Origin: Eubacteriales bacterium
GTDB taxonomy: Bacteria > Bacillota > Clostridia > Oscillospirales > CAG-272
NCBI GenBank assembly: GCA_045653105.1
Contig: JAZOLL010000047.1
Coordinates: forward strand, 698-64,697
Length of the DNA stretch: 64,000 nucleotides
Direction of reading: 5' to 3'
Position 1 is the first letter of the stretch, and every line of letters starts with the position of its first letter. Positions 1 to 64,000 of this stretch are shown here, piece after piece. The position numbers were made by a program, and so were the translations under genes. A model generated the notes under the pieces. The model did not search any database and was not told the DNA's origin. It saw only the letters and a program-made list of their open reading frames with translations.

Positions 1-497
1 AGTATATGATCGTCAAAGGTCACACGGAAATCTCCACCACTCTTATCGTAATAGGCTTCTCGCTCATAGGAGAGAAACACCGTCGGCTTTAATTTTCCGT
101 AAAAGTCGATAAAATAATCGATCTCACGGGATATCTGCGTATCAAACGAACACGCTTTTTCTCGGCATACCCACGCCATAGCATCACTCTCACACAGCGG
201 AAGTCTGCGCTTGTAAACCACTTTTTCGTATTTCTTCTTCAGTTCTACAAAAACCGTACTGTCAGCAGTTGCCTTCGAGTAGCTTCGTGTTCGCAGCTTT
301 TCTTTATAGGCAGGCTTCTCGATCGAACGTCGTATCAATCTATAATTGTCGGTATCAAAGTAGATATTCCGTATTGTAGTCCGTCCGTATTTGTCAAGCT
401 CCATATACGGTGACATTGCCGTAAGTATTCGTTCCTTCTGTTCAAGTGTCAGCATGTATTTCAGCTCGTATCGTTTGAACACCGTTTGAAACGCCAT
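1..497 (-). CDS. VTC/CYTH-like (polyphosphate-polymerase-domain) protein, N-terminal part only; gene runs off the left edge
   Basis: Absent from the ORF track because it is open to the window edge. Reverse-strand ATG at 495-497 lies 7 nt after GGAGG. Translation MAFQTVFKRYELKYMLTLEQKERILTAMSPYMELDKYGRTTIRNIYFDTDNY... resembles N-termini of VTC-domain proteins. Confidence 0.5.
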   Translation of the reverse strand, partial: MAFQTVFKRYELKYMLTLEQKERILTAMSPYMELDKYGRTTIRNIYFDTDNYRLIRRSIEKPAYKEKLRTRSYSKATADSTVFVELKKKYEKVVYKRRLPLCESDAMAWVCREKACSFDTQISREIDYFIDFYGKLKPTVFLSYEREAYYDKSGGDFRVTFDDHI

Positions 498-578
498 ACG
501 ATAACCTCCTCTCCCATTTTACACAAGGATTCTATCACGCTCCGCTAAAGATAGGCTAAAGATTGAGTGTTGAATTTC

Positions 579-607
579 TTGACTTTTCTCTTTAATTGTG
601 ATATAAT
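579..607 (+). promoter_or_regulatory. sigma-A type promoter of pnuC copy 1 (TTGACT-17-TATAAT with TG extension)
   Basis: TTGACT at 579-584, 17-nt spacer, TGATATAAT at 599-607. Confidence 0.55.
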
Positions 608-713
608 TATGAAAAATAACTGCCACCGGGTAGTAAGATGCAAAAAGCATCCGTTTGCACATCGTTAGGTCTTAGAAGATGTGTATACGGATGCTTTTTT
701 TGGGGAGGATTTC
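608..713 (+). promoter_or_regulatory. structured leader with intrinsic terminator upstream of pnuC copy 1 (candidate attenuator/riboswitch)
   Basis: Stem GCATCCGT (647-654) pairs with ACGGATGC (687-694), followed by T7 (695-701). Inner stem CACATC/GATGTG. A competing hairpin GATGC-AAAAA-GCATC (637-651) shares the terminator 5' arm. RBS GGGGAGGA follows directly. Confidence 0.55.
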
Positions 714-1397
714 ATGAAAAGACTATCCAATTATTTTTCGGGAACAGAGCTTGCCTTATGGTCGGCATCCGTTCTCTTTATCGTTTTGTCATTCTGCATT
801 TTCGACCGTGAAAGCTACTTGACATTGATAGCATGTCTGATTGGTGTGACTTCGCTGATATTCAACGCCAAGGGCAATCCCGTCGGGCAGTCTCTTATGA
901 TCGCTTTCAGTTTGCTCTACGGCATTATTTCCTATACCTTCGCTTATTACGGTGAAATGATTACATACCTTGGAATGACGATGCCGATGGCGCTCTTTGC
1001 TCTTATTTCTTGGCTCAATAACCCATACAAAGGTAACAAGGCAGAGGTCAAAGTAAATAATATCAGTAAATCAGAACAGCTCCTGATGTGGCTGCTCACA
1101 CTTATCGTTACAGTAGTGTTTTATTTCATTCTTGATTACTTCAATACAGCGAATATTATACCTAGCACCATTTCAGTAACTACAAGCTTTCTCGCTGTGT
1201 ACTTGACCTTTCGCAGATGCCCAACATTTGCTTTGGCTTATGCCGCAAACGACATTGTCTTGATTGTTTTATGGATCTTAGCAAGCGCTTCGGATATTCG
1301 ATATATATCCGTGGTTGTCTGTTTCGTAGCATTTCTGTTCAACGATATTTACAGTTATATTAATTGGCAAAGGATGAAGAGACGTCAATCTAACTAA
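714..1397 (+). CDS. pnuC: PnuC-family nicotinamide riboside (vitamin) transporter, copy 1
   Basis: Polytopic membrane protein ending ...FLFNDIYSYINWQRMKRRQ, typical of PnuC. Start moved to ATG 714 (MKRLSNYF, RBS GGGGAGGA) because the track ORF start at 681 lies inside the terminator hairpin. Confidence 0.75.
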   Translation: MKRLSNYFSGTELALWSASVLFIVLSFCIFDRESYLTLIACLIGVTSLIFNAKGNPVGQSLMIAFSLLYGIISYTFAYYGEMITYLGMTMPMALFALISWLNNPYKGNKAEVKVNNISKSEQLLMWLLTLIVTVVFYFILDYFNTANIIPSTISVTTSFLAVYLTFRRCPTFALAYAANDIVLIVLWILASASDIRYISVVVCFVAFLFNDIYSYINWQRMKRRQSN

Positions 1398-1417
1398 AGC
1401 ATCTTATGGTCAAATTC

Positions 1418-2164
1418 TTATTTGTTGACCAATTCTGAGATTGCAATTGCAGTCTGATCGATTTGTTCCTCGTTTGTGATAGTAGGTGTACCGTCGCCAT
1501 CCTGCGCGCCGTACATACCAAAGTAGGCATGGCAGCCGCCGTAAATGATGATCTCTGTAAAATTGGTCGGCAGATTGGACTTATTCTCGTCGTATTTTTC
1601 ACGGTTCATCACCTTATCCTCACTGCAAAAAACCGAAAGCACGGCAAGGTCTGTGCCGGAGAGGTCAGCCGTGGAGTACGAGCCAAGCAAAATGAGCCCT
1701 TCATAGTCCTCGGCATTCTTCTCAAGATAGGATGCCGCCATCGATCCGCCGAGCGAATGACCGCCTATGTACCAATCCTCTATTTCCGGGTATTCCTTCT
1801 GTATGCCATCCGCGGCATTTATATCAAGCACTGCGAGATTGAAGGGCATGTCTACAAGCACACACAGAATTCCTTGCTCGGCACAAGCCTGCATCAATGG
1901 AATGTATGCTGTATATTCCACTTTACCGCCGGGATAGAAGATGAAGCCCTTTGTTGCTCCTTCGGGTTCAAACACTATCGTACCGTCCGCCTTCTCCTTC
2001 CACGTCGTGCCTTGTGGCAAAAACGCTCCTATTGCTTCATTGTCCGCGCGGTAATAGTCGCCGAGATAGATAGCACTTGCTCCTACGATAATTGCAAGAG
2101 CGAGAAGGACGGACGTTGTGATTATAAATATTTTTCGTTTGCGTTTATCTGCTAAAAAGCTCAT
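1418..2164 (-). CDS. membrane-anchored alpha/beta hydrolase
   Basis: N-terminal TM helix (IFIITTSVLLALAIIVGASAIYL) and GHSLGG nucleophile elbow. Confidence 0.6.
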   Translation of the reverse strand: MSFLADKRKRKIFIITTSVLLALAIIVGASAIYLGDYYRADNEAIGAFLPQGTTWKEKADGTIVFEPEGATKGFIFYPGGKVEYTAYIPLMQACAEQGILCVLVDMPFNLAVLDINAADGIQKEYPEIEDWYIGGHSLGGSMAASYLEKNAEDYEGLILLGSYSTADLSGTDLAVLSVFCSEDKVMNREKYDENKSNLPTNFTEIIIYGGCHAYFGMYGAQDGDGTPTITNEEQIDQTAIAISELVNK

Positions 2165-2200
2165 TCCGTTTTCCTCAAATATAAAAAATATGTTCCCATA

Positions 2201-2229
2201 ATTATATCATAATTTTATGAACAATTCAA
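2201..2229 (-). promoter_or_regulatory. promoter of the hydrolase gene (TTGAAT-17-TATAAT, TG-extended), part of repeated module copy B
   Basis: Reverse strand reads TTGAATTGTTCATAAAATTATGATATAAT. Confidence 0.5.
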
Positions 2230-2269
2230 TCGTTTTGCCTATCTTTGCCTACTGCACCGCAAATTTTGA

Positions 2270-2296
2270 GGGCTGACGGTTGTTTTCCGTCAGCCC
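2270..2296 (-). terminator. GC-rich stem-loop downstream of the XRE regulator gene (possible terminator or 3' stabiliser; no clean U-tract)
   Basis: GGGCTGACGG-7 nt loop-CCGTCAGCCC, 43 nt after the stop codon. Confidence 0.4.
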
Positions 2297-2338
2297 CTGT
2301 CTTACTATTCTCCCCAACAAATGGAATTTGATCATACT

Positions 2339-3325
2339 TTAGTCTTTCTTCTGCCTATCGGCAAAGTAATTACAAATACACATCACGACCGGGAACAATA
2401 TACCTCCTACGGCAAATATGATCCATGACAAATGCCAACCATTCAGCAGAAAGCTAACGGCAAGAAATATTGCCGTTAAAACGCCCCAATAACAAAATCC
2501 CACGACATCTTTTACACTTGTTCGCGTTTTTTCTTGCCTTGTAAAATCCCCCTCCTGTAAGAGCTTTTGCATACTTGCATTTTGCGTGCCCACCACGATA
2601 AACATTACCACAGCTACGCCCACGGTAATCATCAACACCCCAAGCGTCATAATAATAAGGATTTCATTTTCGGTAAAGGATGATACGATCAAAGGAATCA
2701 CGGAGAAAATACACAAAACTGTCGCGATGATATTGCAGTTCATATATTTCGTCCTGAATTTCTTTTTCTTTTCGGTTACTAAACCTCTGACTCCGTATTC
2801 GAGTTCAAAGGGAATGTTCTTATCAAGAAAAGCATACGGTTCATTTTGAAATCCACAGTAAATAAAAACCGGAACGGCGCACAGGACGAATGCAAAAAGA
2901 ACAATCAATCCCACCGCATCCGCAGTCGGTTGCGCTATGATCGGATCGGATAATGCGGACAACGTACTTAAAATGATAAGCGTTATAGGAGAAAGAATAC
3001 ACAAGAGCGTAGCAAAAGCAATACGCCAAGAGGCACGTTTTCTCTGCTCAAGATATGCGTTGGCTTCTTCTATGCTGATTTTCTTCACAGTTGCGTCAGA
3101 CGGATCATCGGTAAATTCTTCATCCTCAATTTCATCCTTCAAAAGATAGTCCGTAGTAACACCGAAAAGTGTACCAAGTTGTAATATTTTTCCTAAATCG
3201 GGAATTGTCTGTGCGCTTTCCCATTTTGAAACAGCTTGTCGGGATACGTTCATTTTATCTGCAAGTTCTTCTTGTGACCAACCGTTCTTTTTTCTGAGTC
3301 TGACAATTTTGTCGGCTAAAATCAT
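2339..3325 (-). CDS. XRE-family helix-turn-helix regulator fused to a polytopic membrane domain
   Basis: N-terminus MILADKIVRLRKKNGWSQEELADKMNVSRQAVSKWESAQTIPDLGKILQLGTLFGVTTDYLL is a canonical Cro/C1 HTH. The remaining ~250 aa contain several hydrophobic helices. Confidence 0.75.
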   Translation of the reverse strand: MILADKIVRLRKKNGWSQEELADKMNVSRQAVSKWESAQTIPDLGKILQLGTLFGVTTDYLLKDEIEDEEFTDDPSDATVKKISIEEANAYLEQRKRASWRIAFATLLCILSPITLIILSTLSALSDPIIAQPTADAVGLIVLFAFVLCAVPVFIYCGFQNEPYAFLDKNIPFELEYGVRGLVTEKKKKFRTKYMNCNIIATVLCIFSVIPLIVSSFTENEILIIMTLGVLMITVGVAVVMFIVVGTQNASMQKLLQEGDFTRQEKTRTSVKDVVGFCYWGVLTAIFLAVSFLLNGWHLSWIIFAVGGILFPVVMCICNYFADRQKKD

Positions 3326-3500
3326 TATTATTCACCTCGTTTGAATTTTTCGTAAAGCACTGTGCTTCAACGCATCTTTATTGTATAAAAAAGCATGGTT
3401 TCATACTACCAACCGAGGGCTTTCAATGTGTCAACCGACAGTTGCTTTTTCTTTCCACACCATATAGCTCGCCGTCAAATTCTTATTTATCGGTGAGTTT

Positions 3501-3529
3501 ATTATATCATATTTCCATGAACTTTTCAA
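3501..3529 (-). promoter_or_regulatory. promoter upstream of the XRE regulator (TTGAAA-17-TATAAT, TG-extended), part of repeated module copy A
   Basis: Reverse strand reads TTGAAAAGTTCATGGAAATATGATATAAT. Implies a ~170-nt leader. Confidence 0.45.
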
Positions 3530-3570
3530 CCGATTTGTCTATTCTTTGCTTCATCCAACGCAGTTTTTAA

Positions 3571-3594
3571 GGGGCGACCGTTCGTGGTCGCCCC
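3571..3594 (-). terminator. GC-rich stem-loop downstream of pdxK (possible terminator; no clean U-tract)
   Basis: GGGGCGACC-6 nt loop-GGTCGCCCC, 62 nt after the pdxK stop. Confidence 0.4.
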
Positions 3595-3655
3595 TGCCTT
3601 TGTTATGCATTCTTCACCTGCTTTTTATTTCTGTGATTTCTGCTTTAATTGCCTT

Positions 3656-4486
3656 TTAATCAAGCATATCGATCAAATCACGAAGAACAGGCTCGAACTT
3701 CGCACCATACCAATGGTCCGCATCCCCCTGCGTATTGATGATACATTTTACAGTGTAATCTGCGGCAATCTTTGCAGCATCATAAACACTCTTATCATTC
3801 ATCAAAGCGCCTACGAAAGCGGACGCGTAGATATCTCCCGTACCATGACTGCCTTTAGATATCTTATCATGCTCGTAATAATACATTTTACCGTTTTCAT
3901 AAACGACAACTCCTGTCTTTTCGGGGTTATAACTAACGCCGGTCAAGACAACAGTTTTAGCTCCGAGAGATGTAAGCTTCTCAACAAGAGTACGAATATA
4001 GCTTTCGTCATAAGTTTCTCTGTAATTTTCACCGGTAAGGAAACACGCTTCGGTGATATTAGGCAGCAAAATATCTGCCTCACCGCACAGAACACGCATA
4101 GCATCTACATACTCTTGATTGAATATTGAATAGAGCTGTCCGTTATCAGCCATTGCGGGATCTACAATGCGTACGCAGTCCTCCGTTCCCATTGTTTTTA
4201 GAATATCTCTAACATATCCAACCTGCTTGATACTGCCAAGATATCCTGTGTAAATAGCTTTGAACTTGATGTTTTCTTTCTTCCAATGTTCCTGGATCGC
4301 TGGCATATCGTCTGTCAAATCACGAAAGGTAAATCCGCTAAAACCTGCCGTATGTGTGGAAAGAACGGCAGACGGAAGAATACAGGTTTCAAGACCGCAA
4401 GCGGAAAGTATGGGAAGCGCAACCGTCAGCGAGCACTGACCAACACAAGATATATCCTGAATCGTTAAAATCTTTTTGTAAGACAT
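3656..4486 (-). CDS. pdxK: pyridoxal/pyridoxamine kinase
   Basis: MSYKKILTIQDISCVGQCSLTVALPILSACGLETCILPSAVLSTHT..., with GTGD near the C-terminus (ribokinase-like fold). Start at ATG 4486 after AAGGAGA. Confidence 0.8.
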   Translation of the reverse strand: MSYKKILTIQDISCVGQCSLTVALPILSACGLETCILPSAVLSTHTAGFSGFTFRDLTDDMPAIQEHWKKENIKFKAIYTGYLGSIKQVGYVRDILKTMGTEDCVRIVDPAMADNGQLYSIFNQEYVDAMRVLCGEADILLPNITEACFLTGENYRETYDESYIRTLVEKLTSLGAKTVVLTGVSYNPEKTGVVVYENGKMYYYEHDKISKGSHGTGDIYASAFVGALMNDKSVYDAAKIAADYTVKCIINTQGDADHWYGAKFEPVLRDLIDMLD

Positions 4487-4577
4487 TTTATATTCTCCTT
4501 GCATTTCTTATAAAATTATTATATAATACTCTTGTAGATATTAAAATAGTCAGTTTTGGAGAAAATAATATATACAG

Positions 4578-5663
4578 ATGAAATACATAATTGACAAAGA
4601 AAAACGCCCCGTTTATCTGCAGCTGTACAATCAGCTACGGGATGATATCGTAAATGAAATTTTACATTTTAACAGTAAGCTTCCATCTATCCGCAGTCTT
4701 GCGGAGGAAACCGGAGTCAGCACGATAACTGTAGAACACGCCTACTTACTACTGTGTGACGAGGGTTACATAGAGTCGAAAGAGCGAAGCGGATTTGTAG
4801 TCTGCTTTCGAAAAAAATACGGTTTCGCTGCTTCTGAAAGCCTTGTAAAAAAGCACCGCACCGTCTACCATACGGAGCAAAGCCATCCTGAATTTCCTAT
4901 TTCTGTCTTGAGTAAAACAATGCGTAGAGTACTGACCGAGCATGGAGATCTATTGCTTGAAAAGTCGCCAAACCTTGGCTGTATGGAGCTTCGTGAGGCA
5001 ATAAAAAATTACCTTAGGAGAAACAGAGGTATCACAGTCGATGCCGAGCAGATAGTCATCGGCGCCGGCTCGGAATATCTATACAGCCTCATTGTAGAGC
5101 TTCTTGGAAGAAACCGTATCTTTGCCATTGAATCGCCATCATATAAAAAGATCGAACAAGTGTACAGAGCTACTGAGATTCGCTATGATCTCCTCCCTTT
5201 AACAACAACGGGCATTGACAGTAAAGCGCTTGCTAAAACTTTCGCCGATGTTTTACACACAACACCCTATCGAAGCTATCCGAGCGGAGTTACCGCAACG
5301 GCATCAAAGCGACACGAATATATTCGCTGGTCAAGGAAAAACGGACGATACATTATCGAGGATGATTTTGAATCTGAGTTTTCGGTTTCAACGAAACCAA
5401 CAGAAACACTGTTTTCTCTCTCGGATAATGACAATGTTATCTACTTGAACACCTTCTCAAAAACCATCTCACCTTCCCTTCGTATCGGATATATGGTTCT
5501 TCCCAAACATCTCGTAGCGCTTTATCATGAAAAGCTTGGATTCTATTCCTGCACTGTTCCTACATTTATGCAATATGTGCTTACAGAGCTTATTGATAAC
5601 GGTGACTTTGAAAGGCATATCAATCGTGTAAGAAGAAAGATACGAAAAGGAACATCCACATAA
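4578..5663 (+). CDS. GntR/MocR-type (PdxR-like) regulator: wHTH plus aminotransferase-like domain, C-terminally short
   Basis: GntR wHTH (LPSIRSLAEETGVSTITVEHAYLLL). Fold-type I aminotransferase region with the PLP-lysine context NTFSKTISPSLRIGY. Divergent from pdxK. Only ~65 aa follow the lysine. Confidence 0.7.
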   Translation: MKYIIDKEKRPVYLQLYNQLRDDIVNEILHFNSKLPSIRSLAEETGVSTITVEHAYLLLCDEGYIESKERSGFVVCFRKKYGFAASESLVKKHRTVYHTEQSHPEFPISVLSKTMRRVLTEHGDLLLEKSPNLGCMELREAIKNYLRRNRGITVDAEQIVIGAGSEYLYSLIVELLGRNRIFAIESPSYKKIEQVYRATEIRYDLLPLTTTGIDSKALAKTFADVLHTTPYRSYPSGVTATASKRHEYIRWSRKNGRYIIEDDFESEFSVSTKPTETLFSLSDNDNVIYLNTFSKTISPSLRIGYMVLPKHLVALYHEKLGFYSCTVPTFMQYVLTELIDNGDFERHINRVRRKIRKGTST

Positions 5664-5669
5664 CGAAGC

Positions 5670-5700
5670 AAGCCCTCGCTCTGTCATGGAGCGAGGGCTT
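5670..5700. terminator. bidirectional terminator between the pdxR-like gene and panE
   Basis: 12-bp stem AAGCCCTCGCTC/GAGCGAGGGCTT with a 7-nt loop, flanked by A/T runs. Confidence 0.65.
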
Positions 5701-5706
5701 TTACTA

Positions 5707-6723
5707 TTAAATCAGATCGTCAAACAGCTTAATATTATCCATTTTAGGCATCAGATCTCCGCTTTCGCATTTCTTAACGATCTCAACGATTCTATCGTTG
5801 AACGGAGTTTTCACGCCACATTTTCTACCCCATTCGCAAACAACGCCGTTGATAGCGTCGATCTCGCAGGGCTTACCCTTCTTGATATCCTGAAGCATAG
5901 ACGGTTCTATGTTGCGGTGCTTTTTCATAGCGATCGGTATAAGCATCGTTGCAAAAGCACGCTTGATTGATCCATTGTAGTAGAATAATGCGGTAATATT
6001 CTTTCCCTGAACAGGAGCGAACTCTGCTCCCGCTGCGTGTCCGACGTCGATACACTCCTTCATACAACGGATAGCTACCTTGCGAGCTTCCTTGTTTTCG
6101 GATATATCTCCAAACACACCGCCCACAACTGTTCCAAGTCCCGAAAAGGTCGCGTTGATGAGGAGCTTTGACCAACGTGCGCCTATCAAGTTGCTCTCCT
6201 CATGAACAGGACACATCAGTTCAAGTAAACCCTTGACCTCATTGAATTTTTCATCGGTGATACCCTCCATCTTTCCCATATGGAAAGACAGGCTATCCAC
6301 CTCACTTGTCAATGTACAAACACCGGGAGCGGTTAAAGCGGCTCCCCACTCCACAACACATCCCATTGTACGGTTTGAACCAACAATTTCGGCTATACCG
6401 GGCTCGGGAAGTCCGTTCTGAAGCGTAACGATAACACCGTCATCCGCAAGATAGTCCGCAAGAAAAGTTACCACTTCCTTGTTTAAAAGCTGCTTTGTCA
6501 GAAGCAGGATCACATCATATTTACCGGTCATTTCGTCGGGAGTAAGTGCGGTTACGGGAACCTTCATATCTACAGTACCGTTGATCACAGCTCCATTTTC
6601 GCGAAGTGCTTCCACGTGAGCTTTATTGCGGTTGATCAGATCGATCTTACCTCCGTTTTTAGTGATATACGCACCAAGTACTGTTCCAAGCGAGCCTGCG
6701 CCGTAAATTGCATATCTTTTCAT
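5707..6723 (-). CDS. panE: 2-dehydropantoate 2-reductase (ApbA/PanE family)
   Basis: MKRYAIYGAGSLGTVLGAYITKNGGKIDLINRN (Rossmann GxGxxG) and family-typical length. Confidence 0.65.
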   Translation of the reverse strand: MKRYAIYGAGSLGTVLGAYITKNGGKIDLINRNKAHVEALRENGAVINGTVDMKVPVTALTPDEMTGKYDVILLLTKQLLNKEVVTFLADYLADDGVIVTLQNGLPEPGIAEIVGSNRTMGCVVEWGAALTAPGVCTLTSEVDSLSFHMGKMEGITDEKFNEVKGLLELMCPVHEESNLIGARWSKLLINATFSGLGTVVGGVFGDISENKEARKVAIRCMKECIDVGHAAGAEFAPVQGKNITALFYYNGSIKRAFATMLIPIAMKKHRNIEPSMLQDIKKGKPCEIDAINGVVCEWGRKCGVKTPFNDRIVEIVKKCESGDLMPKMDNIKLFDDLI

Positions 6724-7023
6724 ATAAACCTCTCATTTAATTATTTTTAGCGTATTTTCTTCCTTTCAAACGAAGAAAATATCTTCTTCAGGTTTCTGAC
6801 ATAAATTATTGTCCACTTCTGTATTTGAACTCTGCACCGATCATAACTCGTTGAGTTCTCAACAAATTTATAATAGTGTACCATAAATTTGCCGCAATGT
6901 CAAGAATTTTTGTTTCGACAAGAAATAAGTCCCGTTTCTATTATCACTTGAACAAGACAATAAAAAGTATAATTTCATAGTTTTTTGAATACACTCTATT
7001 TAAAGAAGTATTTGAGGTGGACT

Positions 7024-7548
7024 ATGAAAAGATCAATTGGACTTTGGCAATTGCTTGGATTTGGAGTGACGGCTCTTGGCGGAACTCTTTTGCATTTTTT
7101 ATATGAGTGGCTGGGAGATGCGGTGTGGATCGCGCCTTTTTCGGGCGTAAATGATTCGACTTGGGAGCATATGAAGCTACTCTTTTGGACAATGTTTCTG
7201 TATGCCATTATACAAAGCTTTTTCTTTCGCGATCGCGAGGGTTTTTGGTGTGTCAAAACAAAAGGAATTCTTCTTGGTCTTTTGCTGATACCCGTCCTTT
7301 TTTATACCTACAACGGTGCGATATGCAAATCTCCCGACTGGCTTAATGTCGTTATATTCTTTCTCTCTGCTGCTGCGGCTTATATCTATGAAACACGAAA
7401 ATTCAACAGCGGCACAACGGTTTGCAAAAAGCCGAAGCGCTCACTTGCCCTGCTCTGTTTGATAGCTGTTTTATTTATAATATTTACCTTTAAAACACCT
7501 GAGATCGGTATATTCCGCGATCCGCTGACAGGAACTTACGGAATATAA
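7024..7548 (+). CDS. small integral membrane protein (DUF6512-like)
   Basis: Start at ATG 7024 after GAGGTGG. Sequence ...LLHFLYEWLGD...NDSTWEHMKLLFW... with 5 hydrophobic helices. Confidence 0.5.
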   Translation: MKRSIGLWQLLGFGVTALGGTLLHFLYEWLGDAVWIAPFSGVNDSTWEHMKLLFWTMFLYAIIQSFFFRDREGFWCVKTKGILLGLLLIPVLFYTYNGAICKSPDWLNVVIFFLSAAAAYIYETRKFNSGTTVCKKPKRSLALLCLIAVLFIIFTFKTPEIGIFRDPLTGTYGI

Positions 7549-7551
7549 ATA

Positions 7552-7584
7552 ATCCCCCGAGGCTTCAAAAATACCTCGGGGGAT
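7552..7584. terminator. bidirectional intrinsic terminator
   Basis: 11-bp stem ATCCCCCGAGG/CCTCGGGGGAT followed by CATTTTATTTT. Confidence 0.7.
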
Positions 7585-7682
7585 CATTTTATTTTACCAT
7601 AGGATCTTTAGAAAAATATCCGTTAGTTGTAATTGATCTTAGAAAGGTTTGACAGATATTTATCCTTCATTTTATTTATATA

Positions 7683-8816
7683 TTATTTCTTCTTGAGATT
7701 TTCCGAAAATGTGTGCATCATCTCGCTGATCTTGAGATTCTGCGGGCAGACCTCCTCACAGGAGCGACAACCGATACACGCGGCAGGTCTTTTATTCTCG
7801 TCAAGCGCGCGAATACCTATTGCGGCAAGAAAGCCACCCTTGCTATAGACATACTCGTTATATATCTCGATAATGCGCGGAATATTGAGCGCCTGTGGGC
7901 AGTGATCCACACAGTAGCGACATGAGGTGCACGGAAGCGTCCCCTTCGAGGTCATCTCCTTGGCTATGCCGAGTAGCGTTTCTCTTTCATTATCCGAGAG
8001 AGGCCTTCTCTCGCTGAAGGTAGCGATATTCTCTGCAAGCTGTGTGAGGTTTGACATGCCCGAAAGGACTACCGTAACGCCCTCGATCCCCTGAAGGAAT
8101 CTGAATGCCCACTCGGGATTTTTATACTCGGGACGAAGTGCTCTGAGTTTTTCCTCATGCTGAGGCTCAAGCTGACAAAGCTTTCCGCCACGCACAGGCT
8201 CCATTACCCAAATCGGGATATTTAGGCTATTCAAAAGTGTTACTTTTTCTTTTGCCTTCTGGAAATCGTAATCAAGCCAATTGAGCTGTATCTGACAAAA
8301 CTCCAAATGCTCTCCGTACGCGTCAAGGAAGCGCTTTGTGGTCTCAAGTGTGCCGTGAAGCGAAAATCCGAGATGACGGATTCGCCCGTTTTTCTTTTGC
8401 TCAATAAGATACTCAAACGTGCGGTATTCGGGATTCAGGTACTTATCTATATTGGTCTCGCAAACGTTGTGAAAAAGATAAAAATCAAAATAATCTACTT
8501 TGCAACGTACAAGTTGCTCCTCAAAGATCTCCTCTACCTTACCGAAATTTCTAACATCATAGCCCGGAAACTTTGTTGCAAGGTAATAGCTGTCTCTTGG
8601 ATATGCGGAAAGGATCTCGCCCATAATAGGCTCTGACTCTCCTCCGTGGTATCCCCACGCGGTATCATAGTAGTTTATGCCTTTTTCCATCGAGTAGGCG
8701 ATCATTTTGCGCGTGGCATCCATATCCACCTTGTCGCTACCCTCAATGCAAGGGAAACGCATGCATCCCATACCGAGTGCGGACAGTTTTAAACCGTGAA
8801 AATCATTATAGAGCAT
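7683..8816 (-). CDS. aldo/keto reductase with C-terminal 2x[4Fe-4S] ferredoxin-type domain
   Basis: N-terminal AKR motif LGMGCMRFP...INYYDTAWGY. C-terminal CTSCRYCVDHCP and CIGCRSCEEVCP. Confidence 0.75.
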   Translation of the reverse strand: MLYNDFHGLKLSALGMGCMRFPCIEGSDKVDMDATRKMIAYSMEKGINYYDTAWGYHGGESEPIMGEILSAYPRDSYYLATKFPGYDVRNFGKVEEIFEEQLVRCKVDYFDFYLFHNVCETNIDKYLNPEYRTFEYLIEQKKNGRIRHLGFSLHGTLETTKRFLDAYGEHLEFCQIQLNWLDYDFQKAKEKVTLLNSLNIPIWVMEPVRGGKLCQLEPQHEEKLRALRPEYKNPEWAFRFLQGIEGVTVVLSGMSNLTQLAENIATFSERRPLSDNERETLLGIAKEMTSKGTLPCTSCRYCVDHCPQALNIPRIIEIYNEYVYSKGGFLAAIGIRALDENKRPAACIGCRSCEEVCPQNLKISEMMHTFSENLKKK

Positions 8817-8894
8817 ACATTTATTTCTCCTTTATGGACTTCTGTTTTGACCATTATAGCATATTTTGAAAATTTTTTCAAGCATAAAAGAGAA

Positions 8895-8927
8895 AAGCCG
8901 CGGCAGTATGATGAACTGCCGTGGCTT
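8895..8927. terminator. intrinsic terminator after the ferritin gene
   Basis: 12-bp stem AAGCCGCGGCAG/CTGCCGTGGCTT with T-rich tails on both strands. Confidence 0.7.
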
Positions 8928-8935
8928 TTTTATTT

Positions 8936-9448
8936 TCAGAGCACCAAAGAGGGTGCGGAATAAATTCTTGCCGCAAGCTCCTGATTGAGCATATAGAGGC
9001 TCTTGGGATCGGATCCGAAAAGCTCCATCTTTGTAATGAGGTCGTTTGCGTTGGTCTCCTCTTCACCCTGCTCTTTGACAAACCAGTCGAGAAACTGCAT
9101 CGTGCGGAAATCCTTTGTCTCGTATGCAGCCGCATAGATATCATTGATAAGCGAGGTCACGTACTCCTCGTGCTCAAGCCCTGCCTTCAAAACGTCCATA
9201 TGGCAGGTGATCTCCTTATTAGGCTTATCGATCGCCTCAAGCGTAACCTTCTGATTTTCATTCTGAAGGTACTGATAGAAAAGCATCGCGTGGTCGCGCT
9301 CCTCCTGAGCCTGTATCTTATACCAGTTTGCAAAGCCATCAAGTCCAGCGTCTTCAAAATAATTGGAAAACTGGAGGTATAAGTAAGCGGAATAAAATTC
9401 TTTATTAATCTGCTGATTGAGTAATTCATGAACTTTAGCGTTCATCAT
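8936..9448 (-). CDS. ftnA: non-heme ferritin
   Basis: MMNAKVHELLNQQINKEFYSAYLYLQFSNYFEDAGLDGFANWYKIQAQEERDHAMLFYQYL shows the ferroxidase-centre E/ExxH pattern. Confidence 0.85.
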   Translation of the reverse strand: MMNAKVHELLNQQINKEFYSAYLYLQFSNYFEDAGLDGFANWYKIQAQEERDHAMLFYQYLQNENQKVTLEAIDKPNKEITCHMDVLKAGLEHEEYVTSLINDIYAAAYETKDFRTMQFLDWFVKEQGEEETNANDLITKMELFGSDPKSLYMLNQELAARIYSAPSLVL

Positions 9449-9650
9449 GATCTGTTCCTCCTATGTAAAATATCAACCGTTTAGGTTTTATTTTATTATA
9501 GCATATAAACGCTATTTTTTCAATAGCTTTCCTCTACAAATCGTCATATTGTTTTATAAAACAATAAAGACACTCTCAAAGGCGATCTTTTGCAGGTTTT
9601 CTTCTCAAAATGCCCGTTTTTTCTGCTTTTAGCCAAAACTGCCTGCCAAA

Positions 9651-9700
9651 TGTTAACAAATATGTTCAAAACTGTTGATTAATTGTTAACTAAATGTTAA
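9651..9700. repeat. five helically phased TGTTnA direct repeats upstream of the ABC operon promoter
   Basis: TGTTAA 9651, TGTTCA 9663, TGTTGA 9673, TGTTAA 9684, TGTTAA 9695; spacings 12/10/11/11 nt. They lie about 40-90 nt upstream of a TG-extended -10 (TGATACAAT, 9737-9745). Confidence 0.5.
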
Positions 9701-9839
9701 ATCGTGTCGATAAATCTTTACTTTATTATTCAGCTGTGATACAATGTTAGCGTATAAAATGAAATACCAGTGCAAGTATAAAGATATCATGACAACGCGG
9801 TCATTTTTCCCACTTTAATCATTATCGGAGGACTTTATT

Positions 9840-12095
9840 TTGATATTTCTATATTACGTAGTAGCACTCTTATCCTGTGCGCTAACAATTTCTTTTCTAT
9901 TTTATTATAAAGGAAGAAATGTCTGCAAAAGATTTTCAAACACTCAGCTCGTAGCTCTTATCTACGGCACAGTCTTCTTTATCAGAATGTTTGGCGGTAT
10001 CCCCGCGTTGCAAGGAACACTCGGACTTAACATTTATTCGCCGTTCGGTCCTCAGGGAGGAAATCTTGTTATTTTGTCCTGTCTCTTGATCTGGACAATA
10101 TACGCAGTACAGCTCGCGTGTGTCACATTCCCCTTCTTTGAGAAGTATGCACCGCTCGTAGCTCCGATCGTTCGCTATCTTGCTGTTTTGGTCTACGGTG
10201 TTTCGATTGGAGTTCTTCCGATCCTCAACCGTGCACTCAATGGAGACGGCGCAAACGACTTCCATTACCGACTTCTTGCATTTGCTATCGAGCTCGGTAT
10301 AGGATTTGCTCTTGCGATATTCCAGACAGCAAATATAAAGCCCCACAAGTTCAGCCTCAACGAGAAGATCAAAACTGTTCTTATCTTCGCAGGTATGATG
10401 GTAATGTCGATCCCCTACTGGGTTCCTCAGGCGATATTTGGAACAGGAAACGACTCTATCATCGCTCAGGACTTCACAATTTATCACAGACTCTTCCTTT
10501 ATGGAGCAATACTCTTTGCGGTTACAGTGCACTTCCTCTTTGCGAAATGTGAATATGAGCTCAAACGTTACGCGCTAATTTATTTGAGCATGGCAACGAT
10601 GATAGCTTACTGTTACCGCTACGATTTTTCAACCTTTACAAGTGTTCTGGCTTGGCCACTCCACCTTTGTAACACTGCGATGTTTATCGTACCGCTTGTT
10701 CTCATCTTCAAGATGGAAAGGCTTTACTACTTCACGATATTCATCAACGTGCTTGGAGCTATCCTGGCGATGCTAATGCCCAACACTGAGCACGGAGTCT
10801 GGCTTGCGGACATGTCGATACGCTTCTGGTCCAACCACTATATGGCAACCATTATGCCGATACTCCTTATGAGCCTTGGCATATTCAAGCGTCCCAAGAT
10901 AAAGCAGTTCTGGTATTCGCTTCTCGCGTTCTGCGGTTATTACGTGCTCGTGCTCTTCCTCAACGCGTGGTTTACTAATTATGATAAAACCGTGGACTTC
11001 TTCTTTATCAACTCTAACTTCGTAGCAGAAAAGCTCGGTCAGTGGGCAGAGGATCTTCGTGACATTACAGCCACAATACACATAAAAGATCTTAAGCTCG
11101 TCTTCTACCCCGTTTACCAGACTATTTACTTCTCAGTTTATATTGCTCTTTCGTTTGCTATGTGGTTTATCTACGAGCAGGCATTCGAAATATTTGACAC
11201 ATACAAAATCATTACCGAAAGGAAGCGCAAGATCAAAGCCGACAGACTTGCTCTGGAGGTACATCTTGCCGGAAGAAGTATGCAGGAACCTATGAATCCT
11301 CAAAACGAAGGTAAGCTGATTCTTCGTGATTTTTCAAAGCGCTATTCCACCAGCGACGTTTATGCGGTTTACAAGGCTAACCTTGATATTGAGGGCGGTC
11401 AGATATTCGGCTTCCTCGGCCCGAACGGCGCGGGTAAGTCATCTATCATTAAGACAGTCGTTGGTATCCAGACTATTACCTCGGGCGAGATCGAGGTATC
11501 CGGCTACGACGCGGACAAGCAGCCCGTTGAAGCCAAGATGCAGATCGGTTACGTTCCCGACCACTATGCACTCTACGAGAACCTCACAGGTAGAGAGTAC
11601 ATAAACTACATCGCCGACCTCTATAACGTATCCAAGGAAGATCGCGACGCGCGTATCACAGATTACGTTGAGAGATTCCGTCTTGAGGGCGCTATCGATA
11701 ACCCGATAAAGACCTACTCTCACGGTATGAAGCAGAAGATAACAATAATGTCCGCTCTAGTACACAACCCCAAAATATGGATCCTTGACGAGCCGCTCAC
11801 CGGTCTCGACCCCGAGTCTATATTCCAGGTAAAGGAATGTATGAAGGAGCACGCATCCCGCGGCAATATCGTATTCTTCTCCAGCCACCTTATCGACGTT
11901 GTAGAAAACGTTTGCGACAAAATCGCAATTATCCGAAAGGGTCAGATCCTTTGCTGCAAGACACTTGCAGAGATCAAGGAAAGCGGTGTTCCGCTTGAGA
12001 AGTTCTATATGGACACTATCGACGGCAACACACAGGATCCTGTATCCGTAAAGGACGCTGAGAGCAATGAAGCTCTGAACGAGGCTTCGGTATGA
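9840..12095 (+). CDS. fusion protein: large polytopic membrane domain (YwaF/TIGR02206/TMEM164-like) plus C-terminal ABC transporter ATPase
   Basis: TTG start after GGAGGA. Membrane part includes WPLHLCNTAMFIVPLVLIF. ATPase part has Walker A GPNGAGKSS, signature-like YSHGMKQK, Walker B ILDEP and H-loop SSHL. Confidence 0.75.
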   Translation: MIFLYYVVALLSCALTISFLFYYKGRNVCKRFSNTQLVALIYGTVFFIRMFGGIPALQGTLGLNIYSPFGPQGGNLVILSCLLIWTIYAVQLACVTFPFFEKYAPLVAPIVRYLAVLVYGVSIGVLPILNRALNGDGANDFHYRLLAFAIELGIGFALAIFQTANIKPHKFSLNEKIKTVLIFAGMMVMSIPYWVPQAIFGTGNDSIIAQDFTIYHRLFLYGAILFAVTVHFLFAKCEYELKRYALIYLSMATMIAYCYRYDFSTFTSVLAWPLHLCNTAMFIVPLVLIFKMERLYYFTIFINVLGAILAMLMPNTEHGVWLADMSIRFWSNHYMATIMPILLMSLGIFKRPKIKQFWYSLLAFCGYYVLVLFLNAWFTNYDKTVDFFFINSNFVAEKLGQWAEDLRDITATIHIKDLKLVFYPVYQTIYFSVYIALSFAMWFIYEQAFEIFDTYKIITERKRKIKADRLALEVHLAGRSMQEPMNPQNEGKLILRDFSKRYSTSDVYAVYKANLDIEGGQIFGFLGPNGAGKSSIIKTVVGIQTITSGEIEVSGYDADKQPVEAKMQIGYVPDHYALYENLTGREYINYIADLYNVSKEDRDARITDYVERFRLEGAIDNPIKTYSHGMKQKITIMSALVHNPKIWILDEPLTGLDPESIFQVKECMKEHASRGNIVFFSSHLIDVVENVCDKIAIIRKGQILCCKTLAEIKESGVPLEKFYMDTIDGNTQDPVSVKDAESNEALNEASV

Positions 12096-13795
12096 CAAGG
12101 ACTGCTAGAAAAAAGGGCGGATTTTTCGAATTCTTCCGTGAGGCTTCCAAGACACTTAAAACGCTTGTCAAGATGCAACTCAAGGAAAAAATGGATATCA
12201 GTTACACCCGCTCTCTCAGAAAATTGATATTTAAGATCGTTTGGTTGCTTATTGAATTTATTGGAATAACCGTTGTTATTACGGTGGCATTCCACTTCGT
12301 TAAGCTGCTCGGTCTCTTCTCTCTCGTGCATGATATTCCCGTTTCGGTAATCTCGCTACTGTTTTCAATAATGCTGTTGCTTTCTTTGATTACCGATACG
12401 ATAGGACTTGTAAAATCACTGTATTTCTCAAAAGACAATACTGTTTTATTGACATTCCCCGCTACTTCATCTTTGGTATTCTTTTCAAAACTCGCAACAT
12501 ATTACGTATATGAGTTCAGAAAGAGCTTTATGTTCACGATCCCGATGTTTATCGCATACGGTATCGTAAAAGGATATCCCGCCTATTACTATCCTTGGCT
12601 TGTACTTATGTTTGCGCTTATATCCGTAATTCCCGTTTTGCTTGCGGCACTTCTTTCGATTCCCGCAATGTTTGCTTACATCTTTCTCAACCGAGTAAAG
12701 ATACTTCAGTATATACTGTATATCGGTGTTTCGGCTGCGGCGATACTTCTCGTGTGGAATCTTATCGGTTTGGTGCCCGACAACATAAACTTTATTGAAA
12801 GCTGGGGCAATACGTACTGGAAGATACAAGCTTTTCTTACGAATTATACTGAAATGTTTGCTCCGCTCTATGCCTTTACCGAGCTTATAGTCGGAAAAAC
12901 GATAGGTCTTTCGAGCGTGATATTCCATTCAGATACGCTTCTTAACCTTCTCATCCTCATCGGATGCGGCGTTTTCTTGCTCGTTGCGTGCTTCCTTTGC
13001 TCGAAGCCCCTATTCTGCAAGATGGCATCTACCCCCTTTGAGTTCAAGAAAAAGAATGCTGTAGAACCTAAAAAGAACAAAAAGCGTCGTCCTTTCGTTT
13101 CTGCTCTGAAAAAGGAATTTATAGTTGGAATACGTTCCAATACCTTTATAAAGCTTGGCGCGATCCTTGTAGTGGTTATGCCGATGGCTATATACCTCCT
13201 CAACAAGCTTTATTCCGCGATGAACACAAGATTCCTCGGAACACAGATGACGAGATGCTTTAACGTCTTTATCATGCTACTCATCCTTTTGATGACAAAC
13301 ATCGATATAGCGTCGGTCTATAGCCGCGATGGAGCAAGCTCCTATCTCAACAAGGTACAGCCTGCTCCCTATGCATCGCTTCTTGTATCCAAGCTGATAT
13401 TCCCAATGATAATTGCACTTGCAGGCGTTATCTTCTCGGTGAACATCTTCGCTATTGAAGCGAACCTTTCGACTACAGATACTATTATGACCGCTATTAT
13501 AGTTTACTTTGTTTATATCGCGCATCTGTTCTCCTCTGCGGAGAGCGACATCATGAATCCGCAGTATAAACAGTATGCAACCTTCAGCGACCAGACGAAC
13601 AACCCTAACGAGTCACACTCGGGAATCTCTGCTATAATCATTTCCGCTGTGGTATTCATCATCGCTCTCTTCCTTTCATCCCGCCCCGACTACGGAGCAT
13701 GGGTAAAGATGGCTGCAGTTTCGGTTGCATTCGCAGGAATTAAGATATTTACTTATCTTTCAAAAATCAAAGCATTTTACAAGGAGAAGCAATAA
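12092..13795 (+). CDS. polytopic membrane protein, probable permease partner of the upstream ABC ATPase
   Basis: ATGA overlap with the upstream gene. At least 10 hydrophobic helices by eye. No catalytic motif recognised. Confidence 0.55.
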   Translation: MTRTARKKGGFFEFFREASKTLKTLVKMQLKEKMDISYTRSLRKLIFKIVWLLIEFIGITVVITVAFHFVKLLGLFSLVHDIPVSVISLLFSIMLLLSLITDTIGLVKSLYFSKDNTVLLTFPATSSLVFFSKLATYYVYEFRKSFMFTIPMFIAYGIVKGYPAYYYPWLVLMFALISVIPVLLAALLSIPAMFAYIFLNRVKILQYILYIGVSAAAILLVWNLIGLVPDNINFIESWGNTYWKIQAFLTNYTEMFAPLYAFTELIVGKTIGLSSVIFHSDTLLNLLILIGCGVFLLVACFLCSKPLFCKMASTPFEFKKKNAVEPKKNKKRRPFVSALKKEFIVGIRSNTFIKLGAILVVVMPMAIYLLNKLYSAMNTRFLGTQMTRCFNVFIMLLILLMTNIDIASVYSRDGASSYLNKVQPAPYASLLVSKLIFPMIIALAGVIFSVNIFAIEANLSTTDTIMTAIIVYFVYIAHLFSSAESDIMNPQYKQYATFSDQTNNPNESHSGISAIIISAVVFIIALFLSSRPDYGAWVKMAAVSVAFAGIKIFTYLSKIKAFYKEKQ

Positions 13796-14289
13796 TGAAA
13801 AAGACAATAGTTATCGTTATCCTTGTGGTGTATATCGCTTCTATTGCAATCGTCAATTTCTTCGGTCTTGAGATCAAAGTATTTGACGGTGTAACCTACG
13901 TCGAGGACATTATGTGTGACTCGATAACAGTTCAGAATCAGAAGCCGGTAACCCTTGAATCTTCACAAGGTCTTGGTGGAAAACCACTCTTTATATTTGA
14001 TTTTATCCCTGCGCCCGAGGATGACCCCTACACCACAGAGGACGAAAGCATCGTCACAAACCCCAATGCGGTACAGCTCAACTACGAGGTGTTCCCTCAC
14101 CTTGCAGATGAGACAGGTGTTACATTTGAGTTCGACAAAACGGCACATGAGGGAGCTGTCGTGTTCCACGAGCTCTCACGCACGTTCGTTTTTCTCGAAC
14201 CGAATCACATTATTACAGTGACCGTTAAAGCAATCGACGGCTCAAACAAGAGCACTCAGGTTGCTATAATGGGTAGATTACCCAAATAA
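13795..14289 (+). CDS. membrane-anchored extracytoplasmic protein (Ig-like/beta-sandwich-like)
   Basis: Start overlaps the upstream stop (TAATG). N-terminal anchor IVIVILVVYIASIAIVNFF, followed by beta-rich sequence ...IITVTVKAIDGSNKSTQVAIMG. Confidence 0.5.
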   Translation: MKKTIVIVILVVYIASIAIVNFFGLEIKVFDGVTYVEDIMCDSITVQNQKPVTLESSQGLGGKPLFIFDFIPAPEDDPYTTEDESIVTNPNAVQLNYEVFPHLADETGVTFEFDKTAHEGAVVFHELSRTFVFLEPNHIITVTVKAIDGSNKSTQVAIMGRLPK

Positions 14290-14318
14290 ATAAAGTACTT
14301 CTCAGGAGGACTAAAAAA

Positions 14319-16535
14319 ATGAATTTTCGCAAGCTTTCAAAAATCATTTCTATCATAGCGATCTTCGCTATGGTGCTCTCTTTTGCAGCTTGTCGCAAAG
14401 AGGGTTCGCTAAAACTCGAATCGTTTACCATTGACCGCACATCCATTAAGACTACTTACCTTGTAGGTGAAGAAGTTGACTTCTCCGGAATCAAGGCTGT
14501 TGCCAGATACTCCGACGAGTCTCTCAACAAGATCTACACCTATGACGAGCTCACACTCACCTACCCCGAAGATATCACCGCTACAGCAGGTGATAAGGAA
14601 GTAACAGTTTCCTTCAACGATCCCAACCTCAACAAAAAGCAGGAAACCAAGTTCACAGTAAAGGTTACCGAGAACTCCGTAATTGACGATGGATCTAATC
14701 CCTTGGTTGCAGTTCAGTTCGAAAAGCCCACCACACTTACACAGTTTGACAGCGCAAACGCGGCTGCAGGAACTATTCAGTATGGTTCAGCGGGCTTCTG
14801 GGGACAGTTTGCAGCAGGACAGAAGACATACGTTATCGGTAACGAAAATGAATTCAAGCTCAATCCCCAATTTGCTGTTCTCACTGATGACGGCACAGTA
14901 GTTGAGCTTACAAGCTTCTTCTCTGTTGTTGACGTATACGTAGAGAAAACCGGTGAGTACGTTGCTCTCACAAAGACTGAAGGCGAAAATAACGTAGTTA
15001 CCTACACTGACGGTGAAACTCTCATCGCTACTGTAGATACCTACAATGGCCTCTACCAGTTCACAACCGACGCAGCAGGACTCAAGGTAAAGATATCTGT
15101 TCTTCCCAAAGAGGCTAATTACATAACATCTACTCCCTTCAACCCCGTTGTGCTTGAGGCAAATATTATCAACGCTTACAATGTATACGAGGCTTGGCAG
15201 CTTGCTGTTATAGATAACTTCCGCGAGGCTTGGCTCGACATCAAGACTGAGCATGGTCTTCTCGATGTAAATGCATCCGGTGTTGTATTCCATAATGACA
15301 TCACTCTCACAGCAGCTGACGTTCCCGCTGAATATTTCTATACAACAGAAAGAGAAGTTGTATATACAAACGCTGTTGACGGTTCTACAGTTACAATTCC
15401 CGCAGGAACAAAATACCTCAAAGACCTCATAGAGATATATTACCACCTCGGCTTAGAGCCCTTTGCTATGGAAGGTAACTTCTTTACACTTGATACAAGC
15501 AAGTTCCCGATCATCGCTTCTCCCGCAGTATTCGGTGAAGATGCAGAAAAAGACTATGATACCGACTTTTCAAACACTGCTCTCTTCTTCTTCAACTCCT
15601 ATGAGTCTACAGAGGACTTTATTGCTAACATGAATACCGGAAACGGTGCTGATGTTACCATAAACAACCTCTCCTTCATAGGTAATGCTAAGAGAGACAA
15701 TCTTGTTGACGCAAACGAAAACCTTGCATCTGCAGGCGGACTTATTCTCATCAAGTCAATGTATAAAACAGACCTTACGATGGACAACATCATCGGTAAC
15801 TCCTACTTTATCTCGTACTTTGCAGATAACGGTAATATTACAGTAAACAATGCTAAGTGTTTTGACTCTTATCAAAATGCAGCATTTGTTTGGGGTGCTT
15901 CCATCACTACATTTACAAACTCCTATCTTGAGGGATGCGGTGGCCCCGTTGCTATCGTACAGAGCCTTATTGATGAAGGCTGGCATCCTGTATTTTCCAC
16001 AACCAACACTCATGTTAAGACCAATGTTACCGGTGAAGAGATCTGGTTCTCCGCTGTAGGCGCTAACTCTATGGTCGGTGGTATCAAGGGTCTTGGAGAA
16101 GGTCTCAATCAGGCGGGCCTCGGAAACTTTGTTGACGCACAGGGCAAGATGAACATCAAGGGTGTACTTATGGCTAGTGGAACCAACGCTTCCGCAGCTG
16201 TTACAGGCATTGGCGCTCAGGGTTCTATCGCATTCGATGGCGAAGGTATGAACAGATACCAGACCGTAGAAAATGCTAACTGGGCAACTATAAAGTATAT
16301 ATCTGAACAGTCGCTCGCAGGCAGCGGTCAGATACCTCCCTTCTTCACTGTTTATGATGCAAACGGCGTAGCACAGACGATATTCTTCAACGGCACAACA
16401 TTCGTTGACCTCTCTATGAGACCTCTTGGTACGAATGTAAGCCACGCTGAACTCGTTGCAGCATTCCAGGCAGCTGATACCATCACTCTCACTCAGGGCG
16501 GACTTTCTATCGTATTTGATTTTTATCACAACTAA
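14319..16535 (+). CDS. large surface lipoprotein with N-terminal Ig-like domain and beta-helix-like repeat region
   Basis: Lipobox LSFAAC after a signal peptide. Ig-like segment LVGEEVDFSGIKAVARYSDES. Asn/Gly-rich repetitive C-terminal part (NNLSFIGN..., NITVNNAKC...). Confidence 0.6.
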   Translation: MNFRKLSKIISIIAIFAMVLSFAACRKEGSLKLESFTIDRTSIKTTYLVGEEVDFSGIKAVARYSDESLNKIYTYDELTLTYPEDITATAGDKEVTVSFNDPNLNKKQETKFTVKVTENSVIDDGSNPLVAVQFEKPTTLTQFDSANAAAGTIQYGSAGFWGQFAAGQKTYVIGNENEFKLNPQFAVLTDDGTVVELTSFFSVVDVYVEKTGEYVALTKTEGENNVVTYTDGETLIATVDTYNGLYQFTTDAAGLKVKISVLPKEANYITSTPFNPVVLEANIINAYNVYEAWQLAVIDNFREAWLDIKTEHGLLDVNASGVVFHNDITLTAADVPAEYFYTTEREVVYTNAVDGSTVTIPAGTKYLKDLIEIYYHLGLEPFAMEGNFFTLDTSKFPIIASPAVFGEDAEKDYDTDFSNTALFFFNSYESTEDFIANMNTGNGADVTINNLSFIGNAKRDNLVDANENLASAGGLILIKSMYKTDLTMDNIIGNSYFISYFADNGNITVNNAKCFDSYQNAAFVWGASITTFTNSYLEGCGGPVAIVQSLIDEGWHPVFSTTNTHVKTNVTGEEIWFSAVGANSMVGGIKGLGEGLNQAGLGNFVDAQGKMNIKGVLMASGTNASAAVTGIGAQGSIAFDGEGMNRYQTVENANWATIKYISEQSLAGSGQIPPFFTVYDANGVAQTIFFNGTTFVDLSMRPLGTNVSHAELVAAFQAADTITLTQGGLSIVFDFYHN

Positions 16536-16552
16536 TAAAAACAAATAGCCAA

Positions 16553-16583
16553 AACGGCGGTTGGGAAAATCCCAACCGCCGTT
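16553..16583 (+). terminator. terminator of the ABC/lipoprotein operon
   Basis: 13-bp stem AACGGCGGTTGGG/CCCAACCGCCGTT with loop AAAAT. Confidence 0.65.
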
Positions 16584-16619
16584 ACTTCTTGATTATCTTC
16601 CCGAATTTTATAATAATAA

Positions 16620-16650
16620 AAAAGATCCTCTTGATTCAAGAGGATCTTTT
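16620..16650. terminator. bidirectional A/T-flanked hairpin overlapping the exonuclease stop codon
   Basis: AAAAGATCCTCTT-loop-AAGAGGATCTTTT. The stop codon at 16636-16638 lies in the loop. Confidence 0.55.
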
Positions 16651-17259
16651 TGTGCTTTTAGGATTTTGAAGTCTTGCTCTGGTTTTCTTGTTTGAAGATA
16701 CCACACTTGCCTTTTCCACACTTATATCCAAGTGCTTACAAACAAGAGCTGTACTCATTGCATCGCTCAATGCATTATGCGCTTGATAGGGTGGCTCACC
16801 AAGATTTGAAACGGCATCCTCAAGGGATATCTGCTTCTTTGTTTTGGCTATCTGACGACCATAGATTCGCTGAAGATTATAAGTACCTGGGAGTGGGTAT
16901 GTAGGTATCTGGTGTATCATAATATTGGAGAGTAATATCCCTATATCGTCTCCACCCCACGTCATATAGCAAAAATCATCTCCACAGAAGGCAGAAAATC
17001 TTCGATATGCCTCGGGGAAAGACACCCCACTCTCGATATCTTCCTGCGATATGCCTGTAAGGCGCCTCACCTTTGAATTCATCTGAGTATAATATACGGG
17101 GCGAATCATTATATCGAACGTATCTATGATCTCAAACGAATCATTAAGCTTAATAGCTCCTATTTGAATTATCTCACCGTTAAGTTTTACAGGCTCGTTT
17201 ATCTTATCTTCTTTGATAAGAGGCTGATTCCACTCAAGATCGAAAACAATATAGTTCAC
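16636..17259 (-). CDS. DEDDh 3'-5' exonuclease (KapD/ERI-like)
   Basis: Exo I motif IVFDLEWN and Exo III motif HNALSDA. Start ambiguous: GTG 17259 after GTGGAG is preferred over TTG 17280. Confidence 0.65.
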   Translation of the reverse strand: MNYIVFDLEWNQPLIKEDKINEPVKLNGEIIQIGAIKLNDSFEIIDTFDIMIRPVYYTQMNSKVRRLTGISQEDIESGVSFPEAYRRFSAFCGDDFCYMTWGGDDIGILLSNIMIHQIPTYPLPGTYNLQRIYGRQIAKTKKQISLEDAVSNLGEPPYQAHNALSDAMSTALVCKHLDISVEKASVVSSNKKTRARLQNPKSTKRSS

Positions 17260-17285
17260 AAAATTACTCCACTTTCCCAAATTTG

Positions 17286-19913
17286 TTATTTTTGAATTGC
17301 CGCCCGGTATATAATATCCGCCACGCTGTCTTCACCCGAGACCCCCTCAAGCTTTGATATACGTGTCTTATATTTGTCGATAGCTTTGCGACCACCGGCA
17401 AAATGAGAGATGTATTTTGCCGCACGACGTGACGAAGGTATATACAATGCTCCACCCACTTTTTTAACATAATAGTTCTTGGTATGTCTTTCAATATACG
17501 TTGCACACGTGGTAACCATTATCGGCACACCAAAGTATGCTGATTCGGCAAGCGCATTAGCTCCTGCCTTTCCGCAGAAAAGATCTGAGAGCGCAATATA
17601 TTCAAGTATGTTATTTGTATATCCAAGCGGGATAAGTTTTATATTGTTTGGTGTGTCAAGGGTATCAAGACGCATCTTAAGTTCATCATTTGTACCGCAG
17701 ATAGCTATTATAGTGATATCCTCTTTCGATTTCAAAAGATGCTCTACGGTGGACTCAAGCTTTGCCATTCCGTAACCACCGTCAAGCAGAACCACTGTAA
17801 ATGAGCTCTCGCAAATTCCGTATTTTTTTCTGAGTTCACTGCGTTTACCGAGCAGATCACGAGCGCTCTGACGGATAATTGGATCTACCGCTATAACATT
17901 TCCGCCCGCATAAAATCTTCTTCTGTCGGCCTGTTTCTTACCCACTTCGGTGGGAAGAAGGAAACAGTTAACGTCAACATTAAACATTCCGTTAGTATAA
18001 GGATCTGGACAAAGAAGCACTGTGTAGGGCGGATTTTTCATACCTGCTGCATAATACGCCGTTGACCAATGTGTTGTAAATAAAACATCGGCATCAAGCT
18101 CTTTCAGATGCTTCACTGCACGTTTTTTAGACTGGATACCGCTTGGAGTGCATGCCATTGTCCAGCTCAAAGAGAGTGCATCGCCACACAACCACGTTCC
18201 TATTCGGCAAAGAGCACCCGCAACAAAGTTCTTACTCTGATTTTTCACCGTGCGAACAAAGAGAGTTTCTGTCTTCTTAAGTTTAGGATCACCGGTCTCG
18301 TTATAAAAATCCGAGTGTATTATCTCTACTGCCTCTCCGTATTTTTCGCGGAAGCTACGCTCAACCGCCCCTTCGGGAATAATATGCCCCTTACCCGCTT
18401 CAACATATGTGAAGAGAACTCTAGGCTTACGTCCCGCATCTATGCGTTTGTGTGACAACAGTCGTGCTCTCCGTGTGTTTTCAAAATCAATCTCTGCCAA
18501 CACAAGGAACAGTGCATACGTTATCTGGAAATTCGGGTAGAAGAAGAAGTTGTCGAATAAAGACATAGCAAGTATCATAAACGGAACGAGAAGAAGCATT
18601 AGCTTATTAAGTGTGAAGCGTCTGACCGTCAGTTCCCCAAGATGCTTGAGATGCACGAAAAACGCGATAATACCAACTATCCCCATAGCTCCAAGGAACT
18701 GCAGGAACACGTTATGATACATCATACTGTAAATGTTGTTCATTGTTAGATCGCTTGAAAAAGCACCATCATTGATGCCTATGCCGAATATTGGCGCGCT
18801 TTTGAAGTCATCTATTGCGTTTTTAAACAGAGGAATTCTGGCATCATTTTTTATTTGATCAAAGCGAAGGAGTTTAATTGCCTCGCCAAACGGAAGTATC
18901 TCTTTGAAAATATAGAGAACAAGGCCTGTTCCAAGTGTTAACATCAACAAAGTGAAAATACGGTTAAACCATTTATTTTTACCACCGACACAAGTAAATA
19001 CCAGAGATATCACAAAGAATATCGCTCCAAAGAGCATAGCGGAACGAGAATTTATAAGCAAGGCGCCAAAAAGGAAGAGAACTGCAGATATGTATGAAAT
19101 GACAGAATACTTGCATTTTTTTGCTAAATACATAGCCGCAGGAATACCGAGAACGATAACCGCGCCGATAATCGTGGGAACCCCCCATGCAAGTACCGGA
19201 CGCCTTATTAAATTATGATTTAAATACTCCTCAGTAAAAAACAAAAGTCCGTTTTTATAGAAGCCCCATGAAACTATAGCAGTTTGAAAAAGCGCAACGT
19301 AAGAGGCGCAAACAAGCGTTTTGCAGGCGTATGTTATAGAATCGTTTGAACTATCAAGCATAGCAAGTAATATAAAATAAAAGAGTGTAAGTACCGCCCC
19401 AAAGAGCGCTCCGTAAAGTATGTTTATGGGCTCATACTTAGCAGAGAATATACCGTTTAAAAGAAAAGCTATATCAAGACAAATGATACCTATGGTAAAC
19501 ATACCGCGCTTTTTAAACGCTTTTTTTATAGTGCCGTCAAGAGAAAGGCGAATAACAAGCGCTATTGCCATTATCACACCCAAAAGGCACACATATTTAA
19601 AAGCCTCTACATCAAAGGACTGAAGATAGCCTTTTTCTGTGCTGTTAAATTCAAGCTCTTCAAAATCTCTGCCGAGTGAGTAATATGCCATAAGCATAGG
19701 AACTAGAAAAACCTTGTTATCACTTGAAAAAATCGCAGAGAGAAGAACCAAAGCGCAAAGCACACTTATCATTGGAAGATATGTTTCTCTGCCACCCAGT
19801 CCGGATATGATACAAATCACAGCAAAAATTATAGGATAAAAAACAGAATTGAATGCTCTGTCAAGTACGCAAAAAACTGTATTTTTACTGTTTTTAGATA
19901 TTACTCTGACCAT
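17286..19913 (-). CDS. fusion protein: O-antigen ligase/polymerase-like (Wzy_C) membrane domain plus C-terminal GT28 (MGDG-synthase/UgtP-like) glycosyltransferase
   Basis: Start ATG 19913 after AAAGGAGAG. Membrane part has ...NSRSAMLFGAIFF...FGIGINDGAF...YHNVFLQFLGAMGIVG. C-terminal part has RVLFTYVEAGKGHIIPEGAV and FCGKAGANALAESAYFGVPIMV, resembling the UgtP KPGG..EA...P motif. Confidence 0.7.
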   Translation of the reverse strand: MVRVISKNSKNTVFCVLDRAFNSVFYPIIFAVICIISGLGGRETYLPMISVLCALVLLSAIFSSDNKVFLVPMLMAYYSLGRDFEELEFNSTEKGYLQSFDVEAFKYVCLLGVIMAIALVIRLSLDGTIKKAFKKRGMFTIGIICLDIAFLLNGIFSAKYEPINILYGALFGAVLTLFYFILLAMLDSSNDSITYACKTLVCASYVALFQTAIVSWGFYKNGLLFFTEEYLNHNLIRRPVLAWGVPTIIGAVIVLGIPAAMYLAKKCKYSVISYISAVLFLFGALLINSRSAMLFGAIFFVISLVFTCVGGKNKWFNRIFTLLMLTLGTGLVLYIFKEILPFGEAIKLLRFDQIKNDARIPLFKNAIDDFKSAPIFGIGINDGAFSSDLTMNNIYSMMYHNVFLQFLGAMGIVGIIAFFVHLKHLGELTVRRFTLNKLMLLLVPFMILAMSLFDNFFFYPNFQITYALFLVLAEIDFENTRRARLLSHKRIDAGRKPRVLFTYVEAGKGHIIPEGAVERSFREKYGEAVEIIHSDFYNETGDPKLKKTETLFVRTVKNQSKNFVAGALCRIGTWLCGDALSLSWTMACTPSGIQSKKRAVKHLKELDADVLFTTHWSTAYYAAGMKNPPYTVLLCPDPYTNGMFNVDVNCFLLPTEVGKKQADRRRFYAGGNVIAVDPIIRQSARDLLGKRSELRKKYGICESSFTVVLLDGGYGMAKLESTVEHLLKSKEDITIIAICGTNDELKMRLDTLDTPNNIKLIPLGYTNNILEYIALSDLFCGKAGANALAESAYFGVPIMVTTCATYIERHTKNYYVKKVGGALYIPSSRRAAKYISHFAGGRKAIDKYKTRISKLEGVSGEDSVADIIYRAAIQK

Positions 19914-20065
19914 ATCTTCTCTCCTTTCAAAAATCAATGCGGATTTCTTTTTCAGTATATCACATTTTGTAAAGAAAAACAAGAGGTAGGTGTATTTAAC
20001 AAGTAAATTTTCTGAGTTTTAAATAACATAGTTTTTGAAAATAATAATATATTGTAAAATAGGTA

Positions 20066-20094
20066 TTGAATTTTTTATAAAAATCGTTTACAAT
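20066..20094 (+). promoter_or_regulatory. promoter of the DedA-PlsC fusion gene (TTGAAT-17-TACAAT)
   Basis: TTGAAT at 20066-20071, 17-nt spacer, TACAAT at 20089-20094. Confidence 0.45.
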
Positions 20095-20147
20095 ATATTC
20101 ATAGTGATAAAATCGCTATACAACGCAAATTCAAAAGGATTGAGGAC

Positions 20148-22076
20148 ATGACAAAGCCAAAAAATTTCAAGCTCATAGTTGCCGGGGGGGTAGTTGTTTT
20201 ACTTATTCTCCTTGCTCTTTTCCTTTTTGCCGGAGATAATCTCGATATACTAAAAACAATTTTGACCGAAGACCTAAGTGATGAACAGATAAGAGAAAGA
20301 GTATCTCATCTCGGTATTGGCGGTTATCTTTTTGTAACCATCCTTTCCGCACTTCAGGTTATCGTTCCATTTCTCCCCTCTGGTCCCGTTCAGATCGTAT
20401 CAGGACTCAGTTATGGATTCTGGATAGGTCTCCTTCCCTGTATAGTCGGTATAATCCTTGGGAACTCCGCGATACACCTGCTCTATAGAACCTATGGTGA
20501 CTCTATCCGTAGCTTTTTCTGCAAACGCGACGAGGTGGATTTTAGTGAGGTCTCTAACTCTAAAAGAGTTGCAACGCTCATACTGGCTCTTTATTTCGTG
20601 CCTGCAGTTCCATACGGAATGATAGCTTTTTTGACAGCAACTCTTGATATGAGATACAGACGTTATCTTGCCATCACAACACTGGGTGCACTTCCCTCTT
20701 GCCTTATTACAGTAGCGCTTGGACACGTGGCTCTCTTCTACAGCTGGAAGACAGCTATAATAATCTGCGCGGTACTCCTTGTTTTGATAATCATTCTTCT
20801 CTTTAACCGTACCGTTTTGCTCAAAAAGCTCAACGATGCACTTAAATCTTCAAGAAAGAAGAGCTCATCAAAGAAAAATGTAAAAACTTATAACCACCAT
20901 AAGCTGGATCTTCCTTATATCATTTTTAGAACACTTATTTTGGGCAAAATAAAGTTTAAATTTAGCCGTAAGATTGACAAGATAGAGCGACCCGCAATCG
21001 TTCTTTGCAATCACGGTGCATTTATCGACTTTGCCTATGCGGGAACACTTCTCAAAAAGGAGAGTCCCAACTTTGTAGTTGCAAGACTTTATTTCTATAA
21101 AAAACTCACAAATAACATCTTAAGAAGCTTTGGTTGTTTTCCAAAAAGTATGTTTGCCAACGACCTTGACAGTGCGATGAACTGTCTTCGTGTTATACGC
21201 GGTGGTGGTGTACTTGCGATGATGCCCGAAGCAAGGCTTTCCACTGTCGGAAAGTTTGAGGACATTCAGGAATCTACTTTCTCTTTCCTCAAAAAGAGTG
21301 GAGTTCACGTATATACTATAAAGATCTGCGGAGACTATCTCGCAAAACCCAAGTGGGGTAAAGGGCTCAGGCGCGGAGCACTTGTAGATGCACAGCTTGA
21401 CCTTCTCTTCACTCCCGAGGAGCTAAAAAAACTCACAGTGGCAGAAATAAAGGAAAAGACCGAAGCCGCACTTAATTACGACGAGTTTGCTTGGCTTGAG
21501 GAGCACCCCGAGCTCAAATATCGTTCACGGCATATGGCAGAGGGACTTGAAAACGTTATCACGCTTTGCCCACACTGTAATTCCCGTTGCTCATTCACTA
21601 CAAAGGGCAACAAGATGACCTGCGGTGAGTGTGGTCTTGAAGTTGAAATAAATGAAAGATATGCCTTTAACGAGGGCGCACCGTTTGAAAACTTTGCCGT
21701 TTGGTATGACTGGCAGATAGAACAGCTCAGGGAAAAGTTCAGAAATGATGAGAACTTTAAACTGAGCACAAAGGTAGAACTCAAGCACGCATCTCGCGAC
21801 GGCAAGCATCTCTTAGATCTTGCAGGCAACGGCGAGTGTACCCTTACACGTGAAGGACTCACCTACGTTGGCACGGATTTTGGTGAGAACGTGGAGCGTC
21901 ATTTCGCGGCAGAAGAGATATACAGACTTCTCTTTGGCGCCGGAGAGGATTTTGAGATATACGACGGCAAGGAGATATACTACTTTACACCTGAGGACAG
22001 ACGAGAGTGTGTTGATTGGTATATCGCAAGTTGCATCCTCTATGAAGAAAGAACAAAAGAAAAAGAGACCGTATAA
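20148..22076 (+). CDS. fusion protein: TVP38/TMEM64 (DedA/SNARE-associated) membrane domain plus PlsC-type acyltransferase plus C-terminal zinc-ribbon domain
   Basis: DedA-like VPFLPSGPVQIVSGLSYGFWIGLL. Acyltransferase HX4D block NHGAFID and MPEARLS. Zinc ribbon CPHCNSRCSF...CGECG. Confidence 0.7.
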   Translation: MTKPKNFKLIVAGGVVVLLILLALFLFAGDNLDILKTILTEDLSDEQIRERVSHLGIGGYLFVTILSALQVIVPFLPSGPVQIVSGLSYGFWIGLLPCIVGIILGNSAIHLLYRTYGDSIRSFFCKRDEVDFSEVSNSKRVATLILALYFVPAVPYGMIAFLTATLDMRYRRYLAITTLGALPSCLITVALGHVALFYSWKTAIIICAVLLVLIIILLFNRTVLLKKLNDALKSSRKKSSSKKNVKTYNHHKLDLPYIIFRTLILGKIKFKFSRKIDKIERPAIVLCNHGAFIDFAYAGTLLKKESPNFVVARLYFYKKLTNNILRSFGCFPKSMFANDLDSAMNCLRVIRGGGVLAMMPEARLSTVGKFEDIQESTFSFLKKSGVHVYTIKICGDYLAKPKWGKGLRRGALVDAQLDLLFTPEELKKLTVAEIKEKTEAALNYDEFAWLEEHPELKYRSRHMAEGLENVITLCPHCNSRCSFTTKGNKMTCGECGLEVEINERYAFNEGAPFENFAVWYDWQIEQLREKFRNDENFKLSTKVELKHASRDGKHLLDLAGNGECTLTREGLTYVGTDFGENVERHFAAEEIYRLLFGAGEDFEIYDGKEIYYFTPEDRRECVDWYIASCILYEERTKEKETV

Positions 22077-22086
22077 GTCTCAAATT

Positions 22087-22118
22087 AAAATTGCTCAGCA
22101 TGACTGCTGAGCAATTTT
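22087..22118. terminator. bidirectional intrinsic terminator
   Basis: AAAATTGCTCAGCA-TGAC-TGCTGAGCAATTTT. Confidence 0.7.
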
Positions 22119-22652
22119 TTATTTATCAAGTGTGGTTGTGAGCTCGCTTATGTCCTTGCGCTTTTTGGGGCGCACCTGATATTCGTGTCTGGAATATCCA
22201 AGTGTAATAACGAGACGAACTGTTCCCGAAACTCCGCAAAGCTCCTTGAGTGTATCTCCGTCAAGCCAACCGAGAATACAAGTCTCAAGTCCCTGCGCGG
22301 TTGCCTCTGCGGTCATATAAGCGCAAACTATACCTATATCTATCGAGCGATAGTCGTTTTTCTTGAGCTTTGCGCCGAGTGCCGCAAGCTTGACGTAAGG
22401 TTCTTCGGATATAACAAGCATTACAGGCGCGTCAACTGCAAACTCGTTCATACCCATTCCACCAACAGCCTTTGCTACCTTTTTGGCAACCTCCCCCTTG
22501 CACACGGTTATATGATAGGGCTGTCCGTTACAAGCCGAAGGAGAGAGTCTTGCCGCCTCAAGTATTGCGTCTATCTTTTCTTGCTCAACCTCACGTGTGG
22601 GATCATATTTTCTGCAAGAATAACGTCTTTGTGCTATTTCCTTAAAATTCAT
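22119..22652 (-). CDS. nitroreductase family protein
   Basis: MNFKEIAQRRYSCRKYDPTREVEQEKIDAILEAARLSPSACNGQPYH. Confidence 0.8.
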   Translation of the reverse strand: MNFKEIAQRRYSCRKYDPTREVEQEKIDAILEAARLSPSACNGQPYHITVCKGEVAKKVAKAVGGMGMNEFAVDAPVMLVISEEPYVKLAALGAKLKKNDYRSIDIGIVCAYMTAEATAQGLETCILGWLDGDTLKELCGVSGTVRLVITLGYSRHEYQVRPKKRKDISELTTTLDK

Positions 22653-22680
22653 AGTTATACCTCCTGTTTTCTAATATATC

Positions 22681-23235
22681 TCAATTTATTGATCTTATAA
22701 AATACTCTGTGAGTATCTGTGGAGACTCCTTCATTCCGTTTTCCAGCCACCAGCGGATAGTTTCAACAAAGCTTGAAGAAATGTGGTTTATAAAAAACTC
22801 TTTGGGAAGATCCTTGGCTTTATCCGACTCAAACAAGTAAAACTGATCTTCAATAAGTGTCCTCAGATGCTTTTTGAAGCATCTCAAAAAGAGCTCATTA
22901 TTCTGCGATACCAAAAGAAACAAAATATTGTTATCATTCCTTTGCAGATGCTCTATAAGATGCAAAAACACCGAGTTTGGAGCATCACATTCAAAAATAT
23001 GCGAGTGATGTTCCCTTTTTTTATATATCGAATCAAATATATGACAAAAAAGCTCTTCGCAAAGCTCACTCAAAAGATCATCCTTTGTCTCGAAGTGTGC
23101 GTAGAAGGTAGCTCTGCCAACATCCGCTCGCTCTATTATTTCGGCTACTGTGATCTTATTGAAATCCTTTTTAGACAAAAGCTCACCAAAGGCCTCAAAA
23201 ATAGCTTCTCTCGTCTTTTTTTGACGTCTATCCAT
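22681..23235 (-). CDS. TetR/AcrR family transcriptional regulator
   Basis: N-terminal HTH KITVAEIIERADVGRATFYAHFETKDDLL. Confidence 0.8.
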   Translation of the reverse strand: MDRRQKKTREAIFEAFGELLSKKDFNKITVAEIIERADVGRATFYAHFETKDDLLSELCEELFCHIFDSIYKKREHHSHIFECDAPNSVFLHLIEHLQRNDNNILFLLVSQNNELFLRCFKKHLRTLIEDQFYLFESDKAKDLPKEFFINHISSSFVETIRWWLENGMKESPQILTEYFIRSIN

Positions 23236-23264
23236 ACTTTTTCTCCATACAATATTGTAGATTT

Positions 23265-23278
23265 GTTCGGTATCGAAC
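23265..23278. promoter_or_regulatory. candidate TetR operator palindrome GTTCG-N4-CGAAC
   Basis: GTTCGGTATCGAAC lies 30 nt upstream of the tetR start. A weaker GAAC-N5-GTTC occurs at 23333-23345. Confidence 0.3.
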
Positions 23279-23397
23279 TATAGTAATAAAACGTATGTTG
23301 ACTTGTACACAAAAAAGCGTTACGCTAATATCGAACAATCCGTTCACTATCATGTATATTATACAACAATTACATCAAAAAGTCAAAGGGGGCTTTT

Positions 23398-24300
23398 ATG
23401 AAAACTGAAAAAAACATTTTACTTGCGTTTCTTCTAAATCTTTCTTTTTCAATATTTGAATTTATCGGAGGATTGTTTACGGGAAGCGTTGCTATTCTTT
23501 CTGACTCTCTTCATGACCTTGGGGATGCGGCAAGCATCGGCATATCCTTTTTTCTTGAAAAAAAGAGCAAAAGAGGGGCAGACGAAAAGTACACTTACGG
23601 CTATGCGGGATTTTCTACAATTGGGAGCGTTATAACAACTCTCATACTCTTGCTCGGTTCTTTAATAGTTTTTTACAGCTCGGTAAAAAGAATATTTTAC
23701 CCTGTGTCTATAGATTATAGCGGAATGATCGTTTTTGCGATTTTAGGTGTTTGCATAAATCTTGCTGCGGCACTCTTTACAAGAGGCGGAGGATCATTAA
23801 ATCAAAGAGCGGTCAACCTTCATATGCTTGAAGACTCACTCGGCTGGATCGCAGTTTTCATCGGAGCGATCGTTATGAAATTTACCGACATCTCGCTCAT
23901 AGATCCCCTGATATCTATTTGTATTTCTGTTTTTATTGCGGCGAATGCCATAAAAAATCTCGGGGCGGTCACAAACATTCTTCTTTTTAAAACTCCGAGA
24001 GAGATTACTGTACCCGAAATAAAAGATCATATTCTTGAAATAGACGGGGTTATAGACGTTCACCACGTTCATATCTGGAGTATAGATTCTCAGACAAATT
24101 ACGCTACAATGCACATTGTTACAAGCAGCAATAATCAAGACATAAAAAAGCTTATACGCAAAGAACTCCAAGAACATGGCATATCTCACGTTACGATTGA
24201 ATTTGAAACTAAAGATGAGGAGTGTTACGAACCGAAATGTCGGGTAAATATGCCTGATACCCACGCGCATCACCATCACGCACATCACCATCATCACTGA
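23398..24300 (+). CDS. czcD: cation diffusion facilitator (Zn/Co/Cd efflux) with His-rich C-terminal tail
   Basis: SVAILSDSLHDLGD, HMLEDSLGW, and tail HAHHHHAHHHHH. Confidence 0.8.
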   Translation: MKTEKNILLAFLLNLSFSIFEFIGGLFTGSVAILSDSLHDLGDAASIGISFFLEKKSKRGADEKYTYGYAGFSTIGSVITTLILLLGSLIVFYSSVKRIFYPVSIDYSGMIVFAILGVCINLAAALFTRGGGSLNQRAVNLHMLEDSLGWIAVFIGAIVMKFTDISLIDPLISICISVFIAANAIKNLGAVTNILLFKTPREITVPEIKDHILEIDGVIDVHHVHIWSIDSQTNYATMHIVTSSNNQDIKKLIRKELQEHGISHVTIEFETKDEECYEPKCRVNMPDTHAHHHHAHHHHH

Positions 24301-24320
24301 TATTTAATTATTTAAATCTA

Positions 24321-24349
24321 TTGATTTTTATACTTCCTTGTGATATAAT
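24321..24349 (+). promoter_or_regulatory. promoter of pnuC copy 2 (TTGATT-17-TATAAT, TG-extended)
   Basis: TTGATT at 24321-24326, TGATATAAT at 24341-24349. Confidence 0.55.
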
Positions 24350-24431
24350 CACTATGGTAAAAAGAATTTAGCATTCGTTATGCATCAAGGCCTCTTAAAA
24401 GATGTGTGCGAGTGCTTTTTTAGGAGTATAA
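24350..24431 (+). promoter_or_regulatory. structured leader with intrinsic terminator upstream of pnuC copy 2 (homolog of the 608-713 leader)
   Basis: Stem GCATTCG (24371-24377) pairs with CGAGTGC (24409-24415), followed by T6. Inner stem and the AAGATGTGT block are shared with copy 1. Confidence 0.55.
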
Positions 24432-25121
24432 ATGAAAAAGATCTCTGCTTATTTTTCAAAATTCGAGCTTGCTTTATGGATAGGCTCCGCATCGGGTATA
24501 ATCCTCGCATTTCTTATTTTTGACGGTGAGAATTATCTGTCTCTTATAGCATCGCTGATCGGTGTTTCCTCGCTGGTCTTCTATGCAAAGGGCAACCCAA
24601 TCGGACACGCCATAGGCATTGTATTCTGCATACTGTATGCCATAATATCTTACAGCTTTTCCTACTACGGAGAGATGATAACATATCTTTGTATGAGTCT
24701 TCCGATGGCTATAATCGCGCTTGTATCCTGGACAAGAAACCCATATAAGAATAACAAAGCCGAAGTCAAAATAAACTCTATAACTAAAAAAGAGTTCCTA
24801 CTTATGTGGATACCTACCATTTTGGTTACTGTTGCTTTTTACTTTATACTAAAATATTTTGGGACGGCAAATCTTCTCCCCAGCACATTCTCTGTTGCTA
24901 CATCCTTTGCCGCGGTCTATCTCTGCTCAAAGCGAACACCCTATTATGCCTTGGCTTACGTTGCAAATGACGCTGTGCTTATCGTTTTGTGGCTTCTCGC
25001 AAGTCTTGAAAGCACACGTTATATCTCTATGCTCGTTTGCTTTATTGCCTTTCTTTTCAACGACATATACGGCTTTACAAACTGGCAGAGAATGAAAAGA
25101 AGACAATCCCGCAACGATTGA
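24432..25121 (+). CDS. pnuC: PnuC-family nicotinamide riboside (vitamin) transporter, copy 2
   Basis: Collinear with copy 1 along its full length, e.g. YYGEMITYL, NPYK.NKAEVK, FLFNDIY..TNWQRMKRRQ. Confidence 0.75.
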   Translation: MKKISAYFSKFELALWIGSASGIILAFLIFDGENYLSLIASLIGVSSLVFYAKGNPIGHAIGIVFCILYAIISYSFSYYGEMITYLCMSLPMAIIALVSWTRNPYKNNKAEVKINSITKKEFLLMWIPTILVTVAFYFILKYFGTANLLPSTFSVATSFAAVYLCSKRTPYYALAYVANDAVLIVLWLLASLESTRYISMLVCFIAFLFNDIYGFTNWQRMKRRQSRND

Positions 25122-25171
25122 CACAAATTAGAAAAAATGCTATAATGTTTTTAGAAAGTGAGGTGAGCGCT

Positions 25172-26353
25172 GTGTTGTATCCCGAATATATTGCCGATAT
25201 TTTATCTATGCTTCATATAAGTGGATATGAGGCATATATTGTCGGCGGAAGTGTCCGAGATTCCCTGCTCGGTCTTATTCCAAACGATTTTGACATAACG
25301 ACTTCAGCTCTCCCCGAAAATATTATCGAAGTCTTTAGTGCCTTTAAGCTTGTGACTACAGGTCTCAAGCACGGCACGGTTACCGTTATATACGATTCAA
25401 AGCCCATAGAGATCACAACCTTCCGTGTGGACGGTGATTATCTCGACAACCGCCACCCGAGCAAGGTGTATTTCACAGACAGTATCGTTGCCGACCTCTC
25501 TCGCCGAGACTTTACCGTAAATGCTATGGCGTATGACGGCGAGCACGGTGTGATAGACCCGTTTGACGGCAAAGGAGATCTCGAACGCAAAATAATACGT
25601 ACTGTAGGTGAGCCTGAGAGGAGGTTTTCAGAGGATGCTCTCAGAATCATGCGCGCTTTCAGATTTTCAGCCCAGCTCGGTTTTGAGATATGTGACTCAA
25701 CACTTCTTGCCACAAGCACACTAAAGTGTGGTCTTGCAAAGGTTTCAAGAGAGCGTATATCAACGGAATTTATAAAGCTCATCACTTCAAAAGATCCCCT
25801 TTATGCAATGACTAAAATGAAGGAACACGGTATTTTTGAATACGTGCTTGGCTCTCATATTCCAAAGGATTCCGATATAAAAGCTCTCTCCGATGCGCCA
25901 AACACTCCCCGCGCACGACTTGGACTTTTGCTATCATCCTGCCCCGAGGAGCTTCGCGCGGATATACTTTCAAATCTCAAGATTTCAAACAAGCTCACGT
26001 CAAACGTGTTTACTATAGCAAAAAGACTTTCCTCAAGCCTTGAAGGTAATGAGACAGACGCTCGCAAATTTATAGGCTCTTGCGGAGAACTTGTCACCGA
26101 GGTGCTTGAATCTGCAAAGGCGCTCGGCATTCTTGATCCTGATTTTGAGGATGCTGTCAAAAAAAATCTCAAAAAGAAACTCTGTTTATCCTACAAGGAG
26201 CTTGCAATCAACGGAAACGACCTTATTTCTATGGGAGCCTCGGGCAAGCAGATAGGATATATTCTCGATGCATTGCTTGAAGAAGTGACCGCAGAACCCC
26301 AAAAAAACGAGCGAGAGACACTGCTCTCGCTTGCAAGTAAGCATTTGATATAA
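25172..26353 (+). CDS. cca: CCA-adding tRNA nucleotidyltransferase
   Basis: YIVGGSVRDSLLGLIPNDFDITT and RRDFTVNAMA. GTG 25172 (RBS GAGGTGA) is preferred; ATG 25145 is possible. The track start at 25037 overlaps pnuC. Confidence 0.8.
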   Translation: MLYPEYIADILSMLHISGYEAYIVGGSVRDSLLGLIPNDFDITTSALPENIIEVFSAFKLVTTGLKHGTVTVIYDSKPIEITTFRVDGDYLDNRHPSKVYFTDSIVADLSRRDFTVNAMAYDGEHGVIDPFDGKGDLERKIIRTVGEPERRFSEDALRIMRAFRFSAQLGFEICDSTLLATSTLKCGLAKVSRERISTEFIKLITSKDPLYAMTKMKEHGIFEYVLGSHIPKDSDIKALSDAPNTPRARLGLLLSSCPEELRADILSNLKISNKLTSNVFTIAKRLSSSLEGNETDARKFIGSCGELVTEVLESAKALGILDPDFEDAVKKNLKKKLCLSYKELAINGNDLISMGASGKQIGYILDALLEEVTAEPQKNERETLLSLASKHLI

Positions 26354-26369
26354 GTAAAGGACATAAAAT

Positions 26370-26810
26370 ATGGAAAGAATAAAAGCAACATCTGGAAAAA
26401 TACTCTCGGTGGATTTCGGAGATGTCAGAACGGGTCTTGCCATTTCCGACTCGTCAAGATTTCTCGCATCGGGAATAGGGTATATTTCTCCCGGGGGAAT
26501 TGAAAAGACGGCAGATGCAGTGAGTGAGATCGCTATAAAGGAAAAGGTTTCTGCCATCGTTGTTGGTCTTCCCAAAAAGATGGACGGAAGCGAAGGCTCT
26601 CGCGCTAACAGATGTAAAAAGTTTGCAAGCATGCTTGAGGAGCGCACCTCCCTGCCCGTTGCGATGTTTGACGAGAGAATGACTACTATGACGGCATCGC
26701 GCTATCTGAACGAAACAAACACTCGTGGCGCGAAGAGAAAACAGGTCATAGACACCCTTTCCGCACAGATAATCCTTCAAAACTGTCTTGACAGATTAAA
26801 ACACATGTGA
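26370..26810 (+). CDS. ruvX: Holliday junction resolvase-like RuvX/YqgF
   Basis: ILSVDFGDVRTGLAISD...VVGLPKKMDGSEG. Confidence 0.85.
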   Translation: MERIKATSGKILSVDFGDVRTGLAISDSSRFLASGIGYISPGGIEKTADAVSEIAIKEKVSAIVVGLPKKMDGSEGSRANRCKKFASMLEERTSLPVAMFDERMTTMTASRYLNETNTRGAKRKQVIDTLSAQIILQNCLDRLKHM

Positions 26811-26821
26811 TCGGAGCGCTT

Positions 26822-27022
26822 ATGAACAATACGAAAAAGAAAAGCTCTGCCTCCAGTTGTGAGAGCTGTGTTTTCTATGACTACGATGAATATGAGGATG
26901 CTTACGTCTGCACGATGTCACTTGACCAAGACGAGCTTTCTCACTTTTTATCGGGCAGAACGAAAGAATGCCCTTATTACAGATTTTACGACGAATACAA
27001 GAGCGTACATAAACAGATCTAA
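26822..27022 (+). CDS. small Cys-containing hypothetical protein
   Basis: ATG 26822 after GGAG. CESCVFYDYDEYEDAYVC...ECPYYRF suggests a zinc-binding mini-domain. Confidence 0.45.
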   Translation: MNNTKKKSSASSCESCVFYDYDEYEDAYVCTMSLDQDELSHFLSGRTKECPYYRFYDEYKSVHKQI

Positions 27023-27036
27023 GAACGGAGTAATAT

Positions 27037-28122
27037 ATGCCAAAGCTTTTTGACTATCTTGATTGGAGAGGAGACATAACGTTTTCTGAGCTTCCCCTCA
27101 ATGAGGTCGACTCTCTTATATTATCTCTCATCTCCTATATTGAGTTTTCCGATATTCTTCCAACATCGCACCACAGAACGCTTCAGCTTCTGTCCGCGGT
27201 AAAGAAATATCTTGCCGCGCACAAGGGAGAGGGGCTTTATATGGGCGCTATTGTTCCGGCAGACACGATAACTCTTCTTGCAAAAGCCGCAAAAACTCAC
27301 CGATTCGGCACATTGAAGCTTGGAGGATATTCAAGCATTATAGACAATGATACAGAGCTTCAGTTCTCTGCTGTAACGTTTCACCTTGGAAACGGCAGCA
27401 TATACGTTGGTTTCAGGGGCACCGACGACACCCTCGTAGGCTGGAAAGAAAATCTTAATATGAGCTTTATGACCCCTGTACCCGCGCAGATCGAGGCGGC
27501 AAAATACCTTGAGAGTGTTGCGGAATCAACTGATGCGGACATCTACGTTGGCGGTCACAGTAAAGGTGGAAATCTCGCGGTATATGCCGCGACAAAGGTA
27601 TCCACCACCGTACAAAACAGAATAAAGGCGGTATATAACAACGACGGACCTGGATTTAGCTCTGACTTTATAAAGGGGGCTGACTATATGCGAATAAGAG
27701 ACCGCATACGCACCTTTGTTCCACAGTCCTCTGTCGTAGGGCTCTTGCTCGAGCACGGAAGCCCGTATGAAATAGTTAAGAGTACCGAAACGGGACTTTT
27801 TCAGCACGATGCCTTTTCCTGGGAGCTCCTTGGCGGAAAATTTATATATCTCAATGACTTGACTCCCGAAAGCCTCAAAATAGACCAAACCGTAAAAGGA
27901 CTGCTCAGTGAGATGGATATGACTCAGCGCGAGACCTTTGTAAATGCGATATACGAAACACTTATCGCAACAAATGCTACAACACTCACTGATATAAGCA
28001 CCGATAAGCTAAAGCTGATCAAGGCCTGGAACACACTTGATGACCAATCAAAAACAATTATCACAAAGACGGTAAAGACTATCCTGCGTGAAAATTTTAA
28101 ACCGTTGAAAAAGAAAAAATAA
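27037..28122 (+). CDS. Mbeg1-like/DUF2974 lipase-fold protein
   Basis: LDWRGDITF..., FRGTDDTLVGWKEN, GHSKGGNLA. Confidence 0.65.
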   Translation: MPKLFDYLDWRGDITFSELPLNEVDSLILSLISYIEFSDILPTSHHRTLQLLSAVKKYLAAHKGEGLYMGAIVPADTITLLAKAAKTHRFGTLKLGGYSSIIDNDTELQFSAVTFHLGNGSIYVGFRGTDDTLVGWKENLNMSFMTPVPAQIEAAKYLESVAESTDADIYVGGHSKGGNLAVYAATKVSTTVQNRIKAVYNNDGPGFSSDFIKGADYMRIRDRIRTFVPQSSVVGLLLEHGSPYEIVKSTETGLFQHDAFSWELLGGKFIYLNDLTPESLKIDQTVKGLLSEMDMTQRETFVNAIYETLIATNATTLTDISTDKLKLIKAWNTLDDQSKTIITKTVKTILRENFKPLKKKK

Positions 28123-28124
28123 TA

Positions 28125-28158
28125 AAAAAGCGCAGATGCTTTCGCATCTGCGCTTTTT
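28125..28158. terminator. bidirectional intrinsic terminator
   Basis: AAAAAGCGCAGATGC-TTTC-GCATCTGCGCTTTTT. Confidence 0.8.
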
Positions 28159-28188
28159 GTTTATAGTTAAATCAAGCAGTCTATAAGA

Positions 28189-29541
28189 TCAGACTACTCC
28201 CTGCGCCTTCATAGCCTCTGCAACCTTGATAAATCCTGCAATGTTAGCTCCTGCTACAAGGTCGTCTCCAAGTCCATACTCGTTAGCTGCCTTTACGGAG
28301 TTGTCGAATATGTTCTTCATTATCATGTGAAGCTTAGCGTCTACCTCGTCAGTTGTCCAGCTGTAACGCATAGAGTTCTGAGACATCTCAAGTCCGGATA
28401 CGGAAACACCACCTGCATTAACCGCCTTAGAGGGCGCGATGATAACACCGTTCTCCTTGAGGTAAGCAATTGCCTCATTGGTTGTGGGCATGTTGGAAAC
28501 CTCTACGTAGTACTTGATGCCGTTAGCAACGATCTCCTCTGCCTCAGCCATACCAACCTCGTTCTGTGTTGCGCAAGGCATAAGGATATCTGCCTTAACA
28601 CCCCAAGGCTTCTGTCCGGGGAAGAACTCAACGCCAAACTTGTCAGCATAATCCTGAACCTTATTGCGGCAGGATGCGCGCATCTCAAGCATAAAGTCGA
28701 TCTTTTCCTCTGTAGCTACACCGTCAGGATCGTAAACGTAACCGTCAGGACCGGAAATAGTAACTACCTTACCACCGAGCTCGTTGATCTTCTTTACAGT
28801 ACCCCAAGCAACGTTACCGAAGCCGGATACAACAAATGTCTTGCCCTTAATATCATCCTTAAAGTGCTTGAGCATCTCAACTGTGTAGTAAACTGCGCCA
28901 AAGCCTGTTGCCTCGGGACGGATAAGAGATCCACCGTAAGGAAGTCCCTTTCCTGTGAGAACTCCTGTAAACTCGTTGCGAAGTCTCTTGTACTGACCGA
29001 AGAGATAACCTACCTCTCTTGCGCCAACACCGATATCACCTGCGGGAACGTCTGTATCAGCACCGATGTGTCTCTCAAGCTCTGTCATAAAGCTCTGGCA
29101 GAATCTCATAACCTCCGCGTCAGATTTGCCCTGAGGATCGAAGTCGGATCCACCCTTACCGCCGCCCATGGGCAAGGAGGTAAGAGAGTTCTTAAATGTC
29201 TGCTCAAAGCCAAGGAACTTGATTATGCTTTCGTTTACAGAGGGGTGGAATCTGAGGCCGCCCTTGTAAGGACCGATAGCACTGTTGAACTGTATTCTAA
29301 ATCCACGGTTAACCTGAACGTTACCCTTGTCATCAACCCACGGAACGCGGAACTTGATGATTCTCTCAGGCTCTACCATTCTCTCAAGAACGCCGGATGT
29401 TATGTAGTCGGGGCGTGCTTCGATAACGGGTTCGATAGACTCAAGAACTTCTTTTACTGTCTGATGGAACTCAGGCTCGTTGGGGTTTCTCTTAACAACT
29501 CTGTCCATAAGCTCGTTAAGATACTGATTTTTAAAACTCAT
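28189..29541 (-). CDS. gdhA: NADP-specific glutamate dehydrogenase
   Basis: Start MSFKNQYLNEL; KGGLRFHPSV, LPMGGGKGGSDFDP, GFGNVAWG. Confidence 0.9.
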   Translation of the reverse strand: MSFKNQYLNELMDRVVKRNPNEPEFHQTVKEVLESIEPVIEARPDYITSGVLERMVEPERIIKFRVPWVDDKGNVQVNRGFRIQFNSAIGPYKGGLRFHPSVNESIIKFLGFEQTFKNSLTSLPMGGGKGGSDFDPQGKSDAEVMRFCQSFMTELERHIGADTDVPAGDIGVGAREVGYLFGQYKRLRNEFTGVLTGKGLPYGGSLIRPEATGFGAVYYTVEMLKHFKDDIKGKTFVVSGFGNVAWGTVKKINELGGKVVTISGPDGYVYDPDGVATEEKIDFMLEMRASCRNKVQDYADKFGVEFFPGQKPWGVKADILMPCATQNEVGMAEAEEIVANGIKYYVEVSNMPTTNEAIAYLKENGVIIAPSKAVNAGGVSVSGLEMSQNSMRYSWTTDEVDAKLHMIMKNIFDNSVKAANEYGLGDDLVAGANIAGFIKVAEAMKAQGVV

Positions 29542-29646
29542 TTTTCTTTCCTCTCTTTTATTTGAAATTATTGTTTCGCAAAATAAGGAGTATGGAACAA
29601 ATTGAAATTGCAAGTTCTATACTTTAAAATTTCACATTACTAGATA

Positions 29647-29675
29647 ATTATAGCACAGCAGTATATCTCTGTCAA
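29647..29675 (-). promoter_or_regulatory. consensus promoter of gdhA (TTGACA-17-TATAAT)
   Basis: Reverse strand reads TTGACAGAGATATACTGCTGTGCTATAAT. Confidence 0.6.
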
Positions 29676-29766
29676 CTATAAATCGACCAAAAACCCGAAA
29701 ATTTATTCAAAAATTCAATGTTTCGAGATAGGCAAAATGCAAGAAAAAAATTTTTTGTTTCAGAAA

Positions 29767-31245
29767 TCAGAGAATTATGCAGATAAGTCCACCGCTTCCC
29801 TCATTTATTATGCGCTCGAGTGTTTCCGAGAGTTTAGTTCTTGACTCTTCGGGCATATGCTCAAGTTTTGTATGAAGTCCCTCATTGACAAGCTCGTAAA
29901 GGCTCTTGCCGAAAAGGTTGGACTCCCATATCTTTCCGGGCTCTGCCTCAAACTCACGGAGCATATATTTTACAAGGTCCTCGGACTGCTGCTGAGTGCC
30001 GACTATCGGGCTTATCTCTGTCTCGATATTTGCTCTTATCATGTGTATCGACTGCGCGGATGCCGAGAGCTTTACTCCATAGCCGCCCGACTGCTTTACG
30101 ATCTTCGGCTCTTCAAGGCGCAGCTCATCAACTGTTGGCATCACTATTCCGTATCCCTTTTCCTCCGCCATGTCCAAAGCCTCTGCCACTCTGTCGTATT
30201 TAGACTTCATTTCAGAGAAATGCTTGAGGAGTGCGATAAGCTCGCCCTCGCACTTTATTTCAAATCCTCCGAGCTCGCTAAGCACCGAATAATAAAGTGA
30301 GGAATCAAAGCTTGTGCTTATCAATGCCTTACCTGTTCCGAGATCTATATCATCAACCACGCTTGAGGATATGTATTCGTTATCTGCGAGTGTGGAGAAT
30401 GCAGCCTTGATATCTCCTGTTTTTTTCACTTTATCGGCGCACTCACAAATGCTTGCGTTCACACTCTTTTTAATTCTGTGATCAGCGTCAAGCGCTGACA
30501 TCCAGGATGGCATTTGCACTCTTATTTCGGTAACAGGAAACTCGTGCAAAACGAGTTCAAGAATGTGTCTTATATCCTCCGCGTCAAGGTCGATACAGCT
30601 CACAAGTGCCACGGGTACCTCATATTTTGCCTCAAGCTCATATGCGAGCGCGATCGAGTCCTCAGATGCGGGATTTGCAGAATTGAGCACCATAGCAAAG
30701 GGCTTTCCTATGGCCTTTAGCTCTTTTACTATTCTCTCCTCTGCTTCCACGTAGCTCTCACGTTTTATATCCCCTATCGTTCCGTCGGTGCTTATAAGCA
30801 TTCCTATCGTGGAGTGCTCCTTTATTACCTTTTCCGTTCCCATTTCTGCCGCTTCCACAAAGGGCATAGGCTCGCTCTGCCAAGGAGTGTTTACCATTCT
30901 CGGCTGTCCGTTCTCTATAGTTCCGAGTGCCTCGGATACTATATATCCAACACAGTCTATCATTTTTACGCGAAGCGTTGCACAATCGTCAAGTGCTATA
31001 CTGACAGCCTCGTCGGGAACGAACTTCGGCTCGGTAGTCATTACCGTCTTACCTGCCGCAGATTGCGGCATCTCGTCTCTTGCGCGGTCACGAGAATATT
31101 CGTCGTTTATATTTGGGAGCACCAAGGACTCCATAAATCTTTTTATAAAAGTAGATTTTCCGGTTCTTACAGGTCCGACAACTCCTATGTATATATCGCC
31201 TCCGGTACGTTCCGCTATATCCCTATAAATTGAATGCTCAGTCAT
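29767..31245 (-). CDS. spoIVA: stage IV sporulation protein A (spore coat morphogenetic ATPase)
   Basis: MTEHSIYRDIAERTGGDIYIGVVGPVRTGKSTFIKRFME...; 492 aa. Confidence 0.9.
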   Translation of the reverse strand: MTEHSIYRDIAERTGGDIYIGVVGPVRTGKSTFIKRFMESLVLPNINDEYSRDRARDEMPQSAAGKTVMTTEPKFVPDEAVSIALDDCATLRVKMIDCVGYIVSEALGTIENGQPRMVNTPWQSEPMPFVEAAEMGTEKVIKEHSTIGMLISTDGTIGDIKRESYVEAEERIVKELKAIGKPFAMVLNSANPASEDSIALAYELEAKYEVPVALVSCIDLDAEDIRHILELVLHEFPVTEIRVQMPSWMSALDADHRIKKSVNASICECADKVKKTGDIKAAFSTLADNEYISSSVVDDIDLGTGKALISTSFDSSLYYSVLSELGGFEIKCEGELIALLKHFSEMKSKYDRVAEALDMAEEKGYGIVMPTVDELRLEEPKIVKQSGGYGVKLSASAQSIHMIRANIETEISPIVGTQQQSEDLVKYMLREFEAEPGKIWESNLFGKSLYELVNEGLHTKLEHMPEESRTKLSETLERIINEGSGGLICIIL

Positions 31246-31293
31246 AAAAAAACCTCCCGTATATTTTTCAATAAAATATATGGGAGGATATTT

Positions 31294-31788
31294 TTATTTA
31301 GAACTGTTTTTTGCGCGTATCTCTTCTATTTTCGCTATAGCCTTTGCGGGCAGATATGCCTCGATGTTATCTCCGTTTGATATCTTCTCTCTCACGAGTG
31401 TAGAGCTAAGGCTCTTGAGATGATCCTCGGTCTTCAAAAGCACCGTTTTCGCATCAGGATAATGCTCGGCATTGTATTCTGCCATTTTAAGCTCGTATGC
31501 CTCGTCTGTCTCGTTTCTTATCCCCTTTACTATAGCACACGCGCCAAGTGTTTTGGCAAGCTTCCAAAGATATCCCTCAGAGGATATGACCTCAACACCA
31601 TCCATATCGCCAAGCGCTGCTTTTGCGATATCTGTGCGCTCTTCAAGGCTAAACATATACTTCTTGGCGTCGTTGATCATCACCGCAAGATACACCTTAT
31701 CATATCTTTCTTTGGCGCGTCTTACTATATCTATATGTCCGTTTGTTATGGGGTCAAAGCTACCCGGTACTATTGCTATGCTTTCCAT
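31294..31788 (-). CDS. coaD: pantetheine-phosphate adenylyltransferase
   Basis: MESIAIVPGSFDPITNGHIDIVRRA. Start chosen directly after the rsmD stop. Confidence 0.9.
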   Translation of the reverse strand: MESIAIVPGSFDPITNGHIDIVRRAKERYDKVYLAVMINDAKKYMFSLEERTDIAKAALGDMDGVEVISSEGYLWKLAKTLGACAIVKGIRNETDEAYELKMAEYNAEHYPDAKTVLLKTEDHLKSLSSTLVREKISNGDNIEAYLPAKAIAKIEEIRAKNSSK

Positions 31789-31790
31789 AC

Positions 31791-32357
31791 TTACTCTTCC
31801 GTTTTCTTTCTGAAAATATTGATGCATACTCTGCCGTATCTTGCCTGCTTTACACACTCAAGTCTCTTGCAAAGAGCCGCATCATCGCCGAGGATATCCA
31901 TATCCTCCGACTCGCAAACCATGATAGAGCTATCCTTGAGCATATCGTTATCAAGCAAAAGTGAAAGCGATGAACGATACATATCAGCGGCATAGGGAGG
32001 GTCGATAAATACGATGTCAAATTTCTTACCTCGATTTTTGAGGATATACTCCCTTGCATCGCAATTATATACCTCGCACGCTTCGGCGAGCTTTGTTTTC
32101 GCCATATTCTGTTTTATTATCTTCACAGCGTCTCTTGACTTATCTATCATCACGGCGTGCGCCGCGCCGCGGCTTACCGCCTCAAGAGAAAGCTGCCCGC
32201 TACCCGCAAAGAGATCCAGCACCTCTCTGCCCTCTATGTCAAACTGAAGTGTTGAGAAAAGAGCTTCCTTAACTCGCTCCGCGGTGGGTCTTGTGGCGCT
32301 TCCATCCAAAGTTTCAAGCTTTATTCCTCTGGCACGCCCTGTTATGATCCTCATCAT
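31791..32357 (-). CDS. rsmD: 16S rRNA (guanine966-N2)-methyltransferase
   Basis: RIITGRARGIKL...RPT.ERVKEALF..., DLFAGSGQLSLEA, FIDPPY. Start overlaps the uvrC stop (ATGA). Confidence 0.85.
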   Translation of the reverse strand: MMRIITGRARGIKLETLDGSATRPTAERVKEALFSTLQFDIEGREVLDLFAGSGQLSLEAVSRGAAHAVMIDKSRDAVKIIKQNMAKTKLAEACEVYNCDAREYILKNRGKKFDIVFIDPPYAADMYRSSLSLLLDNDMLKDSSIMVCESEDMDILGDDAALCKRLECVKQARYGRVCINIFRKKTEE

Positions 32358-34210
32358 TTGCTATTCTTTAGCCCCTTGTTTTTAAAATGATCTCTTATAT
32401 TTACAGCGTCGTTATGCGTGATGCCCTTAACGCTCTCAAGCGCTTCTATATCAGCTTTCTTTATCTCGGAAAGCCCACCGAATGCGCGAAGGAGTGACGA
32501 TGCCTTTGCAGGTCCTATGCCCGATATCTTTTCAAGCGAGGACTTTTTGAGGGTCCTGCGTTTTCCCTTCATCGTCTTTTCTACCGAAAAGCGGTGTACC
32601 TCCTCCTGTATACCGAAAATGAACATATAAAGAGCTCTCTGCTTTGCGATATTTATCTCCTCAGTATCGCTGCAAAGCGCACGTGTTTTATGGAAGTCAT
32701 CCTTTACCATTCCAAACACGGGAATAGAAAGCCCGTACCGTTCAAGCAGCTCCTTTGCTACTGCCACGTGTGTTTTTCCACCATCGAGGAGAATGAGGTC
32801 CGGCTCAATCGAGAAAGTGCCAACCTTATCTTCTAGCAGATGTTCAAAGCGTCTTGTAAGTGCCTCTCGAAGTGATGCGTAGTCATCTGTTCCCGAAACA
32901 GTTTTTATATTGAAGCTACGATAATCAGATTTCTTGAATTTTCCGCCCTCTGAAACTATCATTCCGCAGACCTTGTTATCCGCGCCGATATTGGATATAT
33001 CATATGCCTCGATACGTTCGGGCAACACCTCAAGTCTGAGCGCCTCTGCGAGTGCGACAAGCGTATTCTCGGATTTTTTCATATCAGCCTCATACTGTCT
33101 TGCACGCTCCTTTGCATTTTCCTCTACCGTGTTGCAAAGATTATGGAGTGCGCCTCGCTCGGGAGTCTTGATATTTATCTTATATCCCGCAAGCCCCGAA
33201 AAATAGCGCTCAAGCGTATTTTTGTCCTCTTCGGAAAGCTCGAAAGAAATAAGAATATTTTTAGGTATATAATCTCTTATATTATAGTGCTCTATGAGGA
33301 AAGAAGAAAGCGTCTCCGCATTGACTATCGTGCTTGCGCCAAATATATGATCTGCCTTATCGGTGACGGCTCCGCCTCTTACGTACATAACCGATATACA
33401 ACTGCAGAAATCGTCAGTGTATATTCCAAATATATCTTGCTCCGCGTCGGGAGATGCGACCATATACTGCTTTTGCTTGAGTGCGGTAAGAGATCTTATC
33501 GTATCCCTGCACCGTGCCGCTGCTTCATAATTCTCCACTTCAGCAAAATCCATCATCTGTCGCTCAAGTACCTTTATTGCATCGCTTATATTTCCTCTGA
33601 GTATATCAGTAGCGCAAGAGATAAGCTTTGCATATTCTTCGGGAGTTACCTTTCCCGTGCAAACACCGCAGCACTGCCCTATCTGATAGTAAAGGCAGGG
33701 ACGCTCTTTACCTATATCCTCGGGGAATCTTCTCTTACAAGTGGGAATTCCAAGTGATTTTCTCATAAGGTCGAGAAGATTAAACACAGTAGAAGTACCG
33801 GTGAATGGACCGAAATACTTTCCCTTATCCGCAAGTCTTTTTCTTGTATATATAAGTCTCGGATAAAGCTCCGAGGTTATTTTTATATAAGGATAGGACT
33901 TGTCATCCTTAAGTCTGATATTATACTTAGGGGTATATTGCTTGATAAGCGTATTTTCAAGGCTGAGCGCCTCGATCTCTGTCGAACAAAGAAAATAATC
34001 AAAATCCTCGACAAGACTTATAAGCTTATCTGTTTTATAATTCTTTTTGCTGTTCTGAAAATACTGAGATACCCTTTGCTTGAGCTTTCTGGATTTGCCG
34101 ACATATATGACCTTGCCGTTTTTATCCTTCATAAGATACACGCCGGGAGTTGTAGGCAGCGAGTTTGCCTTTTTTAATAAATGCTCTATTCTGTCTTCGC
34201 TTTTTGGCAT
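32354..34210 (-). CDS. uvrC: excinuclease ABC subunit C
   Basis: GIY-YIG N-terminus PGVYLMKDKNGKVIYVGKS, UvrBC domain, and C-terminal HhH (GIGPAKASSLLRAFG). Confidence 0.9.
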   Translation of the reverse strand: MPKSEDRIEHLLKKANSLPTTPGVYLMKDKNGKVIYVGKSRKLKQRVSQYFQNSKKNYKTDKLISLVEDFDYFLCSTEIEALSLENTLIKQYTPKYNIRLKDDKSYPYIKITSELYPRLIYTRKRLADKGKYFGPFTGTSTVFNLLDLMRKSLGIPTCKRRFPEDIGKERPCLYYQIGQCCGVCTGKVTPEEYAKLISCATDILRGNISDAIKVLERQMMDFAEVENYEAAARCRDTIRSLTALKQKQYMVASPDAEQDIFGIYTDDFCSCISVMYVRGGAVTDKADHIFGASTIVNAETLSSFLIEHYNIRDYIPKNILISFELSEEDKNTLERYFSGLAGYKINIKTPERGALHNLCNTVEENAKERARQYEADMKKSENTLVALAEALRLEVLPERIEAYDISNIGADNKVCGMIVSEGGKFKKSDYRSFNIKTVSGTDDYASLREALTRRFEHLLEDKVGTFSIEPDLILLDGGKTHVAVAKELLERYGLSIPVFGMVKDDFHKTRALCSDTEEINIAKQRALYMFIFGIQEEVHRFSVEKTMKGKRRTLKKSSLEKISGIGPAKASSLLRAFGGLSEIKKADIEALESVKGITHNDAVNIRDHFKNKGLKNSK

Positions 34211-34250
34211 ATATCTTACCCCCTTTCTAAAGTATCTCTTGTTTTAAAAA

Positions 34251-34277
34251 ACGGAGCTGTCCAGAAAACAGCTCCGT
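34251..34277 (-). terminator. intrinsic terminator after ptsH
   Basis: Reverse strand reads ACGGAGCTGT-7 nt-ACAGCTCCGT followed by TTTTT. Confidence 0.75.
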
Positions 34278-34283
34278 ATAGTT

Positions 34284-34547
34284 TTATTCCGCAAAACCGG
34301 TATTTATAAGTTCTACCAACGCATCGATAGCCTTTTCCTCATCGGGTCCTTCTGCTACGAGATTGACCGTCATTCCTTTGGCTATTCCAAGCGAAAGAAC
34401 ACCAAGCAAGCTCTTTGCATTGACCCTTCGCTCATCCTTTTCTATCCATATAGAAGACTTGAAAGAACTAGCCCTCTGGATAAAGAAGGTCGCAGGTCTT
34501 GCGTGCAAGCCGATACTATTGGTTATTACTACATCTTTCCTTAACAT
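34284..34547 (-). CDS. ptsH: HPr phosphocarrier protein
   Basis: Start MLRKDVVITNSIGLHARPA (His15 context) and KSLLGVLSLG (Ser46 context). The upstream part of the track ORF was discarded; RBS AGGAG. Confidence 0.8.
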   Translation of the reverse strand: MLRKDVVITNSIGLHARPATFFIQRASSFKSSIWIEKDERRVNAKSLLGVLSLGIAKGMTVNLVAEGPDEEKAIDALVELINTGFAE

Positions 34548-34739
34548 AAACCTTGCTCCTGTTCTTGTAGAGAATGAAACTGACACTTTTCCTAACACAA
34601 ATAGTATATCAAAAATCGACTTTAAAATCAACAGAAAAATATTAGTGAAAATTTATAAACTTTTTGCGATTTTTTAAAATTATTTGGCGAAAAAGACATA
34701 ATTTGAGGCTTTTTAGGAAATATCATTACAAAAGTAAAA

Positions 34740-35282
34740 TTATTCCTCGTAAATCTCTATATTAGTGATGTCAATAACGAAGGTTACGCGTTCTGTACGC
34801 ACCTCAAGCGTGAGCCCGGGAGCGATATAGGTATCTCCTCCAAACATAAATCCACCGTTTTCAAGGTATGCGCCCTCACACATAAAACGTCCCTTGAAAT
34901 CTATTCTTGATTCACTTTCCGGATATCCAACCTTAACCAGCTCACCGGTAGCTGTTGTAAAATATTCAAATCCGGGAGATGTTGTTCCAACGTCCTGTTT
35001 ATCCGCCTCTGCAGTCATCAGTACACCAAGCTTATCGCCATTTTCAGAAAGATAAAGTGAATCTCCTACACTAAGATAATCATAGGTGGTAGAGCGTATA
35101 TTTTTTACAGAATAAGAGATAACGTACTCCTGCTTATTCTGAATATTTTTCAGATAATCTACTATGTTATTCCTGAAAAACATTCCGCCGAGGATGAGTA
35201 TTACAAGAAGAATTATTATCGCGTCAAGCGCGTTAAAGTGGGGCGAATTTTTCTTTTCGATCTTATCTTGAGTCTTATTCAT
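34740..35282 (-). CDS. DUF4330-like membrane-anchored protein, paralog 1
   Basis: N-terminal TM helix (LDAIIILLVILILGGMFF) followed by a beta-rich domain. Confidence 0.5.
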   Translation of the reverse strand: MNKTQDKIEKKNSPHFNALDAIIILLVILILGGMFFRNNIVDYLKNIQNKQEYVISYSVKNIRSTTYDYLSVGDSLYLSENGDKLGVLMTAEADKQDVGTTSPGFEYFTTATGELVKVGYPESESRIDFKGRFMCEGAYLENGGFMFGGDTYIAPGLTLEVRTERVTFVIDITNIEIYEE

Positions 35283-35299
35283 ACCTTTCGCCTCCTTTA

Positions 35300-35827
35300 T
35301 TATTTAGCAGAAAATCCGATGCAATATCCCACGCCGACAAAATCGGGGAACCTGAGATACATCTTCTCTCCAACGGCTATTCTGGTGGCATTAACGCCGT
35401 AGCCTTCACCTTCATTATATACACCCGACGCAACTATAGTAACTGTTACATCATATCTGTCGGTATATTCTACAAGCTTTCCCTCCTTAGACTCCTCGTC
35501 ATAAGTGAGCTCGGAATGGTAATTGTTATAGTCCACCGCAAGAACAGTTCCAAGGGAATTCTTTGAAACCGAATCAACTACCGCATCGTTTTCCTTTATT
35601 TTGTTCAAATAAGCTTCATGCACACCGCTGATCTCAACGGTATACTGTATTGTAAGCTTTTGATCCGCCTGCAATTTTTTTATAAAAGGCATCGGTGCGA
35701 TCACATTTATTGCGACAAAAATTATCGCGAGTGCAAGCAATATGAGAAGCACATCTATAAAATTAAATCTGTAGGGCTTCTTTTTTGCGATTGTGTCGGC
35801 AGCGCCTTTATTTCTTTCTCGTTTCAT
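35300..35827 (-). CDS. DUF4330-like membrane-anchored protein, paralog 2
   Basis: Same architecture as its neighbour (NFIDVLLILLALAIIFVAINV...). Confidence 0.5.
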   Translation of the reverse strand: MKRERNKGAADTIAKKKPYRFNFIDVLLILLALAIIFVAINVIAPMPFIKKLQADQKLTIQYTVEISGVHEAYLNKIKENDAVVDSVSKNSLGTVLAVDYNNYHSELTYDEESKEGKLVEYTDRYDVTVTIVASGVYNEGEGYGVNATRIAVGEKMYLRFPDFVGVGYCIGFSAK

Positions 35828-35872
35828 TTACGAAAAAATTCCTTTCTGTAGAAATTTTTAAAATACAAATCA

Positions 35873-37885
35873 TCAAATATCAAGATCTGCGCTGGTTGGT
35901 GTGGTGTCGCGTGTAACGTATCCGCGTTTTTTATCTCTGTTTCCAAATCGTATATACGCGCAGGAGATTCCCGCAACCACCCAGAACAGAAACAGTATTC
36001 TGTAATTATAAAAGACGTTATCAAAAGCTCCCATAACCAAAGCACCGATAATTCCGGAAAATGCCGCAGACGACATTAATGTTATTTTTCTATCGTTATT
36101 GTTCTTTAAAAACTCAAAGTTTTTCTGTACAAACAGGAACAAGAACACACCAAAAATCAAAAGTCCGAATATACCGAGCGCCAGGAGTATCTGTAAAAAC
36201 ATCGAGTGACTGTGCTCCGCAGCCTCCATACCCGAGTACGCGTAGCTCGGATAAATCTCAGAGAACGCCTCGTTTCCATAACCTATACCGCCAAGGAAGT
36301 TGTCCTTTATAGCCGCAAGAGTTCCCTTCCACGTATAGAGTCTATAATAGATCGACGAATCCGTAAGATCCACAATACTCATAAAGCGTGTCTTTATTCC
36401 AAGAGGAATGAAGAAGTTGACTACCGGAAGTGTGAGCAAAATTGCTATGATGACCGATACCGTCTTTCTCGTTCTGGTAGCGAGGAAAAACACCGTGCTG
36501 ACTATAAGGGCAAGCCACGCTCCGCGAGACCAAGTGAAGATCACGCACAAAAGCACTGCAAGGATTGAGAGAAAACCAAGTATCTTTTCCTTTCTGACTC
36601 TCGCTCTCGATGCCTTTGCCAAAATCAGCGGGAATGTGAGAACGAGGTACATAGCCAAAATGTTTGGGTTGTCGAAGAGCGATACCGCTCTACCCTCTAT
36701 ATAAGAGAATTTGGAGAGATCTACCCATCCCTTTGTGGCAAGTCCGAGCGAATATTCCAAAACGCCTATAACGGCAACGCTCACCGAGGAAAATACGAGC
36801 GCGTTTACGCATCTGTCAAGCCATTTTTCTGTTCGCATAAGGTTTACTACACAGAAAAATCCAAATATCAAAATACAACTCAAAAGTGCCGAGCGGAAGG
36901 ACTCACTACCTCCCACTGTAATTATTCCTCCCATCATGATCATAATCATAAAGGCGATTATCGAGAGGTCTATAATTTTTATTTTGAATATTCTCTTGCC
37001 TCTGAGAAGCTTTACGATATAGGAAAAGGAAGAAATACCAACCAGTATCGTGAGGGCTACAGATGGATGCCCAAGCAGTGAGCAAAATGGGACCATAAAA
37101 ATACTTATTACGATTCCTATCTCAGGAGATACGAACACCATTGCCAAAAACAAAAATCCAAGAATTGCAATCGGCAAATACAAGGGTGAGACCACAACTG
37201 TCAAAAGTCCCGCTATCATTCCCCAAAGGATAGAAAAGCTCTGTCTTCTTTTTTCTGTAGCAACGTCGATATCCAGACTTTCGCTCTTGAATCCCAAAAC
37301 GTCGATAAAGAGTATATTTGCGAGATATCCCGAAAGTATACTGCGTCCAAGGCTCTTACCAGAGGAAACAAGCGGCAATGACAACAAAATGCAGGAAATC
37401 GATGTAAAGAGCGCGATGTTGTCAACTGCCATTTCAAAAATGAACAACTGTGTTGCATACACAACAGCAGAATACACACCGAAGGAAAGCAAAAACTTTC
37501 CGTAAGTCTTAAGAGGAAGTCTCAAAAGGTAAAGTCCAAACACTTTGAGCTTATTTAGGAAGAAGCTTGTCTCAAGCACTCTCTCGAAAAATTGCTTTAT
37601 TTTTCTCGAACGCTCAAGCGGTACAATTCCTTCGCCGATATAGCACTTAACCGCACCCTGCTCAAACGCGCGCTGTTCGGAAGAATATGCGGTAAAAACT
37701 CGTCCCGCAATACTTTTTATCAAGAAGTTATAAAGAAAGTCGGTAAATCTGACAATCAAATTTACTATCAAGCTAAGAGAGAAAAGTCGTGATATTTTTT
37801 TCTTATGTGCGTTATAGGTTTTTTTAACTTCAGCCGTTTTCTCGGCTCTGCTTTTTTTCTCCTTCTTTCTCAACGAGAGACTCAC
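35873..37885 (-). CDS. O-antigen ligase/polymerase family (Wzy_C) membrane protein
   Basis: TWSRGAWLALIVS..., LGGIGYGNEAF, HSHSMFLQILLALGIFG. GTG start overlaps the trmD stop (GTGA). Confidence 0.65.
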   Translation of the reverse strand: MSLSLRKKEKKSRAEKTAEVKKTYNAHKKKISRLFSLSLIVNLIVRFTDFLYNFLIKSIAGRVFTAYSSEQRAFEQGAVKCYIGEGIVPLERSRKIKQFFERVLETSFFLNKLKVFGLYLLRLPLKTYGKFLLSFGVYSAVVYATQLFIFEMAVDNIALFTSISCILLSLPLVSSGKSLGRSILSGYLANILFIDVLGFKSESLDIDVATEKRRQSFSILWGMIAGLLTVVVSPLYLPIAILGFLFLAMVFVSPEIGIVISIFMVPFCSLLGHPSVALTILVGISSFSYIVKLLRGKRIFKIKIIDLSIIAFMIMIMMGGIITVGGSESFRSALLSCILIFGFFCVVNLMRTEKWLDRCVNALVFSSVSVAVIGVLEYSLGLATKGWVDLSKFSYIEGRAVSLFDNPNILAMYLVLTFPLILAKASRARVRKEKILGFLSILAVLLCVIFTWSRGAWLALIVSTVFFLATRTRKTVSVIIAILLTLPVVNFFIPLGIKTRFMSIVDLTDSSIYYRLYTWKGTLAAIKDNFLGGIGYGNEAFSEIYPSYAYSGMEAAEHSHSMFLQILLALGIFGLLIFGVFLFLFVQKNFEFLKNNNDRKITLMSSAAFSGIIGALVMGAFDNVFYNYRILFLFWVVAGISCAYIRFGNRDKKRGYVTRDTTPTSADLDI

Positions 37886-38580
37886 TCCTTTCCGATTTTT
37901 TCTATAAGATCAGGTCGCCTTTGTTTAGTCTTTTCAAGTGACTGCTCGTGTCGCCATGCATCTATTTTTGCATGGTTTCCAGATATCAACACATCGGGCA
38001 CTATCGACCCGTGGAAATCATAGGGTCTTGTATATTGAGGGTACTCTAAAAGACCGCTCGATATGCTTTCATTCATGTGACATTCGGGATCTGAGAGCAC
38101 TCCGTCAACGATCCTTGCCACACTGTCTGTAACTATGCACGCAGGCAACTCGCCGCCTGTTAGTACAAAATCACCGATAGATATCTCCTCGTCCACTATC
38201 TCGTCGATTATTCTCTGATCAACGCCCTCATAGTGTCCGCAAAGAATTATAAGCTGGTCATAGCTTGCAAGCTCCTCGGCTTTCTTTTGGTTAAATATTG
38301 CCCCCGCAGGAGACATATATACAACTCTTCTTGACGCCTCCGGATCGCTATTCTCAACTATATCGCGATAACAGCTATATATGGGAGGGGCCATCATAAG
38401 CATCCCCTTACCTCCTCCGTAGGGTGTATCATCAACTCTGCGATGCTTATCCTCGGAGTAGTCACGGATATTATGGCACCTGACCTCTATCGCTCCGCTT
38501 TTTCTCGCCCTGCCGATTATACTTTCACTTAGTATCCCATCAACAAAGTCAGGAAAAAGCGTCATAATATCAAATCTCAT
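37882..38580 (-). CDS. trmD: tRNA (guanine37-N1)-methyltransferase
   Basis: MRFDIMTLFPDF..., DDTPYGGGKGMLM, CGHYEGVDQR. Confidence 0.9.
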   Translation of the reverse strand: MRFDIMTLFPDFVDGILSESIIGRARKSGAIEVRCHNIRDYSEDKHRRVDDTPYGGGKGMLMMAPPIYSCYRDIVENSDPEASRRVVYMSPAGAIFNQKKAEELASYDQLIILCGHYEGVDQRIIDEIVDEEISIGDFVLTGGELPACIVTDSVARIVDGVLSDPECHMNESISSGLLEYPQYTRPYDFHGSIVPDVLISGNHAKIDAWRHEQSLEKTKQRRPDLIEKIGKE

Positions 38581-38602
38581 ATAAGGACTCTCTTTCTAAA
38601 AA

Positions 38603-39115
38603 TCAATCAAGCATTCCCGGGATAGGTCTGACAAATACCCCTGTCTCTATATCTATTCTGTCTATAAACTCATCAACGGCGGGGATCATTCTCTCTCCGT
38701 TTTCGGTTTTCACGACATAGATATCAGATGCGCCTCTGTTGATGGTTTCAAGAAGTGTTCCGTAAACCTTGCCGGTATCTGCGTCTATAACGTCAAGCCC
38801 TTCAAGATCGCTAATAAAATACTCGCCCTCGGAAAGCTTAAAATCCTCTCTTGCGGCATAGATAACAGTGTTTTTCAAAAGCATAGCCTTGTCCATATCA
38901 TCAACACCCAAAATTTCCGCAATAACGAACTGCTTAAACACTGATGCCGAGCAAAGCTTTTTCTCTGTATAGACACCATCGTTCGAAAGCAAGAAAATTC
39001 TTTTGAGAGAGGTAAAATCCTTTGGTGTATTACACCACGGATCTATTTTAACTCCGCCTCTGAAGCCATGTGTATTTATAATTTTTCCGCATTCTATATA
39101 CTGGTTCTTTTTCAT
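38603..39115 (-). CDS. rimM: 16S rRNA processing protein RimM
   Basis: GKIINTHGFRGGVKI, PRC-barrel C-terminus. ATG 39115 after AGGAG. Confidence 0.85.
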   Translation of the reverse strand: MKKNQYIECGKIINTHGFRGGVKIDPWCNTPKDFTSLKRIFLLSNDGVYTEKKLCSASVFKQFVIAEILGVDDMDKAMLLKNTVIYAAREDFKLSEGEYFISDLEGLDVIDADTGKVYGTLLETINRGASDIYVVKTENGERMIPAVDEFIDRIDIETGVFVRPIPGMLD

Positions 39116-39165
39116 AAGCACTCCTGAAATCTACATAGGTCTACAAGATATAAAAATACATAGTA

Positions 39166-39194
39166 ATTATATCACAACAGAATGTTTTTTTCAA
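39166..39194 (-). promoter_or_regulatory. promoter of rimM-trmD (TTGAAA-17-TATAAT, TG-extended)
   Basis: Reverse strand reads TTGAAAAAAACATTCTGTTGTGATATAAT. Confidence 0.5.
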
Positions 39195-39286
39195 CTGTTT
39201 TCCATTATTTTGTTTAGATTTCATTACAATATATATTAAGCGTCAAAGAAAAAAGGCGTTTTTTAGAGCTTTGCGGCGATAAAAAA

Positions 39287-39312
39287 CCCCGACCACCTCA
39301 CGGTAGTCGGGG
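39287..39312 (-). terminator. intrinsic terminator after the alkaline phosphatase gene
   Basis: CCCCGAC...GTCGGGG stem followed on the minus strand by TTTTTT. Confidence 0.7.
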
Positions 39313-39323
39313 AACAATATTTT

Positions 39324-40733
39324 TTATTTTGTCAAAGCCTTGTGTGTGGACTGATCACCGAAATTATGATTACCCATAAAGCTTGCTATAGTCTGAGGAA
39401 TCTGAATATTCTCAATCGTCTTGCCGTTAAAGAGCTCCGATCCGTCACCGTAAGCAAATACGGGAACGTCATCACTTGAATGATTCGAGCTCATATACAC
39501 GAATCTTCCCTGGGAACTAATACGAAGAGCTCCCGTTTCATGGTCGGCCGTTATGAGTACAAAAGTGTCGGGATTATAGAACGCATACTCCATAAATCTT
39601 GCGATTACCTGGTTGAAACGAAGAAGAGCGTAGAAGGTCTCCTCTGCATCTCTATCGTGACAATGCTTATCTATATGAGCCTCCTCGTACATCAGGAAGA
39701 AGCCGTCCTCATCATTGTCAAGCGTATCGAGTGTTGTAGTCACCTTTCCCTCGATCTCAGCGATCTCATAATGATCGTAGCCGCAATTTATAATAGTTCC
39801 GTACTGCTCGGTAAGTGCTGCCTGACCTGCAAGTATATCAGACGCGTCGCTTCTGTTGTTAGCGTGAGCTGAGAATGACGCAGGAGTAGCACCCGTGGAA
39901 ACTTCGGTTGACATAACTGCTGTGCTCTTTCCGAGAGATGCCGCAAGTTCTGTAAGAGAAGTTACAGGGCTATGGGTTTTATCCTGACCAACATATCCGT
40001 TTCTTGTCTTAAGTCCGCTTGAAAGTGCTGTTCCCCCTGCCGCACTGTCTGTAGTTCCGTCAAGAGAATCTGTTCTCGAAAATCCCTGATTGGGAAGATA
40101 ATATCCATAAAAGATATCTTCTCCGTCATCAAAGTCGCTACCGTTTGCAAAGTTTTGAAAAAGTTTTGTCTGGTTTACACCCATTCCATCGCCTATGAGA
40201 AGGATAAAATTCTTAGCCTCTTTCTTTATCGGCTCGTGGATAGATACTTGCTTGGGGATATCTGCGCTGAAGTCATCTGTGGGAACGTAAGTTTCAACAA
40301 AGAAATATGCGGCAGCCGCTATGATGAAATAATCCCCCTCAAGCGCTATCTGCTTGTCCTCTGCAAGAATAGCAAACTGAACGTTCTTTGTATCGGCATT
40401 AAGGCGAGTGGATATATCTCTCGATGTTTCACCAACAACTATCTCGTATTCGCCTATGACCTCTTCCGAGTCGGAACGAATAACAAGATCGAGCTCTGTG
40501 CGAGCAAGTATCTCTGCCTTTATGTACTCTGCCGCGCGCTGAGCGTAGTCGCAATCCGTATCGTAAACTATCGCGAATTTTTCAAGCTCTACTCCGTTGA
40601 GTGCGGACACGTCGAGATCACCTGCCGGTTGAGCATCAGGATCACCGTTTGTATCGGGATTTTTCTTGTCGCAAGCAAAACAAGCCAGTGCTATCATAAT
40701 AACTGCCATAAACAATGCTAAAAACTTTTTCAT
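39324..40733 (-). CDS. alkaline phosphatase lipoprotein with an extra N-terminal domain
   Basis: Lipobox LACFAC. Core motifs LLIGDGMG, TDSAAGGTA (Ser nucleophile), EEAHIDKHCH, TADHETG. Confidence 0.8.
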   Translation of the reverse strand: MKKFLALFMAVIMIALACFACDKKNPDTNGDPDAQPAGDLDVSALNGVELEKFAIVYDTDCDYAQRAAEYIKAEILARTELDLVIRSDSEEVIGEYEIVVGETSRDISTRLNADTKNVQFAILAEDKQIALEGDYFIIAAAAYFFVETYVPTDDFSADIPKQVSIHEPIKKEAKNFILLIGDGMGVNQTKLFQNFANGSDFDDGEDIFYGYYLPNQGFSRTDSLDGTTDSAAGGTALSSGLKTRNGYVGQDKTHSPVTSLTELAASLGKSTAVMSTEVSTGATPASFSAHANNRSDASDILAGQAALTEQYGTIINCGYDHYEIAEIEGKVTTTLDTLDNDEDGFFLMYEEAHIDKHCHDRDAEETFYALLRFNQVIARFMEYAFYNPDTFVLITADHETGALRISSQGRFVYMSSNHSSDDVPVFAYGDGSELFNGKTIENIQIPQTIASFMGNHNFGDQSTHKALTK

Positions 40734-40751
40734 AATGTCCTCCTTGATTTA

Positions 40752-43700
40752 TCAGAAAAATGAAAGCTGTTCAGCTTCCTCTTGTTGCGGAGCTTCTTTC
40801 TTCGCCGCTTTTTTGGGCTCTTCCTTCTTTTGAGTAGTAGCGCTGCCCAAAGCTTCCCCAAATCCGCCAAATGTGAGTTGATCGGTCTCATTGAGATTTT
40901 TAAGCGCCCCGTTTGTACGAAGCACCTCAACAACACTCTTTGTGAGCTTTGCTCTGGTCTGTAGGTCCTCTATTGAGAAAAAGGGCTCTTCATTTCTTGC
41001 CACGACGATATTTGCCGCCGCGTTCTCTCCAACACCGGGTAGCGCGGAGAACGGCATTCTTATAGCCTTGTCGCCCTCAGGCACGAAAGCGTAAGAATCC
41101 GACTTTTCAATATCTACGGGCAGGAATTTGATTCCTCTTGCCATACATTCGTTAGCAAGCTGGAACGTAGGAATAGATGCCTGCTCCTTGGGTGACGCTT
41201 CCTTTCCACGCTTTTCTATATCCTTTATAGTAGCCATAACAGCCGAGCGTCCTCTCGCAACAAGTGTCGCGTCAAAGCCGCCGGGAGCTACCGTAAACAT
41301 AGCCGAGTAGAATGCTATCGGGATATGTATCTTATACCACGCAAGTCGGATAGCAGACATAACGTATGCCGCCGCGTGAGCCTTCGGGAACATGTATTTT
41401 ATCTTTTTACAAGACGTGAGATACCATTCGGGAACGTTGTGCTCTCGCATAGACGCCTCCCATTCGGGAAGAAGACCTTTTCCCTTACGGACACTTTCCA
41501 TTATCTTAAACGCGAGCGAGTTATCCATGCCGTATCTTATAAGGTCAAGCATGATACCGTCTCTCGTTCCGATAACCTGTGAAATGTCACAAATTCCGTC
41601 CTTTATAAGCTCCTGCGCGTTGCCGAGCCACACGTCTGTTCCGTGGGTAAGTCCGGATATCTGCAACAGGTCCGCAAAGTTTTTCGGTTTTGCCTCAATA
41701 AGCACCTGCTGAAGGAAACGTGTGCCGAACTCGGGAAGTCCGAACGTACCTATCTGCGAGTCGATATCCTCAGGCTTTACTCCGAGTGATTTTGTAGACT
41801 GAAAGAGATCGTAAACCGACTTATCGTTCATCTTTACGTCCATAACACTGGTGTTTGAGAACTTTTCAAGCCATTTATACTTGGTCGGAATATCGTGTCC
41901 GAGCTCATCTAGTTTGAGTATCGTATCGTGAAGATAAGAGAACGCAAAGTGCGTTGTTACTATATCCGAATGCGGGTCGTCCGCAGGGTGCTGAACGGGG
42001 GTAAAGTCGTATATCTCGTATTCACGGGGTACAACTATGATACCGCCCGGATGCTGACCCGTAGTACGCTTTACTCCTACACAGTTCTGAATAAGTCGCT
42101 CCGTCTCTGCTTTTCCTATACTAAACCCGCGCTCTTCAAAGTACTTTGCTACAAATCCAAAGGCGGTCTTGTCCGCAAGCGTACCGAGCGTTCCAGCTCT
42201 GAACACGTTTTCCGCTCCGAAAAGCTCCTCGGTGTACTTATGCACTCTTCCCTGCACATCGCCCGAGAAGTTAAGGTCGATATCGGGAGACTTATCACCC
42301 TTGAATCCAAGGAAGGTCTCAAAGGGGATATCGTGTCCGTCGGCATTCATAAGAGTACCGCAGACGGGGCAATTTTTATCCTCAAGGTCAAAGCCCGAGC
42401 CGACACTTCCGTCTGTGATAAACTCGTTGTGCTGACACTTGGGACAGTAGTAGTGCGGTGGCAGAGGGTTAACCTCGGAAATACCCGCCATCGTAGCAAC
42501 GAATGAGGATCCGACAGATCCGCGAGAGCCTACGAGATAGCCTTGCTTTTCGCTGTATTCAACAAGCTTTTGCGCGATCATGTAAAGCACCGCAAAGCCG
42601 TTTTGTATGATAGACGTGAGCTCTCTGTCAAGTCGCTTGTGTACTATCTCGGGAAGCGGATCTCCGTACATAGACTTTGCCCTTGTCCAACACTTTTCCT
42701 GAAGTTCCTCCTCCGCGCCCTCCATTTTAGGCGTATAAGAGCCCTTGGGGATAGGACGGACCTCCTCTATCATATCGTTTATAAGGTTTGTATTTGTAAC
42801 TACGACCTCATACGCCTTTTCCTCACCGAGATATGCGAACTCCTCAAGCATCTCCTCGGTAGTTCTGAAGTAGATGTGAGTGTCTCTGTCCGCATCCTTA
42901 AACTTAGATGCGATGATTATCTTTCTGTATATCTCGTCCTCTTTATTGAGGAAGTGCGCGTCGCAGGTAGCCACTACGGGCTTATTGTATTTTTCACCGA
43001 GCGCGACTATGCGTCGGTTAAGGTCGCGAAGCGCCTCATCGTCTGCGACCTTTCTCTCTGCAACCAAGAATCTGTTATTCGAGAGAGGCTGTATCTCAAG
43101 ATAATCGTAAAAGTTTACTATCTTCTCAATCTCAGAGTCGGGCTTGCCCTCAAGAATAGCGGTGAAAAGCTCTCCTGCCTCGCAGGCAGAACCGATTATA
43201 AGGCCCTCTCTGTGCTTTTCAAGCTCGGTCTTGGGGATTCTCGGGGTCTTTCTGAAATAAGAAATATAGCTTGAGGATATAAGCTTATAAAGGTTTTTAA
43301 GTCCCTCTTTATTCTTGACGAGAATTATCTGGTGATAAGGACGAAGGATAAGCGGGTTTGTCTTTGTACTCATCTCATTTTGGAGATCCTCAAAGCTCTT
43401 TATATCCATCTCGCTTATCTGTTCGAGCATCTTGAAGAATATGCGCGCGAGCACCTCTGCATCATCACACGCTCTATGATGGTGGAAACCACCGAGGTCA
43501 TAATGCTTTACAAGCACATCAAGCTTGTGCGACTTGAGGTCGGCATTCATATATCTGGAAAGTGCCAGCGTGTCAAGATAAGGAGAATCAAATGGGATAC
43601 CCTGTGCCTTTGCCGCGGCACGTATAAATCCAACGTCGAAATCAGCATTATGCGCTATGAGAAGTCTATCACCCACGAACTCAAGAAATTCGGGAAGCAC

Positions 43701-45254
43701 TTCCTCTATAGTGCGCTCTCCCTTTACCATTTCGTCGGTTATCGAAGTGAGTGCGACGATCTCTTCGGGGATAGGCTCAAGCGGGTCTATAAATGTGTTA
43801 TACGTATCGAGCACCTTTCCCTGCTTTATCTTTACAGCGCCTATCTCGATTATCTTACAGTTGGCGACGGAAAGACCTGTGGTCTCGATATCAAATACAA
43901 CGAACTCGTCGTCAAATCCACCCTCGTATTTGCCGTTTATCGCAGTAGCGGTATCGTTTACGAAATACGCTTCAAGTCCGTAGATGACCTTCATTCCGCA
44001 TTTTTCTGCCGCTATCATTGCTTCGGGATAACCCTGAACGTTCGCGTGGTCTGTGATAGCTACCGCAGGATGTCCCCACGCCTTAGCCGTTTTTACCGCT
44101 ACATCGGGCGGGATCACCGAGTCCATCGCGGACATATTGGTGTGAAGATGAAGCTCCACACGTTTCTTCGGGGCATTGTCCTGTCTGCCTATTTTTGAAA
44201 CGACTGCTATATCGGTAAAGCTGAGGAAAAGCTCGTCGTCATTTCTTTCGTTTTTTGTATAGCCGTGTATCGCAATAACGCTGCCCTTTGATGCCGCGCT
44301 CTTGCACTCCTTTGCTTCCTCGGGAGTAAGAGAATATCTCTTTGCGTATATCGAGGAGTTGCCGTCGAATATTCCTATTACAACGTTGAACTTATCCCCC
44401 GCTCTGTTAGGCTCGGATGAGAACGAGAATACCTCACCGACGAATACGATGTTCTTAACCGCCTTGTTTATGGTTGCTATCGGAACGGGTCTTATATCGA
44501 ACTCGTTACCAAAAGCAAAATTCGGTGACGTGAGATCAAAGGTATAAGCGCCTATCTTTATCTTTCCATCCGCAACAGCAGATTCCTTGAGGTCGAAATC
44601 ATATACGGATGTCATTCTGGGAAGCTTCTCTCCTTCTTCCTCTGCCTCTTTCTGCGGAGCTCTGTTAAAGCCCTCGGCAAGATGCGCCTCATACTCGCGC
44701 TCTGCCGCAGCGAGCTGTCTGTCTATCTCTTCCATTCTGAGCCTTGCCGCCTCGCTCTGCTCTGTGGATACATGATCAGAATAAAGCAGTTCAACACTGA
44801 TTTTTATAGAAAATTCGCTCGCTATGATGTTTTCTATCACAGAGGGAGTCTTTGCGTCCTTGAGCAGTCCTACTCCCTCTTCTCTGAAAGGAATTGTAAT
44901 GCTAAGCTTGTCTCCCTTGAGCTCATATGTATATTCCGAGAAAAATCCCTTTGCCACTGTTCCTACATTTTCTGTCTCTTTGAGTATCTCGGGTACGTAA
45001 TCGTATGTAAAGAGCTCGCTCGGATACTTGGGGAGTATCTTGAAAAATCTGAGCGCATAGACCTCTGCTACGCGACGCTCTATGTCATAAAGTAATTCTT
45101 TATCAACGAGGCGAGAAAACTCCGCTCTCACCTCAAGTATTCTCTTTTCTTTATCTACTCTCGAGAGGACATTCGAGCCCATATCGAGTATCTCGGCATG
45201 CTCTGCCGACGGTGTGTATTTTGAAAGTAGTTCTCTGAGTGTCTTTCCTGCCAC
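40752..45254 (-). CDS. polC: DNA polymerase III alpha subunit, PolC type
   Basis: 1500 aa. GTG start after GGAGAGGG. PHP domain, inserted DEDD exonuclease (FVVFDIETTGLS), polymerase core, and C-terminal beta-clamp motif QLSFF. Confidence 0.95.
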   Translation of the reverse strand: MAGKTLRELLSKYTPSAEHAEILDMGSNVLSRVDKEKRILEVRAEFSRLVDKELLYDIERRVAEVYALRFFKILPKYPSELFTYDYVPEILKETENVGTVAKGFFSEYTYELKGDKLSITIPFREEGVGLLKDAKTPSVIENIIASEFSIKISVELLYSDHVSTEQSEAARLRMEEIDRQLAAAEREYEAHLAEGFNRAPQKEAEEEGEKLPRMTSVYDFDLKESAVADGKIKIGAYTFDLTSPNFAFGNEFDIRPVPIATINKAVKNIVFVGEVFSFSSEPNRAGDKFNVVIGIFDGNSSIYAKRYSLTPEEAKECKSAASKGSVIAIHGYTKNERNDDELFLSFTDIAVVSKIGRQDNAPKKRVELHLHTNMSAMDSVIPPDVAVKTAKAWGHPAVAITDHANVQGYPEAMIAAEKCGMKVIYGLEAYFVNDTATAINGKYEGGFDDEFVVFDIETTGLSVANCKIIEIGAVKIKQGKVLDTYNTFIDPLEPIPEEIVALTSITDEMVKGERTIEEVLPEFLEFVGDRLLIAHNADFDVGFIRAAAKAQGIPFDSPYLDTLALSRYMNADLKSHKLDVLVKHYDLGGFHHHRACDDAEVLARIFFKMLEQISEMDIKSFEDLQNEMSTKTNPLILRPYHQIILVKNKEGLKNLYKLISSSYISYFRKTPRIPKTELEKHREGLIIGSACEAGELFTAILEGKPDSEIEKIVNFYDYLEIQPLSNNRFLVAERKVADDEALRDLNRRIVALGEKYNKPVVATCDAHFLNKEDEIYRKIIIASKFKDADRDTHIYFRTTEEMLEEFAYLGEEKAYEVVVTNTNLINDMIEEVRPIPKGSYTPKMEGAEEELQEKCWTRAKSMYGDPLPEIVHKRLDRELTSIIQNGFAVLYMIAQKLVEYSEKQGYLVGSRGSVGSSFVATMAGISEVNPLPPHYYCPKCQHNEFITDGSVGSGFDLEDKNCPVCGTLMNADGHDIPFETFLGFKGDKSPDIDLNFSGDVQGRVHKYTEELFGAENVFRAGTLGTLADKTAFGFVAKYFEERGFSIGKAETERLIQNCVGVKRTTGQHPGGIIVVPREYEIYDFTPVQHPADDPHSDIVTTHFAFSYLHDTILKLDELGHDIPTKYKWLEKFSNTSVMDVKMNDKSVYDLFQSTKSLGVKPEDIDSQIGTFGLPEFGTRFLQQVLIEAKPKNFADLLQISGLTHGTDVWLGNAQELIKDGICDISQVIGTRDGIMLDLIRYGMDNSLAFKIMESVRKGKGLLPEWEASMREHNVPEWYLTSCKKIKYMFPKAHAAAYVMSAIRLAWYKIHIPIAFYSAMFTVAPGGFDATLVARGRSAVMATIKDIEKRGKEASPKEQASIPTFQLANECMARGIKFLPVDIEKSDSYAFVPEGDKAIRMPFSALPGVGENAAANIVVARNEEPFFSIEDLQTRAKLTKSVVEVLRTNGALKNLNETDQLTFGGFGEALGSATTQKKEEPKKAAKKEAPQQEEAEQLSFF

Positions 45255-45280
45255 TTTGCCCTCTCCTTTTCAGATTATAG

Positions 45281-46372
45281 TTATAACTTCTTGATTTCCT
45301 CTATCAAGGTATCTACTATTTTGGTTTCGTCTATCTTTTTGACAATCTCTCCGCGCTTTATAAGAACAGCCTCGCCTTTACCGCCTGCTATTCCTATGTC
45401 AGCCTCTCTTGCCTCTCCGGGTCCGTTTACAACGCAACCCATAAGCGCGACCTTGATAGGCTTGTCCATAAGCCCCTCACTCTTTGCGGCCTCCTCAAAC
45501 TCTCTCACAAGAGATATGAGGTCTATCTTTGTTCTGCCGCAGGTAGGACAGCTCACGATATCCATGCCGCACTGACCTTCAATGCCAACGGCTCTGAGTA
45601 TATCCTTTGCCGCGTCTGCCTCAAATTCGGGATTGTCCGTAAGGGATACTCTTATCGTATCTCCTATTCCGTCACAAAGCAACGAGCCTATACCCACAGC
45701 ACTTTTAAGCGCGCCGATATGTCGGCTTCCCGCCTCTGTAACACCGAGATGCAAGGGATAATCGCACATCTCTCTTAGCATTCGGTTTGCCTTTATCATA
45801 TTATAAGGATTCGATGCCTTCATCGATATCACTATATTGTCAAAGTCATACTTTTCAAGCAAGGACACGTGATACATCGCGCTCTCGCAGAGAGCCTCGG
45901 GAGTTGGCGCACCGTATTTCGCTAGAATGTTCTTCTCAAGCGATCCACCGTTTACCCCTATCCTTATCGGGATATTCGCGGCATTGCAAGCGCGACAAAC
46001 CTCGCGCACTCTTTCCTCGTCTCCTATATTCCCGGGGTTTATTCTTATCTTGTCCACCCCAAGCTCCGCGCATCTGAGCGCAACCCTGTAATCAAAGTGA
46101 ATATCCGCAACGATAGGTGTCTCTATCCCGCTTTCCTTTATCGCAAGGATAGTATCTGCCGCCTCTATATCCGGCACGGTTATTCTGACGATATCGCAGC
46201 CCCTATCCGCAAGTAACTTCACCTGCGCTACCGTTGCCGCTTTGTCTTGTGTATCCGTGTTAGTCATAGACTGAATAGCTATCGGCTCATGTCCGCCGAT
46301 AGCTATATTTCCAATCTCTATTCTTTTTGTTTTTCTTCTTACGTCGTTATATTTCATAAGATCCTTTACCAT
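45281..46372 (-). CDS. ispG: 4-hydroxy-3-methylbut-2-en-1-yl diphosphate synthase
   Basis: IAIQSMTNTDT..., RINPGNIG, C-terminal CPTCGRT and GCVVNGPGE. Confidence 0.9.
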   Translation of the reverse strand: MVKDLMKYNDVRRKTKRIEIGNIAIGGHEPIAIQSMTNTDTQDKAATVAQVKLLADRGCDIVRITVPDIEAADTILAIKESGIETPIVADIHFDYRVALRCAELGVDKIRINPGNIGDEERVREVCRACNAANIPIRIGVNGGSLEKNILAKYGAPTPEALCESAMYHVSLLEKYDFDNIVISMKASNPYNMIKANRMLREMCDYPLHLGVTEAGSRHIGALKSAVGIGSLLCDGIGDTIRVSLTDNPEFEADAAKDILRAVGIEGQCGMDIVSCPTCGRTKIDLISLVREFEEAAKSEGLMDKPIKVALMGCVVNGPGEAREADIGIAGGKGEAVLIKRGEIVKKIDETKIVDTLIEEIKKL

Positions 46373-47416
46373 TTATCTGAATATAAGTTCAAACACATCC
46401 TTGAAGGTCACAAGGAGCATAAATCCAAATAGTATCATTATGCCAACGAAATTCACATAACTCTCTATCTTTTTGTTTATCGGCTTTCCTCTTACCGCTT
46501 CTATTCCTAGGAACACAAATCTGCCTCCGTCAAGCGCAGGAAAAGGAAGAAGATTGAACACACCGAGATTTATAGAAATGACAGAAAGAACGTAAAGCAG
46601 CGTCGGGAAGCTGCTCCTTGCCGCCTGCCCCACCACCTCGGTCACACCAACGGGACCCGAGACCGCCTGAAGTCCATACTTTCCGGTGATAAGATTAAAT
46701 AGCGAATCGTACACCATCTTGACAGTTGACATAGAGCGCCAAAATGCATGCTTCATATAGTTGGGGAATGTTTCGCTATCTCTGTAAAGCTTGAAATCAC
46801 ACTGACCGAGTGGTACCCCGCTCTCTACCACATTCGGAAACACAACATCCTCAACGGTTACTTTCTCACCGTTTCTTATGACCACAATATCAACAGGCTC
46901 GTCGCCCTTATTCATGATCTCATAAACGACCTCGTTGCCCGTATGGACAGCGGTGTTATCTACCTTGACTATCTCATCGTTTATCATAAGCTTTGTCTGG
47001 CTCATTGCATTCTCGTCAAACGCGCCTATCGTATTTGATATAAGCGTTTTCTGCGAGAACACCAAAACGAACATTATGATAAATCCAAAGATAATGTTTA
47101 TCACAGCGCCCGCGATAACTATAAGCATTCTCTTCGGAACACTTTTGTTACAGAACGCGTTGGGATTTTCGGAATCCTCGTCCTCACCGTCCATACTGAC
47201 AAAGCCACCTATCGGAAGAAGTCTAAGTCCGTATTTGGTTTTTGTCTTTTTAGATGTTTTTGATATGAGCTGGGGTCCCATACCTATCGAAAACTCTTTG
47301 ACATCAACTCCGCAAAGTCGGGCAGAAAGAAAATGTCCGCCCTCGTGTATAAATATGAGTATACCAAAGAAGAAAAGTGCTATCAGTATATAAAGTAGTG
47401 TAGTTATTTTTATCAC
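46373..47416 (-). CDS. rseP: RIP site-2 metalloprotease
   Basis: HEGGHF zinc motif, PDZ-like middle region, and NLLPFPALDGG. Confidence 0.85.
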   Translation of the reverse strand: MIKITTLLYILIALFFFGILIFIHEGGHFLSARLCGVDVKEFSIGMGPQLISKTSKKTKTKYGLRLLPIGGFVSMDGEDEDSENPNAFCNKSVPKRMLIVIAGAVINIIFGFIIMFVLVFSQKTLISNTIGAFDENAMSQTKLMINDEIVKVDNTAVHTGNEVVYEIMNKGDEPVDIVVIRNGEKVTVEDVVFPNVVESGVPLGQCDFKLYRDSETFPNYMKHAFWRSMSTVKMVYDSLFNLITGKYGLQAVSGPVGVTEVVGQAARSSFPTLLYVLSVISINLGVFNLLPFPALDGGRFVFLGIEAVRGKPINKKIESYVNFVGIMILFGFMLLVTFKDVFELIFR

Positions 47417-47431
47417 CCCTTCGGGAAAATA

Positions 47432-48595
47432 TCACTTTGTTATAATGCGCTCGGCTCTCTCTCTTGCCTCTTTATCATATTCGAGAATCCCATTGAGTGT
47501 GTGCTCGTCTGCAGCGGCTGAAAGTTCATCCACAACACGGAGTACGCTCTCTGTAATACCATAAAACGAGAGCTTTCTATCAAGGAAAGCTGCAACGGCG
47601 ACCTCGTTTGCCGCGTTGAGTACCGCGGGAAGCGCACCGCCCTTACCGATGCACTCTGTAGCGCATCTGAGAAGCGCGAACGTATCTGTATCCGGTGTAG
47701 CAAAACTGAGTTTTGTGAGCTTTGTGAAGTCAAGCTCGTCAATGACCGCCTCGCATCTTTCGGGATACGTGAGCGCATACTGTGCACAAAGTCTCATATC
47801 CGGAACAGAAAGCTGTGCGATGACACTGTTATCAATATATTCCACCATAGAGTGAATTATACTCTCGCGGTGAACTACCACCTGCACCTTATCTGCGCCA
47901 ACACCGAAAAGATGCACCGCCTCTATGACCTCAAAGCCCTTGATCATAAGGGTCGCGCTGTCTATAGTTATCTTTGCCCCCATCTTCCACGTGGGATGAG
48001 CCAAAGCCTGCTCGACGGTTATTCCCGCAAGCTGTTCCGCGGTATAACCGAAAAACGGTCCGCCCGATGCGGTGAGAAGTATCTTCTTTACTTCCTTTTT
48101 CTCTCCCGCCTTGAGGCATTGGAAGATAGCGCTATGCTCACTGTCAACAGGCAGGATATCCACTCCCTTTTCTCTGGCGCGGCTCATAACTATCTCACCT
48201 GCGACGACGAGAGACTCTTTGTTAGCAAGCGCCAAGCGAGCGCCGGAATCTATAGCGGCAAGTGTCGGCATGAGTCCTGCCTTACCGATGATAGAGTTAA
48301 GCACGACATCGTTTTTCGTACTTCCTATCATCTCGCAGATGCCCTCCTCACCGCAGAGCACCTTTACCGAGGTATCGGCAAGTCTTGCCTTAAGATCAGC
48401 AGCCGCGTGCTCGTCTGCCATAGCGCAGAACTCAACGCCAAACTCTCTTGCAACCTCTTCTGCTCTTTTTACATTTGATCTTGCGCTGATACCGGTGAGC
48501 TTTACCTTGTTGCGTCTGGCAACGTCAAGCGCCTGCTCGCCAACAGAACCGCTCACACCGAGTATCATCATTCTTTTGTTAGATATATCTGACAT
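47432..48595 (-). CDS. dxr: 1-deoxy-D-xylulose 5-phosphate reductoisomerase
   Basis: ILGVSGSVGEQALDV, LANKESLV, DSEHSAIFQC. Confidence 0.9.
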   Translation of the reverse strand: MSDISNKRMMILGVSGSVGEQALDVARRNKVKLTGISARSNVKRAEEVAREFGVEFCAMADEHAAADLKARLADTSVKVLCGEEGICEMIGSTKNDVVLNSIIGKAGLMPTLAAIDSGARLALANKESLVVAGEIVMSRAREKGVDILPVDSEHSAIFQCLKAGEKKEVKKILLTASGGPFFGYTAEQLAGITVEQALAHPTWKMGAKITIDSATLMIKGFEVIEAVHLFGVGADKVQVVVHRESIIHSMVEYIDNSVIAQLSVPDMRLCAQYALTYPERCEAVIDELDFTKLTKLSFATPDTDTFALLRCATECIGKGGALPAVLNAANEVAVAAFLDRKLSFYGITESVLRVVDELSAAADEHTLNGILEYDKEARERAERIITK

Positions 48596-48602
48596 AAATT
48601 CC

Positions 48603-49439
48603 TCACAAAATACTTATGCCCAGAACCGAAGAAAGCATACATATAACGCCAATGCCCAAGGAGACCGCCAAAATAGAGTCGAATCTATCAAGCATACCTC
48701 CGTGTCCGGGGAAAAGCTTACCAAAATCCTTTATTCCGTAATGACGCTTTATCACCGACATTATAAGGTCACCGATCTGAGATATAACGGCAACTAAAAC
48801 CCCTCCGATGGCAAGTACCAAAAAGTTTGCATTCATACCAAAAATTCGATTCATTATCACACCGAAAGCGACAAAGGAAAGCGCACAGAAAACTGTGCCT
48901 CCAATACTTCCCTCTACCGTCTTTTTAGGACTTACGTCGGGTATGAGCTTGTGCTTTCCAAAAAATACACCTGTAAAGTATGCAAAAATATCGGTTATCC
49001 ACGCACCAAGGAATATCAACAGATAAATATATTTACCAAATCTCTCTATATCTCTGACGTATATCAAGGTAGCGCATGCCGCAATTATATACAGCGACGC
49101 GGAAAAGATCACACCGAGTGCCTCAAAGGAAAACTTTCCGAGAGAGAGCACAGATACGGCAAAGAGATAAAGAAGTATTACCGATGCGAGTGAAAAAGCT
49201 ATAGCAGCAAAATTCTGTCCGTTTTCCGCATATCTTACCAAGAAAAGGAGCAGGATCGCCGAAAGATATATCGGTAAGGAAATATGAAGTCCCTTTACAC
49301 CTACGCAGTGAAAAAGCTCATAAAGAGACACCACCGCCACAAGAGAGAGTGCTATCGGGAATAAGGGTGTTGCCGAGAATATAAGCACCGGAAGCAAAAC
49401 GCCCATTGCAACTATAGCAGTTAATATCCTTGTTTTCAT
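48603..49439 (-). CDS. cdsA: phosphatidate cytidylyltransferase
   Basis: C-terminal signature KRHYGIKDFGKLFPGHGGMLDRFDS. Confidence 0.9.
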   Translation of the reverse strand: MKTRILTAIVAMGVLLPVLIFSATPLFPIALSLVAVVSLYELFHCVGVKGLHISLPIYLSAILLLFLVRYAENGQNFAAIAFSLASVILLYLFAVSVLSLGKFSFEALGVIFSASLYIIAACATLIYVRDIERFGKYIYLLIFLGAWITDIFAYFTGVFFGKHKLIPDVSPKKTVEGSIGGTVFCALSFVAFGVIMNRIFGMNANFLVLAIGGVLVAVISQIGDLIMSVIKRHYGIKDFGKLFPGHGGMLDRFDSILAVSLGIGVICMLSSVLGISIL

Positions 49440-49452
49440 TGTATCACCTTAA

Positions 49453-50166
49453 TCAAACGCCTCCAAATCGGCGCTTTCTGTTCATAAAATTGTCTATTGC
49501 GGCATCGACGTCTGCCTCGGAAAAATCAGGCCAAAGAACGTCTGTAAAATAAAACTCCGCATAAGCGGACTGCCAAAGCAAAAAGTTTGATATTCTCATA
49601 TCTCCGCCCGTTCTTATAACCAGATCGAGCTCGGGAGAATCCTTTGTGTAAAGCGAGCGGCTGATATCCGCCTCGCTCACCTTAGTCGCTCCCTCGGATA
49701 TGAGCTTGTTGACCGCCATAGCGATCTCGTCTCTTGAACCGTAATTGATAGCCAAGTTGACGATTGTCTTGTTTTTTGCGGAGCTCTCTTCTATTTCCAG
49801 CATCTTGGTGCGCATTTTTTCGTCAAATGCCGACTTGTCGCCAAGGAATATAAATCTGAGATCGTACTCAGACATTTTTTCACGGCACTCATCGAGGTAC
49901 TTGTCAAGAAGCTTCATGATAGAATCGACCTCCCTTTGAGGTCTTTTCCAGTTTTCTGTAGAAAAGACGTAAAATGTGGCAGCCTCAAGACCGAGCTTAC
50001 CGCAGTACTTCATTATCTTTCTGAAGGTGTCTGCACCAAAGCGGTGTCCGTATTCTCTGGGCATTCCGCGTTTTTTTGCCCATCTGCCGTTTCCGTCCAT
50101 AATAAAACCGATATGTCGTGGCTTAGCTGCAGCATCGACACTCGACACGATATCCTTTTTAGACAT
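49453..50166 (-). CDS. uppS: isoprenyl transferase (undecaprenyl diphosphate synthase)
   Basis: HIGFIMDGNGRWAKKRG, FSTENWKRP, RTGGDMRISNFLLWQ. Confidence 0.9.
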   Translation of the reverse strand: MSKKDIVSSVDAAAKPRHIGFIMDGNGRWAKKRGMPREYGHRFGADTFRKIMKYCGKLGLEAATFYVFSTENWKRPQREVDSIMKLLDKYLDECREKMSEYDLRFIFLGDKSAFDEKMRTKMLEIEESSAKNKTIVNLAINYGSRDEIAMAVNKLISEGATKVSEADISRSLYTKDSPELDLVIRTGGDMRISNFLLWQSAYAEFYFTDVLWPDFSEADVDAAIDNFMNRKRRFGGV

Positions 50167-50224
50167 CGATATCCCTCCTAAAACAGATCCGGGCGGTCAT
50201 CGGCCGCCCGGTCAGCAAAAAGCC

Positions 50225-50779
50225 TTATATCTGCATGATTTCTTTCTCTTTTTTCGCAGTGATAGCGTCTATTTCTTTGATAAACTTATCTGTGAGATCC
50301 TGAACGCTCTTTTCAGATGCCTTCTGCTCGTCCTCTGTCATCTCACCGTCCTTCTTCAACTTCTTGCAAAGATCGTTAGCGTCTCTTCTGATGTTTCTGA
50401 TAGCAACCTTGCCATCCTCAGCCATCTTCTGAACCTGCTTAACAAGCTCTCTTCTGCGCTCCTCTGTAGGCTGGGGGAAAACGAGTCTTATCATCTTACC
50501 GTCATTTGTAGGAGTGATTCCAAGATCGGATGCAAGAATCGCCTTTTCCATAGCCTTGAGTGTTGTTCCGTCAAAAGGAGTAATTGTAACGGTCTTACTG
50601 TCTGCTACTCTTACGTCTGCCATAGTCATAAGAGGTGTGGGGCTTCCCCAATATTCAAAATTGATCTTAGAAAGGACTGCAGTGCTCGCATGTCCTGCTC
50701 TGATCGTACCGATGTTCTGCTCGTAAGCGACTATCGCTTTACCCATTCTCTCTTCAAAGTCCTTAGTGTTAAGCTTCAT
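50225..50779 (-). CDS. frr: ribosome recycling factor
   Basis: 184 aa; IRAGHASTAVL, PTEERRRELVK, IRNIRRDAND. Confidence 0.9.
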   Translation of the reverse strand: MKLNTKDFEERMGKAIVAYEQNIGTIRAGHASTAVLSKINFEYWGSPTPLMTMADVRVADSKTVTITPFDGTTLKAMEKAILASDLGITPTNDGKMIRLVFPQPTEERRRELVKQVQKMAEDGKVAIRNIRRDANDLCKKLKKDGEMTEDEQKASEKSVQDLTDKFIKEIDAITAKKEKEIMQI

Positions 50780-50824
50780 AACTCTTCTCCTTGTAATGTA
50801 AATGTATTTGATATTTTTAATTTC

Positions 50825-51535
50825 TTATCTGTGCATTTCAGTTCCGATGCGCTCACCGTTTATAACACGGTATATATTCATTGGATCTTTGAGTTCAAAC
50901 GCATATGCCTTTATGTCATTGTCCATACAGAATGTCGCCGCCGTGAGGTCCAGTGCCCCAAGCTCGTCCTTTATGATTTGATGATATGTTATCTCATCAT
51001 ACTTGACTGCTGTAGGATCCTTGCGAGGATCTGCATTATATATTCCGTCTATGTTCTTTGCCATAAGAACAACATCAGCGCCGATCTCCGCCGCTCTGAG
51101 AACTGCCGCTGTATCGGTAGAGAAATAAGGTGCTCCAAGTCCGCAACCGAAGATAACTATCTTTCCAGCGCGAAGCGCCTCGTCCGCGCCGCGTGTGGTG
51201 TAAGGATCGGCAAATTTATTCATATCGACAGCCGTCATAACAACAGTGTCAAGTCCGCACTGAAGGAATGTATCCTGAAGAGCGAGCGCGTTGATAGTGG
51301 TTGCGAGCATGCCCATACTGTCAGCTCTTACGCGATCCATACCGCCGCCCTGCTTACCTCTCCAGATATTACCCGCACCGACGATTATTCCAACCTCAAC
51401 TCCGTCAGCTACGCAAAGCTTTAAAACATTTGCTATTTTAGTGATAAAATCAAAATCGAGGATATCATCTCCACCCGCTGCGAGTGCCTCGCCCGAGAGC
51501 TTGAGAAGAACTCTTTTGTACTTAATTTCAGACAT
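50825..51535 (-). CDS. pyrH: UMP kinase
   Basis: Start MSEIKYKRVLLKLSGEAL after GGAG; VGAGNIWRG. Confidence 0.9.
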   Translation of the reverse strand: MSEIKYKRVLLKLSGEALAAGGDDILDFDFITKIANVLKLCVADGVEVGIIVGAGNIWRGKQGGGMDRVRADSMGMLATTINALALQDTFLQCGLDTVVMTAVDMNKFADPYTTRGADEALRAGKIVIFGCGLGAPYFSTDTAAVLRAAEIGADVVLMAKNIDGIYNADPRKDPTAVKYDEITYHQIIKDELGALDLTAATFCMDNDIKAYAFELKDPMNIYRVINGERIGTEMHR

Positions 51536-51682
51536 AATATACTCCAAAAAAGTTTATTATACACAAGCGAGATCATCTGCCTGTATATGTTTCCATTTTA
51601 CTACATTTATTGCCTTTTGTAAACAGTTATTTGAATATTTTATTGTAAATATTTTTATTATAACATTATAAGTAATTAACAA

Positions 51683-51712
51683 TTGACAAAACGGAAAAAT
51701 GTGTGTTATAAT
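51683..51712 (+). promoter_or_regulatory. near-consensus promoter of the flavodiiron gene (TTGACA-18-TATAAT, TG-extended)
   Basis: TTGACA at 51683-51688, TGTTATAAT at 51704-51712. Confidence 0.55.
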
Positions 51713-51758
51713 TTGCTTGATGTTTAAAAATATCAAAGTTATACAAAGGAGAAATATT

Positions 51759-53549
51759 ATGACCATTACAAAAGATATAAAATACGTGGGTGTCAACGAC
51801 AAAAAAGTTGACCTTTTTGAAGGACAGTATCTCGTTCCGAACGGAATATCCTACAACTCCTACGTCATACTTGACGAAAAGATAGCGGTTATGGACACCG
51901 TTGACGCGGCATTCACTCACGAGTGGCTCGACAACATTCAGAACCTTCTTAACGGCAAGTCTCCCGACTACCTGGTAGTTCACCATATGGAGCCCGATCA
52001 CTCCGCGAATATAGCAAACTTTGCAAAGGCATATCCTAATGCAAAAATAGTTGCTTCCGCAAAGGCGTTTACTATGATGAACAACTTTTTCGGAGAGGAC
52101 TTTTCAGATCGCCGTGTAGTCGTCGGTGAGGGCAGCACACTCACACTTGGCAAGCACACACTCACATTCGTGACAGCGCCCATGGTGCACTGGCCTGAGG
52201 TCGTAGTATCCTACGACAGCAAGGACAAGGTACTCTTCTCTGCCGACGGATTCGGTAAATTCGGCACACCCGATACAAACGAGCCTTGGGATGATGAATC
52301 CCGCAGATACTTTATCGGTATCGTTGGAAAATACGGCACGCAGGTACAGGCTCTGCTAAAAAAAGCGGCGACACTCGACATCGAATATATCTGCCCTCTC
52401 CACGGTCCTGTTCTTCACGAAAATCTTGGACACTATATAAACCTCTACAACACTTGGTCGAGCTATCAGCCCGAGGACGAAGGCATTGTTATCGCCTACA
52501 CATCCGTTTACGGAAACACCAAGAAGGCTGTCTCTCTCCTTGCTGAAAAGCTAAAGGCAAACGGAGCTCCCACTGTCGTGGTTTACGACCTTGCAAGATG
52601 CGACATGTCAAAGGCTGTGAGTGATGCTTTCAGATACAGCAAGCTCGTTTTGGCTACCACCACCTACAATGCCGACATATTCCCCTTTATGAGAGAGTTT
52701 ATAAACCATCTCACAGAGAGAAACTTCTCGAATCGCACCGTAGCTCTCGTTGAAAACGGAAGCTGGGCACCTATGGCGGCAAAGGTGATGACAGAGCTCC
52801 TATCAAAGTGTAAGAATCTCACCTTCACAGACACATCTGTAAAGATCCTTTCTGCGCTGAACGCGGACTCCTCAAAGCAGCTTGACGATATGGCAAATGA
52901 GCTTTGCCGCGAGTATCTCGCGCAGAGAGATGACACTGCTGACAAGAACGACCTCTCCGCTCTCTTTAACATCGGATACGGTCTCTACGTCATAACCTCA
53001 AACGACGGCAAAAAGGACAACGGACTTATCGTAAACACGGTAACTCAGGTCACAAATACACCTAACCGCCTTGCTGTAACTATAAACAAGACCAACTATT
53101 CTCACCACGTTATAAAGCAGTCGGGTATTATGAATATTAACTGTCTCTCTACCGACGCGCCCTTTGACGTGTTCAAGCATTTTGGATTCCAGAGTGGAAG
53201 AAACATCAACAAGTTTGCCGAGTGCACACCTCTTCGCTCTGACAACGGACTTGTATTCCTTCCCCGTTATATCAACTCCTTTATGTCTCTCAAGGTTGAG
53301 CAGTACGTTGATCTCGACACTCACGGAATGTTTATCTGCTCGATAACAGAGGCAAGAGTGCTGACGGACAAGGAAACTATGACGTACACCTATTATCAGA
53401 ACAACGTAAAACCGAAACCCGAGGCAAAGGGTAAAAAAGGTTATGTTTGCAAGATCTGCGGATACGTTTACGAGGGCGAAGAGCTCCCCGAGGACTTCAT
53501 CTGTCCGCTTTGCAAGCACGGAGCATCTGACTTTGAGGAATTAAAGTAA
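51759..53549 (+). CDS. multidomain flavodiiron protein: metallo-beta-lactamase-like diiron domain, flavodoxin, flavin-reductase-like domain, rubredoxin
   Basis: Start MTITKDIKYVG after AAAGGAG. Diiron HHMEPDH. Flavodoxin IAYTSVYGNTKK. Flavin reductase-like YVITSNDGKKDNGLIVNTV. Rubredoxin CKICGYVY...CPLCKH. Confidence 0.8.
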   Translation: MTITKDIKYVGVNDKKVDLFEGQYLVPNGISYNSYVILDEKIAVMDTVDAAFTHEWLDNIQNLLNGKSPDYLVVHHMEPDHSANIANFAKAYPNAKIVASAKAFTMMNNFFGEDFSDRRVVVGEGSTLTLGKHTLTFVTAPMVHWPEVVVSYDSKDKVLFSADGFGKFGTPDTNEPWDDESRRYFIGIVGKYGTQVQALLKKAATLDIEYICPLHGPVLHENLGHYINLYNTWSSYQPEDEGIVIAYTSVYGNTKKAVSLLAEKLKANGAPTVVVYDLARCDMSKAVSDAFRYSKLVLATTTYNADIFPFMREFINHLTERNFSNRTVALVENGSWAPMAAKVMTELLSKCKNLTFTDTSVKILSALNADSSKQLDDMANELCREYLAQRDDTADKNDLSALFNIGYGLYVITSNDGKKDNGLIVNTVTQVTNTPNRLAVTINKTNYSHHVIKQSGIMNINCLSTDAPFDVFKHFGFQSGRNINKFAECTPLRSDNGLVFLPRYINSFMSLKVEQYVDLDTHGMFICSITEARVLTDKETMTYTYYQNNVKPKPEAKGKKGYVCKICGYVYEGEELPEDFICPLCKHGASDFEELK

Positions 53550-53607
53550 AAATATCACAAACAAAACTACCAAGCGTTTTGATCTTTCTGAAAGGAGCAA
53601 GTTTCAA

Positions 53608-56187
53608 ATGAAAAAAAAGCTGACTATCGGCATACTTGCTCACGTTGACGCGGGAAAAACGACCCTCTCTGAGGCGTTGCTCTACCAAGCGGGAAGGATC
53701 AGAACGCTTGGTCGCGTTGACCACAAAAATACTTATCTTGACACAAACTCACTTGAGCGCGAGCGCGGTATCACCATATTCTCAAAGCAGGCGAGATTCT
53801 CTGCAAAGGATACGGACATTATCTTACTCGACACCCCCGGACACGTTGATTTTTCCCCAGAGACCGAGAGAACACTCTCACTTCTTGACTATGCGATACT
53901 CGTTATAAGTGGCTCTGACGGAGTTCAAAATCACACGAGAACGCTTTGGCAGTTGCTTGATTTTTACCGAGTACCTACCTTTGTTTTCATCAACAAGACC
54001 GACATTGCGATAAAGCTCAAGGAAGAACTTGAGGCCGAGGTAAAAAGCGAGCTCTCGGACAAGTGCGCAGCTTTTTTGGAACTTCAGACAAAATCCGAGC
54101 TTGACGAACGCTTGGCGGCAGTAAACGAGGATTTTCTTGATGCTTTTGCGTCCGACACTCCGATAGAAGACTGGGAGATTGCCGAGCTTGTCGCAAGGCG
54201 CGAGCTCTTTCCTTGCTTTTTCGGCTCTGCTCTGCGACTTGAGGGTATAGACTTTATGCTTGACGCTATAGACAGATACACCCTCTCCCCCGTATATCCC
54301 ACCGAGCCCTTTGGCGCGAAGATATACAAGATCGCAAAGGCGGGCTCTACAAGGCTTACTTATATGAAGCTGACATCGGGCTCGCTCTGTGTGAGAGACG
54401 AGATATCCTATCTCTCCTCTGATGACAAAATATACCGTGAAAAGGTATCACAGATACGCCTTTATTCGGGCGACAAATTCGAACAGACCGACAAGGTCAC
54501 GGCAGGTGAGATATGCGCTGTCGTAGGTCTCTCTGCGACATACGTGGGACAAGGTCTTGAAAATGAGGAAAACGCGAGTGCACCGCTTCTTGTACCTGTA
54601 CTTACCTATACGGTAAAGTTCCCCGCCACCGCAGATCCCAGACTCTGCTATCCAAAGCTACGCGAGCTTGAGGAGGAAGAGCCGTCTTTCCACGTTCGTT
54701 GGAATAACGAGGCATCCTCTGTTGAGGTCAGCCTTATGGGCGACGTGCAGACAGATCTTTTAAAACATATGATATCCGAGCGCTTCGGCATGGAGGTGTC
54801 CTTTGAGAACGGAAGCATTCTCTACAAGGAAAAAGCATCCAAACGGGCGCTTGGCATAGGACATTTTGAGCCGCTTCGCCACTATGCCGAAGTGCAGCTT
54901 GTAATTGAGCCGCAACCGAGAGGAACGGGGCTTATATTCGATTCCGACGTGCCAGAGGACGAGCTTGCTGTAAACTGGCAAAGGCTTGTGCTATCTCACC
55001 TTTACGAAAAGGATCATCGTGGCACTCTTATCGGTGCACCGCTGACAGACACCAAGATAACGCTTGTTGCGGGTCGCGCACATATCAAGCACACAGAGGG
55101 TGGCGACTTCAGAGAGGCGACGCTTCGCGCGGTTCGTCACGGACTTATGCGCGCAGAGTGCACACTCCTTGAGCCATACTATAAATTTGCACTTAACATT
55201 CCAAGCTTTGCCGTTGGCAGAGCGCTCTCTGATCTTGAATGCAGAAGCGCGGAGTTTGAGATAACTCATTCCGATGAAAAAAGCGCAGTCATAGTTGGAA
55301 AAGCGCCAGTGGCGACAATCTGGGATTACTCTCGCGAAGTGATATCATTCACACATGGAGAAGGCACGCTCGCTTGTAGCTTTGACGGATATTATCCCTG
55401 CCACAACCAAGACGAGATCATAGCAGCTTCGGCCTATGATCCTGAAGCAGATCTTGAAAATCCCCCGCACTCGGTATTCTGCGCTCACGGAGCGGGATTT
55501 GTTGTGCGTTGGAGTGAGGTCGAGGACTACAAGCACATATCCTACGAGCCGAAAAAGATGTCATCGGATTCAACTATTCCCTCTGTTTCAAGGCTCAGCA
55601 AAAAATATAACGTATCCGCCGAGGAGCTTGAAGCCTTGATGCTCCGTGAATTCGGTCCGATATCGAGGAGAGTATACAGCGAGCCTAAGCGAAACGCGGC
55701 GGCATCCGAGACAAAGCAGAAAAAGATAAAGCCACAAGCATCTAGAAAAAATTCTGTTATAATAGACGGATACAACCTCATATACGCTTGGGATGAGCTC
55801 AAAGAACTAGCGGACTTTTCGCTTGAAAAGGCGAGAGAGACGCTTATGGATATCCTTGCAAACTACGTCGCTTACACGAAATGTGAAGTGATCCTTGTAT
55901 TTGACGCATACCTTGTAAAGCAAAATGGTGCGGATTTTGAAAAAGACGGTTTCCGCGTTGTATTTACAAAAGAGGACCAGACTGCAGACGCATTTATTGA
56001 GCGACTTATGTTTGAGCTTGGTCCAAACTACGACATAAAGGTTGTAACAGGAGACAGACTACTGCAGTTCTCCGCCGTTCGTTCGGGAATACTCAGAATG
56101 ACCGCAAACGAATTTGTCGATGAGCTTATAAGCGTTGGCAACGAGATAACAAGCTTTATAAGGCGTTTAGCTGAAGAAAAGATATAA
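53608..56187 (+). CDS. fusion protein: TetM/EF-G-type translational GTPase plus C-terminal YacP/Rae1-type NYN ribonuclease domain
   Basis: GTPase motifs G1 AHVDAGKT, G2 RGITI, G3 DTPGH, G4 NKTD, then EF-G domain II-V-like sequence to about aa 640. After a linker, VIIDGYNLIYAW, LVFDAYLVK, VFTKEDQTADAFIERL and VVTGDRLLQ. Confidence 0.8.
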   Translation: MKKKLTIGILAHVDAGKTTLSEALLYQAGRIRTLGRVDHKNTYLDTNSLERERGITIFSKQARFSAKDTDIILLDTPGHVDFSPETERTLSLLDYAILVISGSDGVQNHTRTLWQLLDFYRVPTFVFINKTDIAIKLKEELEAEVKSELSDKCAAFLELQTKSELDERLAAVNEDFLDAFASDTPIEDWEIAELVARRELFPCFFGSALRLEGIDFMLDAIDRYTLSPVYPTEPFGAKIYKIAKAGSTRLTYMKLTSGSLCVRDEISYLSSDDKIYREKVSQIRLYSGDKFEQTDKVTAGEICAVVGLSATYVGQGLENEENASAPLLVPVLTYTVKFPATADPRLCYPKLRELEEEEPSFHVRWNNEASSVEVSLMGDVQTDLLKHMISERFGMEVSFENGSILYKEKASKRALGIGHFEPLRHYAEVQLVIEPQPRGTGLIFDSDVPEDELAVNWQRLVLSHLYEKDHRGTLIGAPLTDTKITLVAGRAHIKHTEGGDFREATLRAVRHGLMRAECTLLEPYYKFALNIPSFAVGRALSDLECRSAEFEITHSDEKSAVIVGKAPVATIWDYSREVISFTHGEGTLACSFDGYYPCHNQDEIIAASAYDPEADLENPPHSVFCAHGAGFVVRWSEVEDYKHISYEPKKMSSDSTIPSVSRLSKKYNVSAEELEALMLREFGPISRRVYSEPKRNAAASETKQKKIKPQASRKNSVIIDGYNLIYAWDELKELADFSLEKARETLMDILANYVAYTKCEVILVFDAYLVKQNGADFEKDGFRVVFTKEDQTADAFIERLMFELGPNYDIKVVTGDRLLQFSAVRSGILRMTANEFVDELISVGNEITSFIRRLAEEKI

Positions 56188-56220
56188 AAAACAACGGCAA
56201 CTTTCGTTGCCGTTGTTTTT
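56186..56220. terminator. bidirectional intrinsic terminator
   Basis: AAAAACAACGGCAAC-TTTC-GTTGCCGTTGTTTTT. Confidence 0.8.
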
Positions 56221-56226
56221 GTTTTC

Positions 56227-56760
56227 TTATTTACAAAACGTATCTATGTAGCTATTGATGGCGGTCTCTATGATAGTTATCGCAACCTCTCTGGGGCTTA
56301 CCTCGTTTACAGCTGTAGTCTTGTTCTCAAGGTTTTTATATACCTTAAAGAAGTGTCTCATTTCATCAAACACGTGTGAGGGTAGCTGGTCGATATCCGT
56401 ATACTGATTATAGTTAGGATCGTTGAAGGGTATCGCGATTATCTTTTCGTCCTGTCTGCCGTTATCCACCATGGATATTACACCAATGGGATATGCTCTT
56501 ACAAGCGTCATGGGCTCGATAGCCTCGGCGCAGAGAAGCAGAACGTCAAGCGGGTCTCCGTCGTCACCAAAGGTGCGCGGGATAAATCCGTAATTTGCGG
56601 GATAGTGGGTGGATGTGTAAAGTATTCTGTCAAGCATTATGAAGCCTGTTTCCTTGTCAAGCTCATACTTTTTCTTGCTTCCTTTGGATATCTCTATAAC
56701 ACAGATAAAATCCTCAGGTGTTATTCTCTTGGGTGAAATATCGTGCCAAATATTAGACAT
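56227..56760 (-). CDS. ppa: inorganic pyrophosphatase (family I)
   Basis: Start MSNIWHDI after AAGGAGG; KYELDKETG, YPANYGFIP.T..DDGDPLDVL. Confidence 0.9.
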   Translation of the reverse strand: MSNIWHDISPKRITPEDFICVIEISKGSKKKYELDKETGFIMLDRILYTSTHYPANYGFIPRTFGDDGDPLDVLLLCAEAIEPMTLVRAYPIGVISMVDNGRQDEKIIAIPFNDPNYNQYTDIDQLPSHVFDEMRHFFKVYKNLENKTTAVNEVSPREVAITIIETAINSYIDTFCK

Positions 56761-56777
56761 TTTGCGCCTCCTTATAA

Positions 56778-57320
56778 TCATTTCATCATTCCGTAGCCAC
56801 CGGCATATTTGCTGACCTCGGACGCTACGACAAATACCTTTTTATCACAGATCTTTCTTATCTCTTTTAAAAGCTTTCCTGCCTCGCGTCGCGGAAGGAT
56901 GATAATTATCATATTCATCTTATCGACAGAGCCCTGTCCGTCGAAAACCGTGTATCCTCTGCCCTTTTCTTTAAGATAAGCCTTTATCTTCTCGGTATTC
57001 TCATCGTTAGCTATAAGCTGAAGATTGGAAGTGCCGAGCGCTATCTTTCCCTCGATAGTCGAACCGAGGAAAAGTCCGGTTGCGTATCCTACCGCGTAGA
57101 AAAGCAGAAGCAGATAATTGTCTCCAAGTGTTCCGATTATAGTGGAGATAGCAAGCCCCCATATTACACATTCGATAAATCCAAGCCCTGCCGCTTTCAT
57201 CTTCTGTCCCTTGACCATCATACAGGTCTTGAGAGACTGTATCGTTATCTCGATTATCTTTGCCGCGCAAACGATAAAACAGACAAGTATCGGCGGAATG
57301 GATGCCAAAAATTCAGACAT
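56778..57320 (-). CDS. UPF0316/DUF2179 family membrane protein
   Basis: Three N-terminal TM helices plus a C-terminal soluble DUF2179-like part (...GYTVFDGQGS...). Confidence 0.55.
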   Translation of the reverse strand: MSEFLASIPPILVCFIVCAAKIIEITIQSLKTCMMVKGQKMKAAGLGFIECVIWGLAISTIIGTLGDNYLLLLFYAVGYATGLFLGSTIEGKIALGTSNLQLIANDENTEKIKAYLKEKGRGYTVFDGQGSVDKMNMIIIILPRREAGKLLKEIRKICDKKVFVVASEVSKYAGGYGMMK

Positions 57321-57432
57321 ATAATTCTCCTTTGCAACGTGTCTTGGTTAGAGCAGACTTCTCTCTTGTACTACTCTTTCGTAATTGTATCACATTTTTT
57401 CGATTTTTGCAAGTTATACGGCAATTTTTATA

Positions 57433-57461
57433 TTGACTTTTTTATTTCTCGGGTGTATAAT
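57433..57461 (+). promoter_or_regulatory. consensus promoter (TTGACT-17-TATAAT) of the transporter gene
   Basis: TTGACT at 57433-57438, TATAAT at 57456-57461. Confidence 0.55.
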
Positions 57462-57501
57462 CTTTTAGACATTTAATAAAACCAAAAAAGGACCTCCTTT
57501 T

Positions 57502-58800
57502 ATGCTTGTTACTCTTTTAATTTCACTTGTAATAATTGCTATATTTATAATAAGCATACTCTTTTATCCATCCGTGATATTTAAGGGACACACCATAAAA
57601 ATTTATTCCTTTATACCGATAATAGGCGCTATTATCCTAACGCTTATGGGAAGGATAAGATTTTCTCAGATAGTCTCTGCTTTCTCGGAAAACACATCTG
57701 TAAATCCGCTGAAAATACTTGTATTGTTTCTGTCTATGACTACATTCTCACTCGTGCTTGAGCAGACAGGATTCTTTTCCTACATATCAAGCGCCGTGCT
57801 TAAAAAGACAGGCGGAAACCAGTTTTTGATCTTTATCTCCTTTTACGTTGTAATTTCTATATTGACCGTATTTACCTCAAATGACATAATCATTCTCACC
57901 TTTACCCCCTTTATATGTCACTTTTGTAAATCCGCAAAGGTAAAAGCGCTTCCCTATCTGATCATGGAATTTGTTGCGGCAAACACATGGAGTCTTTTGT
58001 TGATAATTGGAAATCCGACAAACATATATATATGCAGCGCGTTTGAAATAGGCTTTATGCCTTACCTCAAGGTAATGCTTCTCCCTACAGTTTTGGCGGG
58101 TATTTCCTCGCTTTTGGTAATGCTTTTACTCTTTAGAAAAAAGCTGAGCCGACCTATGCAGGAGTGCGAAGAGCACGGAGAGATAAACGACAAGCCCGTT
58201 ATGCTCATATCGCTTATCCACCTGCTTGTGTGTGTCGTGGCTTTGGCGATCTCTCAGTATCTCTTGCTTGAAATGTGGATAATATCCCTTGTGACCGCCC
58301 TCTCCGAGATATTCTGTGTAGCGATTTGCCTGATCGTAAGAAAGAAAAAATTCACACCTCTCACAAAGGGACTTATGGGTATGCCTTTTGAGATAATCCC
58401 GTTTATAACGGGAATGTTTATCATAGTTTTATCTCTTGAAAATAGCGGAATAACAAGCGCTATTGAAACACTTCTCAAGCCTTACCCCAACATTTTCACA
58501 TACGGATATCTCTCGTTCATCTCCGCTAACATAGTAAACAATATACCTATGAGCGTTCTTTTCTCAAAGATACTCACCTCGGCATCTCCCGTAAGCATTG
58601 GCGGAGTTTATGCGACGGTCATCGGCTCAAACATCGGCGCTTTTTTAACACCTGTAGGCGCGCTTGCAGGCATTATGTGGTCTAATCTTTTGAGAAAAAA
58701 CGGCATCAGGATAACCTTTTCAAGATTTGTAAAGTACGGCGCTGTCATAGGCATCACCTCTATAACCGCCGCGCTTTGCGGACTTTATTTAGTGCTTTAA
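57502..58800 (+). CDS. ArsB/NhaD-superfamily (ion transporter) permease
   Basis: 432 aa, 10-12 TM helices, family-like blocks (NDIIILTFTP, GNPTNIY, NNIPMSV, GSNIGAFLTPVGALAG). Confidence 0.55.
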   Translation: MLVTLLISLVIIAIFIISILFYPSVIFKGHTIKIYSFIPIIGAIILTLMGRIRFSQIVSAFSENTSVNPLKILVLFLSMTTFSLVLEQTGFFSYISSAVLKKTGGNQFLIFISFYVVISILTVFTSNDIIILTFTPFICHFCKSAKVKALPYLIMEFVAANTWSLLLIIGNPTNIYICSAFEIGFMPYLKVMLLPTVLAGISSLLVMLLLFRKKLSRPMQECEEHGEINDKPVMLISLIHLLVCVVALAISQYLLLEMWIISLVTALSEIFCVAICLIVRKKKFTPLTKGLMGMPFEIIPFITGMFIIVLSLENSGITSAIETLLKPYPNIFTYGYLSFISANIVNNIPMSVLFSKILTSASPVSIGGVYATVIGSNIGAFLTPVGALAGIMWSNLLRKNGIRITFSRFVKYGAVIGITSITAALCGLYLVL

Positions 58801-58818
58801 GCCAAGGAGGAAAGAAAA

Positions 58819-59547
58819 ATGGAATTTTGGCACGGCTTTAAATCAGAAAGTTTCAAGTTTGAGGGACACGATGCTATAATCGTATTCCCCAACGCCCCCG
58901 ACAAAAAGAAAAACTGGGCGCTCAAAACAGAATATTGGGACGCTTTTCCCGAGGAAGAGATCGAGCTTTTAAAGCAAGGCTTTCACATTGCCTGGGTAGA
59001 TAACGTAACGCGTTTCGCTACCAAAGAAGACTGCGACACAAAGGCAAGATTTGTTAAGTTTTTGAGTGAGGAATACTCTCTTCGTGACAAATGTGTGCCT
59101 GTTGGAATGAGCTGTGGCGGCGCGCACGCAGTCAACTTTGCGGGATATCATCCCGAGTGCGTTGTTTGTATGTTTATCGATGCACCGGTGTTGAACTTTT
59201 GCAGCTATCCCGGAAAACTCAAAAACGACCACACCGAACGTGTGTGGGCGCGTGAGTTTGTCGTGGCATACCCCGGAGTTACAAGAGCGGATCTGCTCTC
59301 ATTTGAGCCTCATCCCCTCAACCGCACAAACACTCTGATATCACACAATATACCGGTAATTATGTCCTACGGCACGAATGATCTTGTTGTTCCCTATCAC
59401 GAAAACGGACAGCTTATGGAGGAAAAATATACAAACACGCCCGAGCTGCTAATACTTATCCCAAGAGAGGGCGAGGGACACCATCCACACGGAGTTCCAA
59501 GCGATCCTCAAAAAATAACAAATCACATATTGAAATTTACAAAATGA
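58819..59547 (+). CDS. alpha/beta hydrolase
   Basis: GMSCGG nucleophile elbow and a C-terminal His (GEGHHPHG). Confidence 0.55.
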   Translation: MEFWHGFKSESFKFEGHDAIIVFPNAPDKKKNWALKTEYWDAFPEEEIELLKQGFHIAWVDNVTRFATKEDCDTKARFVKFLSEEYSLRDKCVPVGMSCGGAHAVNFAGYHPECVVCMFIDAPVLNFCSYPGKLKNDHTERVWAREFVVAYPGVTRADLLSFEPHPLNRTNTLISHNIPVIMSYGTNDLVVPYHENGQLMEEKYTNTPELLILIPREGEGHHPHGVPSDPQKITNHILKFTK

Positions 59548-59556
59548 TCGTAAAAT

Positions 59557-59580
59557 ACGGCGCACATACTTGTGCGCCGT
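59557..59580 (+). terminator. intrinsic terminator
   Basis: ACGGCGCACA-TACT-TGTGCGCCGT followed by ATCGTTTTTT. Confidence 0.75.
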
Positions 59581-59593
59581 ATCGTTTTTTGTC

Positions 59594-59617
59594 ATATTGA
59601 CAAAAGCTTGTCAATAT
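59594..59617. promoter_or_regulatory. 10-bp-arm palindrome ATATTGACAA-N4-TTGTCAATAT (candidate operator); a third half-site lies at 59632-59638
   Basis: Perfect inverted repeat seen directly, 30-55 nt upstream of the -35 of the EIIC promoter. Confidence 0.45.
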
Positions 59618-59646
59618 TTGTGTGAAAAATATGTCAATGTTTGAAC

Positions 59647-59675
59647 TTGAAATCGATAACGCTTTATGATATACT
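59647..59675 (+). promoter_or_regulatory. promoter of the PTS EIIC gene (TTGAAA-17-TATACT, TG-extended)
   Basis: TTGAAA at 59647-59652, TGATATACT at 59667-59675. Confidence 0.5.
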
Positions 59676-59713
59676 TTATTCAAATAAAATCATACTACAA
59701 AAGAGGAATTCTT

Positions 59714-60778
59714 ATGAAAACAGTAAAAAAGTATTTGAAGCGTTATTTTATTGACGCCATGGGGGCTATGGCTCTCGGTCTCTTTGCATCTCTTCTTATC
59801 GGTACTATCTTCAAAGCGATCGGTATGATCCCCCACCTCGAATTTATGGCTACCATCGGCGCATATGCTCAGGCAATGGCAGGAGCTACAATGGCTGCGG
59901 CTATTGCTTACTCGCTCAAGGCTCACCCCCTTGTTATCTTCTCTGCGGCGGCTGTAGGTCACGCGGCAAACACTCTCGGTGCGGCAGGAGGACCTCTCGC
60001 GGTATTCTTTATTGCAATAATCGCTGTCGAGATCGGTATGCTCGTCTCCAAGAAAACCAAGGTCGATATAATCGTAACTCCCTTCGTAACTGTATTTGTC
60101 GGCGGAGTTTGCTCGATTCTTATCGCCCCCCACATCGGAACACTTGTCGGATACATAAGCAACCTCATCAGCTGGGCGGCTGTACAGGCACCTATGATAA
60201 CAGGAATCATCGTATCTGTAGTTATTGGTGTATGTCTCACACTTCCCATCTCCAGCGCGGCTATCTGCGCAGGTCTTGCTCTCACGGGAAGCGCGCTGAC
60301 CAGTGGCACTGAAGGTCTTGCAATTGCGGGTGCTGCAGCTGTTGCGGGATGTTGCGCGCAGATGGTCGGCTTTGCCGTTATCAGCTTCAGAGAAAACCGT
60401 TGGAACGGTCTTCTCTCTCAGGGTATCGGTACAAGTATGCTCCAGATGCCCAACATAATCAAGCACCCCCAAATATGGATTGCTCCGACCCTTGCGTCCG
60501 CGATAACCGGACCGCTCGCTGTCTGCGTTTTCAATCTTCGTATGTATGGAGCAGCTATCAACTCGGGTATGGGTACTTGCGGTCTTCTCGGTCCTATCGG
60601 TATTATACTCGGTTGGATCTCCCCCGAAAACGGATACCCCGGTGAGGTCACTTCTCTTCACTGGATCGGTCTCGCGCTTATCTGCTTCATCCTTCCTGCT
60701 ATCCTCTCGTTTGTTTTTAATGAGATACTCAGAAAGATAGGACTCGTCAAGGACGGATATATGAAGCTTGAAGATTAA
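59714..60778 (+). CDS. PTS transporter subunit IIC (PTS_EIIC_2-like), stand-alone
   Basis: Start MKTVKKYLKRYFIDAMGAMALGLFASLLIGTIF after AGAGGA. Gly/Ala-rich polytopic protein. Confidence 0.6.
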   Translation: MKTVKKYLKRYFIDAMGAMALGLFASLLIGTIFKAIGMIPHLEFMATIGAYAQAMAGATMAAAIAYSLKAHPLVIFSAAAVGHAANTLGAAGGPLAVFFIAIIAVEIGMLVSKKTKVDIIVTPFVTVFVGGVCSILIAPHIGTLVGYISNLISWAAVQAPMITGIIVSVVIGVCLTLPISSAAICAGLALTGSALTSGTEGLAIAGAAAVAGCCAQMVGFAVISFRENRWNGLLSQGIGTSMLQMPNIIKHPQIWIAPTLASAITGPLAVCVFNLRMYGAAINSGMGTCGLLGPIGIILGWISPENGYPGEVTSLHWIGLALICFILPAILSFVFNEILRKIGLVKDGYMKLED

Positions 60779-60807
60779 ATTATTAAAAAAGAAAAATCGC
60801 AAAAACT

Positions 60808-60836
60808 CTTGATTTTTTTCGATCCATAGTGTATAA
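60808..60836 (+). promoter_or_regulatory. promoter (TTGATT-17-TATAAT) of the CNNM transporter leader
   Basis: TTGATT at 60808-60813, TATAAT at 60831-60836. Confidence 0.5.
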
Positions 60837-60873
60837 TATATTAAATCATATTTTAGTGGAGGCACATACTACT

Positions 60874-60927
60874 AATGGACACAGACAGTTGCGACGGTAA
60901 TAACCGCAACGCAAATACATTCCAATA
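60874..60927 (+). other. candidate 17-codon leader uORF (MDTDSCDGNNRNANTFQ)
   Basis: ATG lies 12 nt after GGAGG. Stop TAA at 60925-60927 lies 8 nt before the terminator stem. Speculative. Confidence 0.25.
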
Positions 60928-60935
60928 ACGTAATT

Positions 60936-60971
60936 TAAGGTATATCCGGAGATTTTTCGGATATACCTTTT
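60936..60971 (+). terminator. leader terminator upstream of the CNNM transporter gene
   Basis: AAGGTATATCCG-9 nt-CGGATATACCTT followed by TTT, 38 nt before the ATG. Confidence 0.6.
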
Positions 60972-61009
60972 TGTGCTTATATTTATTTTAAGGAGTAATA
61001 AAAAACACC

Positions 61010-62287
61010 ATGAACGTTCCCTTATATATCGCGATAATAGCGATACTTCTTCTTATGTCAGCCTATTTTTCGGCAACCGAGACAGCTTTCCTCGCAGCAA
61101 GTAAAACAAGACTTAAGCTGCTCGCGGAAAAGAGCAAAAAGGCGCGCCTGGCACTCAGACTTTCCGAGGATTATGACAAGCTCATATCGACGATACTTAT
61201 CGGTAACAACCTCGTAAATATCGCTATTGCATCACTTGGAACTATGCTTTTTGTTGGACTTATGGGCGATATAGGTGCAACCGTGTCAACTGCAGTTATC
61301 ACAATAGCTGTGCTTATATTTGGTGAAGTATGCCCAAAGAGTATCGCAAAGGATGCCCCTGAATCATTCGCACTCTTCTCTGCACCTATAATCAATGCTC
61401 TTATATACCTTTTCTCTCCGATATCCTTTGTTCTCTCCCTCATTAAAAAGCTGATTGCAAAGCTTTTCAAGACAGAAGAAGAACCTACAATGTCACAGGA
61501 AGAGCTCCTTATGATAGTTGATGAGGTCGAGCAAGAAGGCGTTATTGACGAGGATGAAAGCGAGCTTTTACATAATGCTATTGAATTCTCTGAGCTCAGT
61601 GCCGAGGATATTCTCACCCACAGAGTCGATCTTGAAGCGGTTTCTATTGATGCTGACAAGAAAGAGATCGCACGCGTCTTCTCAAGCTCAAAATTCTCCC
61701 GACTTCTTGTCTACGAGGACACTATCGACAAGATCATCGGTGTTATCCACCTCAAGGATTTCTACTTTGAGACCGCAATAACTCGCAAATCTATAAAAGA
61801 TATAATGACTCCCCCTATATTCATACTCAAGAATGAAAAGATCGACGATCTTTTAAGAAAGCTCCAAAAAGCAAAATCCCACGTTGCCATAGTTCTCGAC
61901 GAGTACGGCGGAACCTACGGTATGGTCACTATGGAGGACATTCTTGAAGAGCTCGTTGGAGATATTTGGGACGAGCACGACGAGATCGTAGAGGAGCTCA
62001 AGGAGATTGATGAAAACACATTCCACGTTGATGGAATGATGAATTTTGAGGACTTTTGCGAAGAGTTTGACATCGAAGCTGAATCGCAGGCGATATCAGT
62101 CGGCGGTTGGGCATCTGAACAGCTCGAAAAGATCCCCGATATCGGAGATAGCTTTGAATTTGAAAAGCTGATTATCACCGTCTCGGATATGGACGTTAAC
62201 AGAGTTTCCCTGCTTGAGATAAAAAAGATTCCCAAAGAAACAACAGAAGAAACGGATACCGAAGCACTCAACAATGAGAATTTATAA
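61010..62287 (+). CDS. CNNM/CorC-HlyC family (DUF21-CBS pair-CorC_HlyC) divalent-cation transporter
   Basis: DUF21 membrane part (SAYFSATETAF, LIGNNLVNI), CBS pair, and C-terminal CorC_HlyC-like domain. Confidence 0.75.
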   Translation: MNVPLYIAIIAILLLMSAYFSATETAFLAASKTRLKLLAEKSKKARLALRLSEDYDKLISTILIGNNLVNIAIASLGTMLFVGLMGDIGATVSTAVITIAVLIFGEVCPKSIAKDAPESFALFSAPIINALIYLFSPISFVLSLIKKLIAKLFKTEEEPTMSQEELLMIVDEVEQEGVIDEDESELLHNAIEFSELSAEDILTHRVDLEAVSIDADKKEIARVFSSSKFSRLLVYEDTIDKIIGVIHLKDFYFETAITRKSIKDIMTPPIFILKNEKIDDLLRKLQKAKSHVAIVLDEYGGTYGMVTMEDILEELVGDIWDEHDEIVEELKEIDENTFHVDGMMNFEDFCEEFDIEAESQAISVGGWASEQLEKIPDIGDSFEFEKLIITVSDMDVNRVSLLEIKKIPKETTEETDTEALNNENL

Positions 62288-62303
62288 ATAAAAGCATTAT
62301 AAA

Positions 62304-62351
62304 ATCCCCTTAGAGTAGAAGCTCGATTTTTTGAGTCTACTCTAAGGGGAT
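62304..62351. terminator. long bidirectional hairpin between convergent genes
   Basis: 16-bp stem ATCCCCTTAGAGTAGA/TCTACTCTAAGGGGAT. Confidence 0.65.
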
Positions 62352-62373
62352 ATATTGTTTTATAATAGTCTTT

Positions 62374-63354
62374 TTATTTTTTGATATCGGATGTGTCCAC
62401 CGCTACATTATTGGTTTGAGTAAATAAAGATTTTAAATCTGTAGCCGCAAGTATTCCACACACCACGATCACTCCCGCGCATATAAGCGTTAATGGATTA
62501 AGTACGCTCGTATCCTTAAGAATGATGACTGTAAATACTATTGCCCATGCGGTATATGTAATATTGAGTGCCATCGCTTTAGCCGCACCCAGGTTACCTA
62601 TAGTTCTGTAATAAAGCAAATATGATAATGTTGCAAAAAATGCCGCGAAAGATATCGTTGCAAAGACCATACCCACAGAGGCCTGTGAAAACATAACACC
62701 CATTGTTTTCCAAGCGCCAAGCACAGGTAAAAGGATAATACCGTACACCAACGCAGATACAGCCTGCCTTATGTTCAGCGCATACTCATCTTTTATACTG
62801 CCGTCCTTTAAGCATTTTGCGAGTATCACTGCCTCGATGCCCCAGCCAAACGCACACATCAACGCACCAAGCAAGCCAAGCCAAAAGTTTTGAAACTCAA
62901 TAGAGGGCGAATAGCTAAGACCGTATACACCAAGAAGGGTAAAGACAAGAAATATCCACTGATACCATCTTACTTTTTCCTTGAGAAAAATACATGCAAG
63001 CGCCGTACCAATAGCGGGATATACCGCACTTGCGACCGCTCCAACTGATGCGCCCATATATTTAACTGCCATCATATATCCTGTCATACCCATCGGACCG
63101 CCAATCACCGAAGCCATAATCAGCCATTTGAAGTTAGAATTTTTAAAAACTCGCCCAAGTTCTCCAAGCTTTCCTCTGACTGCATTGTATATCAGCATAA
63201 AGATGGACGATGCAGCATCGTGTAGAAAAGTTGCGATGAACGGAGCTAAAAATATGATATGCGAAGAAGCTGTCATGGGATTCATTGCAAGCGCGATACC
63301 AATAATGACTGTTTCTAGTGCCCAGGTTACCCCGGCAAAAATTCCTGTAAGCAT
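62374..63354 (-). CDS. DMT-superfamily (EamA/GRP-like) membrane transporter
   Basis: 326 aa, about 10 TM helices, two-repeat organisation. No sharper assignment possible by eye. Confidence 0.45.
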   Translation of the reverse strand: MLTGIFAGVTWALETVIIGIALAMNPMTASSHIIFLAPFIATFLHDAASSIFMLIYNAVRGKLGELGRVFKNSNFKWLIMASVIGGPMGMTGYMMAVKYMGASVGAVASAVYPAIGTALACIFLKEKVRWYQWIFLVFTLLGVYGLSYSPSIEFQNFWLGLLGALMCAFGWGIEAVILAKCLKDGSIKDEYALNIRQAVSALVYGIILLPVLGAWKTMGVMFSQASVGMVFATISFAAFFATLSYLLYYRTIGNLGAAKAMALNITYTAWAIVFTVIILKDTSVLNPLTLICAGVIVVCGILAATDLKSLFTQTNNVAVDTSDIKK

Positions 63355-63363
63355 ACGTTTTCC

Positions 63364-64000
63364 TTATTTGATCAACTCACGAAGCTGAGATATATCGGAT
63401 ATAACGATATCTGCACTCATCGCAAGAAGATTCCTTTGCTCCTCTGTCCTTGCAAGTCCAACCGATGTGATGCCCGCGTTTTTTGCAAATCGCACATCCG
63501 TCAATGTGTCGCCAACCATAATCACTCTCTCTTTTTCTACACCGACAAGTTCGCAGAAATTAAATACACAAGAGGGATCCGGCTTTGTTGGATATTCTCC
63601 GTCATCGGTATATATTCTCTCGAACAGATTTTCTATTCCAAGCGCGCTTAAACACTTTCGCGTAATATGTGCATTATCAGTAGTTACTACCGCAAGTTTT
63701 TTTCCCTGAGCTTTAAAGTCATACAAAACTTCTTCAAGATTTACACAGGTAGGCCTTATCTCGCCTGCATCTGCATTTTTATTATAAGCTGAAATCACGG
63801 TGGTTACAACATCGTCGCAGGAACACACACATCCGTGATTCTTAAGAATGGTATAAACGATTTCTCCCATCTGTTCGTACGTTCCTTTGCAAAGCACACC
63901 GTTTATATCAGTAACTCCATCACGAACACCAAACGCCTCCAATATTTCCGGAAGAAGGTTAGGCTTCATCGCAAACGCCTCAAGCACTCTTTCGATTGCC
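63364..64000 (-). CDS. HAD-superfamily phosphatase (phosphoglycolate-phosphatase-like), N-terminus beyond the right edge
   Basis: LAVVTTDN, MVGDTLTDVRFAKNAG (HAD motif IV context). The ORF stays open to position 64000. Confidence 0.6.
   Translation of the reverse strand, partial: AIERVLEAFAMKPNLLPEILEAFGVRDGVTDINGVLCKGTYEQMGEIVYTILKNHGCVCSCDDVVTTVISAYNKNADAGEIRPTCVNLEEVLYDFKAQGKKLAVVTTDNAHITRKCLSALGIENLFERIYTDDGEYPTKPDPSCVFNFCELVGVEKERVIMVGDTLTDVRFAKNAGITSVGLARTEEQRNLLAMSADIVISDISQLRELIK

Follow-up and report, generated by a model that had tools for sequence, protein, structure and literature searches.

The gene at 53608..56187 (+) of the window, by which we mean the whole 64,000-nucleotide stretch of Eubacteriales DNA analysed here, encodes a single protein in which a translational GTPase is joined to a Rae1/YacP-type endoribonuclease domain. 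As the sequence-only reading had described, the gene is one uninterrupted open reading frame, with an ATG start, 859 codons plus a stop, and no internal stop codon; it is annotated as a trGTPase-NYN_YacP fusion from its reading frame, Pfam matches and homologues. A Shine-Dalgarno sequence, GAAAGGAG (53590-53597, +), can be read directly from the DNA 10 nt before the ATG. At the other end, a predicted bidirectional intrinsic terminator (56187..56220), with a 15-bp stem and T-runs on both sides, starts on the stop codon's final base and is common to the convergent pyrophosphatase gene. The neighbours in the window are a flavodiiron (FDP) gene, ppa and transporter genes. A predicted sigma-70-type promoter (51683..51712, +; TTGACA-18-TATAAT with TG), called on a 12/12 consensus match only, precedes the FDP gene; no other strong candidate lies upstream of the fusion gene, so a local transcript spanning FDP and the fusion may start here, and no terminator-like site lies between the two genes in 53549-53608.

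The encoded protein consists of a five-domain GTPase (residues 1–600), a folded extension (601–645), a disordered tether (646–714) and an NYN_YacP domain (715–859), all features below being on the + strand. Among the Pfam profiles relevant to this plan, GTP_EFTU, EFG_IV, EFG_C and NYN_YacP are matched, and EFG_III, EF-G_D2 and GTP_EFTU_D2 fall just below threshold. The G domain (residues 1–225; 53608..54282) matches GTP_EFTU over residues 4–225 (E 1.3e-49) and contains all of the G1–G4 motifs quoted earlier (AHVDAGKT 11–18, RGITI 53–57, DTPGH 75–79, NKTD 129–132), along with a G5 motif (GSAL), the catalytic His79 within DTPGH, and a short Tet-like G' insert. It aligns to TetO/TetM in one ungapped-style stretch, whereas the alignment to EF-G splits in two. 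Across a conservation set of 143 relatives with 38–84% identity to the window protein, D14, G16, K17, T56, D75–G78, K130 and D132 never vary, and conservation of H79 is at least 90%. Domain II (residues 226–325; 54283..54582) is an all-beta barrel in the AlphaFold (AF2) model, with pLDDT >90, and its matches to EF-G_D2 (residues 244–314) and GTP_EFTU_D2 are both just under the gathering score. Domain III (residues 326–402; 54583..54813) is placed by the AF2 model and by EFG_III (residues 330–400, E 1.3e-05, just under the gathering score). Domains IV (residues 403–518; 54814..55161) and V (residues 519–600; 55162..55407) are matched above the gathering score by EFG_IV (residues 404–516, E 1.3e-14) and EFG_C (residues 520–601, E 4.2e-16), respectively, and the sequence LLEPYYKFALNIP, previously assigned to the domain V position, occupies residues 520–532 at the start of that domain.

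Domain IV is the part of EF-G and TetM that enters the 30S A site. In this family it carries two motifs, G418-H-F-E-P-L-R-H-Y-A-E-V and A-G-R-A-H492-x-K494-H495-T496-E-G-G-D500-F-R, and it is the best-conserved region, with a mean pairwise identity of 56% compared with 47% for the G domain, which suggests that contact with the decoding centre is central to function. Following domain V is a folded C-terminal extension (CTE; residues 601–645; 55408..55542), modelled as a helix, a beta-hairpin and a second helix with pLDDT 93–97. Its motif, Y-D-P-x-x-D-x-x-N-x-x-x-S-V-F-C-x-H-G-A-G-x-x-V-x-W-x-E-V, has a mean pairwise identity of 46%, with Y610, D615, S622, F624, G628, W635 and H643 at least 90% conserved, and at a cut-off as loose as E≤10 neither the CTE nor the tether finds a match among Pfam models or PDB sequences. 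The CTE is retained in unfused GTPase relatives, whose C-terminus lies just past it. The AF2 model of the whole protein has a mean pLDDT of 89.9 and a pTM of 0.70, and Foldseek searches with it match the GTPase fold to ribosome-bound EF-G and TetM structures (EF-G chains E ~1e-50, TetM 7e-44); on the model and these matches, the five-domain body is complete. Judged by its motifs and its predicted five-domain body, the window protein is an EF2/EF-G-family translational GTPase. The fusion protein coexists with canonical EF-G in R. albus 7, C. thermocellum, E. rectale and D. hafniense, and is thus an extra factor rather than the translocase.

The C-terminal domain (residues 715–859; 55750..56184) is a predicted NYN_YacP (Rae1-type) endoribonuclease. 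It matches Pfam NYN_YacP (PF05991) over residues 717–852 (E 2e-40; score 139 bits, gathering threshold 24.6) and aligns to the B. subtilis YacP/Rae1 crystal chains 5MQ8/5MQ9 (E 1e-22, 41.5% identity), in agreement with the earlier family assignment; the four blocks on which that assignment was based, VIIDGYNLIYAW, VILVFDAYLVK, VVFTKEDQTADAFIERL and KVVTGDRLLQ, are all present. The definition of an NYN_YacP domain asks for D-GYN behind strand 1 and for four or more active-site aspartates (Matelska 2017), and the window domain has both, with D720-G-Y-N, D766 (VFDAY), D794 (QTAD) and D816 (TGD), as well as T787. By our own count on the 5MQ8/5MQ9 alignment, the four aspartates correspond to Rae1 D7, D53, D81 and D104. 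The expected acidic residues are therefore in place, and D720, Y722, N723, D766, T787, D794 and D816 are invariant in the 143 sequences. With the catalytic residues of GTPase and nuclease both conserved across these relatives, the pattern of conservation indicates that both active sites are under selection. The two halves of the protein also co-diverge (Mantel r 0.38, 0/999 permutations). Fused NYN domains are 41–45% identical to B. subtilis Rae1, and are as near to it as fused domains from separate branches are to one another. No second NYN_YacP copy is present in the window or in any of 90 fetched loci.

Between the two enzymes lies the Lys/Ser/Pro-rich linker noted previously, a disordered, charged tether (residues 646–714; 55543..55749) whose pLDDT in the AF2 model is <50 at residues 651–671 and 686–706. 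Its mean pairwise identity is 16%, and across the family the distance from H643 to the first NYN strand ranges from 61 to 142 residues (median 85), rich in E, K, R and S. Within the tether is a conserved short helix motif, EELEALMLREFG (residues 672–683; 55621..55656), with the family consensus (D/E)-E-L-x-x-I-(F/M)-x-R-(T/E)-(Y/F)-G; E673 is found in 126, I677 in 129, R680 in 89 and G683 in 98 of the 143 sequences, and the AF2 model places a helix at 671–682 with low confidence. The model is likewise not confident about where the NYN domain lies with respect to the body (pTM 0.70; tether pLDDT <50).

That GTPase and nuclease form one polypeptide, as first proposed, is upheld by the Pfam matches, the YacP alignment and the conservation. 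ORFs of ~860 aa occur in independent assemblies (ENA, Logan, NCBI, JGI) at 66–83% identity, the nearest relatives being 83% identical to the window protein, and the fusion is found in at least 140 clusters at the 50% identity level, with 38–51% identity to the window protein. A frameshift or misassembly origin is rejected, the single ORF being intact both in these separate assemblies and in over 140 divergent clusters. The distribution of the fusion in Clostridia is shown here to be wide and vertical, and the architecture is frequent in gut Clostridia. Two unfused relatives of ~650 aa (P0259 and P0254) are genuine complete genes with no NYN gene nearby, and their existence indicates that the GTPase alone serves some function. 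Both nest within the fused family in a simple neighbour-joining tree, a crude one for which sampling favoured fused proteins, and this suggests that they arose by secondary loss of the NYN domain. A third candidate of ~650 aa, P0253, was rejected as a truncated contig fragment; its 90% cluster also holds an 869-aa member.

Gene context offers few functional clues. The suggestion that adjacency to the flavodiiron gene hints at oxidative stress holds locally, where no terminator separates the two genes, but not across the family: an FDP gene lies within 10 kb of the fusion in 11 of 80 related loci, in variable position and strand and mostly downstream or on the opposite strand, so that a functional operon with FDP is rejected as a conserved feature. 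In an unbiased clustering of neighbours, no cluster recurred beyond 6 of the 80 loci, and the surroundings of the fusion gene are varied and made up of ordinary chromosomal genes; distant members neighbour dus, MoxR/DUF58, DUF2284 or a small alarmone synthetase. None of tmRNA, SmpB, RqcH and MutS2 is a conserved neighbour in the loci examined, which counts against a rescue pathway. An anti-phage defence system was rejected as well, with neither the full protein nor its C-terminal 259 aa matching any PADLOC-DB family.

Could the protein instead protect ribosomes from tetracycline or another antibiotic, with the nuclease as an accessory? Some sources label relatives as 'TetM/TetW/TetO/TetS family', tet_protect is the top-scoring NCBIfam model for the window protein, and Atkinson 2015 (PMC4342817) placed such fusions in the Tet subfamily and brought up the idea of a novel resistance mechanism. 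However, the tet_protect model (NF012153) gives only 398.8 bits where the curated cut-off is 775 (335–423 bits for four other members), the TetM/W model 270.6 bits against 1100, and identity to TetO/TetM is just 29–30%. In TetM the domain IV loop III tip S508-P509-V510 is functionally key and displaces the drug (PMC7456112, PMC4750697), whereas here TetM L505-Y-Y-S508-P509-V510 aligns gap-free to G-R-A-H-I-K-H-T, which has no proline; conservation of the replacing residues K494-H495-T496 is at least 90% across the family. The C-terminal helix region of TetM cannot be aligned, distribution is wide with housekeeping contexts, and no antibiotic-resistance genes were seen near the fusion in the loci examined. 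On these comparisons the GTPase does not count as a bona fide protection protein against tetracycline, and a role in shielding ribosomes from tetracycline, which the sequence-only reading had already disfavoured, or from another antibiotic is very unlikely. Some database entries for the family are named 'TetM/TetW/TetO/TetS family tetracycline resistance ribosomal protection protein', although its members reach only about half the curated score, and this could inflate resistance-gene counts in gut metagenomes.

Three further readings concern the target of the nuclease. Rae1 has been shown experimentally to be a translation-dependent mRNA endonuclease at stalled or collided ribosomes (PMC12407103, PMC13622287), and a 2026 preprint has it on collided ribosomes, at a step upstream of rescue by tmRNA (PMC13622287). 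The fusion was initially taken to deliver a Rae1-like nuclease to the decoding centre, with the GTPase inserting the NYN domain there for GTP-controlled cleavage of the A-site codon, and the protein does combine a factor that reaches the A site with its domain IV and a nuclease for which in-silico docking once gave an A-site position (PMC12407103). Cleavage by Rae1 in the A site has, however, been withdrawn by the laboratory that proposed it, the reported cut now lying ~12 nt upstream of that site, at the rear of ribosomes that have stalled or collided; moreover, domain IV would itself fill the A site, which it cannot share with the nuclease, and an NYN domain on a disordered tether of 61–142 residues fits action at a distance, not rigid insertion. 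An A-site mRNA nuclease is therefore most improbable. An rRNA-directed enzyme, docking on (pre-)ribosomes so that the NYN domain cuts rRNA for maturation, quality control or ribosome inactivation and degradation, is the less unlikely alternative, to which we would give perhaps a minor share of belief. GTPase-checked nuclease steps in eukaryotic ribosome maturation (eIF5B/Nob1) count in its favour, as does the fact that in ~300 Firmicute genomes stand-alone yacP shares an operon with the genes for mini-RNase III and an rRNA methyltransferase. The YacP family was first tied to rRNA and tRNA processing by gene neighbourhood (Matelska 2017), and an rRNA substrate is conceivable; yet Rae1, the sole experimentally studied member, cuts mRNA in a way that depends on translation (PMC12407103, PMC13622287), the fused NYN domains are no farther from Rae1 than fused branches are from each other, and no conserved ribosome-biogenesis neighbours were found in the loci examined. 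The protein could also be a co-expression fusion, two independent activities with different targets and no mechanistic coupling, and a long, weakly conserved, disordered tether and a body able to exist alone, as the nested unfused GTPases indicate, fit such a view. Retention of the fusion over deep divergence (38–51% identity, >140 clusters), the conserved motif inside the tether, and the ribosomal action known for each partner separately make it improbable.

A protein with this fused architecture, two conserved catalytic centres, a disordered tether and a GTPase distinct from tetracycline protection proteins is most reasonably read, as was proposed at the start with regard to translation surveillance, as a ribosome-docked, tethered Rae1-type mRNA nuclease, a reading we hold at about even odds. 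It would be a chromosomal, housekeeping-type surveillance factor whose EF-G/Tet-like body docks in the ribosomal factor-binding site, with domain IV directed into or beside the 30S A site. Docking would bring the tethered NYN endoribonuclease to the mRNA of the same ribosome, and the cut would fall outside the A site, probably at the ribosome boundary or, where ribosomes have stalled or collided, in the mRNA between them, as for free Rae1. GTP binding and hydrolysis would set docking and release, and hence a time window for cleavage, after which the truncated message may be handled by tmRNA and RNases. Here we infer ribosome binding, mRNA rather than rRNA as the substrate, the cleavage position, GTP coupling and the tmRNA link. 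A point against this reading is that tethering is not a requirement for Rae1 activity, since B. subtilis Rae1 works without such a GTPase.

A more specific and distinctly speculative version of the surveillance reading, to which we attach a low probability, is a GTP-timed collision sensor. The body would read an EF-G-type state (rotated, translocation-blocked) on the trailing ribosome, and the tethered Rae1 domain would cut at the mouth of its entry channel, which would be the stretch 12 nt upstream of the A site of the leading, stalled ribosome, the position cut by free Rae1. If true, this would be the first translational GTPase with RNA cleavage as its output, and a GDPNP-locked or His79-mutant form would offer a lockable handle to capture the elusive Rae1-ribosome complex. 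By Rosetta-stone logic, unfused GTPase relatives might recruit free Rae1 in trans. Ribosome binding by Rae1 is transient, which explains why there is no ribosome-bound Rae1 structure (PMC13622287), and a large natural family that links a Rae1 domain covalently to a factor-site GTPase provides an experimental handle on Rae1 recruitment. Should the function be confirmed, the EF-G family would gain GTP-gated mRNA cleavage, and Clostridia, including Blautia, Agathobacter rectalis and Ruminococcus (abundant gut Lachnospiraceae and Oscillospiraceae), a rescue or no-go-decay route.

The remark that no characterised protein has this architecture stands as regards characterisation, as literature searches found no functional study of any trGTPase-NYN_YacP fusion, but the architecture itself was already in print. 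Atkinson 2015 (BMC Genomics, PMC4342817) listed ten clostridial fusions (Additional file 8) and suggested a test of RNase activity, and Matelska et al. 2017 (NAR, PMC5499597) used the term 'TetM-NYN_YacP fusion proteins'. Both reports are sequence observations only, the first predating knowledge of the function of Rae1 and the second independent of it. By sequence, the window protein is another member of this published set, from a distant uncultured gut/rumen lineage: it has the same domain order and length as R. albus 7 YP_004106010, with 46% identity end to end, 64% positives and 6 gaps in 861 columns, and the CTE and tether motifs are shared by all ten listed proteins. The published reports counted ten species; clusters at 50% identity in present public data number more than 140.

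Among characterised systems, B. subtilis Rae1/YacP shares the NYN_YacP fold family, D-GYN, the four aspartates, 41.5% identity over ~118–143 residues and a presumed translation-linked RNA cleavage. Rae1 is, however, a free 170-aa protein encoded near rlmB/sigH with transient ribosome binding (PMC13622287); the window domain, in place of the single-domain ~170-aa form of the cysS-mrnC-rlmB-yacP neighbourhood, is fused to a 645-aa GTPase body, at the C-terminus of an 859-aa protein, behind a ~70-residue tether and in an unrelated gene context. TetM/TetO (3J9Y, 3J25, 4V6V) are the closest characterised sequence relatives of the GTPase body (232–239 bits, one full-length stretch), with which they have in common the short G' insert and a five-domain body of ~600 aa; the window GTPase differs from them in its low identity (29–30%), the lack of Y-S-P-V in loop III, another CTE and the added NYN domain. 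With EF-G (4V5F of T. thermophilus, 2XEX of S. aureus) it shares the five-domain fold (Foldseek E ~1e-50), and domain IV alone scores higher against EF-G (33 bits) than against TetO/TetM (28/25 bits), and His492 takes the place of the EF-G tip histidine; unlike EF-G, it scores 254–278 bits in equivalog models with cut-offs of 583–659, and its G' subdomain is shorter. A canonical EF-G is also retained by the genomes in the Atkinson 2015 list. SmrB of E. coli and Cue2 of yeast, nucleases that act at stalled or collided ribosomes to yield truncated mRNA for rescue (PMC13622287), are proposed as functional analogues, but they have an SMR rather than an NYN fold, and are recruited by the disome interface or ubiquitin instead of by an attached GTPase.

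The fusion gene (53608–56187, + strand) is an ORF of 859 codons that opens with ATG and contains no internal stops; on inspection of the sequence, a Shine-Dalgarno motif, GAAAGGAG, lies 10 nt upstream of the ATG on the same strand. A bidirectional terminator (56187–56220, both strands) begins on the stop codon's final base and consists of a hairpin with a 15-bp stem flanked by an A-run and a T-run. It is common to the fusion gene and a convergent inorganic pyrophosphatase gene. Orthologues of ~860 residues with 66–83% identity occur in independent ENA, Logan, NCBI and JGI assemblies, and in an HMMER search exhaustive over 1.84 billion cluster representatives, the best 150 matches considered are nearly all proteins of 830–1000 residues that align end to end at 39–51% identity. 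Together, these orthologues and end-to-end matches rule out an artefactual fusion. The sequence-only reading described a single frame joining an EF-G/TetM-type GTPase to a YacP/Rae1-type nuclease; the ORF, the Pfam matches to both the GTPase domains and NYN_YacP, and structure comparison bear this out in every detail, and all of the motifs it quoted are found where it placed them.

Residues 1–600 form a complete EF-G-type body of five domains, matched in Pfam by GTP_EFTU (residues 4–225, 1.3e-49), EF-G_D2 (244–314), EFG_III (330–400), EFG_IV (404–516) and EFG_C (520–601). Next follow a C-terminal extension of helix, hairpin and helix (residues 601–645, window 55408–55542, + strand; pLDDT 93–97), a charged, disordered tether (residues 646–714, pLDDT <50 at 651–671 and 686–706), and the NYN_YacP domain (residues 715–859; Pfam match 717–852, 2e-40, 139 bits vs. 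a gathering score of 24.6). An AlphaFold2 model computed from an alignment of 143 sequences, which are 38–84% identical to the window protein, has a mean pLDDT of 89.9; its body matches EF-G chains with E values of ~1e-50 and ribosome-bound TetM at 7e-44. The C-terminal domain of the protein aligns with crystallised B. subtilis YacP/Rae1 (5MQ8/5MQ9) at 1e-22. As modeled, body and nuclease are joined by a flexible tether, which varies from 61 to 142 residues across the family (median 85). Within it, a short helix (residues 672–683, window 55621–55656, + strand) carries a conserved motif, (D/E)-E-L-x-x-I-(F/M)-x-R-(T/E)-(Y/F)-G, with E673 present in 126/143 sequences and I677 in 129/143; this motif, which AlphaFold2 places without confidence, may serve in docking or autoinhibition. 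The C-terminal extension has its own motif, Y-D-P-x-x-D...S-V-F-C-x-H-G-A-G-x-x-V-x-W-x-E-V, and no match in Pfam or among PDB sequences. It is specific to this GTPase family and is present even in the unfused relatives.

An active NYN_YacP nuclease is defined by a D-GYN motif and four aspartates (Matelska et al. 2017, PMC5499597). The NYN residues D720, Y722, N723, D766, T787, D794 and D816 are invariant in the 143-sequence alignment, as are G1, G3 and G4 residues among others, and the catalytic His79 of the GTPase is at least 90% conserved; the invariant NYN aspartates line up with their B. subtilis YacP counterparts. The catalytic residues of both the translational GTPase body and the Rae1-type nuclease are kept by purifying selection. 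Mean pairwise identity is, unexpectedly, highest in domain IV (56%; window 54814–55161), above the G domain (47%), followed by the C-terminal extension (46%), NYN (42%), domain II (39%), domain V (37%), domain III (34%) and the tether (16%). Domain IV contains two family-specific motifs, G-H-F-E-P-L-R-H-Y-A-E-V and A-G-R-A-H-x-K-H-T-E-G-G-D-F-R. Its near-invariant tip, H-x-K-H-T-E-G-G-D, is unlike the loops of both TetM and bacterial EF-G, and the H-x-x-G-G pattern within it may resemble the loop that carries diphthamide in EF2 of archaea and eukaryotes.

That the architecture is unreported is not supported: both Atkinson 2015 (PMC4342817) and Matelska et al. 2017 (PMC5499597) already describe it, the latter noting 'TetM-NYN_YacP fusion proteins' from some Clostridia. 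An R. albus 7 protein given in Additional file 8 of the former aligns with the window protein from end to end at 46% identity. The fusion was flagged for experiment a decade ago, and a full-text literature search brought up no functional work on a family member; the architecture is known and uncharacterised. A genome-collection scan found 144 relatives, and all 80 loci kept from these are in MAGs of gut or rumen origin, assigned to Clostridia, Oscillospiraceae and Eubacteriales (61–68% identity). A profile search added Lachnospiraceae, including the isolate genome of Blautia faecicola, and Atkinson 2015 lists Ruminococcus, Eubacterium, Butyrivibrio, Ruminiclostridium and Cellulosilyticum, along with Lachnoclostridium, C. 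thermocellum and Desulfitobacterium. Two relatives are complete but unfused genes coding for 651 residues (locus L081, 6001–7956) and 656 residues (locus L082, 6001–7971); both stop shortly past the C-terminal extension, and their surroundings contain neither an NYN gene nor a remnant of one. In a crude neighbor-joining tree with biased sampling, rooted on TetM/TetO, they nest among the fused proteins, suggesting that they arose by secondary loss of the nuclease. In the fused proteins, divergence of the GTPase half tracks that of the NYN half (Mantel r 0.38, 0/999 permutations).

Across Clostridia the fusion protein is encoded by an ordinary chromosomal gene without a conserved neighborhood, as each neighbor family occurs in at most 6 of the 80 loci, and the protein has no PADLOC match. 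In the window, a gene for a flavodiiron-type protein (51759–53549, + strand; metallo-beta-lactamase/ODP, flavodoxin, flavin reductase and rubredoxin-like domains) lies upstream. A mechanical call starts this ORF at 51699, which is probably wrong since a perfect sigma-70 promoter (51683–51712, + strand) falls in the extension and homologues begin at the ATG at 51759 (MTITKD...). With this promoter upstream and no terminator between the two genes, local co-transcription is plausible, although uninformative on function. The oxidative-stress link drawn from this neighbor in the sequence-only reading is unsupported: of the 80 loci, 11 have a flavodiiron gene within 10 kb, and in most of these it sits downstream or on the opposite strand. 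A pyrH-frr-uppS cluster that includes ribosome recycling factor (49453–51547, – strand) lies ~2 kb upstream of the fusion gene, with the PolC gene further on (40752–45254, – strand); this looks like ordinary Firmicute core genome with no functional link. Distant members adjoin dus (4-nt overlap), MoxR/DUF58, DUF2284 or a small alarmone synthetase. In Blautia faecicola (L083–L085, 12754–13737), dus, coding for a tRNA dihydrouridine synthase, overlaps the fusion-gene stop by 4 nt, and in a Lachnospiraceae-like lineage a RelA_SpoT-domain alarmone synthetase of 255 residues (L089, 7683–8450; L090, 2944–3711) begins 7 nt past the fusion gene. These two neighbors are translation- or stress-related, each in one lineage only.

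Our best reading, which we hold at about even confidence, is a surveillance factor that docks on the ribosome and carries an mRNA nuclease on a tether. The body would dock at the factor site and reach the decoding center with domain IV, and the tether would give the nuclease access to mRNA leaving its ribosome or to the stretch between collided ribosomes. This encounter would be timed by GTP hydrolysis, and the cleaved product would pass to tmRNA rescue and decay. The C-terminus of EF-G/TetM-type factors turns back towards domain IV and the 30S shoulder side, where the mRNA entry channel is also located. Speculatively, a random coil of the median 85 residues might have less difficulty reaching the mouth of that channel than the far-off exit site, and in a disome the mRNA stretch at the entry channel might correspond to position -12 on the leading ribosome. 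The picture of Rae1 itself has shifted. A September 2026 preprint (PMC13622287) reports that Rae1-dependent tmRNA tagging follows ribosome collisions, and that a ribosome-bound Rae1 structure does not exist because binding is transient; neither its text nor that of another newer Rae1 paper (PMC12407103) mentions the fusion. This large family in important gut bacteria could render Rae1–ribosome recognition directly testable.

Other readings share the same domains. A role directed at rRNA seems unlikely, and a fusion that serves mere co-expression more doubtful still. Cleavage in the A site, the mechanism favored by the sequence-only reading, is not supported, and we consider it very improbable. 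Tetracycline protection is just as improbable. It has in its favor that the curated model with the best score is NF012153, the family of tetracycline ribosomal protection, yet the score is 398.8 bits vs. a cut-off of 775 (335–423 bits for four further members, fused and unfused), identity to TetO/TetM is 29–30%, and the loop III tip is replaced, all of which counts against this candidate. Curated EF-G models reach 254–278 bits vs. cut-offs of 583–659. The sequence-only proposal of a non-resistance fusion of translation factor and nuclease, probably active, is supported. The fusion protein is the sole 'Tet'-class factor in R. albus 7, C. thermocellum, E. rectale and D. hafniense, all of which also have a canonical EF-G. 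Public labels on family proteins (P0067, P0276, P0295) are inconsistent, including 'NYN domain-containing protein', 'translation factor GTPase family protein', 'GTP-binding protein' and 'TetM/TetW/TetO/TetS family tetracycline resistance ribosomal protection protein'; this final name is not borne out by scores against the curated models, and it could lead to false resistance-gene calls in gut metagenomes.

Domain IV alone is slightly nearer to EF-G (33 bits) than to Tet proteins (28 and 25 bits), and His492 sits at the position of the EF-G tip histidine. These differences, with the sub-cut-off scores and the altered loop III, therefore place the protein in a distinct EF2-family subfamily, which has the Tet proteins as its nearest relatives but lies outside them. 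The functional element that matters most in TetM is loop III of domain IV, whose tip residue Pro509 overlaps the site of tetracycline (PMC7456112, PMC4750697). Where TetM has G-L-Y-Y-S-P-V-S, however, the window protein has a loop of equal length, G-R-A-H-I-K-H-T, and this replacement is itself nearly invariant in the fusion family.
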